The notes beneath the pieces are model-generated. The model did no database searches. It saw only the letters and a program-made list of their open reading frames with translations, and was not told where the DNA came from. Made by a program: the position numbers and the translations under genes. A stretch of 64,000 nt of DNA from Eledone cirrhosa. Lineage: Eukaryota. Below, piece by piece: positions 1-64,000 of this stretch (the stretch's first letter is position 1; each line of letters begins with the position of its first letter). The stretch spans positions 279,248,001 to 279,312,000 of the forward strand of contig OZ024742.1 in assembly GCA_964016885.1 (NCBI GenBank). Direction: 5' to 3'.

Positions 1-50
1 GACGTTTGACACTCTACCGATACTGCCAATCCACCACCCTTTATTATTAT

Positions 51-96
<46 letters not shown>

Positions 97-545
97 GTTT
101 TGTAATTTAGGAACAAGGCCTGTAATTTGAATGAGGAAGGGAAAAGTCGATTAAATCTACCCAGTGCATTACTGGTACATTATTTGATCGACTCCGTAAG
201 GATGAAAGCCAAAGCCACCATCGGCGGGATTTGAAAGCATAACGCAAAGGGCCGTAACTCTCTGCCGCCAAGCAGGGTCTCTGATGCTCTACCGATACTG
301 CTAATCCACGACCCTTTATAATAATAATGGTTTCTTATATAGGCACAAGGCTTGTAATTTGGGGGTAGGGGAAAATCGAATAAATCGACACCAGTACCTT
401 ATTGGTAATTTATTTTATCGACCCCCTAACGATGAAAGCCAAACTATCCTCGGCGGGATTTGAACTCTTAACGTAAAGAGCCGTAACTCTCTGTCACCAA
501 GCAGGGTGTCTGACGTTCTACCGATACTGCCAATCCCCCACCAGT
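1..545 (-). mobile_element. Tandem copies of a tRNA-derived SINE (fragment 1-45, ~97-318, ~328-545) separated by (TAA)n
   Basis: Minus strand has A-box-like TGGCAGTATCGG, B-box GAGTTCAAATCC and a conserved body TTTGCCTTTCATCCTTACGGGGTCGATAAAATAA that recurs many times in the window. Confidence 0.8.
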
Positions 546-586
<41 letters not shown>

Positions 587-939
587 GGATAATAACAGAA
601 GCGACAAGAAGGACAACACTTTGCATTAACAATTGCAGGAAATATAAATTAGTGTAAAAAACACAGACTAATCGAAGAGTTTTCTAGACATTGCTCTTAT
701 AGATAAGCCCCAAGCTGATCACTGATCAATTATGTCTTTGATTGATTGTCATGCTGTTTCCGGTGATAAAATATATCACTTCTGGGAATGAGTTAGTAGG
801 ATGATGTAAGTTTACTCAAATAGTATGTAAGTGACTCTGAAGCTGTGATTAGTGAGCAAACAGACATCTACTGGTTCCTCCCTCCACACACACAGTCTCC
901 CCCCTCTCTCTCTATATATATACATATATATACACTATC

Positions 940-1160
940 GACAGTCGATCGACTTTCATCAAATCGGACTGAGGAAACAACGTTTCCATCGGTCTTTCCA
1001 ATTGCTAATACTATCTATCGGTTGCAACTCCAGGTAGAAGGAACAACATGAAATAAAGTGTCTTGCTCAAGGACATAACGCATGGCCTGGTCCGGGAATC
1101 GAACTCACAACATCAAAATTGCGAATCCAATTCTCTAACCACTCAGCCACGCGCCTTCAC
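940..1160 (-). mobile_element. CORE-type tRNA-derived SINE
   Basis: Minus strand: GGCGCGTGGCTGAGTGGTTAGA...GAGTTCGATTCC...GTCCTTGAGCAAGACACTT (A box, B box, CORE-like block). Confidence 0.7.
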
Positions 1161-1167
1161 ATATACA

Positions 1168-1228
<61 letters not shown>

Positions 1229-1230
<2 letters not shown>

Positions 1231-1968
1231 TATTTTTATTTTTAATATTTTTAATATTTTTATTTTTAATATTTTTTTGTTTTTTATTTTTTTATTTTTA
1301 ATATTTATTTGTTTTTTATTTTTTTATTTTTTTGTTTCTGATATTTTTATTGATATATTGATATCTGTTCTCTATTTATGCTTGAACGATAATCATGTAG
1401 AGTAAAGACAAGAATAGTATTGTTAAAATTAATGTAGACTCTATATATATTTGTGTGTATGTACACATATATGTATACTAGAATTTTTATAGCACAATGA
1501 GAATGTTTTCGTCTGAAATAGGAATTTGCAGAGTTGATCACGTAAATTCACATGGATGTCTATAGTATCGAATCTGGGAAAACCTTCTATTTAACTCAAC
1601 TCTGATATAAACCTAGGAATTTTAAACTAGACATATGATCATCATTATTTTTCACACATTATTGATACGTGTCTCATTCTGAATACTGATATTTACATTA
1701 TAATGCCTGATTTATACGAATTGATATTTTTACATTGATGAAACATAATGTTTTAAATCTGCCTCGTTTATGTCTGGATATTTTTCTTTTCTCTCTATGT
1801 AACGGCTGTTTTCTCTCCTAACCACATATATCTCTCTCTACATTAATACTAGAGCTAAATAAATAAATAAATAAATAAATAAATATATCATTGATACGTC
1901 ATTCAACTGGTGCCCAACTACCTATTTTCTTTCTCTCTATCTCTATCTATATCTATCTCTCTATATTT

Positions 1969-2002
<34 letters not shown>

Positions 2003-2460
2003 CTATCTATCTACCTCTGTGTTTTTTCCTCTCTCTATATATCTCTCTCTGTTTCTTTACATGAATTTCTTCTCTCTATCTATCTCTCTATATCTATCTC
2101 TCTCTATTTAGTTGCATGCATTTCTTCTTTTTCTTCGTTTTTTCTTTCTTTCTTTTTATAACTGTCCCTAATATTTTTCACTACCAAATCAACTTTTTAA
2201 ATTGAAGTTGAAGTTGAAAGGTATGTCAAATCTATCTATTTATAAGACTGTTTATATTGTATTTTGTCTGAAGAAGGCATAACATATTTTTAATATGATA
2301 TCCCTGAAATATATATAATGAAATAAATATGGTTTTATAAATATAGTTTCCATTTATTTAATATCGTAAATATACTCCAAATACTTGTTGAGTGCTTTTA
2401 TATCAGTTATAAATATTTACTCGTTGTAACCCAACAATTTAAATAAAACTTTGCATATAT
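1229..2460 (+). repeat. 5' pseudo-LTR of the PLE
   Basis: Direct repeat of 5070-6268 with only scattered differences. Confidence 0.92.
2260..2325 (+). ncRNA. Minimal type I hammerhead ribozyme in the 5' pLTR (family A)
   Basis: Stem I TATTTTGT/ATGAAATA, core CTGAAGA, stem II AGG...CCT, GAAA, then T-ATAT-ATA (self-complementary stem III, AUA site). Confidence 0.75.
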
Positions 2461-2503
2461 CTTGCTCCAATACTGTTGAGCGCTTTATATTATAACTGAA
2501 AAA

Positions 2504-4030
2504 ATGGAATTCTTTAAGATTTCTTCCTCTTTAAAAGACATACCTCTACCTAGAAACAAAGACTTTATTAAACAATTAATAGATAAATCTGACTCTTTTA
2601 TAAGGAGAATCAGGTGGCGGGCATTCCACTTTGATAAATCTAATATAAATGCAAATGTCTCGGACTTAGACAAAGTTTTCAAATCTAAAAGAAATCCACC
2701 CCCCAACAAACTTTTATCTGACTTTGAAAACGATATAATTTCTATCATACAAGGAGTCAAATTCAAGAGAAACTTCAAAGGCCAGGAATATCTGAAAGGC
2801 ATTAAGGATAATATTGAGAGCTTAGAGAAAACTGAGAAGATCTTGGTGAAATCTGACAAGACCAACAACCTCTATGGAGTGCAAAAAGACATGTATAATG
2901 GCCTCATACTGAAAGAACTGAGGAAAAAGTACAAGGTAGCAGATAAGGCCGAGCTTGAGAAAATGAATGTTGAGGCATCTTGTATAATGCATGAGTTGGA
3001 AATTGAGAACAGAACACAACCTTTCGTGCCCAGGAAACCGAAGATCAATATGAAAGATCACAAAAGAAATTTTGAAAATGACCTGCCAGTCAGATTGATT
3101 GCACCATCAAAATCGGACCTGGGTAAACTAAGCAAAAACATTCTAGACAGGGTGATACAGCAAATTAAAAACTTGAATTGTTTACCTAACTTGAGCTTGT
3201 GGAAGGGAACTGGAGAGGTTATTGAGTGGTTTAAAGAAATTAAATATAACAATAATAATAAGTTTATTCAACTAGATATTGCTAACTATTATTCATCTAT
3301 TACCCCTAATCTACTAAATAAGGCACTAAATTACGCATTCAAACATACAGACCTAACTAGCAATGAAATGCACATTATATTATCGGCTAGGAAAACATTG
3401 ATAGAATTTAATGACCAACTATGGACCAGAGCAGATAGAGATAACAATTTCGACATTACTATGGGATCATCCGACTCAGCTCAGGTAACTGACCTTGTGG
3501 GCCTATTTTTAATCAATTCGCTGCATAGGAAAATACCCGGTGCCACCGGAGGTTTATATAGAGATGACATGCTTTTACTTATTGAAAATAATAACTCTGA
3601 ACTAAATAGAAAAAGAAAACAAATTACACAATTTTTTAATTGCTTTAATCTAAAAATAGAAATTGAGAATAACCATAGAATAGTCAATTTCCTAGATGTA
3701 ACATTAAATCTCAACACATGTCTTCACTATCCATTTCACAAGTTGAATAAAAACTTAAACTATGTCAGCTTTAACTCTAACCACCCCAGATCTGTTAAAA
3801 ATACTATAGTAAACTCTGTTCAAAAACGTATCTCTAGAATCTCATCTAATAAAAAGATTTTCGACGAAAAAGCCCAGTATTACAATGAAGCGTTAGCTAG
3901 AGCAGGATATAGTGATAAAATTATGTACATAGATAATAATAGACAAACTAACCAAAATAACAACAATTTTAATTACGGCAACAACTTTAACAACTATAAT
4001 AGAAAGCATTACAATAATTCCAAAAGCTAA
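2504..4030 (+). CDS. PLE reverse transcriptase (N-terminal, RT and thumb regions), ended by a premature in-frame TAA
   Basis: N-terminal SLKDIPLP...FIRRIRWRAFHF; RT motifs KSDKTNN, VRLIAPSKSDLGK, LDIANYYSSI, FDITMGSSDSAQVTDLVG, GLYRDD, VNFLDVTLNL; SNHP. These match Naiad/Chlamys-type PLE RTs as I recall them. Confidence 0.9.
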   Translation: MEFFKISSSLKDIPLPRNKDFIKQLIDKSDSFIRRIRWRAFHFDKSNINANVSDLDKVFKSKRNPPPNKLLSDFENDIISIIQGVKFKRNFKGQEYLKGIKDNIESLEKTEKILVKSDKTNNLYGVQKDMYNGLILKELRKKYKVADKAELEKMNVEASCIMHELEIENRTQPFVPRKPKINMKDHKRNFENDLPVRLIAPSKSDLGKLSKNILDRVIQQIKNLNCLPNLSLWKGTGEVIEWFKEIKYNNNNKFIQLDIANYYSSITPNLLNKALNYAFKHTDLTSNEMHIILSARKTLIEFNDQLWTRADRDNNFDITMGSSDSAQVTDLVGLFLINSLHRKIPGATGGLYRDDMLLLIENNNSELNRKRKQITQFFNCFNLKIEIENNHRIVNFLDVTLNLNTCLHYPFHKLNKNLNYVSFNSNHPRSVKNTIVNSVQKRISRISSNKKIFDEKAQYYNEALARAGYSDKIMYIDNNRQTNQNNNNFNYGNNFNNYNRKHYNNSKS

Positions 4031-4723
4031 AAAAGAAATAGAACTAGGAATATAATATGGTTTGCCCCCCCTTTCTCACTAAACATTGAAACCCACATCG
4101 CTAAACTATTTTTTAATGCTCTTGATAATCGCTTCCCTAGAACACATAGGTATCACTCAATTTTCAATAGACATACTATAAAATTAACCTACTCATCCAC
4201 CAAAAATTTAGCACAAAATATTAATAGAATAAATAATAGGAATTTAAAACCTAGCCAAAACACCGATAATAGCATAAATAATATCCAAATAAACAAATGT
4301 AACTGTAGAGATAGATCTAAATGTCCGTTAAATAACAATTGCTTAGTTAAAAATATAATATACAACTGTAATGTTAAAACGGACTTAAATTCTTTTAACT
4401 ATGTTGGTTCCACCTCGACAGAATTTAAACTTTGCTATAATAACCACAAGAATTCTTTCACAGATCCAAGAAAAAAATCTTTACATCACTATCAGGCTTA
4501 CTCTGGCAACTTAGGCATGATAACGTTGGATATTCAACGGCTTGGAATATAGTCTCAAGAGGGATTCCTTTTAATTCATCCTCTGAGACATGTGACCTCT
4601 GCGCCGAGGAGATATTCTTATGCTAAAATCTAAAAATTCCCTTAATTTACGGACAAATTTATTCAGTTGCTGCAGACATAGATTGAACTCAACTTTTAAA
4701 TATAAATATAAATTTAAAATGTA
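4031..4723 (+). pseudogene. Disrupted GIY-YIG endonuclease continuation of the PLE ORF
   Basis: In frame after the TAA: KRNRTRNIIWFAPPFS...CNCRDRSKCPLNNNC...NIIY...YVGSTSTEFKLCYNNHKNSF. After frameshifts near 4475 and 4612: WNIV...CDLCAEE...LNLRTNLFSCCRH. Confidence 0.85.
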
Positions 4724-5069
4724 GTATATATAATTTGATTTATAATTATTTATGAAACTCGCCGATAAATCTTTCGATTCCTTTTTTATTTTAAACATTC
4801 TTCATGAATAATTAAACTACCCTAAAAGCTGATGCTCCAAATATATCGAATAAATTTTACACTAGATAAACTTCTATATTAAATATAAGACCATCTGTAG
4901 ATCAAATGGGTATCCTAAACTTTTGGAATGATTTCTGCTAGACAGGATTTGGTAAATAATTTTGGTTTTGTTTGCTTTTGATTCTGATGCTTATAACGAA
5001 CTTGGCAATATATTGTCAATTAACTTTGAAGGGTTGATCTCTGTGGTTGATTTGCGGGGCATACTATGT

Positions 5070-5778
5070 TTTATTTTTATTTTTAATATTTTTAATATTT
5101 TTATTTTTAATATTTTTTTGTTTTTTATTTTTTTATTTTTTTATTTTTTTGTTTCTGATATTTTTATTGATATATTGATATCTGTTCTCTATTTATGTTT
5201 GAACGATAATCATGTAGTGTAAAGACAAGAATAGTATTGTTAAAATTAATGTAGACTCGATATATATTTGTGTGTATGTACACATATATGTATACTAGAA
5301 TTTTTATAGCACAATGAGAATGTTTTCGTGTGAAATAGGAATTTGCAGAGTTGATCACGTAAATTCACATGGATGTCTATAGTATCGAATCTGGGATAAC
5401 CTTCTATTTAACTCAACTCTGATATAAACCTAGGAATTTTAAACTAGACATATGATCATCATTATTTTTCACATATTATTGATACCTGTCTCATTCATGA
5501 ATACTGATATTTACATTATAATGCCTGATTTATACGAATTGATATTTTTACATTGATGAAACATAATGTTTTAAATCTGCCTCGTTTATCTCTGGATATT
5601 TTTCTTTTCTCTCTATGTAACGGCTGTTTTCTCTCCTAACCACATATATCTCTCTCTACATTAATACTAGAGCTAAATAAATAAATAAATAAATATATCA
5701 TTGATACGTCATTCAACTGGTGCCCAACTACCTATTTTCTTTCTCTCTATCTCTATCTATATCTATCTCTCTATATTT

Positions 5779-5810
<32 letters not shown>

Positions 5811-6268
5811 ATCTATCTCTGTGTTTTTTCCTCTCTCTATATATCTCTCTCTGTTTCTTTACATGAATTTCTTCTCTCTATCTATCTCTCTATATCTATC
5901 TCTCTCTAATTAGTTGCATGCATTTCTTCTTTTTCTTCGTTTTTTCTTTCTTTCTTTTTATAACTGTCCCTAATAATAATATTTTTCACTACCAAATCAA
6001 CTTTTTAAATTGAAGTTGAAGTTGAAAGGTATGTCAAATCTATCTATTTATAAGACTGTTTATATTGTATTTTGTCTGAAGAAGGCATAACATATTTTTA
6101 ATATGATATCCCTGAAATATATATAATGAAATATATATGGTTTTATAAATATTGTTTCCATTTATTTAATATTGTAAATATACTCCAAATACTTGTTGAG
6201 TGCTTTTATATCAGTTATAAATATTTACTCGTTGTAACCCAACAATTTAAATAAAGCTTTGCATATAT
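5070..6268 (+). repeat. 3' pseudo-LTR of the PLE
   Basis: Direct repeat of 1229-2460; ends at TTGCATATAT, merging into (TA)n. Confidence 0.92.
6068..6133 (+). ncRNA. Minimal type I hammerhead ribozyme in the 3' pLTR (family A)
   Basis: Same motif as 2260-2325. Confidence 0.75.
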
Positions 6269-6385
6269 ATATATATATATATTTACTATTTATATATATA
6301 TATATATATATGTGTGTGTCTGTGTGCACGTTGGTGCATGTGTGTATGTTTGCATATAAGTCTGTGTCTGTGAATGTGTTTATTT

Positions 6386-6640
6386 TTATTTCTCCAGACT
6401 ATAGAATATGTACAAGGAGAACAGTTCTTTCATGAGGCATGCAACACACTGTTTGTGGCAGAACATTACAATATAATCCCTAATCACTGGATCATTAACT
6501 CTTAATGGACACTTATTGCCGTTGCCATTGCATATTACATGCCTTGAACATTTAAAAAAGATAGTGAAATCCATCTCACTCCAAGTTTGTCTACAATCGA
6601 TATCTTCCACAGAAAGAGAGAAGAGTGAAGGCATTCATAA
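6386..6640 (-). pseudogene. Degenerate Naiad-type PLE fragment (Cys-rich linker/GIY-YIG start)
   Basis: Translation includes VICNGNGNKCPLRVN...YIV, resembling CNC...KCPL...C...IIY of the large element. Confidence 0.35.
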
Positions 6641-7284
6641 AAGCAGAGGGAACGAAAAGGTGAGGAGAAAAGAATGTTAAATAACAGGAGAATTGAACCC
6701 GGTAATGGCCTGTTAATTCAATTAACGACTCCGAAATAATGAAATGCAAAGTTGGCCTCCGCGTGTTGTGAACTCGGTGCAGAAAGACGGAAAGAAAACT
6801 GTCAGAAAAGTATTCTATCCACCACCCCTAAATTTTGAGCCTTATTCTGCTAATACTATTATTTACAAAGAAAGAATGAAAGAAAGAAGGACTGTTATCA
6901 TGTAGCATCATTTTCTATGGTATCTTAGTTCATGCAGGGCATAAATTAAAAAGAAAATACATAGCGTAAAATGAATGTTTGTTGAAGTTAGTGAGATAGC
7001 GGGTTTTATTGGATGAGATGTGACAGCCACTGTAATAGGAGGACGACAAGGAAGCTTGGAAATATTCAAATGTTTGAAGGTTCAAATGCCGAAATGTTCT
7101 AAATGATAGATGAGCTAAATGAATGAATAAATGAATAAATGGATAAATGTATGGTTGAGTAGAAAAGATTTATTGGACATATATAATATATATTATATGT
7201 GATGCTTTCACTCAGACCGACCCGGTTATTTCCCAGGATCACAAACTTGAAAGACGTTAGGGAGAGAAAGATGTAGATGTAGAC

Positions 7285-7339
<55 letters not shown>

Positions 7340-7412
7340 AACCTCTACTACCTCAAGTATTGAGTACTTTGGTGCGTTATGGTCCACCTGGTTCCTTACC
7401 ACATTTCCTTCG

Positions 7413-7449
<37 letters not shown>

Positions 7450-8367
7450 CAGAGAGAGAAAAAAGAATGAAAGTAATATATATAAATATATAGATGTGCA
7501 TGTATATACGCACACGCATACGCACACATATATGTGCGTATGATTTCATACGTATACTAGGGGGTGGGTGTAGATACATATACACATATGCTTTAGAGCG
7601 GAGAACATTCTTATGCTCCATTGTCGTAATTTAGAAACACACAGTTGAATAAAAGTACTCACCGCACGAAGCTTCTCTATATTCCGTCTATTTTCAACAC
7701 AAGTTATATATATTCCTATCCTGCTGTAATCATATTCTCATCTAGCCAACATACTAAGTGAATATAGTTCACTGAGATCTAATAATATTGAAACATGTTC
7801 ATTGAGTTAGAGACAAAGGCAATTCATGTTATACAAAGTGCTCTCTCTGCCTTCGCACAATTTCATAATTTGTTGGCATCAGATCATTTTAAAATTGCTA
7901 GGAAAAACAGAGTTGATTTGCTTGTCTTCCCCAATCAGTATATTTGTGTTTAAAAAATCCCGTACCCACACAAACATGTGTGTGTGTGTTGTTGTTGATG
8001 TTGTTGTTGGACCGATGTTGCTTTCGACGACGTATGTTTTAGTTTTGGTCAACAGGACAGACTCTACACTGAATGTAATTCTCAGGGATGTTCGGGGTAT
8101 AACACAGCTGGCCTTTTGATTATTAATTATACAGTCAATCCAATGGGTTCGAAATAGTTTTGCCTCACCAATTTCACTCTCCAATGAAGGATCGAATATA
8201 TCCAATGGTGAATAAGATTTGTATGAGATGGTAAGCAGTGGGTCCGAATCCACGAAACGCTTTAAGCAATGGCTCCTGCTGGGTCCGACCCTCTTCTTGC
8301 TATATCATGCGTTAACCTAATATAACCCTTCCATATACTGTACCGATTGTGTTGTTATTTCTGTTTA

Positions 8368-8411
<44 letters not shown>

Positions 8412-8424
8412 GTATTGTTTTTTC

Positions 8425-8763
<339 letters not shown>

Positions 8764-8867
8764 AGTACATCTACCAACATATGTGTACAGATGTACACTC
8801 ATGCTAGCAAATATATAAGTTATGTCTTAGTACCTATGTGGTTCTATGCAGGTGAATGCAGAACAAT

Positions 8868-9379
8868 TATATGAAAGACGTAAAATAAGAAAATTTTAAA
8901 AATTAAAAATCAACTTACTAAAATTTTCACTCCAACTAATTAGTTTCTGTAATGAGATAAATATAGTTACATAATATATATAACTATAGAGAATTCATTA
9001 CGTCATCTGGGAGTCTATTCTCAGCTAAGTTCCCAGGAAATGCGCGGACACTAGGAACCCATATAAAAATAATAATTCAGTAGATGGAATGAAGCTAGCA
9101 TGGACTAAATTCCGGAGCACTGAAAAAATTTCACTGCCTCTGGTCAGTGGCAGATTCATTCCATCTACTGAATTATTATTTTTATATGGGTTCCTATTGT
9201 CCGCGCATTGCCTGGGAACTTAGATGAGAATAGAGTCCCTGATGACGTAATGAATTCTCTATAGTTATATATATTATGTAACTATATTTATCCCATTACA
9301 GAAACTAATTAGTTGGAGTGAAAATTTTAGTAAGTAAGTTGATTTCGAAATTTTTAAATTTTCTTATTTTACGTCTTTC

Positions 9380-9384
<5 letters not shown>
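8868..9384. mobile_element. Fold-back module, family B: arms 8868-9093 and 9155-9384
   Basis: ~225-bp arms are reverse complements. The left arm plus spacer is homologous to 46683-46960. The right end runs into (TA)n. Confidence 0.88.
9234..9319 (+). ncRNA. Minimal hammerhead ribozyme (family B)
   Basis: A(G/C)TCC-CTGATGA-cGTAATG...CATTACa-GAAAC-TAATTA-GTT-GGAGT; palindromic stem III AACTAATTAGTT. Confidence 0.72.
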
Positions 9385-9460
<76 letters not shown>

Positions 9461-9464
<4 letters not shown>

Positions 9465-10340
9465 TAGTTCTGGTATGTCAAATTAATACCATTGAACAAC
9501 CCTGTATCATAGACAACCTATATATTTCCAGGGGTATTTCGTACCTGTGGGCATATTAACTTCATTTAATAATCTCCGTTATGTAGAGAACAAATCTGTT
9601 GTTATATTTGGCTGCTATTTTTAGTGACGGTGTAGACAACACGTCAATGTTTACTTCCGCTTTTGCTACGGATGGTTCAAGTATAGGTCACATTTTGGCC
9701 TCATTCGATCCTGTACTAGCTAGTAGATGGCAATATATTTTGCCGTTCCTGGGACTTTTTGTCCTAGGAAAGGAAAATGCTCTCTGATGAACTTCACTTT
9801 TCCATTGGAGGTCCCTTGGATTTCTAATGTTTTGTGAAGCGAAACCGTTCGGTAAAAGCACTGGTGTGAGTAAATATTTAAATTATATTTTTTAATTTAT
9901 TTAAAAAAAAATGTTTGAATTTTGCTTGTTCTGCTTATCTCAATATTATAGTTCTGGTATGTCAAATTAACACCATTGAAAAACCCTGTATCATAGACAA
10001 CCTATATATTTCCAGGGGTACTTAGTACACGTGGGCATATTAACTTCATTTAATAATCTCCGTTATGTAGAGAACAAATCTGTTGTTCTATTTGGCTGCT
10101 ATTTTTAGTGGCGGTGTAGACAACACGTATATGTTTACTTCCGTTTTGCTACGGACTGGTTCAAGTATAGGTCAAATTTTGGCCTCATTCGATCCTGTAC
10201 TAGCTAGTAGATGGCAATATGTTTTGTGAAGCGAAACCGATCGGTAAAAGCACTGGTGTGAGTAAATATTTAAATTATATTTTTTTATTTATTTTAAAAA
10301 AATTGTTTGAATTTTGCTTGTTCTGCTTATCTCCATATTA
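9461..10340 (+). repeat. Head-to-tail dimer (~485 bp plus ~395 bp) between (TA)n tracts, retrozyme/pLTR-like
   Basis: 9461-9945 is repeated at 9946-10340; the second copy has a ~90-nt internal deletion. Confidence 0.85.
9778..9860 (+). ncRNA. Type I hammerhead ribozyme in the tandem unit
   Basis: TGCTCT-CTGATGA-aCTTCAC...GTGAAGc-GAAAC-CGTTCG-GTA-AAAGCA. Second unit has palindromic ACCGATCGGT. Confidence 0.78.
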
Positions 10341-10574
10341 TATATAAATATATATATATATGGAGCCAGCAGGGGTTAAAACGTTATTTAACCTGATAGC
10401 TTTTTCGTTGCTTCGGTGTTGTGGGTAGGCGTGCCTGCCACACATTTCAATTTGTCCTGCTATCTAACGTATGTTATTACTCTGAGCACAGCTCAACGAG
10501 TGCTTGGCAGCATCATTCCTGATTGTATTTCGTAAGCTTGGCTACAGCCGAAACTTCGATTTTACTAAACTTCC

Positions 10575-11120
<546 letters not shown>

Positions 11121-11409
11121 TACTTCGGTTTCGTATTTGTTTTCTTATCTGAAAAGGTGTATTGAAACAGGTATCGTTATAATTTGGGAGGCTCATGCTG
11201 CATATAAAAACATAGGCACCTAATGGTTTTCACTTCATTTTATTATAAATTTTCGGTCTATTAGCTTAATAACCGGATTGTTGTTTATTCTCAAAGCTGT
11301 GATATCCTTAGTGACTAATCTGTTACTTTGTATCTCTCTTATGTTCTATGCTACACAATTGTGTACACCCCCCCCCCCCCACACAGACACAGACACAGAC
11401 ACACACACA

Positions 11410-11522
<113 letters not shown>

Positions 11523-11529
11523 GTGTGTG

Positions 11530-13560
11530 TGTCTGCTACTACTTGGCAGAGGAGTGTTAACCTTCATTGAACATTGCATGATCATGTCCATGAAGTTGTC
11601 TTATCAGACCCGCTTTTGTTTTGAAAGCACGTTGTTTTGAAAGCACATTCACAGATATAACTCTTGAACTGTTTGTTTCTTGACATTACCGGCTGAGGTG
11701 TTTCTTCATGTACTCTACCGTGTCTGTAGCTAACTTGCAAATTAAGCCACACACATTGAACATGAACCGTGGAGAGCGTGGCAAATGAACCACCTCCCAA
11801 GTAACTGAATTTCTCCGGGGAACTATTTTAAATGGTTGACAAATCCCGCTGTTGATAGACGTTGTCCATACGCATTGAACCTCTATTCCTGCTGGATATT
11901 GCACACAATGCATCTGAGCCCGATTTACGGAGTCAACCACTTCAAAACAGTATATTTCACTTACTTTTTCTCAAACACATCACCTCCTTACTTGATCATT
12001 CTCCATGGCGTAGGCTCTCTAGCCTATGCCTCCCAGTTCACCATATCAATCTTCAGATTTTTAACATTGTCTTTTATCATATCCCTAAACTAATTAGCTT
12101 CTTTGGTTCATTCTCTAGTTCATTCACTCTGGACAGCTTCCCATAAATTAACTGTTTAGGCAACCTTCCATATTCTATCTTCACCACATGATCGACTCAG
12201 AACATTTGGTTCATAATAATTCTCTTCTCAATATTGGTGCTGGCATTTTCTCGAGTACAGCAGCATTAGTGAATGTGTGCCCTATTATCAGCATGAAGGA
12301 ACTCCCTGACAATAGGGCCATATGTTTTGGACTTGGTGTTAAAATATCTTAGATTAAAGAATTTTCAAGAGGTTCTAAATCGGGTGTGTACACCGATTTC
12401 AAAGTCACAGTGAAGTAGAGAGAGAACAGAGGGGTGCGTGTATGTCACCCAGCTTCACAAAGATTTCCACTGAATTTGGCTCTAAAAGTGTTCTATTGAT
12501 GTTCGCATTTGCTGTCATATTTTAGTATATGTTTCTAAATATTCCATGGAATTCACGGCATCCAAGTTTCCTTAATATGACAATATGACACTGCGATTTA
12601 CAGTATCAAGGATTTTAGTAAGGTCCAAAAATACTCGGTAGAGTGGCACTTGCTGCTCAACACATTTCTCCATAAACTGATGGGCTGAGAAAATCATGTC
12701 CATAATATGCGGCCCATCTCTGAATCCCTACAGGGTCTCAGTGATAGCACCAGTGGATATCCATTTTATTAGACAATTTAGCAGGAACTTGGATAAGAAT
12801 TTTCCAACTAATTTGAAGAGACTTGACCCCCAGCCCTTGTAAATCGATAGCAAAATTGCATCTATCCTGTCTTACAGGACAGGCTCACAATGCCATACAG
12901 ATAAAACTAGCTTATGAATGGTCATAACAACATTGTCTCCTCCAAATCGGATTAGCTGAACAGGTATTTCATCCAAACCTGAAGCTTTGACTATGTTTAC
13001 CTCTATGATAGTAGACCTCATCTCATCAATGGATGAATCGTTCATCATTTCTGTCACAGTCTCCTTTTGGGGCAGTTCATTAATAAGTTCTTCAACTAGA
13101 GATGTATTATCAAAAAGTTCTTTAAATGTTCAGTCCACAGAGTCATGCTTTCTGCTTTAATGGGGATGTTCCCATTTTTGGCTTGAAAGGTGTCACTTTT
13201 AAGGGCGATAGGCCTAAAACGTGCCGTATTGGACTGTATAGTTCCTTTAAGACTCTGCAGTTTTAAGATCTTTGCATCTCTGCAGATACTTCAGACCACT
13301 AGTTATACTTTCGTGTTCTACATTGCACTTTTGATATATTTCTAGGAGATTTTCTCAGAAGTGGTCCTCACTCGATCCTCTACAAAAAAGCACTTCTCAT
13401 ACTACTTTTTCTTTTCTTCAATGAACATGGTGATTGCATCATTATCATCAAACCAGTCATGATGTTTTGTCTTCTTATGAACAAGTGCATCAAACTCAGC
13501 ACTGTAAAATTCTATTTAAAATTTTCCCCAAGTTCCATCAACGACAACTTTGCCAAATGC
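11530..13560 (-). mobile_element. Degraded RTE-like LINE (RT remnant)
   Basis: Minus-strand pieces such as KASGLDEIPVQLIRFGG...IHKLVLSVW and VFLDLTKILDTVNRS; many stops and frameshifts. Confidence 0.65.
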
Positions 13561-14137
13561 ATTGTGAAGAGCATCTCCTGCTTCTAGAGCTCGCAGCGTG
13601 GGCGGTTTGGCATTTTTTACCATTCCTGCATTAATGATACTTCTGTTAGTCTTTATGCGACAACGAACAGCCCTCAACTGCAGGTAGATGACCACCTTGA
13701 GAGTGGAACATAATTTTATGTATACACGCATACATACATACATACATACATACATACATACATAATACATACATACATAATACATACATGCATACATACA
13801 TACATACATACATAGATACACCTTTAGCTTCATACCCATCATTATTGGAGCTACGGGTTATATACCAACCCGCTTGGACCAAAGTATGACTGCACTTGGA
13901 TTTGCGGACAAAGAGCGCAGCCCCCTAATTCATAGTCAACAAATGGCTGCGATAGCTGGCACCTTCAAAATTTGCAAAACATTCTTGCGTTTCAAGGGAT
14001 GACAAATTATTTTCTTTTACAATCTTGCCACCAGGAAGGTGGCCGGTCAAAAAAATATACTCGAAATTATTATATTCATACATACACACATACATACATA
14101 CGTACATACATACATAAAGGCATACATACATACATGA

Positions 14138-14625
14138 TGTAGTGGCAAAATCACTATACTACGTAATCCGAAGAAAGGATAGCTCCGGTAATAAACCTAT
14201 GAACAGTTACAGCAATATGGAAGACATACACATCCATAATGGGAAAGAATACAGTTGGAATGTTCCAGTCAAAACCCCAATAAAATGCAAGGATAACAGA
14301 CCTGATATAATGATATGGGACAGGGAAAAGAAGGCATGCACATTATGGGAAGTTATCTGCCCTGCAGATGCCAATATAATATTAATATTAACGAATAGGA
14401 AAATATTTATGCAGAACCAACGAAGAATCTGTAGATATTCCACCCTCACTATACATTCAGATTTATACCTATGATCATTGGGGCACCCTGATATGTTCGT
14501 AACTGCCTTAATAGAAATCTTGAGAAGCTGAGATTCACAGAACCACAAAGAAGATTAGTTAGGAAATTACAAGTACAATCCACTAATGGAAGAGTAAAAA
14601 TATGTAAAACATTCCAACAATTCTG
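14138..14625 (+). mobile_element. 3' fragment of an RLE-type non-LTR retrotransposon (R4/NeSL-like restriction-like endonuclease)
   Basis: WNVPVKTPIKCKDNRPDIMIWDREKKACTLWEVICP (RPD...E motif); downstream PMIIGA. Confidence 0.7.
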
Positions 14626-16647
14626 CATGTAATAATTGCTTGTATAAATGAAAATATACCAAACATATTCTCATGCACGCATGTAACTCAACACATCCAC
14701 AACCACACATACAATAACATCCATATACACACGCACGCAGAGTTGCATACATATCTACCTAGTTGATGTTGTATTCAAATTCCAATGAAAGATTATTGTG
14801 TCTATGTTAGAAACCGAATCTCTCTACATTGGTAATACATTTATAAATTAGAAAACAAGAATAATAAACATACACACATACATACACACACATACATACA
14901 TAATGCATACATAAATACATACACACATGCATACATACGCATATACACACATACACACACACATACATGCATTTATACATACACCAGACTATTAGATTTC
15001 AAATATATTCATGTCTTAAATAACGAGAGAATTTTCTCTCCCTCCCTCTCTCTCTCTCTATATATATATATATATTAACTTCACTATAAATTCAATCATT
15101 CGATGTAGTCATTGTTTTTTGTTATGTTTGCTTTGAAACATTTCCATGATTTGTGTTTATTATGTTTCATGTTTTCCGATTAATGAAAAAAACATAAGTT
15201 ACATAACTTTCCAAATTTTCTATCCATCAATACAATGAAACACACTACACTCGTCTATAGTGATAAAGTTGTTATTGTATAATTCATCCATGTTCGAACA
15301 AACCTATGATTAAATCCATTCGAGCAGTGGCCATTCGTTTCTTCTAAGAATATCGCAAACTACGTTTTACAGTTTCTCTATTTTGTTTAGACGATAGTTT
15401 TCTTTTCAGTGAGAATGAGGTTTCGAGTCTTGTAAATGGTCAATATCTATATTCATATACTGACGACAATTTATATTCATATACTGACGACAATTTATAT
15501 TTGTAAAATATAATTTTCCAAACATTTGGTACCGCAAATAATAGCTAGCAAATAAAGGTGGGATTGAAATTGGAATACGAGATGGAAGAGAACGGACAAA
15601 CTAGGATTTTACGGTAAGGACATATCAGTTAATAGAGACCGTGGTACAAAATGCCTTTGTGTATATAACTACAGTTTAATGGTTGATCTGGAAATAAAAC
15701 AGCAGCAAAAACACAAACAAAACTAGCGATGATATAAATAGCAAATGAGGCAGCCCTCACCCCAGTATCACCAACACCAATAAGAATAACTACAAGGCAA
15801 CACCACCAAAACATAGACATATATATAAGTGAATATGCGTGTGTGTGTGTTTGTGTTTGCACCATTATGTGGTTATGTCAATATATTCGTGCGTGTGTTA
15901 CTCAAACTAAATATATTGACTAAAGAAAGAAATGATAAACGTTTCAATAGCTACGTGGTATTCAAAAGTAAAAGAATCATATTTAAACCCCATATTATGA
16001 ACATTAAACTGTGTTTGAGTTGGAAGACAAAATATATTAGAACATAAAGTAAGGCAAAATATTAGTAGAAAGTTGTCGATGTCGATGAGAATTACCTCTA
16101 TATTGTAAAGTAAAGCATATTGCTGTATACAAAATTAATAAGATGACCTCAAGAATATAAATATATAACATAATGTGAGATAAATACGGTTAAAATATTT
16201 CATTTATTTCATTTCTCCATCTATAAAGTGTGGTAAGTGCACGGAAGATAGAAATAAACAAACAATAAAAGAAAATGCAATATTTAAATCATTAAACATC
16301 ACGACAAATTATACAGGCGTTTCATTTCGAGCAAACAGTGAATAGAGTGAGTTTAAACAAAAACAGTCTTATAAATATTTCAAATATTTCCACAAAGTTC
16401 CAAGGCGTTTATAATTTAGAAATAACAAATGGAAATGAGGAAGTTATCAAACCGTATGTTTAATAATCTAATTGATGCACAAAATATAAAGCAAAATGGC
16501 GTTTCGTAACGATAAAATATAGCTAAAAATTATATACTTTCTGATATGTATTTAGATTGATCTTTCGTTATAACAGGAATGGTTCAAATATATATCTATA
16601 CGTGTGCGTACCTGTTTGTATGCATGTATGTTTGCATGCATATATAC

Positions 16648-16783
<136 letters not shown>

Positions 16784-16790
16784 CTACACA

Positions 16791-16827
<37 letters not shown>

Positions 16828-16898
16828 ATCTACACGTCCCTATATATGCATATACATCGACACACATATATATGTGTGTACATCGATACCTATACTAC

Positions 16899-16936
<38 letters not shown>

Positions 16937-16937
16937 G

Positions 16938-16974
<37 letters not shown>

Positions 16975-17366
16975 CATGTCATCAATTGAAGCTGGGGAAA
17001 AATAAACAAACTAACAAAGGTGCATGTAAGTACATTTATTATAATTCTCGCTGACAATAAATATTCCTCACTGTGAGTTCTACCATATATTTACGACAAG
17101 TTGGAAACATAGATCTCCCATCACAATATAAAAAAACTATAAATATTTCCTATAACATATTGTAGTAATTATACGAAGTAGTGTTGAAATATGGCCAGAG
17201 CTAGAGAACAATTGCAACGAAAGAATCTAAAGAGGGTGGAGTAATTGAAACGAATTTGGAAAACGAAATTGGAGTGAAGTACAATAGAAACATGCGAAAT
17301 CACACATACACAAACATATACATCCATGCAAACATATATAATTATATATTTATTTATTTCTCATAT

Positions 17367-17534
<168 letters not shown>

Positions 17535-18035
17535 GTCTACATACACACATATATATATATATAGATATAAATATATATTTATATATGTATATATGTATTT
17601 ATGGATGTATGCATATTTATATACATTGCTTCATAGCCCTTCCATCTTCAAAATTTCTATTGTTCTCTCCAATCTCGTCTTTCAAAATCAATTGAATTGC
17701 TTCACTCTCTTTAGGTCCTTTCTTTATAATTGTAATGTACACACACACATACACACACACATACACACACAAACACACACACCACATATATATATATATA
17801 TATATATAAGAATGGAAGAGGTAAAAACCGGTTAGACGATTACTACCAGAGTAAATACATAGGGCTGTAAAGTGGATAATATGAAAATTCAGGACGCTGA
17901 CGGCCGCGCTTCTCTCGTTTCAACGGCTAGATCCGAAAGAGGTCGCGAAATTTCATATATGATTTCATGTATGATGATTTCTCACGAACAGTTCTAGTCT
18001 TGTAGAAGCTCTTCTATGTTAAAACATATTTATAT

Positions 18036-18637
<602 letters not shown>

Positions 18638-18662
18638 TACTTATATACACACACGCACACAC

Positions 18663-18694
<32 letters not shown>

Positions 18695-18696
18695 AT

Positions 18697-19552
18697 ATTT
18701 ATTAAGATAGCAGATTAAAGTTTAAGTAAAGAATCGCTGCTTTCACCCTTAACGGGATCTTCTGAAACTAACAAAGTCAATCTGTGTACGCAGAAGTGAA
18801 TATTTCAAAAAACGTTGCAACCGGAGGAAAACAGGAAGGCAGGAAGACGATATTTTGGTTCGTGGCGACGTTCCCTGGCAAAGAACGGGAAAAAAACGAA
18901 TATAATACGTCATTAATAAGAGCGGTGAAAAACAATTACACGTAAAGACAAAACCACGTTTATGGTATAAAAGAAGTCGTAAACTAATATTCAATTAGAT
19001 GGTTCATAGTGACGTTCTCTGGCAATGAACGGAAAAAAACGAAGATAATACGTCATATGTGGAGCGGGGAGAACAATTGCACGCAAAGACAAAACCACGT
19101 AAATGGTATAACTGAAGTCGTAGACTAAAATTCTAACTAGGAAACCGAATGATTCCCGGCTTCAGAGTTAAGAATAAAGTAAATAAAATTGAAATTAAAT
19201 AAATACATACACGCATCTATATACGTACATACACAAGCATACCGCTCCAAATAATGACGTTTATATTCGTTTTTTCCCGTTCTTTGCCTGGGAACGTTTC
19301 CACGAACCAAAGTATCGTCTTCGTGTCTTCCTCTGGTTGCAACGTTTTTTGAAATATTCACTTCTGCGTTCACAGATTGACTTTGTTAATTTCATAAGAT
19401 CCCGTTAAGGCTGAAAGCAGCGATTCTTTGCTTAAACTTTAATCTGTTATTTTAATAAATATTTGCGTTACGGTTCTTATATATTTGATATATATTTATC
19501 CTTATGGAGCCCTCTTTGGATTTTAGTCTTCAAATTTATTATTATTACTATA
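18697..19552. mobile_element. Fold-back module, family C: arms ~18697-18926 and ~19241-19461, internal ~135-bp direct repeat, 3' tail to 19552
   Basis: Arms are reverse complements; ~18857-18997 is similar to ~19001-19140; related pieces at 8485 and 39930. Confidence 0.85.
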
Positions 19553-19876
19553 TACATATATATATTCATGTATATATGTGTGTGTCCGCATGTATCTGTG
19601 TTTCTAAATATATTAATAACTCCCTCTGGTCGAGCAATCTTTGAAGTGTGAGGACAATTGGAAAGCTTCCATTACTCATACTTCTCGCCTTCTTCACTAC
19701 CTCTTCTACGGCCTCGATATGAATACCCCCTCCGCCTCCGTGGTATTTTCTTCGTGGTTATAAGAGGCTTAGCTCTGTTTCTCGACCGTTATATCGCGTG
19801 ACTATCTCCCCCTCCGCCTTTTGGGATTCTTTCTCACGTCGTGTAGACGCGTTCTTGAGACTAGTAAAATGAGGTA

Positions 19877-19964
19877 TCCTCTTGATAAGTCGGCAGACCT
19901 CGCAGGGACTCTATATCTTTGATATATTGTTTTTGTTTATGCCACGAAACTACGTAGTCGAGGA
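19877..19964 (+). ncRNA. Hammerhead ribozyme with U3-A8 variant core
   Basis: TCCTC-TTGATAA-GTcGGCA...TGCCAC-GAAAC-TACGTA-GTC-GAGGA. Confidence 0.72.
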
Positions 19965-20030
19965 ATTTAGGAACAGTTTAGGTATGATACATTTTATTAC
20001 TAATTATATCTAAATGTTTCTTCTCTCTTC

Positions 20031-20090
<60 letters not shown>

Positions 20091-20091
<1 letters not shown>

Positions 20092-20478
20092 GTAATATCC
20101 GTCTTGTGGGCTGTGTATTGAAGAAAGGATAAATACTCTAAGGAGATTACGCAATAGCGATTGCCTAAATTCAAGAATTGAAGTCTTCTCACGTTGTCCA
20201 CATGTCTGTATAACTACAAAGCTTCGGATTGAATAACAACAACATTCTAATTTTCTAATCAACTCGAACATCTTTTGCGGACTTTCTCAGTTATCTCCCT
20301 TATACCCCTTCACCCGTGCCTTTGTATCGCTTGGGTGAAGTGACCGTTTCTGTGCATGCGCGTTCATACGGTTGTTCTTCCTGTTCCGTATAACCATGAC
20401 CAGTCCGAGCTGAAGATCCGCTAAGGTGAAACAATTGTTCTCGGTATGGTTAACTAACTGTTGTGCTACTACTTCTAT
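20091..20478 (+). mobile_element. 3' end of a second Naiad-type PLE family
   Basis: Encodes PSCGLCIEERINTLRRLRNSDCLNSRIEVFSRCPH; homologous to the minus strand of 40200-40600; ends in (TA)n. Confidence 0.82.
20405..20444 (+). ncRNA. Minimal hammerhead ribozyme (second PLE family)
   Basis: CCGAG-CTGAAGA-TCC.GCTAA.GGT-GAAAC-AATT-GTT-CTCGG; perfect stem I and palindromic AACAATTGTT. Confidence 0.82.
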
Positions 20479-20863
20479 ATATATATATATATATACAATT
20501 TATGAGTGTCACGTTGCCAATATAATCGCATGCACGAGGTAAGTTTCCCTTCAGTTTTGTTAGTGATTAATAATTAATCCATACTTCGGTGATATAGTAT
20601 CAGGGTGGTTATTTATTGATTTATTGATCATATTTTATTAACAAAGTGCTTTCGCCACACCTTCAGTGACCTTCTCAACAATCCTTTTTGCTCCACTTTT
20701 TCTCCTTTATATTTTCATCTTCTTTAGTTTCTCTTTTGCGTATGTAATCCAGTTGTGTGTGTTTCCATCTTGTGTGCTACTACTATGATGTGTGCTACTA
20801 CTATGACTGGAAATTTACATATTGGATTAAACTCTGAACTTTTTTGATCAATTTTACTGTGGA

Positions 20864-20905
<42 letters not shown>

Positions 20906-23900
20906 TATAGAAATATTAAAGTTGGTTGTACTGCACTGGATAGAACTGGTCATTCCTATAGTTAATCATGATGCAATGGTAGGAAAACTCTCAACGGGAA
21001 CGGAGTTATATACAATTGAATAAAGTGACAGGAGGTCGGATTGTTGTAACTTCTCCTATTTTTGCGGACACTATATATATTTCAATGGTCAGTAGAATTC
21101 CGGCAACATGGTCAGGTGCAATGCATAGTGGTAGATGTATACATATTTATGGAACGGTTTTTATACGACTTTCAGTATTTATTCCGATTCTGTAAGCTTT
21201 TAGTTCAAATCACACCTAATTAACACCTAATAATCACATACAATAGTTCTTGTCTAGGGGAATGTGAAAATATATTGATCCTATAATTATTCTGATGTTG
21301 GACTTCTGTCGGCTTGACGAGCAGCTAAAACTCAGTTAGTCACCGAATGCAAATAACATCACTAATTTCTCTATACAGCCGTTTGAATGTTATATACTGT
21401 TTTCTACAGCTGTATGCTCCTGTATACGACTATAATTGTGTGCAGCGTTATAAACGATACAGTGTTTGTTTTGAAACACACCTTATTTGCAGTTTAGTAA
21501 AGTTACGTTGCACATTTATGATATTACATGATATGATCAATTCAGTTTGGGATTTCTTTTTGCTTTCAGTTTAGTTAATAGATCTCTCGCTAAACGGTGA
21601 ACTGTTTATAATTGTAAATATAAAATCGTATTGTATCTTCCAAATTTATTTGAATTCATCTTTATGCGAGAAAGTGGTTCTTCATAGTCAGTTTTCGTTA
21701 TATACTCCTACATCTAGTTTGATTTAACGATGTTATCAAAGGTGACGATGGAAACGTTGAAATATGTATCGTGCAAGGTAATATCAATGATAATGTCACA
21801 GGTGTACCATGAAGTGCTTTTAAAATATTGGCAGAGAAAGGGGAAATAAGGTTCAATTTCCACCATTTATATATGGTCAGTATGACAGCCAAAGTAAAGA
21901 GAAATAATATAGAAACTCCCATCTTTAAAATGGCTGAAAGCAATGGCATAAAATACGTATGCATAAGTGTGTGCGATTGCTTGGATTTGCGTGTTGTGTT
22001 GTTTGTAATTGTTGTATTTTCCTTGTAATCTTCTACCAGATGCTCTCTTTTAAGATTGGCAGCTGCAAAAGGAATACGATTCAGGCTATTTAATTCAAGT
22101 GTTTCAAACAATATTTATTACATCGGGGAGTCGGTATTATTGTATTCTCAGTTTATTAATCAGTTTACTTTACTTGGGGGAGGTATTTCGACTCGCAAGA
22201 TACTTAATATGTACTCACCATGTTTTATAACATCATGCCGTTGCAGATGTTGCACCGGAGGGATATATTCCAATTGTTTGGCTTTCGCCTTTGTCATCTT
22301 TATAATCATTACTATGATATATAGATATTTGTTGCGATGTGTGTTATATTTTTTATTGTTTGCTTCTATTGATCATATAAACCGTGTATTGAATAAATCT
22401 AACAAATATAACTGGTGGTTATATTATTGTAAATATAACCGATATCGTTGTTCCTTTTTAATATATCTTTTCTCTTCGTAAACTATTCGTTTGCTTGCAT
22501 TTCACCTGTTTTACCAGTCTCTATATAGAATTGTTATGACATTTTAGTGTAAATAAGTATATCAGTTTCTAATTCGATCGGAGAGTGTTTTACATTATAT
22601 TCAGATATATATTTATGATAGAAAAATGTATTGTTAACTTTAACTTTCGTATATAAAGTATGTTTACACTATTAAATTGCTTCCAAATAAACTGCTCTTA
22701 GATATTAGGTAGCACATTCAGAGAAGCACCCTCTATAGTTAATTTGTATTAAATAAGATGGAGTTTTGTTCCCTTGAGCATATATATACTGATTTATTTT
22801 TACTTAAGATTATCTTTATTAAGAGAAGAGTACGTCGTCGCTATTGTCACCAGCATCACACTGACCTATACAGTTCCTTGCTGACACACAGGTCTAGGCA
22901 ATTCCTGACTAGAAAGTAGAATATTGGTTTACAGTAGGACTCTGGTGAATTAGATAATATAATCCTCCCAGCGTTGCCTGATGGCAAATTTCATTGATAA
23001 TTCCAGACTATATCACAGTCCAAAACACCAAAATACATTGAATAAAACAACAGTTCAGATGATTGATAGACCAAATATTAACAGTAACATCAACCCTGCT
23101 GCTATCTCTATATATACAACCCACCCCCACACCACAAAAAAACTCCACACTATTGCAGGTCGAGAACTGCCTAAAAGTGTGTCAAGAGTACGTATTACCA
23201 GCGTCCTACTTGAGGTGGTGTAAGTCACAAAATATGACATTAAACTTGACACAGACGTGGGTTTACTCCTAATTGTTATACAACTTCATTTCTGTAACCT
23301 AATATTAATAAACATTTTTAGGTTAATGTCAGTGATTCCAGTACGCTTTTTAAATACTTTTACTAGCAACAAATTGAGAACGTGTGAGATTTTGACAATT
23401 CGGCAGTTTCTTTACACCAGCGTCTTTTACTCCATAATGCATATAAGCAGCGAATTAAAGGACTTCAGATAAAATTGTTTGTTGTATTCGTTCTGAGATC
23501 AAACATTGTCTAGGTAAACTTTGCCTTTCATCATTTCGTCGTCAATAAACAAAGTGCCAGGCCAGCTCTGGCATATATTATTTCACTGTCTTTCTTACGT
23601 ACTTTCATTATATCGCTCTCACTATATCTTTTGCTGAAAGAAATCGCCATGTTTCAGACCTAAGGAGGGATGGGATTAAATGAACATGAAAAGCAATCAC
23701 ATTTTCAAGGTCAATAGAGTAATAAATTGGTAAATATAAACAATAAAATCATCTTACCCTTTATTTCTCCGTTGACGAGGCATCGGGCGTCTATAATTTT
23801 AACATCAAACTGCTAGGAATACGATCGCATCGAGAGTACAGGAATATATTGTGTATTTAATTCAACATGAAAATTATATTATTTTTCAATATAATAATCT

Positions 23901-24080
23901 GTATTAAATCTCAAAAGAGTCTAATCACTCTAGCTCTTCGTCTTTATATCAGTATATCATTACTATAAAACAACGTTTTATTTTTCACTGTATTGAGTTG
24001 CCTGCTTATCTCGTCCCACAAAAAATATATATGATATTTGCTCCCAAATTACTTTATGTATAAGTGTATATTTGAGTGTG

Positions 24081-24187
<107 letters not shown>

Positions 24188-24350
24188 GTATGTATGTATG
24201 TATATATATGCATATGTGTAAGTATGTGTCTCTGTGTACGTGTACAAGCACAGATAAATGCATATAAATATGGATTCTACATATTATTCAGCTCACGTAA
24301 GTCAACCAGATTATGTTTTGTATATATATATATATATATATATATGAATG

Positions 24351-24387
<37 letters not shown>

Positions 24388-24950
24388 GTGTGTGTCTGAG
24401 CGTGTGTTTAATGTTATATCGACATCCATCAAAGTGCCACTGGAAATACAGAGATAATTTCATTAAGTCTATCAACAAGTGGAGTAAACATACACATACT
24501 CTCACACGAGTACGCCTAAACAAAAAGGCGTATACGCACAATCACTCACAAATACAGCGATACGCAGAAAAAGGAATGCACATACACATCATAAACATCA
24601 ACCCACACAATGATACAAACTTTCATGCGAACATACATATAAACACAAACGTACTAACACATCCAGATACACAAACACGCAAACTTACACTCATAAAAAA
24701 AACAACCATACCTTCATATCGAAAAACACATGAACAGCTATAAAAAAACAAACGCATACACAGGCACATACACATACAGAAAGATACAAACCTTACATCT
24801 TACACAAATAGCTCCTCCTCACCTCCCACACACACATTTTCCTTTCTGTTGAGATTAAGCAATTTTGAAATCTGTATTCTACTCATATTGATGACAGACC
24901 GAGTTATTCAGATAAAGAAACATCCAACCCGCACATACACACAATTTTAT

Positions 24951-24985
<35 letters not shown>

Positions 24986-25108
24986 TGTATATATATATCC
25001 ACAAATACATGTATAAACACATATCTATATATAAATACATATATGTATATATATGTGTGTATATATATGTGTGTATATATATGTATATATATATATATAT
25101 ATAATATA

Positions 25109-25150
<42 letters not shown>

Positions 25151-25424
25151 TGTGGATCCGATTTTTGTGAGGATACATATGAACATCTTTAATACACCGA
25201 TTACATTTCAGTAGGCATATATTTCGAAAAATAAGTTAAATCAAATAAATTTTAACATACATTTGTACGTGTCGTAAAATAATTAAATTGATTAGATGAG
25301 AAAAAAATATATAGTGTACGAAATAAATAAATAAATAAATAAATAAATTGATGAATAAATATATAAAAATATAAATACACATAAAATAATAATTATTTCT
25401 ACTACACATAAAATAATAATGTTT

Positions 25425-25562
25425 TCTGACGTAGGCATAAGACCAACATATTTTAGTAGAGGAGAAAGTCGACTAAACCGACCCCAGTGCGTGACTGGTA
25501 CTTTATTTAATTGGCCCCGTAAGAATGAAAGGCAAAGCAAACATTGGCATCATTTGAACTCT
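25425..25562 (-). mobile_element. Partial tRNA-derived SINE
   Basis: Matches the SINE body (ACCCCAGTGC...CTGGTACTTTATTT...GAATGAAAGGCAAAG...TTTGAACTC). Confidence 0.65.
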
Positions 25563-25640
25563 AATAATGATTTCTGATTTAGGCACAAGGCCAGCAACGT
25601 TGGTGATGATGCTGATGCTGATGACGATGATGACGTATGC

Positions 25641-25681
<41 letters not shown>

Positions 25682-25999
25682 ATGATGACGGCGATAGTGA
25701 TGTTGTTTCGTCGGCCACAAGGGCGGCTGATATTGGTGATAATACAAGGAAGAGATTAGCGTTTACACTAAAGAAATGAAAAGGGATATCACCAATGAGA
25801 AACAAGTAGGCATAACAACAATAGATTACACTGTTGTTTCACGGGCATGGAAAATGGCCTCTCATGGTCATCTTTCCTTCTTCTTAGAAAAGCATAGGCA
25901 GAGTAGATACATCAAGACTCCTCAAATACACTGCTTTCACCCATCTTTAAAAAAACTCACATAAAGGTTGCACCTCCCTCCCTAGCCACACATTATTCA

Positions 26000-27560
26000 G
26001 TAGGTGGAACCTTACGACGTTGTCGGGGGCTTGACCGGAAAGGAAGATTCATATCCTCAATCTATTTAGAGTAGTCTACCACACAGCTTACTTTGCCACA
26101 GCTAAGTTGTAGAGGTAAACATGCTAAATTTCTCTTCTAAAAAAATGGTTGGTGGTTGAATGTTTACATAGACATGTCTGATACCTGTAGATGCCCAACA
26201 TGTGATAGCAGTCGCTCAACTCACACCCATGAATCTACAATTCACGGGCACTGGGTGAAAGCACGCACAACGGTTTCGTCACCTTCCGAGCATCTCAGAC
26301 ATGTCCGGTTGTCAACAAATTCGTTCCTCTCTGGAACTGATTGTGGCTTTCGGTAGCGTTGCCATGCCAAGGATCATTCCGAATTATCCCTAATCCCCAC
26401 CTTGAAATTGTCCCAGAAGAGCCTGTTTAGTCTGTCCTTTTCAAAATCCGGATCTTTCCCATGCCTTCTTCTCTCTTACGTTCTACTGACACTCTATAGA
26501 AGGCAATCATTGTTTTCTGGCTACCTGCCGCATACTGCAGCTGGTAAATTGTTGGGAGCATCTGGTAACATTCTAGTTGTCAGTCGCCCAACGATTGTTT
26601 CGTAGTTATCACACGACTGTAGCTCCGTCAAAGTGACGAGCTGCTGACAGATATGTCGCACGAAATATACACACTTTGTTTTTTCTTTAGTTTTTATCGT
26701 ATTTTCAGTGCTTCATGAAACTCCACATTGGGCGTATACCGTAGAGCGTTTCTGCGCATGAATGGCGATGGCAGCCACAGGCCACCATGCCGTTAATGTG
26801 TGTAGCAGATAGATTTTCTGACCAGTGGGATTTATCACTTCTACAAAAAGTGTAAGTGCATACGTCTTAATAAGGTCACTTTTATTTTAGTCATCATACA
26901 ACAGTGAATGTGTAGTACACAAACAAAGTGTTTGCCACATTTATCCAACCATTTAAGAACATCTTACTCTCTGCCAATTTCTCAGTATGAATCTCCACTT
27001 TTGTGGAGTTCGTGTCTACCTGGAGGTCCAGTTCAAACCAGACACCAAACACTTTAACCGCGTGGTTAATGCAGCGCCACACATTTCCGCTGGCCAGCAT
27101 GGACCTGCCTCTCCACGTGCCGACTTGCAATTCCTGTGACTCGTCCCTGTTAATTCAAGCTCAGTATGCTTTCTGTACGATGCCGACTGCCACTATATCT
27201 GAAGTGTTCGAGACGCACCGATATTGACGTCTTCTGCGACCAGGCTCATCTGGAATTTGTCTCAAGTTTTCTATTTTCCGCAAGAGAATCTCCACGTCAA
27301 CTCTTATGAAAGCGTTCTTATAAATGGCCGTTTAGTTTGGCCACTGATCAGATATTGCTGTGCAACGAAGACTCAACTTCTGAAAACGGCACCTCAACCA
27401 ATTGTATTTAGGACAATCTCCAAGCAGCGTTTGTCAATGTCAGCAGCCAACCAGTCGGCCAGCTGCAGCGAGCCAATCAGCATGGAGTTTTATTCCATGG
27501 GCCATATCAGATAGCGTAACAATCCACTGTAGGGGCTGGTCCATCTTCAATGTTATACAT
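26000..27560 (-). mobile_element. Heavily degraded LINE remnant, possibly L1/Tx1 clade
   Basis: Higher GC than flanks; minus-strand VKVFGVWFELDLQV resembles the (Y)LGV.F thumb motif of L1/Tx1 RTs. Confidence 0.4.
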
Positions 27561-27769
27561 TTCTCTGTGGCTATAATATTTTGATATTATTATCTGACTT
27601 GTTCTTTCTTCATAACAATGTTGGTGATGATGATGATACAAGTGAAAGAGCTGATCGTTACATCGAAACGTATGAACATTTCCACTGGTCTTTCCAATAC
27701 TAATATTATATTTTGGTCGCAAATCCTGTCAGAAAATAACAACTATAATGGCAATAACAATAATAATTT

Positions 27770-27980
27770 TTTCTACTTTAGGCACTAGGCCAACAATTTG
27801 ATGGGAAAGGGAAAATCGATTAAATCTACCCCGTGTATTATTGGTGTTTTATTTTATCGACTCCGTAAGGATCAAAGGCAAAGCTAACCTCGCCGGGATT
27901 TGAAGACAGAACGTGAAGGCCTGTAATTCTATGCCGCGAAGCATGTTGTCCGACGCTCTACCGATACTGTCAATCCGCGA
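27770..27980 (-). mobile_element. tRNA-derived SINE next to (GAT)n
   Basis: Same family as 97-318. Confidence 0.78.
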
Positions 27981-28473
27981 TGACTTCAACGACGACGATG
28001 ATGATGATGATGATGATGATGATAATGATGATGGTCATGATGATGATGATGATGATAATGATGATGGTCATGATGATGATGATGATGATGCTGATGCTGA
28101 TGATGATGATGATGATGATGATAATGATGATGATTTTAATTATGATAAAAGTAACATGAACAAAAACAAAATCTACAATAGCAAAAGTTAGCACAAATAT
28201 ATAAATGTAATTTGGCTGTCTGCCTGTATGTATGTGATGTATTGTGTTTGGCTGTGACGCTATAAGATACATATTAAAATATGAAAATATATGAACTCTT
28301 TAAAGCTCGATCGTAATTAAATTTTAGTATTTCAATTTTCTTTACAAAAAGTTTATATACCAACCGAATGGTATACAATGTCTAACTTACAAAATCACAT
28401 GCAGACGGACAGACTGTCAGACACATAAACATGTATACCTATACACATGCAGAAGAATATACGTATATATACG

Positions 28474-28526
<53 letters not shown>

Positions 28527-28664
28527 ATGTGTATGTATGTATATTTAATCATGTTCAGAGGAAGAAAATAGTGGTAGACGACGTAATTCGGTAATTAAAA
28601 ATATATTAAATTACATTTCATATATGTGTAGCGTGTGTGTGTGCGTATGTATTTATATACGTAT

Positions 28665-28713
<49 letters not shown>

Positions 28714-28730
28714 AGAGAGAGATAACGAGG

Positions 28731-28822
<92 letters not shown>

Positions 28823-29115
28823 TATATATGTATATATTTATATATACACGTGAATTTACCTAATCACGTATATCCATAGTTACGTATAATAGATGCGTTC
28901 TATTTTGATTCTACATTCTCGCAAGCGTTCACACATATACACACAACTCATATAATCGCTTATCCTACACGCAGCAAAATGTATATATATATATATAGAT
29001 ATGTATATGTATGTGCTTATTTATATATATATATATATATCATATGTAAGAGTCAGTGTGTGTTTATATATATATATATCTACATGTTTATATATATCTA
29101 TATGATATATATACA

Positions 29116-29170
<55 letters not shown>

Positions 29171-29399
29171 CATTCATACATAGATTCATACATACATACA
29201 TACATACATATTTAAGGGAATTGACTTAAATATGCCGATGGCGCTATTTTCTATATGTAAATTAAAAGAATTTTCTACTAACAAATATCATATTTCTTCA
29301 TAAGAATATGGATTAATTGACTTATGTTGAAATTATCTCCCCTTTTCTTTGAGAAGCTTACAGTTGTCGTTAGTTCTTTGTTTTCTACCCCTAAGAGGA

Positions 29400-31150
29400 A
29401 AATTTAGTGAGCTTTTCATACGGAGGTGATTGAGTACATTGGCGGCTAATTACAAGTTGCTAACCTTGCTTCACAGAAAGTGTATGGAAATGGAAATTGT
29501 TTCTGGATGAAAGCGACTGTCGCATTACTAAACGTTCATTAAAATTGCATGTGGTCTGATTCTATCAGATTCTGCAGAACGATACACACTGGGGAGCGTA
29601 AGCACGCATGAATCCGACAGATCTATCCATGACAACCTCATGCGATACACCTTTGATGAGGTAGGTAGTAAACCTTGTTTTCGTGAGGCTTTGATCAATT
29701 GAAAACTTTTGGTTGTCCCAACCATCGCCACTTTGTGGCTGTTTTACGAGTAGCTGCTTTTAGTTTCATTTTCTAGATCACGCAATTCACAGCAGTGGCA
29801 CGTGCTTGGTAGTAAAGGTAAACGGCCACCACTTATTACCATTTCATATCGATTTCACAGTTCAACAGGATGCTGAGGTTGCGGCATTTTCAGAAATTTC
29901 TGGATGGTGAGTGCGTGTGTTCACGTTTTGTTCGATGAACTTTTCTGTAGCTCATGTCCATTGCGAAGCTGCATCCCTTGGTGAAGAATAGACCAAGGTA
30001 AGACAGCTGGTATTTAGAATGCTGACACGCGTTTACAACCCTCTACTAGCTGAACATTGCGATCAGTGGAAGTTCCACTTTCTTAACCTATAGTGGATTA
30101 ATGGGTTTGGGGATATCGTAAAATCTTTCTCAAGGAAGCCTTGGGTGTTGGCGAAAACGAATTGGCTGTTCTATTCTGGAGGACATTCGTCCCAAGACTA
30201 TGGATAATTCCCCAAAATCTCTGGCGTCTAAGTGACAATAGAGAGAATTGCTTATTAAATATAAATTCTACAGTCGTTCTCCGACGAAACATTTCTGCAT
30301 ATATGTGTTCATTGCCCGTGTAAAGCTGACATGTGTAATTATGTTTAAAAAGAGTTGTCTCGTTTAGGTCAGATCCTGAAATCGACTGAGTTCATCTTGA
30401 ATATTGCTCCTCCTCCCTCCAGTAAGAGGAGACTCTCGTTGATCATGGCATTCATCGTCCTGGAACGGAGTGATACCTTCCTATGAATAAACCTATAGAG
30501 GGGTATAAGGAACACGTGCAATGACGTTTTCGGAAAATCTCTGAGTGTTGATGAAATCGAACTGACCAATCTATTCCAGAGAACGTTCGAGCCGGGAACT
30601 GTTGACAACTTGTGATACTGCGAGAAATTTCTGTCAGATTGAACTGTCCGAGAGGCTCTCATCGAGTGTGCATGCATTACTAACAAGTGACATTTTGATG
30701 ACCATCTATGATCACGGGTAGAAAGATCCGGTTATGAACCAAATCCATCGTCAGAATCACCTCTCTGCCTTGGTCGGGGAGAGTAGGCAGTTTTCCTCTG
30801 CCTGGGTGCTTTAGCGAAAGCGGCTGTGTAGTGGATGTGCCTGAAAGGAGTGAGAACAGATTAGTTCGTCTTCGTCCAAGCCCTCCCAAACTTTTCAACT
30901 TCGAAAGGAATGTAAGGGTTGAGTGGTAATTGCTTCCCCCAACACCACAGCCATTACATTTGTTAAAAGGCTGGCGAATGTAATGAGTATGGCCCGGGTG
31001 AATGGGCCTAGTCTGAAGGCTGCATAATTTGGAGAAGAGAGTGGCGTCCTCCTAGGGTGCTTTTTGAGAGTAGGATGTTTTAGGATCCGTTACGTTCCTG
31101 AAATCACCCCTGGTTGCTACTCTCCCGTTTTGGGAGAACTTTTAATTGTA
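29400..31150 (-). mobile_element. Degraded Ty3/Gypsy-like pol remnant (tentative)
   Basis: Minus-strand EFIFNKQFSLLSLRRQRFW resembles the RNase H-end PL..IF.....RLQRW; no intact domain. Confidence 0.35.
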
Positions 31151-31285
31151 TAATTATATTGTTTATTGTCATCTCTTTCATTTGCTTACACGTTCTTAAC
31201 TTTAGTATCTTTTAGTAAATCCGCACAATTCCTGTCTTTTGTATTCTCCAAAATTTGTCGGTCCTTGTGGCCAATGTAGAAATAA

Positions 31286-31900
31286 CTGTTTCTACTTTTG
31301 GCACAAGGCCAGCAATTATCCCAGTGCATTACGGGTACTTTATTTTATCGACCCCGTAAGGATGAAAGGCAAAGTTAACCTCGGCGGGATTTGAACTCAG
31401 ATCGTAAAGGTCCGTAACTCTATGCTGCAAAGCATGGCGTCCGACCCTCTACCGGTACTGCCAATCCGACCCTCTATAGCCAATATAGAAATAATAGAAA
31501 CAATACTGATAACAAATAATAATTGTTTTTACTTTTGGCACAAGGCCAGCAATTATCCCAGTGTATTACTGAACTTTATTTTATCGACCCCATAAGGATA
31601 AAAGGCAAAGTTAACCTCAACGGGATTTGAACTCAGACCGTAAACTTTATACTGCATAGCATGACGCCCGACTCTCTACTGATACTGCCTAATAACAATA
31701 TGGCTGTATCGATAGAGCGTTGAACAGCATGCTTAACGACAGTTTGGGCCCTTTATGTTCTGAGTTCAAATCCCGCCGAGGGTAGTTTTGCCTTTCATCA
31801 TTTCGGGGTCGATAAAATAAAGCACCAGTAATGCACTGGGGTCGTTTTAATTGCTTTCCCATTCTCTTTAAAATGGCTGGCCTTGTGCTTATAATAGAAA
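31286..31900. mobile_element. Cluster of three SINE copies (31286-31478 minus with TSD, ~31525-31690 minus, ~31700-31900 plus)
   Basis: Family body and B box. The first copy is flanked by GCCAAT(G/A)TAGAAATAA at 31270-31285 and 31479-31494. Confidence 0.82.
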
Positions 31901-32321
31901 CAATTATTATTAATATTATTGTTGCTTTTGTTTTGATTGAAAATGTTGCTTTTGCTGAAGTTGTTGTTATTTATAAAGGTGTATTTTGGTGAAACATTCA
32001 CAAAACAATATAAAATCGGCACCACTGTATACATGGTTGGTTGACGTGTGCATAAGGCATGGCTCCGTTACAGCATTCTCGTATACGCAACAAGCATAAT
32101 AATGCTTTGCTTATATAATGAAATAATTTACTTTGAAGAAGAAACATATTAGATGTATCTATCTCAAGTACATATTTATGCCTATCTGTATTGCTTTTTA
32201 TTTATCTCTGTCTATCAGTGTTTCCGTGCATTTGTGTTTTATACCTTAATACATACACATTGTCTGCCTCTATCTCATTCTCTCTCCCTCTCTCTTTTCT
32301 CTTTCTCTCTCTCTGTCTGTC

Positions 32322-32393
<72 letters not shown>

Positions 32394-32449
32394 TTTATAT
32401 ATATATTTATATATATAAATGAATATATATATATATATATATATATAAA

Positions 32450-32567
<118 letters not shown>

Positions 32568-32623
32568 TATTAATATATATATATATATATATATATGAAT
32601 ATATATATAGAGATATATATATA

Positions 32624-32709
<86 letters not shown>

Positions 32710-32819
32710 TATATATATATCAATGAAATATCTATGATCGTCGGCAAATCACTGATGAGGGACTTATTTTATTACATGTTATCCATGTACAACCTGCAGT
32801 ATTCTTCTCCCCATTTTTT

Positions 32820-32858
<39 letters not shown>

Positions 32859-32946
32859 CCATTAATATGTATGTTTAGAGATTTACCTATCATTCTTGTT
32901 ATTATAATTATGACACACGCACACCCCCACCGCGCCACGCAACCAC

Positions 32947-33000
<54 letters not shown>

Positions 33001-33432
33001 CTTACATACATACACATACATATATACATATACACAAACATATACACTAACATATATACACATATGTATATATGTAAACTTACATTCATGTGTACAAGCA
33101 TCCATCCATCCATACTTACATATATATTTTCTAATAAGATTTACGAAGTATTCAGGTAGAACTTTGTAATTTGCAAGTGTGAAGGAAGGAACGTAATTTC
33201 TCGTGTTCCTGTTGTTTCTTCCTCAACAGATATATAATCATATGTAGAATAAATGAGAAGTAGAATTGCTGTAGAATACTAATGATGGAATTTGAAATAT
33301 TCTAACATTCTTCATATAAGTGTGAACCTCGTTCAGATATGTTTGGTTAGGTTCTATGAAAACAGGTTCAATCCAGAGCGATAATAGCTGAGAAATATGT
33401 ACGTATGTATGTTTGTATGTATGTATGTATGT

Positions 33433-34040
33433 CAGGTCACCAGTTGGTGCTACTGGTAACATGTATCCCAGTACAACCTGTCTCATGGTCGGGTCGTTGG
33501 CGACTAAACTGGGAACCCCACCAAGGTTTCTTGGTGAGGAGGGTGACTTTGGACATCCTGCAGGACTAAAAACAAAACCTGTCAAAGAGCAAAGGAGCTC
33601 TTAAGAGTCAATGGCCATCCAAAATCACCGGTAGAGATGACCCCTTAGCCTTTGTCAAGGCAGAATTCTAGGAAAAGTAAAACTCTGATATAACACCTGC
33701 AACCCTGATGGTATCCAATGATGTTCACTTGTTCTCCTTTTTGATAAATATCATCTTGGTTAAGAGAGTGGGACTGGCTTTGTGCAGTGCCTTTGCTCAC
33801 TATAAAAGCTTCACGGCACAGGCATTGCTTTATATCTGGAGATTTCTCTGCACTTGTCGTCACATGGTACCATGGGCCCAGCACTATGTGTCAATAATTG
33901 TCGCAAGTGTAGTGTTTGTACCAGAGTTTTCAAGTCGCTGGCTGGACTAAAAAGTCACACTCGTTCAGCGCATCGGTAGGAGTTCTCCTACATGGATATA
34001 AAGTAGTGGCCGTACTCGAAAACGAGTTGGCAGCCACGAT
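33433..34040 (+). mobile_element. Non-autonomous, internally deleted RTE derivative with (ATGT)n tail
   Basis: 33908-33979 encodes CSVCTRVFKSLAGLKSHTRSAHR*, matching the last zinc finger of the RTE at 54970-55041. Tail TGGCCGTACTCGAAAACGAG is shared with ~35155 and ~55290. Confidence 0.72.
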
Positions 34041-34104
34041 GTATGTATGTATGTATGTATGTATGTATGTATGTATGTATGTATGTATGTATGTATGTAT
34101 GTAT

Positions 34105-34760
34105 TTGTCGGGTCGTGGGCGTCTAAACAGGCAACGCTACCAAGCTTGCTTGCTGAAGACCACTATTTTAGACACAATATCGGTAGAGGGTCGGACGCTA
34201 TGCTCTCCAGCATAGTTACGTCCCTTTACGATCTGAGTTCAAATCCCGCCGAGGATCACTTTGCCTTTCATCCTTACGGGGTTGATAAAATAACGTACCA
34301 GTAATGCACTGGTAATTGCTGGCCTTGTGCCTAAAGTAGAAACAATTATTTTAGACACACTGCGGGATGAAAGACAAAGCCTATCAAAGGGCTGATGAAC
34401 TAGGAGTGTCAACGTCCATTCAATAATTTTATTTTCCTTGTGGAGCGAGAGACACCTAGTCTTCAATAATAAGACATCTCTCTAGGAGAAGATAACTCTG
34501 ATATAAAACTTGCAACTTCATCTGCATCCAATGATGTAAACCAGTTCTACTTTTGGGGTAAATGCATTTGATGTTCAGAGAGTGGGATTGGCCTCATGCA
34601 AAGACTTTCCACATTTAAGAAAGCTTCATCAAGGGTATTGCTTGATATGTGATATTGTGTTTCGTTGCTTGACATTTCAGGTCATAGGCAACTATCTAGC
34701 AGGCCTTAAGCATCATGTGATGGCATTACTTGAAATCGAGTTGTAGCCATCATCATCATG
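34105..34760 (+). mobile_element. RTE-derived non-autonomous element interrupted by a SINE (34177-34346)
   Basis: Homologous to 33490-33830. The SINE is flanked by a 13-bp TSD TATTTTAGACACA (34164-34176, 34347-34359). Confidence 0.78.
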
Positions 34761-34849
34761 TATGTATGTATGTATGCATGTATATAAGTATGTATGCATA
34801 TATATATATATATGTATGTATGTGTGTATGAATATGTATGAATATGCGC

Positions 34850-35192
34850 GGGGAAATAGAAATATTCGGGCTAGATCGCGTGGTTAAACCACTGGGAGTG
34901 AAGGACCCCTAGCTTTTGTCCTGGGCATTCTTCTAGTAGAAGGCAACTCAGGAAACTGGGTAACTCCGAGATAAAACCTGCGGCTCGGTAGTTACCGATG
35001 ATGTTGATCTTTTCTTCTTTTCGGGTTATAGCTACTGTCGCTCAGACAGTGAGATTGGCTCAGTGTACAGTCTTTCCTCACTTAAAATCAAATCTTGACG
35101 CACAAACATTGCACGATTGAATTAATCAATAATTATTAATAATGTTATATTGTGCAATGGCCATACACGATAACGAGGGGGCAGCCATTATG
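34850..35192 (+). mobile_element. Short element with RTE-like tail (SINE or non-autonomous LINE)
   Basis: Shares GAGATTGGCT...CTCACTTAAA and tail GCAATGGCCATACACGATAACGAG...(ATGT)n with neighbours. Confidence 0.55.
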
Positions 35193-35224
35193 TATGTATC
35201 TTCATATACGTGTATGTATACGAA

Positions 35225-35512
35225 GTCTAGTGCTTTCAGTGTTCAGCTCACAATCGTAAGGTGGTTTGTTCTATTTCTGAACGTTTATCCTTGAACAAGA
35301 CGATTTATTACAATTTTGCACCAGTTTACTTAGCTGGGAAAATAAGATACAACTCTAATTCAGGCATTGTACAATACTGAATCTCAGGGAGACGTGAGCT
35401 GAGGATGAAATATATGTGGGGTGCTCAGCCACGTACATTTCATTTCATGTCCTGGCACCTCAGATGATTGGATCAACTGGAGTACTCGTCGTTGGAAAAG
35501 ACGGACGGGTAA
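35225..35512 (+). mobile_element. CORE-type SINE (diverged)
   Basis: TCCTTGAACAAGACG block and GATCAACTGGA...CTCGTCG 3' part, as at 43125-43410. Confidence 0.55.
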
Positions 35513-35613
35513 TACAACCCCCCCCCCAGACACACATTACCACATATATATATATGTATCTAAGTATATATGTATGTATTTATGTACGTGTATGTAAGCG
35601 TATATATATACAC

Positions 35614-35722
<109 letters not shown>

Positions 35723-35834
35723 TGTGTGTGTGTACATGTATGTATGTATCTGTATATATATCATCAACATCATCATTGTTTAACGTCTATCATGGGTTTC
35801 GTGCATGTAAGCATACATACAAACACACACACAA

Positions 35835-35869
<35 letters not shown>

Positions 35870-35923
35870 CATACATATATACAGGAGTTATGGTTGATAT
35901 GCATTAAAAGAGTAAGAGAGAAT

Positions 35924-36533
35924 ATCTCTATATATAAAATTGAGGATGTCTGTCTGTCAGTGTGTGTCTGTGAGTTTGAATCCCTAAAACTCGAAAAGTA
36001 CCCAACCAATTTTTTTCAAACTTTACATGTGTATTACTTATGGGAGTGTTATGCACATAAAAAATTCAACTGAACAACCGAGTTTTTTCAGCTTATAAGG
36101 GATTTTTTGACGCGTTAAGTCAGACCGATTTCCTTAAAATCGTAACTATGTATTACTCAGTCTCCTCTTTATACCGTGAGCAAAGGAAATCCAACTTTTT
36201 ATGGCCTAGGGCCGCATTAGGTGAACAATTTTATTTATTCAGCTTTTTAGGGCTTTTTTGATGCGTTACGTCTAGACGATTATCCCGATATTTTAAGGCA
36301 TATTATGCACATAAAAATATTCATTTCTTGATCCCCTAGGGACCGCATTAGGTGAAAACCTGCATTTTCCCTGCTTCATAGAGGAAAATCTTAAAGATTA
36401 TACAGTCATCAGAGTATTCGCTTTATTTTCTATACATATTGTCCAAGCATGCAGTTTTTCCACGATTAGGTCTGTAGGCGGCCTGCGTTAGAAAATACCT
36501 TATCCCGTGCAACGCCGGGTACCCCTGTGAGTA
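35924..36533 (+). mobile_element. Non-autonomous Helitron-like element
   Basis: Starts TCTCTATATATAAAA...TGTCTGTCTGT; ends with hairpin CCCGTGCAACGCCGGG followed by a degenerate CTAG-like end. Confidence 0.6.
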
Positions 36534-36846
36534 TTAATTAATTTCAGCGCAGTTTATTCGGTTTGACTATACTTACTGTCTTTCTATCCTCCATTGGTTG
36601 ACGTCCAAAACGTGGGCATGGGAACTGCCTCTTTTGCATACTATACAGTAGGTGAGAAATATTGCGTCAAAATTATTATGTGGTTCCGATGTCAATCCCA
36701 ATGAGTACGCCCTAACATACTCAAGACATGTGAGCGGATATTTCCAAGCGGAAGTACATCGACTGTTTCTATAGCGGTATTCTTATCTGGTCGTTTGTCT
36801 TAATACCGGTACCTGCAAAATGGGAAGCAATTAGAATTAGTCTCTG

Positions 36847-36915
<69 letters not shown>

Positions 36916-37560
36916 CGTGCGTGCATGTGTGTTTGTGTGTGAAAGGCTGTGTGTGTGTATAGGTGTGTGTGTGAGTTTGCGTGTCTGTGTTTGTATGTGT
37001 TAGATAGGTAGGTAACTAGAGTTACAGGCGATTCACTGGCTAAGCACTCACTCACACACGCACATGTATATATCAGCATCAACACATATGTTGTGGTGAC
37101 TTGCTCCATGTTGCTCCCAGCATCATGGTGAACCTGTACAAATGTCATCTGTCTAAAACATAATGAAACGACACACGGACTACATTGTTGGAAAGTCTAG
37201 TAAGTGGTTTCGTCAAAGGTTATAGTGCATTGACCTTTGGCAGTATAAAAACAAAAACGGCCATATTGTTTTCGAAATTTTCTGTTAATGCATACATATG
37301 TACATAAAGATGTACACACCCACATATACACACACATACACACGCACACACACACATAAATGTACATAAATATATATATACATATATAATCTATATTTGT
37401 ATATACACGTATATACACGTATATACAAACACACATAAATAGATACACTCTCATGCGCACACACAGGCAGACACACACATGTATATATGTCTTTGCATAT
37501 ATATAAATGTAAGAATATATAAATGCCCACGCCTCAGACACTCGCATACACAGACACACA

Positions 37561-37637
<77 letters not shown>

Positions 37638-37824
37638 ACAACTACACACGTATCTTTTCGGACTATAGTCTCATCTTTGTAGTTATAATCACGATTCCAC
37701 CACTCTATACTCCGAAATCTATACCTCGAGCTATATACCGATGATCTAAGGATTCTACCAATTCGCCGCTTTTATACTTGTGGAATGTATTACATGTGTT
37801 TCTTTGACACAGTAATATGTAGTT

Positions 37825-38060
37825 GTGAAGACGCGTGGCGTAGCGGTTGGAAATTTAGTCATACGATCGTAAGTTCCTGGTTTCGATCTCAATGGTGTAA
37901 TGTGTTCTTAAGTGAGACATTACACATTGCCCCAATGCAGCTGGGAAACATTTGTTGTAAATGTAATTCAAAGAGATGGTCTTGTCATGCAGTGTATCGC
38001 ACAGCATCTTCCTAAGAACTATGTTAAATTTACATGTAACTGGTGCATGCTCAGCCATTT
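37825..38060 (+). mobile_element. CORE-type SINE (diverged)
   Basis: GCGTGGCGTAGCGGTT A box, GGTTTCGATCTC B box, GTGTTCTTAAGTGAGACA CORE-like block. Confidence 0.55.
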
Positions 38061-39929
38061 GATCCTTACTTCCACAAGCAGGGTCTTTTCTGGTTAAACA
38101 ACTGGACCAGTAATCTTCGGAATCCACGAAGGACCAAGTTAACGTAATCTATCGTTGTCTTGCAAAGCAGGATATTTGAGAATATTTTTCAGTCTGATAT
38201 TATCTTTCCAAACAATACTTTAGATTATGCTTGCTATTATAATATAATATAATCTTCAGGCAGTCCCTTAGAGTATTTAGCAACTGATGAAGGATTAGTC
38301 AGGTCCGCTACCATTTTAAGAGTGCACGCTGCCTGTTCGGGATTGAGTGTCAATATTGATTCTGATTCAACTAGTAGATCAGTGTTGTTAACTCTTCCAT
38401 GGCGTCTTTATAGAACTTGGTTTGATTGAATAAATCGAGAATGAGGAGAACTTACACCTTTTCATCATTCTTTCGTGTGTTGTACAAATAGTGAGGGTGC
38501 AAATATAAGATATCCTATAATTAAGTGCATCTCGTAGAAGACTTTCAAAATCTTATTCTGGTATATATATATTCGTCTTAGCTAAAGCTGATTACACATA
38601 TTTTCTGAGATATTCTCAAATCTTTTCATTGCCTGTCACTGTTATAGTGAGAAGAATGTGATCTAATCACTGCAATTTGTGTTTGGTGAGTAACATAGAT
38701 ATCTGTTGCTCATAAATTGACCGGTCTACTCCATTGGAGGGAATTGAAGTTGGCAAGAAAAATAGACAAAATATGTACTTAAATCAAGAGATGTGTTGAA
38801 TTCCCCCATGTGAAACTGAGTGAATATACAATTATAATTGTGTATAAGTAAAACATTCAACTTGATTTTCCATAAAGATAAATAAGTGATTTGAAAAATA
38901 TTTACAATGTTTGCGTCTAAAATACGTTTATAATCTATTTTTATTTCGCTCTTCACAAGTTCGTTTAGCACAACATACAGTATATATGATATCAAGTTTT
39001 CCATTATTTAGTGATGTATATAGATCAGTTTAATGGAATCCATTTGGACAAAAATACACAGAAAGGCTCCTTCCAAACACGCACTCACAAAACCACGCAC
39101 ATACATACAGACAGACACCTATATGCACACTCAAACACACACACATATACATAAAAAATGCATGCATGTATTCTGTGTTCAATGCGATGGCAAACGGAAA
39201 TGCATGTACACAAAAATGAATAAATATATTTCGCATTTTAATTGTGCTACAAAATAACTATAAATCTTCAAATTTGCACCAAAAACAAACTGAGATTAAA
39301 GCATTATGTAAAGGTTTGGACGACGATGATAAGAAGCGTTACATTTAACTTACATTACAAAAGAGTGGGGTAAGAAAATGTTATAGAATTAGTTAAAGAA
39401 TTAACGTCCTGTATGCAAAAAATATTTCTGTGTTGGATTGAAACGAGTATGGAAGATTTACAGAAAAGGAGAGAGAGAGAGAGAGGGGGGAGGGTGAAGG
39501 AGACAGTGAGAATGAGAGATGTAGAGTAACAGGAAGAACACGAAGAAAAGTTTAAGGAATACACTGTTCCATTCTTGTTTCAAACAAACAGAGAATCATT
39601 GTCTGTACACGCTACCAAAACGTTAATTCGTTGAGGGCACGATTCGTACTACTTACGTAACATATATAAGCATTACCTAATTTATGTACGTTGCTATTCC
39701 ATGCGGTTAATCGCCAATAGATCGGAATCGTAGAAACACGTCCATCGGTACGGTTAACTACAATTTTCTACTCACTCGAATTCATTTTCCTCACTGATTA
39801 TGTTACACTCTAATCCATTAGGCCTGTATTTAAATAATACAGACCTAATTAAATTATTGATTGCGTGAGAAACTGACCGAAGATGTGTCAGTTTTATACG
39901 ATAAGCTTCGTTTCACAATTGTATATATA

Positions 39930-40121
39930 TATAGTAATAATAATAAATTTGAAGACTAAAATCGGAAGAGGGCTCGATGAGAATAATATACATCAACATA
40001 TATGAAACTATAGAGCACATTTACTTCTGCGTCCACAGATTGATTTTTCTTTTAACTTTCAGAAGATGCCTTTGAGGGTGAAAGCAGCGATTATTTTCTT
40101 AAACTTTAATATGTTATATTT
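39930..40121. mobile_element. Family C module made of two inverted non-overlapping pieces
   Basis: 39930-40015 is the reverse complement of the family C tail (~19470-19552); 40018-40121 matches ~19355-19457 directly; (TA)n flanks. Confidence 0.72.
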
Positions 40122-40136
40122 ATATATATATATATA

Positions 40137-40985
40137 GTGGTAGAACACTGGAAGGTAATATCCGTAGCGGTAGAACACTCAGTCCATGGGACGAGTTAGG
40201 TAGAAGTGGTTATACAACAGTTAGTTCACCATGCTGAGAACAATTGGTTCACCTTAGCGGATCCTCAGCTCGTAATGGATACGGTTATACGGAACAGGAA
40301 GGACAACCGTACGAACGCGCATGCGCAGAAACGATCACTTCACACAGGCAATACTAAATTGCGTGCGAGAGGTGTAAGGGAGACAACTGCGGAAGTCCGA
40401 AAGTTTCTGGTTGATAAGAAAATTAGGATGTTGTTGTAATTCAATCCGGAGCTTTGTAGTTATGTAAGAAGTGTTTCCAGATGTGTGGACAACGTATGAA
40501 GAATTCATTTCTCGTGTTTAGGTAAAATCACTATTGCGTAATCTCTTTAGAATGTTTATTCGTTCATCAATACATAGTCCACACGATGGATTGCCCCTTG
40601 CGTATGGCTTGGACTTAGTGATGGCTTTCCATTGAATGGAGTAGTCTATACCTGAGTCCTTGAGGGACCATACGTGGCTCGCGAGTTTCGTGGATGAACG
40701 TTTGTCCGGGTACCTAAAGGTCGATTGGTGGTTCAGGAAGCGTTCCTTAAATCGACCCATACATGATTTGACCTCCTGTGGCTGATTTGGTCGTTTGGAA
40801 GTGACCACAGCTTTATAAACTACAGCGGGTGTGTTGCATTGCTGTCGAAGGTGACAGGCTTCAGGCTTGCGGCAAGAGCACCCTAGTGGGGTGTTGCTCT
40901 TAGGGCTGTTGGTGATGTGAGCCTTCACGTTCTTAGCGCAATAGTATCCTAGTTTTACTTTTTGTCGGATAAAGATGGAGCGGTT
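40137..40985 (-). mobile_element. 5'-truncated Naiad-type PLE (GIY-YIG plus 3' region with degenerate HHR at ~40235-40272)
   Basis: ORF 40518-41063: CSCRKPEACHLRQQC...VVYKAVV...RFKERFLNHQSTF...LASHVWSLK...IQWK...CGLCIDER. Confidence 0.88.
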
Positions 40986-41085
40986 ATTATGACCTATGTT
41001 TTGATTATTCAATTTCAGTAGTGCTTCTAATCTATTGTAAAATTGTATTCGTTGAATAATCAACGAACCATATTAATCTTTCGTC

Positions 41086-41109
<24 letters not shown>

Positions 41110-41117
<8 letters not shown>

Positions 41118-42360
41118 TATGATCATGCACGAAACAAAGGCTCTACCTAAGGTTTCGAAAGCCAGTATTGACCATATCTCCAGATTGTAAGAGGGATCAG
41201 ATTTGTGGCCTAGTCTTCATGCGCTTAGACGAGTTTGAAATATCATAAAAATAAGCGCGTTAAACGCTTCTTTATGAAAAAATGGTGGAGGGAAATAACT
41301 CGATGATAGACATTTGAAATGGCCAAGTTCGCACGCGTGTTAGTGTGTGTGTGTGCACAATGGTAGATTTATGGTATTCTGTTGTAGAATGTAATATAGA
41401 GAAGTCAATAATTATTAATTCACGGAGATGAGTAGCATAGAAGGTGTTAGGATATTATGTAAGCGTCGCAAAAGAAAAGATATCAAGAACATATATAAAT
41501 CAATATTAGGTTGGTTGAAAGGAAGTAAAATGTGTCAACTGCCTTCACTTAGCAAGTGGTTAGCCTTTAAGATGTATAGATCCTATAAACACTTTGTTCT
41601 TTAAATTCCAAGAATGATTTTTCGGAGTCGACAAATCTTGTAATATTCTGAACATTTCACTGATGCAGATGTTTCATTTATGAAACCATTGGTATAAGAT
41701 CTGGACTTGTCAAGAACGTTGCAAGTAATTTTATATGGGACACATTTCTCCTTTTAATTGCAAAACCCTTTTTGACAGGGCCTTTCTGCTTCTCATAGCA
41801 GCATTCATGAAGGAGTGGGGATGCGATTAAAAACGTTGTTTAAAACAGTCTTGCTTCTTACCGATATATCTTTAGCTAACTTTTCTGTGGTATTGTCTGA
41901 ATCTCTGCCTTATTCCAATGGACTTGAAATTGCATTTCTGTTGGAGAGGATAGTTACCTTTAAACCTACACAAACAACTAGAATTTACGGCGGGTTGATT
42001 TTTTGCGATGAAATTTAATCTGATAGATTATCTTGTCGGTTATCTCATCGGAATTGTGATTGAAGTTCATACTCTATGTATGATGTGATGGGAAATGTCT
42101 ATCTATTGGAACTAAAAGCGTATTGCGTACATTGGTATTAACTTTAAGTGAAAAATGGTGTGCGAACCAGATCATTCATCTTTTTCGGTTACCATATTTA
42201 GTATGGTTGGGTTGGGAGTGATTGGATGGGTAGTTAAATTTGTCCTTAAAACCACTATATAGGAGGTCTAATTTGTAGTATGGCGCAGACTTATCGAATA
42301 CCTCCCTGGTTGCTGATAGATTTATATGAACATATATAAATAATATATCATCTCTCATTC
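41110..42360 (-). mobile_element. Degraded third Naiad-type PLE fragment
   Basis: Minus-strand SATREVFDKSAPYYK...SGFKDKFNY...RKR*MIWFAHHFSLKVNTNV parallels the large element's FDEKAQYYNEALARAGY...RNIIWFAPPFS. Confidence 0.72.
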
Positions 42361-42420
42361 CTGATTCAGCACTGTTTACCTTTTGCCTGTTATTATACGG
42401 GCATTATACTACACACAGAA

Positions 42421-42493
<73 letters not shown>

Positions 42494-43124
42494 TATATAT
42501 ATATGTACATATATATATGAATATATATAAATGTATATATATACACGTATACACGTATACACGTATGAATATATATATATATATTCATACGTGTATACGT
42601 GTGCGTGTGTGTGTGTGTGTGTGTGTTTGCGCGCGCGCGCGCGTCTCTACATATATACAACGATAAGAAAATCTGATATTCAGGATAAAATTGCAACGAA
42701 TATGAGAGAATACAAAAAACGATACAGATCGGGATATTTCGACTCATTGGACGAAGAATGTACATAAGATGAAGAATGTACATAACGAGACGCGTCAGGG
42801 ATGCCCCTCAAATGAAAGATAGGTTAACCACGAAAGAACAAATGTAGATAGGTAACACCATAGAAAAGAGAAAAAGAGAGATAGTGAGAGTGATTCAGAT
42901 AGATAGATAGATAGAGAGGAGAGAAAGAGAGAGAGAGATTGAGAGAGAAAGCATGTGTGCCTGTTGATTGTATGTATGTATTCATGCATATTGGTATGCA
43001 CGTATGTATGTAAGCCTGTATATTTATGCATATATATATTTGTATGCATGTATGTATGTATGTATGTATATATATATATGTATGTACATACATCTGTATA
43101 TGTATTTGTGTATGTATGTATGAA

Positions 43125-43410
43125 GGCGTGTGAGTTTGTGGTTAGAGTATTCAGCTCAATATTGTAAGGTCATTACCGACAGTACTTTGTGTCCTTGAGC
43201 AAGACACTTATTTCCCGTTGCCCCAGTCCATAAATGAGTTGAACTTGTAGTTCGAAGGACAAATCTTGTCACACACTGTGTCACACTGAATCTTACTGAG
43301 AACTACATGTCTGTGAAATGTTCAGCCATTTGAACGTGAATTGCACGAGCAGGTTGTTCCGTTGATCAGATCAACTGGAACACTCGTCGTCGTAACCGAC
43401 GGAGTGCCTC
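43125..43410 (+). mobile_element. CORE-type SINE
   Basis: GTGTCCTTGAGCAAGACACTTATTTC block and degenerate tRNA head. Confidence 0.68.
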
Positions 43411-43489
43411 CATATATGTATGTGTTGTGTATGTAAGTATGCATGTGTGTATGTATCTATGTATGCATGTATGTATGAATGTATGTGAT

Positions 43490-43925
43490 CTTCTCATAAA
43501 GAGATGTTTTAATGAAGATTCGGAGTCTGTCGCTTCATGAAAAAAAAAAAATGTTTATGGCCATTGATGCTACTGATTTCCTCCGCCTTTTGACAGAGGA
43601 TGTCCAGATTCACCCTCCTCAGCAAGCAAGCTTGGTGGGGTTGCCGGTTTCGTCGCCAATGACTCGACCATGCATCTATTGTAGAACAGTTCCCCTTTGT
43701 GGCAAATACATTTGATGTTCAGAGAGTGGGATTGGCTCCGTGCAAAGCCTTTCCTCACTTAAAAAAAGCTTCAAGTACAGGCATCGCTTGATATATGACA
43801 TTTATTGCGATGCATGGTATTACTGACCATAGGCAAGTCCCTAGCAGATCTAAAAAGCCACATCTGCAATGCTCATGTTTAACTATCAAGCGATGGCATT
43901 ACTCGAAATCGAATTGCAGCCGTCA
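43490..43925. mobile_element. RTE-derived non-autonomous element with inverted 5' half
   Basis: 43490-43680 is the reverse complement of the family's 5' part (33485-33620, 34380-34490); 43686-43925 matches 34540-34760 directly. Confidence 0.72.
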
Positions 43926-44090
43926 TGTATGTATATGTATGCATGCATGGCTGTATGTATGTATGTGTTTGTGTATGTATGTCTGTATGTAAGCATATAT
44001 GTATTATGTATGTATGTATGTATGTATGTATGTATGTATGTATGTATGTATGTATGTATGTATGTATGTATGTATGTATGCATGTATGTA

Positions 44091-44121
<31 letters not shown>

Positions 44122-44361
44122 ATGTATGAATTCGTGTATGTATGGGTGTTGTTCACTGTATGTGTTATATATTTCAGTATATAGGTATGTATTTTTTTCT
44201 TGTCTATTCGCATTAGCTGTACTTATGCACACCAGCACACATACATACACAAACACACAGTCACAAACACACACACACACACACACACATGCACATATGC
44301 CCGCACACATGCCCGCACACTCTCCCTCCCTCACACACAAACACCCACACACACATATATG

Positions 44362-44401
<40 letters not shown>

Positions 44402-45304
44402 TATATGTACAAGAGTATATGGGCGTGATTATACTACAAAGGAGGAGGTTTCTTTAGTCAATAGAGTCTTGATATGTTCGAAGGCTTATGCTAATACACA
44501 TGGGTGAAGTCGAAGGAGAAAATATTGATGTGAAGAAGCTCCATCTCTATAGTAACTATAAAACTGAATGTAAATAAGACATAGCCATAAATATATTATA
44601 ATCGGTGAATTGGTTATTGTTAACAGATGTGGCAGAACACAAAGAAAGAAATGGAGTGGGTGTTTTCAGCGAGTTTCAGTGTTATTGCTTACCGCGTTGT
44701 GCAGCGCTGTGTCCAATTATTGTAATTAAAACGACACTTTCTATGTATACATGTATGTATTGATGAATTGATGTTTTAATTACCATAACAAACGTTCGAT
44801 GATCTTTTGATTCCAGAGAAGGACCAGATCGATACAGATCAAACCTTGAACTGATCAATCGCGAAACGCGCGTCACAATTCAATTAACGTAATGAAGACC
44901 CAACAGATCGTCCTTTTTATTATTAATATTACACTCTGTTAAGAACTATACTTTAAACTTACTGGAAACTACGCATCGTGTGCTCACTCTGATGAACATA
45001 CAGTAACAGGACGTTACACTCCCTACATATATATGTAGATATTATTATTATTACTTTCAAAGTTAAGGGTATCATGAATGATGCAAAATCAAACATATTT
45101 CTTGTCTCTAAATACAGATCAAGATAGAATTCAGAGAATAAAATCGAGCCTTAATCATTATCAGTGATTGAAATATATTCATACACAGATAAGTGTGCAC
45201 TAAGACATATCAAAACATAGTACTAGAGACAATCTACACTGAAAGTAAGACTACATAATTCGTTGGTTATCTTATTAAATCTAATAAATATTTAAAAACA
45301 AAAT

Positions 45305-45660
45305 ACCTGTTCACGTTCCGCGGTGGTAAACCTCTCGTCTGGAATGCCACTTGCACCGACACTTTCTGCAGCAGCAACCTGGTGCAGTCTGCGACTGACC
45401 CACTTTCTGCTGCACGTCGGGCTGAGGAGGCTAAACTCCGCAAATACCGGTCGCTCTCCGACAGGTTTGCGGTCGTACCCCTGGCTGTGGAGACTTCTTG
45501 TGTACTCGGCCCCAGGGCTACCTCCTTACTCACCACCATAGGCGCTGAAATGGCGAGCTGCAGGTGTGAGCCCCGTGAGTTGGAGTGGCTTTTCCAGCGC
45601 GTTACCCATGCCGTCCTCCGGGAAAACGCCTTCTCCATTCTGTCCGCCGGGGCTGTGGGT
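45305..45660 (+). mobile_element. CRE-clade non-LTR retrotransposon 3' fragment (RLE domain)
   Basis: FRGGKPLVWNATCTDT...AARRAEEAKLRKY...VPLAVETSCVLG...WLFQRVTHAVLRENA. Confidence 0.8.
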
Positions 45661-45899
45661 GGGCCACATCGCGTATCAGGCCGATCAATAAAGTACCAAT
45701 CCGATATTGGTGTCGATTCTCCACCCACCTTTTCTCTCTATCCGCACACATACATCTTTCCCCCTAAAAGTATATAATGGCAACCTTATTTTAAGTATTG
45801 AAACTACTGATGATGTACATATGTACTACATGTAAATATGTACCTACATACTTTGGAATGTTCTTTCATGAAACCATTTATTATATATATATATATAAT

Positions 45900-46618
45900 A
45901 AATCCCTAGAATCCACCACATCCCATGGATATTACCCAGTATTCCACCACATCCTCTACGGAACTACCTTAAGGACTCACCCACTGACATACACTAACAA
46001 AAAAAGGTTTTCCCACACGCCACCTACATCCACAACACGCATAAACACCACACGCACACGTGCGTACCACCACATATTTACACACTCAGCCTCCGGAATC
46101 CTCTCCCCCCATCCCTCTGACCCCTCCCCGTCCACACACGCACACACACTCCGACCTAAACCCCACCCCATTCACACCTCTTCCTGAACAGGCAACCCCG
46201 TTCTTGCCCCAACTCTTACTTTCACATACACACACACACACACACACGTACACCTACACACACACACCACCTTCAGCCCTCCCCGCCCGGACACCCCGCC
46301 TCCCTCTCCCCGCTCCACCCGCCACCACCCCTACACGCTCCACACCCTTCCACCACCTGTTTTACTTCATGTTTATTTTTATTTTTATCATGCTTTTATA
46401 TTTAATTTCATTTGCACCGTTTCCTCTCACCCCCTTTTTTCTATATGTCTCTCCCCCACTCCCCTACACATCCTTGGAACTCTCTTCCCACACACTTTTC
46501 CCCTGAAGAAGGGCTTATGCCCGAAACGTCGTTCCCCACCACCACCCCACTCTCAAGAGCGTGAAACTAATAAACCTTTGTTCGTATTGCCTCTCTGTTT
46601 TGTTCCCGTTCAATTTTT

Positions 46619-46622
<4 letters not shown>
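45900..46622 (+). mobile_element. Probable PLE 3' end with ultra-minimal HHR core at 46503-46530
   Basis: CTGAAGA-AGGGC.TTAT.GCCC-GAAAC-GTC; C-rich UTR; AATAAA at ~46570; ends in (TA)n. Confidence 0.6.
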
Positions 46623-46682
<60 letters not shown>

Positions 46683-46686
<4 letters not shown>

Positions 46687-46960
46687 GAAAGACGTAAAAT
46701 AAGAACATTATAAAAATGAACTTACTTACTAAAATTTCACTCCAACTAATTAGTTTCTGAAAGGGAATAAACATGGTTTCCAAATTGAAAGCATGGAGAA
46801 GCCGTTTCGTCATCAGGAAGTCTGTTCTCAGTTAAGTTACCAGGCGATGGTGGACACAGGGAACTTATACAAAATAATTCAGTGGATGGAAAAAAGCAAG
46901 CGTGGACTAAATTCAAAGACATTGAAAAAATCACTGGCTACTTGGTCGGTGGCAAATTGA
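46683..46960 (-). mobile_element. Single-arm family B module with HHR at 46739-46821
   Basis: Homologous to 8868-9153; minus strand ACTTC-CTGATGA-cGAAA...TTTCa-GAAAC-TAATTA-GTT-GGAGT. Confidence 0.8.
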
Positions 46961-47009
46961 AAAGAATCAATCACGTGACATCGAGGTTAATCAGTGTGTT
47001 ATATATATG

Positions 47010-47062
<53 letters not shown>

Positions 47063-47256
47063 TTATGGGTGCGTGTGTGTGTGTGTATGTGTGTGTGATT
47101 TGAAGTAACTTCTGCTTTGATTGCTTACTTTACCGTTCATGACTATGACGTACCTCTTTTTTGGCTCGTCTCGTCTTCGTCTTGCAAATTAATTCAGGGC
47201 AGTATTTCACTGTCTGGTTAGACGTTGTGACATAGAATTGACCAGGCAATCCTTCT

Positions 47257-47288
<32 letters not shown>

Positions 47289-47291
47289 ACA

Positions 47292-47374
<83 letters not shown>

Positions 47375-47944
47375 ACACACTCTCACACATATCCACACAC
47401 ACACGCACATACACACATACACACACACACACACACAGGCACACAGGCGCGCGCACACACATATATATATATGTTAGTAAAATTAGAGGATCTACTGCGA
47501 GCTCAGCGGTTCCAGCTAGTCTACGACGGTTGCCGAAATTTCCCAGGCTACTAGCCTCAAATTCAATAAAGTAGAACTCTTTATAATGAGAAAATGTAAA
47601 CGAATTGTGAAAGTGCACTAGAATAGTTAATCAAAAGTGGCAGTGATTGGGTGATAATATTCGCATATCAAAATCCTAGACGGTACCGTTTCTGCGCAAC
47701 ATTCTGCCTTTAACATATGTTATTAAACGTGTCATATGCCTACTATCGGCAAATATTAAAGAATTCGACTGTGCTGCGCTTAATCAGCAGAAGCCCATCC
47801 TAACATAGTGGCCTTCAAGTGAAAATCTCAACACACATCGTTAGCCTCACCAGTTCTAGCATTTCAGTGCTGACGTGACAAATGACTTCTAAAAATCAGG
47901 AATACCGCTATAGGCTACTAAACCCCTTCTCTGTACCAAATTTA

Positions 47945-48126
47945 GTGAATTGACAGTATCGGTAGAGGGTCGGACGCCATGCTTTGCAGCATAGTTACGT
48001 CTCTTTGCGGTCTGAGTTCAATCCCGTCGAGGATATCTTTGCCTTTCATCCTTACGGGGTTGATAAAATAAAGTACCAGTAATGCACTGGGATAATTGCT
48101 GGCCTCGTGCTGAAAGTAGAAACAAT
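47945..48126 (+). mobile_element. tRNA-derived SINE
   Basis: Family head, B box and body. Confidence 0.8.
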
Positions 48127-48558
48127 TAATTGACCTAAGAATGCTGAAAGAGACATGCAGAGACACAAGATCGAAATCCCGTTATTGCGAAGCGATCATA
48201 GCTGTACATGCACCATAGCCATATATACATATTTACAGATGTGGATTTGTAAATACATAAATAATTATAACAATTATGATATATACACATATGAAGAGAG
48301 AGAGTGTGTATGGATAAGAGGGAAAGAGAAGAAGACAAAGACAAAGAGAGAGAGATAGATAGATAGAGAGAGAAAGAGAGGGGTTCAAAAATAAAGCTGG
48401 AACAGACGACAGTACACTAGATAGAGCGAGCGAAACTGGTCATCATATTTGATTATTCATATGCATATAAACCATATGTATGTATGTATGTATCTAATGA
48501 ATGCTTGTGTCTCTGTGTGTCCATGTGTGTGTGCAAGCGCGAGCGTTTATGTATATGT

Positions 48559-48590
<32 letters not shown>

Positions 48591-49050
48591 ATACACACAT
48601 ATATATATATATACCTATACGCACAATACGAATATTTTATAGTGAATATGATAATAACATGGGCGTTGTGAATTATAATGTGCTTATTATCTTATTATTT
48701 GTTCGTCTGTTGTTAAGGTTTTATGACTTATTCCTATTCATGTAAGCTAAAGAAAGGAAAATAAAGGCATTAATGGCATAACAAGAATACCTATTATTTA
48801 TATGTACACTCTTTTAATAATATTTGTTATAAGATATATTAAATTTAAAGTCGACTGAAAAAGAACCTGACTAACATAATCCACAAACAGATTCTACCAC
48901 ACACAATATATATATATATGTATGTGTGTGTGTTTATATACCTATATATATATATATTTAAATATATAAATATATATATATATTTATATATATACACATA
49001 CACATTTATGTGTGTGTATGTGAGTGCATGTGTCTGTCTGTTTGTGTATA

Positions 49051-49085
<35 letters not shown>

Positions 49086-49433
49086 GTATACTTTTATGTG
49101 TGCGTATGTGTGTGCGTGTGTCTGTGTGTATGTGTGTGTATGTGCCGGTGAAAACGTTAAAATAATTTGCATGTTAAAGAATTTAATAATAAATTACCAA
49201 CAAAGCTATCTTTTGACAAGTAATATATAGAACTTGTTTAGCATGAACTTTGATGTATATTTCATTATGAATCTAGTAAAAAGCCTTTCAGTATTCTTCT
49301 ATTGTGAAATGAGAAATAAAAAGAGAAATAACATATACATTTTATACTGTATCCATACTGTAATTACTTACGTATTTATTATTTTTAAATTTCAATTAAA
49401 CTCGACTCAAATATTCTATTGCTATGTTGAAAT

Positions 49434-49621
49434 ATAATTGTTTCTACTTTTAACACAAAGCCAACAATTATCCCAGTGCATTACTGGTACTTTATTTTAT
49501 CGACCCCGTAAGGATGAAAGGCAAAGTTAACCTCGGCGGGATTTGAACTCAGCCCATAAAGGGACGTAACTCTATGCTGGAAAGCATTCGTCCGACCCTC
49601 TATCGATACTGCCAATCCACC
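49434..49621 (-). mobile_element. tRNA-derived SINE with 13-bp TSD
   Basis: Flanked by GCTATGTTGAAAT at 49421-49433 and 49622-49634. Confidence 0.85.
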
Positions 49622-51590
49622 GCTATGTTGAAATGGAGCTGCACCCTTCGCGGCTTTAAGTAATGTTGTGTTGTACATATGCATTCGGAAAACTTTAAGA
49701 CAATAATTGTACCTTCCCTTTAACATGAAACCGTATTACCTACTGCAAAGGGTTAAAACACTACGCCTTATTGCTATCATTCTTTTCATGAATCTTATCA
49801 ATCTCCAAATAGACTGATGCCGTGCCTCCTACAAGCAATTAACGGACAAAAGTATTTTTATATAAGGGTCTTCAACATACGTAAAGAACAGGAACAATAT
49901 ATCGTAAAGCATGTTGACCGACGCTATACCGATTCCGACAATACACCATAATAAAAAAACAAACAACTGTGTAATTACTGAATATGAATTAGTATAGATG
50001 TCGTGATTGAGGATTCGTACTACAAACACTTCGACGTACCTGTGGTCTGAATGGACATTTCCTTTTGTAGCGGGGAGAGATGTTTCACATTCCTCACAGA
50101 AACTCAATCTACTGATACATTGCGTTGACGATTTACTACGAGTATTTAACGCCTTTTGCTAGTGTAAGCCCAGTGGCCCCATGGTTAGAGTTTGGGATTA
50201 ACTATCATAAGTTCATGTATTATTTTCCTCATGTCAAACTGCTCCTTCTACCAGTAGTTGCAATCGGTAGGTGGTATCTTCAACGGAATGACCAATTGAA
50301 ACATCATTTCCTGAGTCTGATCTGACGAAAAGCTTCTTCCTTTTATTTTCCTTTTACCAGTCTAAGTATCCACTATTCACATTGTATTTACTGCAGAAAG
50401 GCACCATCTTTAAGTGGCTCCTGTTTGACTCGTGTATTACGTATGCAGAAAGCTATCTTATGGTCCTTTCCTACAGACATATTGTTATTATTAACATTGT
50501 TTCGCTTCATTTATTGTTTACTACCAATGCAATCAAGGACGATGAAGAAAAGATAGTTTCCCCTTCAGGTGAAAGAAATATATTTACGTGTTATATGATT
50601 CTGTTGTGTGAGAAATATCTATTTCAGAATGGCGACTGTAGTGGTTATACTGGAAGATGATGAAAAAGAAAATTTCTCCTTTAACAGCAAAGCAATGGGA
50701 ATGGAATACAAATCCTTTGTCTATTGTGAAGAACAATTCCTCAAATTAACAGCAACAATTCAAACAGTGAAAGCAATACAAACAACATTTACATATACAA
50801 TAGCTAGTCAACAAGAGAGGAAATCTATACTGTCGCAAACCCTGCTAGAGATAATGGCAATATGTACCTACATTTATACAGCATGGCAACGAAATATGAT
50901 TATTGAATAACAAACTTTAAGTATAACTAAAACGATAAAACTCCATTAACTAGCCCACAAGAGATGGTGTCTCTACAGCTTACACCTTCCCTTTTGAAAA
51001 CAAATTGGTACATTTAATAATATAGTCTTAGATATAATTAAAATAATGACTAGAATAACGAAGATAAGAGGGATCACTATATGAGACATTTGACTGGCTA
51101 GTAATACCAGCGTTGTCTAGCTCAAATTACACAGTAACATCATGGAAAAGTAGAGGACATTTTGAATAATAAGATTTTAGCTATATATTTAAAACAATGT
51201 CAGTCTTGGTAGAAAATGAGAAACAATGTATCTGACTTGAAATTATATTAGGTTAATTAAGATCGACTAAATTCCCATCAAGTCAATTCCAGAGAATATC
51301 CAAAATCTCATGATCGGACCAGTAAAGGAATATATATATAATTGGTGTGGGATGCTTAAAGCGTCCGTAAGCGGTATGCCGTTTGAGCACTAGATGCTCT
51401 TACAGAGCAGAGTATAATATCACATAAGAAACGGAGAATCAGTGGTGCGACGAATAAGATTTATTAGACATATTTCAATCCTTTCTCTGGCAACCAGCTC
51501 GAGGCACGATCAATGCAATTATCAAACCTGACTCTGAAATCCCAAGATCCTCAGATATGTCTCGATTCTACGAAGTAGAGTTTTGGAAAC

Positions 51591-51623
<33 letters not shown>

Positions 51624-51624
<1 letters not shown>

Positions 51625-52252
51625 AATTAGAAATTAGAAATTATAGGCTTTAACCGTATTTTAGACTAAAGACATTTCTAGCCTGATAGTGGGGTTTATA
51701 ACCCTCGGAGAAATGGAAAAAGATGAGTGTTGCCGTACATGGGAGTCGAACCCACATCTTTGGTTATCCAGACCACTGTGCTACCATTACACCAATACAC
51801 ATCCCGTCTCCTTCCATTCGAATTAGAAGCTATGAACTTAGCAAGTGAATGATAAACAAGCAAATTATAAATGTAAACATGTAAGTATATTTGTGAAACG
51901 GTGCGCGAGTTTGAAAATTAGAAATTAGAAATTAAATGCTTTCACCGTATTTTAGACTAAAGAAATTTCTAGCCTGATAGTGGGGTTTATAATTCTAATT
52001 CGAATGGAAGGAGACGGGATGTGTATTGGTGTAATCGTAGCACAGTGGTCTGGATAACCAAAGATGTGGGTTCGACTCCCATGTACGGCAACACTCATCT
52101 TTTTCCATTTCTCCGAGGGTTATAAACCCCACTATCAGGCTAGAAATTTCTTTAGTGTAAAATACGGTGAAAGCTTATAATTTCTAATTTCTAATTTTCA
52201 AACTCGCGCACCGTTTCAAAAACATACTTACATGTTTACATTTGTAATAGCT

Positions 52253-52255
<3 letters not shown>
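51624..52255. mobile_element. Fold-back, partially tandem ~291-bp unit with internal tRNA-like cassette, in (TA)n
   Basis: Minus-strand 1.27-mer (51624-51914 plus 51915-51992) joined to a plus-strand copy (51993-52255). Confidence 0.85.
52020..52090 (+). pseudogene. tRNA-like Pol III cassette (second copy on minus strand 51731-51801); not a credible functional tRNA
   Basis: A box TGGTGTAAT(G/C)GTAGC, anticodon-like stem TGGT/ACCA with 7-nt loop, T arm GTGGG-TTCGACT-CCCAT, weak acceptor stem, TTTTT downstream. Confidence 0.65.
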
Positions 52256-52282
<27 letters not shown>

Positions 52283-52287
<5 letters not shown>

Positions 52288-52692
52288 CTAACAAGAATCG
52301 CATTTCGGCGGGTAGAAAAGGCGAAACGAAACGCAAAAATCAGAAATAATGCTGGCAAGCGCTCCATAGTTAAAGAACCAGAGCTAAACAATATGTTAAG
52401 ACTCCATACAAAACTGAAATAGTGGTCAAGAAAGCATCAACCACCTAAGCCAAAAAGCAAATCAAGCTAAACAGGTCAAAACATATTAACATACGTCTAG
52501 TGCGCTCATCAGATAGATAACCCCTCTATCTGATGAGCGAACTAGATGTGTGTTAACATTGTTTAGGGTCCTAAAACCTTTTGTAATGGAGTAGTTATAT
52601 ATTATGTTATTGACTTGCTAATTAATAGCTCTGTTATATACATAGAGCACTCTTTTCTCTTTTGTCATTTCTTTAGAAATACTTACCTTACA
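52283..52692. mobile_element. Module with short central palindrome (52486-52556) and degenerate HHR (52525-52590), family D
   Basis: TCTAT-CTGATGA...AAAAC.CTTTT.GTA-ATGGA; tail AGCTCTGTTA...CATAGAGCACTCTTTT shared with ~61795-61830. Confidence 0.6.
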
Positions 52693-52836
52693 TATATACA
52701 TATATACATATACACACACACACGCATTTTAATCTTATAGTCTGGTCTAATTGATTTTTTGTGTGGTTAATTATGCTAATTGGGAGAGGAAATGGTGTAT
52801 ATATATTATCAAATGATTCTATGGACATACTTTAAA

Positions 52837-52940
<104 letters not shown>

Positions 52941-53603
52941 TCTACTTACAGCAGTGACATAGGTACATAAGTCTCCCAACTCTTTCAGCCTGTTATAAAA
53001 ACAGAGATCTAATTATACTTAACTCATCCTATGGGCAGACTGCAATTACCCTTGGATATTTCTACCAAACTTTTACTACAGTATATATATATATATATTT
53101 GTGTGTTTGTGTGCACGCGCGCATGTGTGTATGTATGTGTGTGTGAGTGCGTGCGTGTGTATGTGTGTTAATTAAATTGAAATTAAACAATATATTTTAA
53201 CTGGGTTTATTTTTATTCTTTTAAACTGAAATCTATAACAATGTTTCCAACTACATTGAAAAGCGAATTTCCAGATTAACACACGATAAAATATCTGTAT
53301 ATGTATGTAACCAGTAAAATAATATAAGTATATCAAAATAAAAAAAATGATTACATGTATTATACGCTGTTATCGTTTAACAATGTCTGTCTGGGTAGAG
53401 ATTATATATATATTCCTAGTTCATTATATGTAACTTAAACGGTATTATACGTATTTAAGGATACTGTATGTATTAAAATATATTATATGTATTTAAGAAA
53501 ATATATGCATTTCTAACGTATTTTTGTATTTTAAACGATGTAAGAATATTATATGAATTTAAATATAATATATATCTTTTAGTACATTATTTGTATTTTA
53601 AAT

Positions 53604-53671
<68 letters not shown>

Positions 53672-54091
53672 TGTTTACATAATTATTATAGGTGTATATA
53701 TATATGCAATACATGTATTAAATGATGGTATATATTTTTAAGTATAATATATGTATTTCTAGTGTATTGTATCTATTTTAAGTGGTGTTATATGTATTTA
53801 AGGGTAATATATGTATTTACTATTCAGAAGCGTAACATACGAAATGTACAGCGTTCAGAAGAACTGAATATTTAACACATTAACTCATATAATGACTATT
53901 ATATACAATACAGCAGTGAGTAAAGTATGAGACACAGAGACATGTTGACTGACTTACAGATATGCCTTTGTATATGTATATCTTAAATCAAGCAAATATA
54001 TGTATATATATTTGTACGTACGTACGTATGTATGTTTGTATGTATGTATTTCTTTATGTACGTACGTATGTATGTATGTATGTATGTATGA

Positions 54092-55041
54092 TACAGCAAC
54101 CGTGACAGTGAAATCTCACTTAGGATTAGGAAAGCAAGTGATGCTTTCGGAAAGCTAGAAAGGCGACTCTGGGGTCGGCGAGACATATGCAGGAGGACAA
54201 AGATAAAGGTGTACAAGGCATGTGTGCTCTCTTGTCTTCTTTATGTCTGCGAGACCTGGGTCACATATCGACACCCCCTTAAGCAATTGGAGCGTTTCCA
54301 TCAGATGTGTCTCAGACGGATCAATGGCGTTCACTGGAGGGACCATATCAGTGATGTCGAGATTTTGGAAAGCTCTATGTGTGACAGTATAGAAGCTCTT
54401 GTGCTTAAGCAACGACTCCGTTGGAGTGGTCACCTTGCCAGGATAAAGGATTCTAGAATACCAAAACAACTCTTTTATGGAGAGTTGGTTAAAGGAAAAC
54501 AACCGCCACATAAACCAAAAAAGAGGTATAAGGATTCCTTGAAAGCCTCTTTGAAAGACGCTAACATCTCTGGTGATACATGGGAAAATATTGCTGCTGA
54601 TCGTAATAAATGGAGAAAGACTGTATATGAGGGAAAAGTTGCCTTTGAGGCATCTCGAATCGCATACGAGAAAGTAAAGCGGGATGTGAGGAAGGGCAAT
54701 AATGTTGCACTTCCCGACGGCAAGGGTCCACCTATGGTGTTGACATGCAGCGTATGTGCGAGACTCTACCTAAGCAAAGTTGGACTCGAAAGTCATTTCG
54801 AAGTCATAAAGTAAGACCAGTGGTTGACTACCAGGCTGCTGTTGGAGATGCTACTCATCATGCTTGCCAAACATGTGGTAGAGAATGTAAATCAGCAGTA
54901 GGGCTCATGCGACATGCAAAAGTGTATGAACTCCAACCACAGCCAACTATTCTCAGTGAATGTTTTGGTTGCCGACTCTGTGCAAGACATTTTAGATCAT
55001 TGGCTGGGCTGAAAAGCCACATTCGATCGCAGCGCTGTTAG
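54092..55041 (+). mobile_element. RTE-clade LINE 3' portion with C-terminal C2H2 zinc fingers
   Basis: YKACVLSCLLYVCETW...LERFHQMCLRRI...LRWSGHLARI...RIPKQLFYGEL...KRYKDSLK; then CSVC, CQTC and CRLC fingers across a frameshift near 54790. Confidence 0.88.
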
Positions 55042-55328
55042 TTGCTATTGTGTGTGTGTGTGTATAGATATGTTATGCGTACGCGTGTGTGTGTATATAT
55101 ATATATGTATATGTATATTATTATTGTTGTTATTATTATTATTATTATTGTTATTAATGTATATGTGTGTATGTATATATATATATGTGTGTATATATGT
55201 ATGTGTGTATATATATATATATATATTTATTTATTTTTATTTATTTTATTTTTTATTTATCTATTAATATTTGTTTTTCTCCTTGTGCAATGGCCATACT
55301 CGATAACATATATATATATATATATATG

Positions 55329-55396
<68 letters not shown>

Positions 55397-55408
55397 TATA
55401 TATGTATG

Positions 55409-55447
<39 letters not shown>

Positions 55448-55466
55448 GTATATATATATATATATG

Positions 55467-55506
<40 letters not shown>

Positions 55507-55906
55507 TACCAACATATGTTTGTTTATATTGCAAAAGGATGAAATATACTAATTATAATATTACAGCCTGCCTACATCGATTTAAAATAATAAATCAACA
55601 CAAACAAACAGTATTGGCAAATGGCCATGGTGTTTAGACAAATTTAAATTTCAAAATCAAACCTGTTCCGTAGATAAGTTTAAACTTTAAAATCCAAATA
55701 TGTTTCGAGATAAATAAGTGTAAGGATATCATGTCCCGCTCTCTTCAGTAAACACCCAGAACAAATTGATATGCTTCACTTCCAAATATTTTAAAAGACT
55801 GTTTAACGCACATGGTTTTACAGTTTCTATCCAGCCTCATACGCGTACTGCTAGAAATAACAGCCGTATATATGGGGCTACTATCAGCTCAACCTAAGGA
55901 GCAATT

Positions 55907-56055
55907 TTATTAAGTGTAATGAGTTCAAATCTCAGGCATTCCTTTACAATGAAAATAGCTCAATGAAAAGAATATTTCTGAGTCGTGTATTCTTTTCTTT
56001 GAGCTATTCTCATTGTAAAGGAATGCTTGAGATTTGAACTCATTACCCTTAATAA
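55907..56055. repeat. Short fold-back, arms ~55907-55974 and ~55988-56055, next to (TA)n
   Basis: Arms are near-perfect reverse complements. Confidence 0.85.
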
Positions 56056-56555
56056 ATATATATATATATATATAGAGAGAGAGATTACAGTAATCAAAGT
56101 TCAGTTTAAGTCATTTATTTGCTTACAATTGTTTCCTCCAAACCGAGGTTTGGATTCTTCGGAGCAACTGTTTATAACATACTTGACCTCCTTTTCAACC
56201 CAAGAGACACATAAAACATATGCGCATATTGATCAACAGTGGGGTGACATTCATCAAATGATATAGCATGGCAATTTACATATAAAGGTTACAGGATAAA
56301 AATAAAATAAAAACAAGAGTGAAAATAAAGATAGACATGAAGCGTTGGCATTCTATGAAGATAAAGCAAGAGGAAAGCTTAGAGTAGTCAGTGTATGAAA
56401 CAATCTCCCGTGTAGCATGCACGCGTGTCTTATTTATACATGATTAGAGTGCGTCAGAATGATATTTGCAGGGTCAGGCAGTTGAAGCTGGCAATCGATC
56501 TTATTATGTAGGCTGAATTATTAAGTCATTTATTCTCATACATCTGTATGATATA

Positions 56556-56650
<95 letters not shown>

Positions 56651-56701
56651 ATGTATGTATATATATATATATATGTGTGTATGTATATATGTATATATGT
56701 A

Positions 56702-56767
<66 letters not shown>

Positions 56768-56834
56768 TATATATATATAGATATATATATATATATAGAT
56801 ATATAGATATATATATATATGTATGTATATATAT

Positions 56835-56918
<84 letters not shown>

Positions 56919-57344
56919 GGTTGAATCGGGGGGTTACCACAGTAAGTGAAGTATTCAATACATAGCAGGATATAAATATTTAATCTTCAAGAAAACCCTG
57001 GGCTTTCTTGATGATTTACTCCGAATGGAACAGTTCTAGTCCTGTAAAACCCATTTTCATATTATATATATGTAGGTGTGTGTTTGTGTGTGTGTGTATG
57101 TGTCTGTGTGTGTGTCTGTGTGTGTGGGTGTGTGTGCATAAAGCGGCACAATATATTTTTCTTGTCGGCACGTGAAATTCTATGTGTACTTGCCATAGCT
57201 TAACTGATATAAGTTGCTGTTTTGTCTCGTCTCTTACTCCATATTTGCCGAAGGATATGTTGTCCTAAAATCGCCAAAATGCAATAGTAAATCCCACACA
57301 TTGTTTGGTTTGGCCTTCGACCTAATTTCAGTATATTTTTTCAT

Positions 57345-58960
57345 CTCTATATATATAAAATGGAAGATGTCTGTCTGTGTGTGTGTATGATTTTTATGCA
57401 TTTCCACTTTTCTCTACCGATTTTGATGATTTTTTCTCCAATGTACTCCAAATTTACCAATGATGGTCAACGCGTAATAATCTTTGCCTGAAATTGCCTG
57501 CTTCTATGAACAAATCGATAAAACTAAATACATGCTGTAACCCTCTCTCTTATACGCTTAATCCCTCTCTCTACTACCCTCAAAAATCTATAAAACTACA
57601 TACATGTTGCAACTCTCTTTAAAAGGTTCATCCCTCCCTCTTCTCCCCTCTCAGTGTCCTCTGCAACTCTCTTTAAAAGGTTAATGCCTCCCTCGTGCAG
57701 GGAAGGGAGATGGCCGGGATTGACTGTTGCAGGGATACCGCAGGGAGCGCCATGGCACTCGTGAAGGACCAAGCGTGCGGGTAAGGGAAAGGGCAGGGGA
57801 GGGCATGGAGGCCACAGAGCATGGATGCGGCATGGTGAGGCATGACTATGCAGTGGGACGATGGCATGCAGGGAAGGCAGAGGGCAGCACTTGATGGTGG
57901 CAGGGATGCGGCTTGGTTAGGCATGACAGTCTTGAAGGAGCACGGCGAGCAGGCAAAAGAAAGAGCTGAGGAGGGGATGGTGGCCAACAGGGAAGTAATG
58001 TGGCATGGTGAGGCATGACGATGCAGCTGCACGACAGCGTGCAGGGAAGGGAGAGGGCAGGCGTTGACGATGGAAGGGATGCGGCTTGGTCAAGCATGAA
58101 AGTCTTGAGCTCTCCCGGAGTGTAGGCAATGGAAATAGGCAGGGGTGGACGGTGGCAGGGATTCGGCATGTTGAGCCGTGGCAGTCCTTAGGGACCACGG
58201 AGGGCAGGCAAGGGGAAGGGCCGAGGAATGAATTGCGGCTGACAAGGCAGAGATGCGCATGGTGATGCACAACGATACAGTGGGTCGACGGCGTGCAGAG
58301 AAGGGAGAGGGAAGGGGTTGACGGATGCCTCGTTATGCGACGTTAGTGGGACCACGGGAATGAAGAGAGCGCATGGAGGCTCGATGATCGCTTGAGAAGA
58401 CTAGGCGCAATACAGGATGATGCGCGGCGGTATAGTCTTGATAGTCCTTATATAGGAAATGGAAGAATCGGCATAAAAGATTTGCTGAATATGGTGAGCG
58501 TTAATTTAAAGAGATTTACAGTGGATAATCCTGATAGGTAGAACGTTTTTTGCGTGGCGGGAGTCGCGACAAATGGAAGCAAGAAGAATGGCGTTTTTCG
58601 GTTACCGGATTGTTGCTTCTGGGGGTCCGATTATCGTTGATCCCCGCATCAAAATACATATCTACGTCAAATTTCATTGGATTCGGACAAATTTCGTAAA
58701 TATCGATTTTTGCCTCTGGTGATCCCATTATCGATTTTCCGAATAATTAATGTAACCCACGTTCATCCCCGGATAAAAATACACACTTGCCTCAAATTTC
58801 ATCGAAATCGGACGATTTTTGAATATTTCGATTTTTGGCTTCTTGTTAGCCTATTCCAATCTACGGGTCGAGTTTAATATATGTGTCAAGTTTCATGAAA
58901 ATTGGATGAACGATGTAGCCTGCAATTTCTTCACATACCAACAATTTTTTTTATCTTTAG
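57345..58960 (+). mobile_element. Helitron-like/composite repeat with an internal GC-rich degenerate ~170-bp tandem array (57690-58330)
   Basis: Starts TCTCTATATATATAAAA...TGTCTGTCTGT like 35924; GCAGGGAAGG(G/C)AGAGGGCAG...GGGATGCGGCTTGGT recurs at ~57868 and ~58041, with partial copies at ~57697 and ~58294. Confidence 0.45.
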
Positions 58961-59015
58961 ATATTATTTTTTTTTGTGTTGCGTATATGTATGTATGTGT
59001 GTATGTATGTATTTG

Positions 59016-59146
<131 letters not shown>

Positions 59147-59338
59147 TATATATATATATGTGTATGTATATGTGTGTCTATATGTATATGTGTATGTATA
59201 TATATGTGTGTGTATGTATGTTTATATCTATCTGTATGTATATGTGTATGTATATATAATCGTATATATTATATATTTCTGTTGTATTTGTGCGCGTGTG
59301 TGTATATATTTATATGTATGTATGTATGTGTGTATATA

Positions 59339-59389
<51 letters not shown>

Positions 59390-59550
59390 ATATGTGTATG
59401 TATGTATGTGTGTATATATGGATTTGGTGTGTGTGTATGGGCATGTGTATATTTGTGCGTGTATATGTATTTTTATAATGGTTTTGTGTGTATGTATATA
59501 ATGGCTTCAGAGGGGGCTTGAGCTCTGCCGTGGGGTCAGACTTTTTCCTA

Positions 59551-59613
<63 letters not shown>

Positions 59614-60172
59614 GTATTTGTATGTGTGTGTGTATTTCTGTGGTGGGGTTTTTTGTGTGTGTCTGTGTATGTATATATGTCTGTGTATATGTGTGTGTAT
59701 ATGTATAAGGGTGTATGTATATGCATCATTACATATCGTGATTTAATGATTATGTTCATTGATCTTTTGCTCCAGGAAATTGTTGAGTGTTGTAAGTCTG
59801 CTATAAGCATTTATACCCTTTTCTAAATATTTATATTTTTTTATTTATTATTTGTCATATTGCCAACTTTTTATTTTCATTTTCATTTTTATTTTTATTT
59901 TTATTTTTATTTTTATTTTTATTTTTATATATACAATATTTTTTTCATGTATACAATATTTATTTTTTATATATATATATAATAATTATTTTATATATAT
60001 ATATATAATAATTATGTTCTTTCTCATATATATATATATATTGAGTTATATAAGTATATGTGTGTGTGTGTGTGTGTGTACGTATGCATACGTATGTGTA
60101 TGTATATATGTGTGTGTATGTAAGTATGTATGTGTGTGTATGTATGTGTATATATATATATATGTATATGTA

Positions 60173-60208
<36 letters not shown>

Positions 60209-60215
<7 letters not shown>

Positions 60216-60491
60216 TAATATATGATAAACACTTACGTGTTTTTGTTGTAATTGACAATAAAATAGCTAGAATGAAATATCTTAATTCAAATACATATAG
60301 TCTGCCTGTGTCGATCTAAAAAATAATAAATCAATACTCACATTCAATACTTCATTCTAACTATTTTATTGTCAATTACAACAAAAACACGTAAGTGTTT
60401 ATCATATATTAATTTATACTGCTCAGAAATGTTTCTTAGAGCTAAAATAATTGTAAATGACCCCATTGAGTGTAAACTCTAAATTCTATAT

Positions 60492-60500
<9 letters not shown>
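60209..60500. mobile_element. Fold-back module, arms ~60209-60280 and ~60347-60418, tail to ~60500
   Basis: Arms are reverse complements; (TA)n on both sides. Confidence 0.8.
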
Positions 60501-60536
<36 letters not shown>

Positions 60537-60545
60537 TATATATAT

Positions 60546-60692
60546 GCAAACGTTCTATTTCAATTGTTGGGATACAACAAGCAAATATTTTTATAACTGA
60601 TATAAAGCACTCAAAAAGTATTTGGAGTAAACATACGATATTAACAAATGGAAACTATATTTAAATATAGTTTCCATTTGTTAATATCGTAT
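60546..60692. mobile_element. Family A remnant ending in a loopless palindrome
   Basis: Reverse complement of pLTR ~2338-2440, folded back at GGAAACTATATT|TAAATATAGTTTCC. Confidence 0.8.
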
Positions 60693-60810
60693 ATATATAT
60701 ATATATTTTAGAGTTACATAAGGTTTATATGAATTATCTAAGAATGAGTTTTACACACATATATGTGTGTTTGTATTTGTACGTACGTGTTTGTGATATG
60801 TATGTTTATG

Positions 60811-60851
<41 letters not shown>

Positions 60852-61695
60852 GTATGTCTGTGTATATATGTATATGTGAGTGTGTGTGTATGTGTATGTG
60901 TGTGTGTGTGTATATATGTATATGTGAGTGTGTGTGTATGTATATGTGTATGCGTATGTATGTGTTTATGTATTAGTATATGTATAGTTATGTGTGAGAG
61001 TGTGTGTATGTATTTATTTTTACGTATGTATGTGTACGTGCATTTGTGTGTATTGCTTACCACGTGTGTTTGTTCATTTATTTGTTGCCTGTATCGCTGT
61101 CAACATTATAATAGTCTTTATATTGATTTTTATGTTTTTTATTATTATATATTTTTTCTTATATGTATTTGTGTGTGTGTGTATGTAGAGGTATGTGTAT
61201 ATATTTCTATTTTTTGTGCATGCGTATGCATGCGTGTATATATATGTGTGTATGTATGTGTATGTATGTACGTGTGTATATACGCATGATTGTGTGTATG
61301 TATGTATGTTTATGTATATGTGTTTGTTTATGTATGTGTATGTATATATATATTTATATATATATATATATATGTGTGGTTGTATATATGTATGTGTATG
61401 TATGGATATGTTGATATTTATGTGTATGTATGTATCTGTATATATATGTGTATGTATATATATACACATATATATATATGTGTATGTGTGTGTATATGTG
61501 TGTGTGTATGTATGTGTGTATGTATATATATATATATATATATATGTGTATGTATATAATTGTGTGTGTGTGTGTGTGTGTTTGCATGTGTGTTTTTATT
61601 ATATTTTTCCTTTCCTTCTTCCTTTTCCAGCAACACTTTCATATAGATTATATTTTTGTTTTTAAAATCCAACGTCAATAAATACAACAGGATTT

Positions 61696-61754
61696 TTTCT
61701 TTCTGATGATTGAAAGCAACATTTTTTGCTTTTAGAAACCACTGGTAAATGAAA
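61696..61754 (+). ncRNA. Type I hammerhead ribozyme (family D)
   Basis: TTTCTTT-CTGATGA-tTGAAAGCAA.CATTTT.TTGCTTTTA-GAAAC-CACTG-GTA-AATGAAA; followed by a tail ending in (TA)n at ~61868. Confidence 0.72.
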
Positions 61755-61863
61755 TAATTGCCTTATGTTGTTTATTACATAACTATTAACTATTAAGCTC
61801 TGTTACCTACATAGAGCACTCTTTTTTCCTGGACTTTTCCGACGGAATTACTTCATTTATATT

Positions 61864-61966
<103 letters not shown>

Positions 61967-62115
61967 GGGTGGGAATATGGGAGTATGTGTTTGTGTATCT
62001 GCATACATATGTATATGCGTATAAATATCATAATGATTTTCTGCCCAGTGATTAAACATTTACCGTTTCGGTAAAATATGAGAAAATATATGATTGACTT
62101 AGCTTGGTTCAAATC

Positions 62116-62157
<42 letters not shown>

Positions 62158-62171
62158 TCTCTCTCTCTTTC

Positions 62172-62256
<85 letters not shown>

Positions 62257-62259
62257 AGT

Positions 62260-63360
62260 GTGATTGGCAAGTGGAAAACTGATCAGGAAAGTGTCTCTAT
62301 GATGGCTTCATGAAACATGAAACCAAAATAGTTGTCGGGGGAAGTAGCGCATTGGCTGGCAAAAGGTACCATGTTTATAATAATAAAAGACCAAACTATG
62401 AGAGATGATATTTCTAACTATAAACCTATGATATGTCTGTCATTGGTGTGGTAGTTCCTAACAAGCCCTATATCTGAAGAAATCTACCACGAATTCGGAA
62501 GAAGAGAAAGGAAGCTGAAAAACCTCAAGTGGTACAAAATACCAGTTACTTATTAAGAAGAGGATAACAACCTGGACATGGCATGGGATGGATACATTAC
62601 AAGAAGGCATTTTACATAGCTCCTTATTCTTGAATAACAAAGTGTCTCGAAATCTTCAAGGTGGCGGACAACATCACAATGCTATTAAAACCTGGGAGAC
62701 ATAGATAACATCAGGGAGAGAATACTTGGGAAAAGTGAAAATCAAGAGAGGTATCTTTCAATGTGATAGGCTGTGTCCTTTAAAGTGATCTGAATTTGGA
62801 AGGAGGTCATGGGACTGCTTAAAGAAAGGGGACCTTAAGTAAGCTACAGAGGAGGTGCTACTTGTTGCACAGAAGCAATCCCTCAGTAGAAAGGGGATGA
62901 AACATATATTGAGAAGGATGAGGCTAGCCCACTCTGAAAGGTCTGTGGAGAGACAGAGGAAAATGTGGCTCACATCGTATCCGAGTGTAAATACCTAGCT
63001 CAGATTCATTATGATATCATAGGAAAATCGAACCACTGACATTCAGGCAAACTGAATTATTTACACATTCTGAGAGGTGGGATGAGCCAGAGTTCGTGAT
63101 AGAAAACGATCGGGTGAAACTGCTGTAGGATTTCAGGATACACACAAACAAAGAATTAGAACTCAATTGGCCCTGACCAGGTTGTTATGAACATGGTCTT
63201 GCTTGATTATAGATGTATCTTACCCCTTTGATGCAATAGTGCAAGGAGAAGCAAATTAACCGGTACCAGGATCAAAAGTGTGATCTGGAAAGGATTTGGG
63301 ATAGTCATGATATCAAAGTCGTCACTACCGTCATAGGAGCACTAGATAATATCTACAAAC
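62260..63360 (+). mobile_element. Degraded R4/Dong-like non-LTR remnant (RT and RLE pieces)
   Basis: KVKIKRGIFQCDRLCP; ETEENVAHIVSECKYLAQ; VIENDRVKLL*DFRIHTNK. Confidence 0.68.
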
Positions 63361-63510
63361 CTTTCTTTTCCATGGCTGGTTAACAAATATTACTCCGGCT
63401 TGCTCTTTATTAGGGCACATTCTCCGGTAAATGATATCAATGAGATACTAAATTCATAGTAATAAGCAAGACACTGGGCACATATCAGAAACAATAGTGA
63501 AGGAAAAGGG

Positions 63511-63569
<59 letters not shown>

Positions 63570-64000
63570 GTAGATGTCTAATGATGAAATCTCATACCGG
63601 ATCGGCCGTCACCCGGGTAAAAAAAGGGCCGCGTCCTTCAGAGAGGAACCAGACTGGGGTCGAAAAATCAGCTAATGGTTCAAACCTTCCCATCACTTCG
63701 GAGCTGGAGACCTCCCATAACCGGAATACTCCTACTGTTGGCCCTCCATGCTCACCACCAAGAAATCCAAAGAAAAAGAGAGAAAAATGGTCAAGGGAAG
63801 ATAATAAAGAAGTCCTTGAGGCTTTCTACACTGCCATGTACTACCCATCAAATACATCGAATACAGAGCAAACATATATCAACTGGAAAAAGAAACATCC
63901 CGAAAACAGAGGCTATATTGACAGTAACAAACTAGCCAATATACGAAGAAATATTGTAAGAAAAAAGTTACTAACTGATATAGAAATTGATCAGATCAAA
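63570..64000 (+). mobile_element. 5' end of an R4/Dong-type non-LTR element inserted in (TAA)n; ORF runs off the window
   Basis: Directly follows (TAA)n at 63511-63569; open frame KREKWSREDNKEVLEAFY...TYINW...NKLANIRRNIVRKKLLTDIEIDQIK resembles R4/Dong N-termini. Confidence 0.7.

Follow-up and report, generated by a model that had tools for sequence, protein, structure and literature searches.

A PLE enzyme is described as cutting both strands of AT-rich DNA and as starting cDNA at two internal sites of the RNA, the interval between the two becoming the tail (passages of PMC11167929). Partial tandems, inverted 5'-truncated copies, tails of typically 30–40 nt and a bias toward (TA)n are given as PLE hallmarks (passages of PMC8557442). 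The 291-nt repeat unit that we report here from the genome of Eledone cirrhosa resembles autonomous PLEs of the Hydra and Neptune clades in its two internal starts, tail, (TA)n targets and inverted truncated copies. Those elements, as the same passages describe them, encode a reverse transcriptase and a GIY-YIG endonuclease and carry hammerheads (PMC8557442; PMC11167929), whereas the unit encodes nothing. The Chlamys non-autonomous PLEs (MRC1) are likewise non-coding and form head-to-tail multimers with a pLTR-like permutation, and their clade, with an algal host, mostly lacks hammerheads. However, MRC1-type elements generally have 3' sequence in common with an autonomous family, and the passages on them mention no tRNA head (PMC8557442).

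Other described repeats share different parts of this composition. The SINE-like elements SM-alpha and Sj-alpha of Schistosoma have a short, permuted unit that tends to form tandems and carries an internal Pol III promoter, and an upstream copy is required to transcribe the next one; SM-alpha carries an active hammerhead, whereas the 291-nt unit lacks one and has a T5 run after its head, and the review passages on SM-alpha name neither a PLE partner nor a two-site tail (PMC6765202). Animal non-LTR retrozymes also have units of ~300 nt, from monomers to long arrays, and both PLE dependence and circular RNA have been proposed for them; as partly described in these sources, they contain a type I hammerhead, are reportedly promoterless and are often homologous to pLTRs (10.64898/2026.07.22.740005; PMC7761336). 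The unit differs from them in its tRNA-derived A/B-box head, the lack of a hammerhead and the lack of detected pLTR homology. Cassandra, Helenus and Ajax (TRIMp3) similarly carry a Pol III small-RNA gene in a non-autonomous repeat whose homology to a partner can be absent, but in the passages that treat them they belong to the LTR elements and have a PBS, a PPT and TSDs (PMC10886601), whereas the unit has a PLE signature. No description of a tRNA-headed element with a PLE signature was found in the open full-text literature; Repbase, Dfam, the repeat libraries in supplements or subscription journals may list the unit consensus already, as SINE or unknown.

The locus lies at positions 51624-52255 of the window, the whole stretch of 64,000 nt that was analysed, and consists of two arms of one unit joined head-to-head between (TA)n runs (51591-51623 on the left, 52255-52284 on the right, neither with a strand). 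With unit numbering starting at 52002 on the plus arm (u1), the inverted arm (51624-51992, minus strand) spans 369 nt, or 1.27 units, from u119 through the unit junction to u196, and the direct arm (51993-52255, plus strand) runs from u283 through u1 to about u255-259. This confirms the earlier description of a minus-strand unit that runs through its own junction and is joined to an inverted plus-strand copy. The two arms, both 5'-truncated, are 98% complementary across 205 nt and meet at 51992/51993, a point that differs from copy to copy. Each arm holds a tRNA-like cassette (u17-89): 51731-51803 on the minus strand, with the A box at 51784-51794 and the B box at 51742-51752, and 52018-52090 on the plus strand, with one A-box substitution. 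The presence of an A/B-box cassette, noted before from the letters alone, was borne out by Rfam RF00005 in both arms (38.1 and 34.5 bits; gathering threshold 29) and by an ARAGORN tRNA call on the minus-strand copy.

A long basal stem surrounds the cassette in both arms (minus, 51712-51818, where 51807-51818 pairs with 51712-51723; plus, 52003-52109, where 52003-52014 pairs with 52098-52109). The 12-bp stem with two G-U pairs that had been proposed is present, but the T5 run is located within its 3' strand (52100-52104) and not after it. Further downstream is a hairpin, H3 (52164-52214, plus strand), kept in four families with one compensatory pair. The minus arm ends 3' at a short fixed site of the family (S, u178-196), which lies inside the AU-rich loop of H3, and the plus arm at a long fixed site (T) ~65 nt beyond S, giving a PLE-type tail. 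The sequence-only reading had the ends stop at differing AT-rich points against (TA)n; they do differ and are flanked by (TA)n, but they are the two fixed sites of the family and not arbitrary stops. It had also reported neither poly(A) nor TSD: poly(A) is absent, while a TSD is unreadable because both flanks are (TA)n. Elsewhere in the window, a 40-bp fold-back hairpin with a CTGATGA core (52478-52564) is probably what is left of an old inverted pLTR. A retroelement-like ORF fragment without a Pfam match lies at 54092-54814 (+). Four window ORFs searched against Pfam gave no match.

The unit belongs to a young, non-coding, tRNA-headed family of dispersed repeats. An exact 19-mer from the unit body had 950 matches in the 3.0-Gb genome and a head motif had 275. 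With the plus arm as query, a search yielded 1,445 candidates, and 40 of these went on to scoring; the 43 matches that spanned 250 nt or more of its 263 nt were 94–100% identical. We mapped 102 loci (L001-L030, L061-L132), which resolved into 78 distinct insertions, two of them from sister families; the choice of loci by score, exact seeds or dimer pattern skews this sample toward young and long copies. In the least biased subset (27 insertions found with the exact 19-mer seed) 17 were simple head-to-head. Mean divergence from the family consensus was 1.5%, and fold-back joints were also seen in contigs of runs X1 and X2, independent of the assembly; run X4 contained just two pieces. A local tRNA array or satellite lacking dispersed copies is therefore excluded by the 78 insertions, most of them flanked by (TA)n.

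When copy starts and ends were plotted on the 291-nt circle, as had been suggested, the 3' ends fell at two fixed internal sites (121/131) and the 5' ends varied. Site T (u245-262) accounted for 74 of the 131 3' ends, 63 of them exactly at u259, and site S for 47. Simple head-to-head insertions made up 49 of the 78, with 25 single-arm and four three-piece insertions; among the 49, the ends paired as S with T in 40, T with T in two and S with S in none, and seven had one end elsewhere. TA flanks were present on both sides in 51 insertions, on one side in 23 and on neither in four (at least one side in 74/78). The 5' ends were spread round the circle, and only 4/123 lay near the head or the expected Pol III start (6.3 by chance). 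Twelve of the 123 (2.5 expected, in a window picked post hoc) formed a hot spot at u78-83, where the T-stem has its foot and a CATG palindrome lies.

The genome offers a control for this pattern. The window contains a Hydra-clade PLE (2151-6263, plus strand) whose ORF (2480-4700) encodes a reverse transcriptase-endonuclease with the motifs RWR, DKT, CxCX5C, CxxC and CxH; its reading frame is broken in this copy, and both pLTRs contain a hammerhead core. When 3' ends of its pLTR were mapped, 14/15 fell at two sites (2373/2374 and 2460), 86 nt apart and each followed by TA-rich sequence, and one head-to-head pair of short and long ends was found (L237). The family is very young: the top 83 matches were 95–100% identical in amino acids, with many open frames of 745–750 aa, and a genome-wide search for its reverse transcriptase gave 66,047 initial candidates. 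The published description of the Hydra clade, in its relevant passages, has few families outside cnidarians. A Neptune-type PLE (L304, G000:C1:147236001-147246000) has a 4.2-kb period, a 775-aa open frame and tandem copies that are 100% identical, and is apparently active now. A second PLE endonuclease fragment lies at 40521-41072 of the window (minus strand; 54,406 initial candidates).

The 291-nt family thus has two fixed internal 3' ends, partial tandems and inverted truncated copies, and a microsatellite target without discernible TSD, in a genome that holds young and intact Hydra-type and Neptune-type ORFs. The idea that PLE machinery made the insertion is strongly supported by the fixed ends, the (TA)n flanks, the head-to-head 5'-truncated arms, the multimers and the same signature in a co-resident PLE. 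On these sequence patterns the repeat is probably mobilised in trans by a (TA)n-targeting PLE reverse transcriptase/endonuclease. Against this, the S–T interval of ~65 nt is longer than the 30–40 nt that the passages on PLE tails give (PMC8557442). Neither blastn nor nhmmer detected homology between the unit and PLE sequence when ~0.65 Mb of masked loci were searched, a further 0.26 Mb of PLE loci gave none either, and no 3' homology to an autonomous partner was found in three of the genome's PLE families and flanking repeats. LTR passengers are described, in passages of PMC10886601, as mobilised in trans with no sequence homology required. Two apparent chimeras of the unit with a PLE arm were also inspected: L007 was rejected as a nested insertion within an older Neptune-type copy, and in L118 a TA run separates the parts. 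In the flanks of L001-L242, and in the window at 7413, 10804 and 18381, many distinct repeat families share a (TA)n run as their end point, and hammerhead cores are numerous in the flanks, suggesting that (TA)n tracts are nested landing pads.

Three sister families (B, C and D) were reached via diverged neighbors, and an 18-mer that they share had 5,796 exact matches; one motif pattern, with 585 matches, was chiefly from family D. Ends, inversions and run-through are as in the 291-nt family (A), with unit periods of about 259 nt in B and 270 nt in D, both from single loci. Identity between families is 84–94% in the tRNA core and 65–83% in the body, and the tRNA-like head, the long enclosing stem and three hairpins are kept in all four. 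Sister-family copies (L153-L182, L215, L228) often have no tRNA head and a common fold-back point, a CATG or ACGT palindrome on the 3' side of the head; the resulting MITE-like hairpins hardly vary in shape. In family C (L200, L201, L204, L207) a (TA)n stretch lies within the unit exactly at end site T, a hint that the original tandem unit was created when the element inserted beside its own target.

When 39 named pairs in the tRNA stems, the upper basal stem, H2 and H3 were scored across 12 real copies, 90% of cells were paired, compared to 32–48% in slid controls. Three of the 39 pairs change on both sides, including a U-A/C-G exchange in H3, a covariation score attained by 10/500 shuffles. 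The outer basal stem and H1, misaligned for family C, were judged by folding and eye only. This evidence for structure is modest because the structure was derived from the same, related sequences. Whole units folded no better than shuffles (z 0.22 and −0.23), and the head region alone folded well, on the sense strand in B, C and D (z −2.8 to −4.4; −1.6 in A). Most departures of the 5' strand of the basal stem (window 52003-52018 and its equivalents in B, C and D) from a perfect complement of the 3' strand are A-to-G changes, and these give G-U pairs on the sense RNA only. A-to-I editing as the origin of the G-U pairs was rejected, as private changes showed no A>G strand bias (4.05 vs 3.44 per 1000).

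The tRNA-like heads are not functional tRNA genes, as the anticodon varies among families (GGA, CGA or GGC); the acceptor stem is broken in family A, so that the unit has neither the conserved anticodon nor the intact cloverleaf of a functional tRNA array. A T run of at least five follows the head in 48/52 family-A contexts, and one of at least six in family C. Runs of this length are expected to terminate Pol III, so that Pol III transcripts should end before S and T, which argues against a full-length Pol III RNA. In all families the basal stem pairs past the T run, a hint that the functional RNA extends beyond it.

Two ways of processing the RNA had been put forward, by an atypical ribozyme or by tRNA-processing enzymes. 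Rfam searches found no ribozyme (window at E up to 10; five loci at E up to 1); only tRNA scored above threshold, and sub-threshold matches were mostly miRNA-hairpin models on inversions. The reported absence of a canonical CUGANGA core held, as neither a canonical nor a C3/G8-variant core occurs on the sense strand of the A, C and D stretches, and in the family B stretch hammerhead-core matches were antisense only. The type I hammerhead that each retrozyme unit carries is therefore missing, and an atypical ribozyme gains no support from these searches. A half-core in H3 (GAAA..GC/GC-UH) and an antisense CUGAUAG were rejected as not conserved. For tRNA-processing enzymes the map of 5' ends is unfavorable: they are not enriched where the tRNA starts, and their hot spot lies within the 3' acceptor/T-stem strand, not past the discriminator.

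Arms longer than one unit are common (55/135; longest 807 nt, or 2.8 units), which supports a mobilised template that was multimeric or circular, and this much of the proposal of a circular or multimeric RNA is likely. The circle itself, a covalently closed 291-nt RNA that would be made with no ribozyme (e.g., by ligating enzymes or those of tRNA processing) and would serve as template for rolling-circle reverse transcription, we put at somewhat below an even chance. In its favor is allele concordance within insertions, which is nearly complete across units and both arms (25/27 at u14, 42/44 at u239, 28/30 at u44 and 28/29 at u50) and alike in tandem and inverted pairs, while the alleles at u14 and u239 are near 50:50 in the whole family. 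Private variants are also shared in excess, 17 of them in tandem pairs (2.5 expected) and 13 in inverted pairs (4.1 expected). In addition, there is no fixed 5' end at the head, each family holds its own exact period, and the sole large array found is not the source (see below). Against a circle are the lack of any ribozyme found, the circular fold of family A, which is less stable than the linear one, and the tandems that ribozyme-less PLEs and MRC1 form likewise, according to passages of PMC8557442. Mosaic insertions (L011, L123, L126), with some variants in only part of their units, are less easily explained by a single circle than by multimers of mixed composition or by later conversion, and later gene conversion can also be a source of variant sharing. 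Allele concordance, as read from the copies, favors a unit-length bottleneck: each round truncates the arms, so that multimers uniform in their nested subfamily alleles would need re-multimerisation from a unit-length template. A circle would suffice for this, but precise template re-use or homogenised tandem sources would be equally able to provide it.

A tandem tRNA-gene satellite could instead be the master, with the dispersed copies as retrotransposed read-through transcripts or DNA-level offshoots. There is indeed a pure array of a 290-bp unit, ~276 kb long and spotted by its dimer pattern (G000:C28:19,440,620-19,716,550; L134-L141, L149-L151). Eleven sampled stretches of 10 kb hold tandem units in the same orientation, nine of them over their full length, and nine flanking stretches hold no units apart from one 31-nt chance match; the array would comprise ~950 units, assuming that the stretches between samples are uninterrupted. 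However, the alleles T85, A137 and T142, typical of 92–98% of array units, are seen in only 1%, 4% and <2% of the segments aligned from dispersed copies, the units at the array edges retain the dispersed allele state, and the 5' end of the array is a truncated copy abutting (TA)n. These features identify the array as a product and not a master, and the family-specific anticodons also speak against tRNA genes as the source, so that we consider a satellite master very unlikely. At its 3' end the array is interrupted by an ORF, which is presumably Helitron-like.

An ordinary LINE-dependent SINE, with inversions from twin priming in (TA)n, is hardly probable. The tRNA-derived head does have the A and B boxes of a canonical SINE, the B box being canonical in A, B and D and degenerate in C, and the AT-rich S and T could pair with a TA target. 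But the copies have no tail and no head-anchored 5' ends or full-length copies, which also disposes of the possibility that all copies start at the tRNA head with normal tails and TSDs, and the arms cross the unit junction. Twin priming on one linear RNA predicts T arms that stop just past S, and this was seen in 6/40 cases compared to 5.6 by chance; no T arm was 85 nt or shorter, and the T arm always runs through S. A MITE, or a DNA transposon of the rolling-circle type, bounded by terminal inverted repeats at TA would explain the inverted arms, the TA flanks and the fold-back point common to some sister-family copies, but it is barely credible given that the outer ends are two different sites, the inner junction is variable, and 25/78 insertions are single-arm with graded 5' truncation.

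We therefore return to PLE mobilisation. Tandem copies would be transcribed, most likely by Pol III, which would start from the internal promoter of the upstream unit and leak through the T5 run, or else by read-through of host Pol II, the two being about evenly balanced. The RNA would pass a unit-length bottleneck, possibly, if with rather less than even probability, as a circle copied repeatedly, or else by exact template re-use by the PLE enzyme. A PLE enzyme dimer would then nick both (TA)n strands and start cDNA at two internal sites, S in the H3 loop and T ~65 nt further on. Each cDNA would extend 0.2–2.8 units upstream, with frequent stalls at the base of the tRNA T-arm, after which both would be joined head-to-head via short microhomologies. 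One such insertion would later have expanded to the 276-kb satellite.

As far as the sequences allow a verdict, the 291-nt repeat is a ribozyme-less, tRNA-headed, non-autonomous PLE passenger, ordinary in the class of its mechanism and unusual in its composition. More tentatively, it could represent a ribozyme-free class of circular-RNA retroelements, a doubtful proposition at present, in which a captured tRNA gene would serve as promoter and/or processing signal, the unit RNA would circularise and a PLE enzyme would carry out rolling-circle reverse transcription from two sites. If true, this class would be the PLE counterpart of SINEs and of Cassandra, Helenus and Ajax. LINEs have known passengers with a small-RNA gene in the SINEs, and LTR elements have them in Cassandra, Helenus and Ajax; for a passenger with the PLE insertion signature, the nearest case in the literature covered is SM-alpha. 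Automatic pipelines would probably label such repeats tRNA, SINE or unknown. With a length of 291 nt, no ribozyme, thousands of copies and two mapped starts, the passenger offers a minimal substrate for the question of how PLEs recognize RNA, and it bears on the origin of hammerhead-free PLE tandems and on whether circles are true intermediates. The array on contig C28, in turn, documents a satellite born of a PLE-type insertion.
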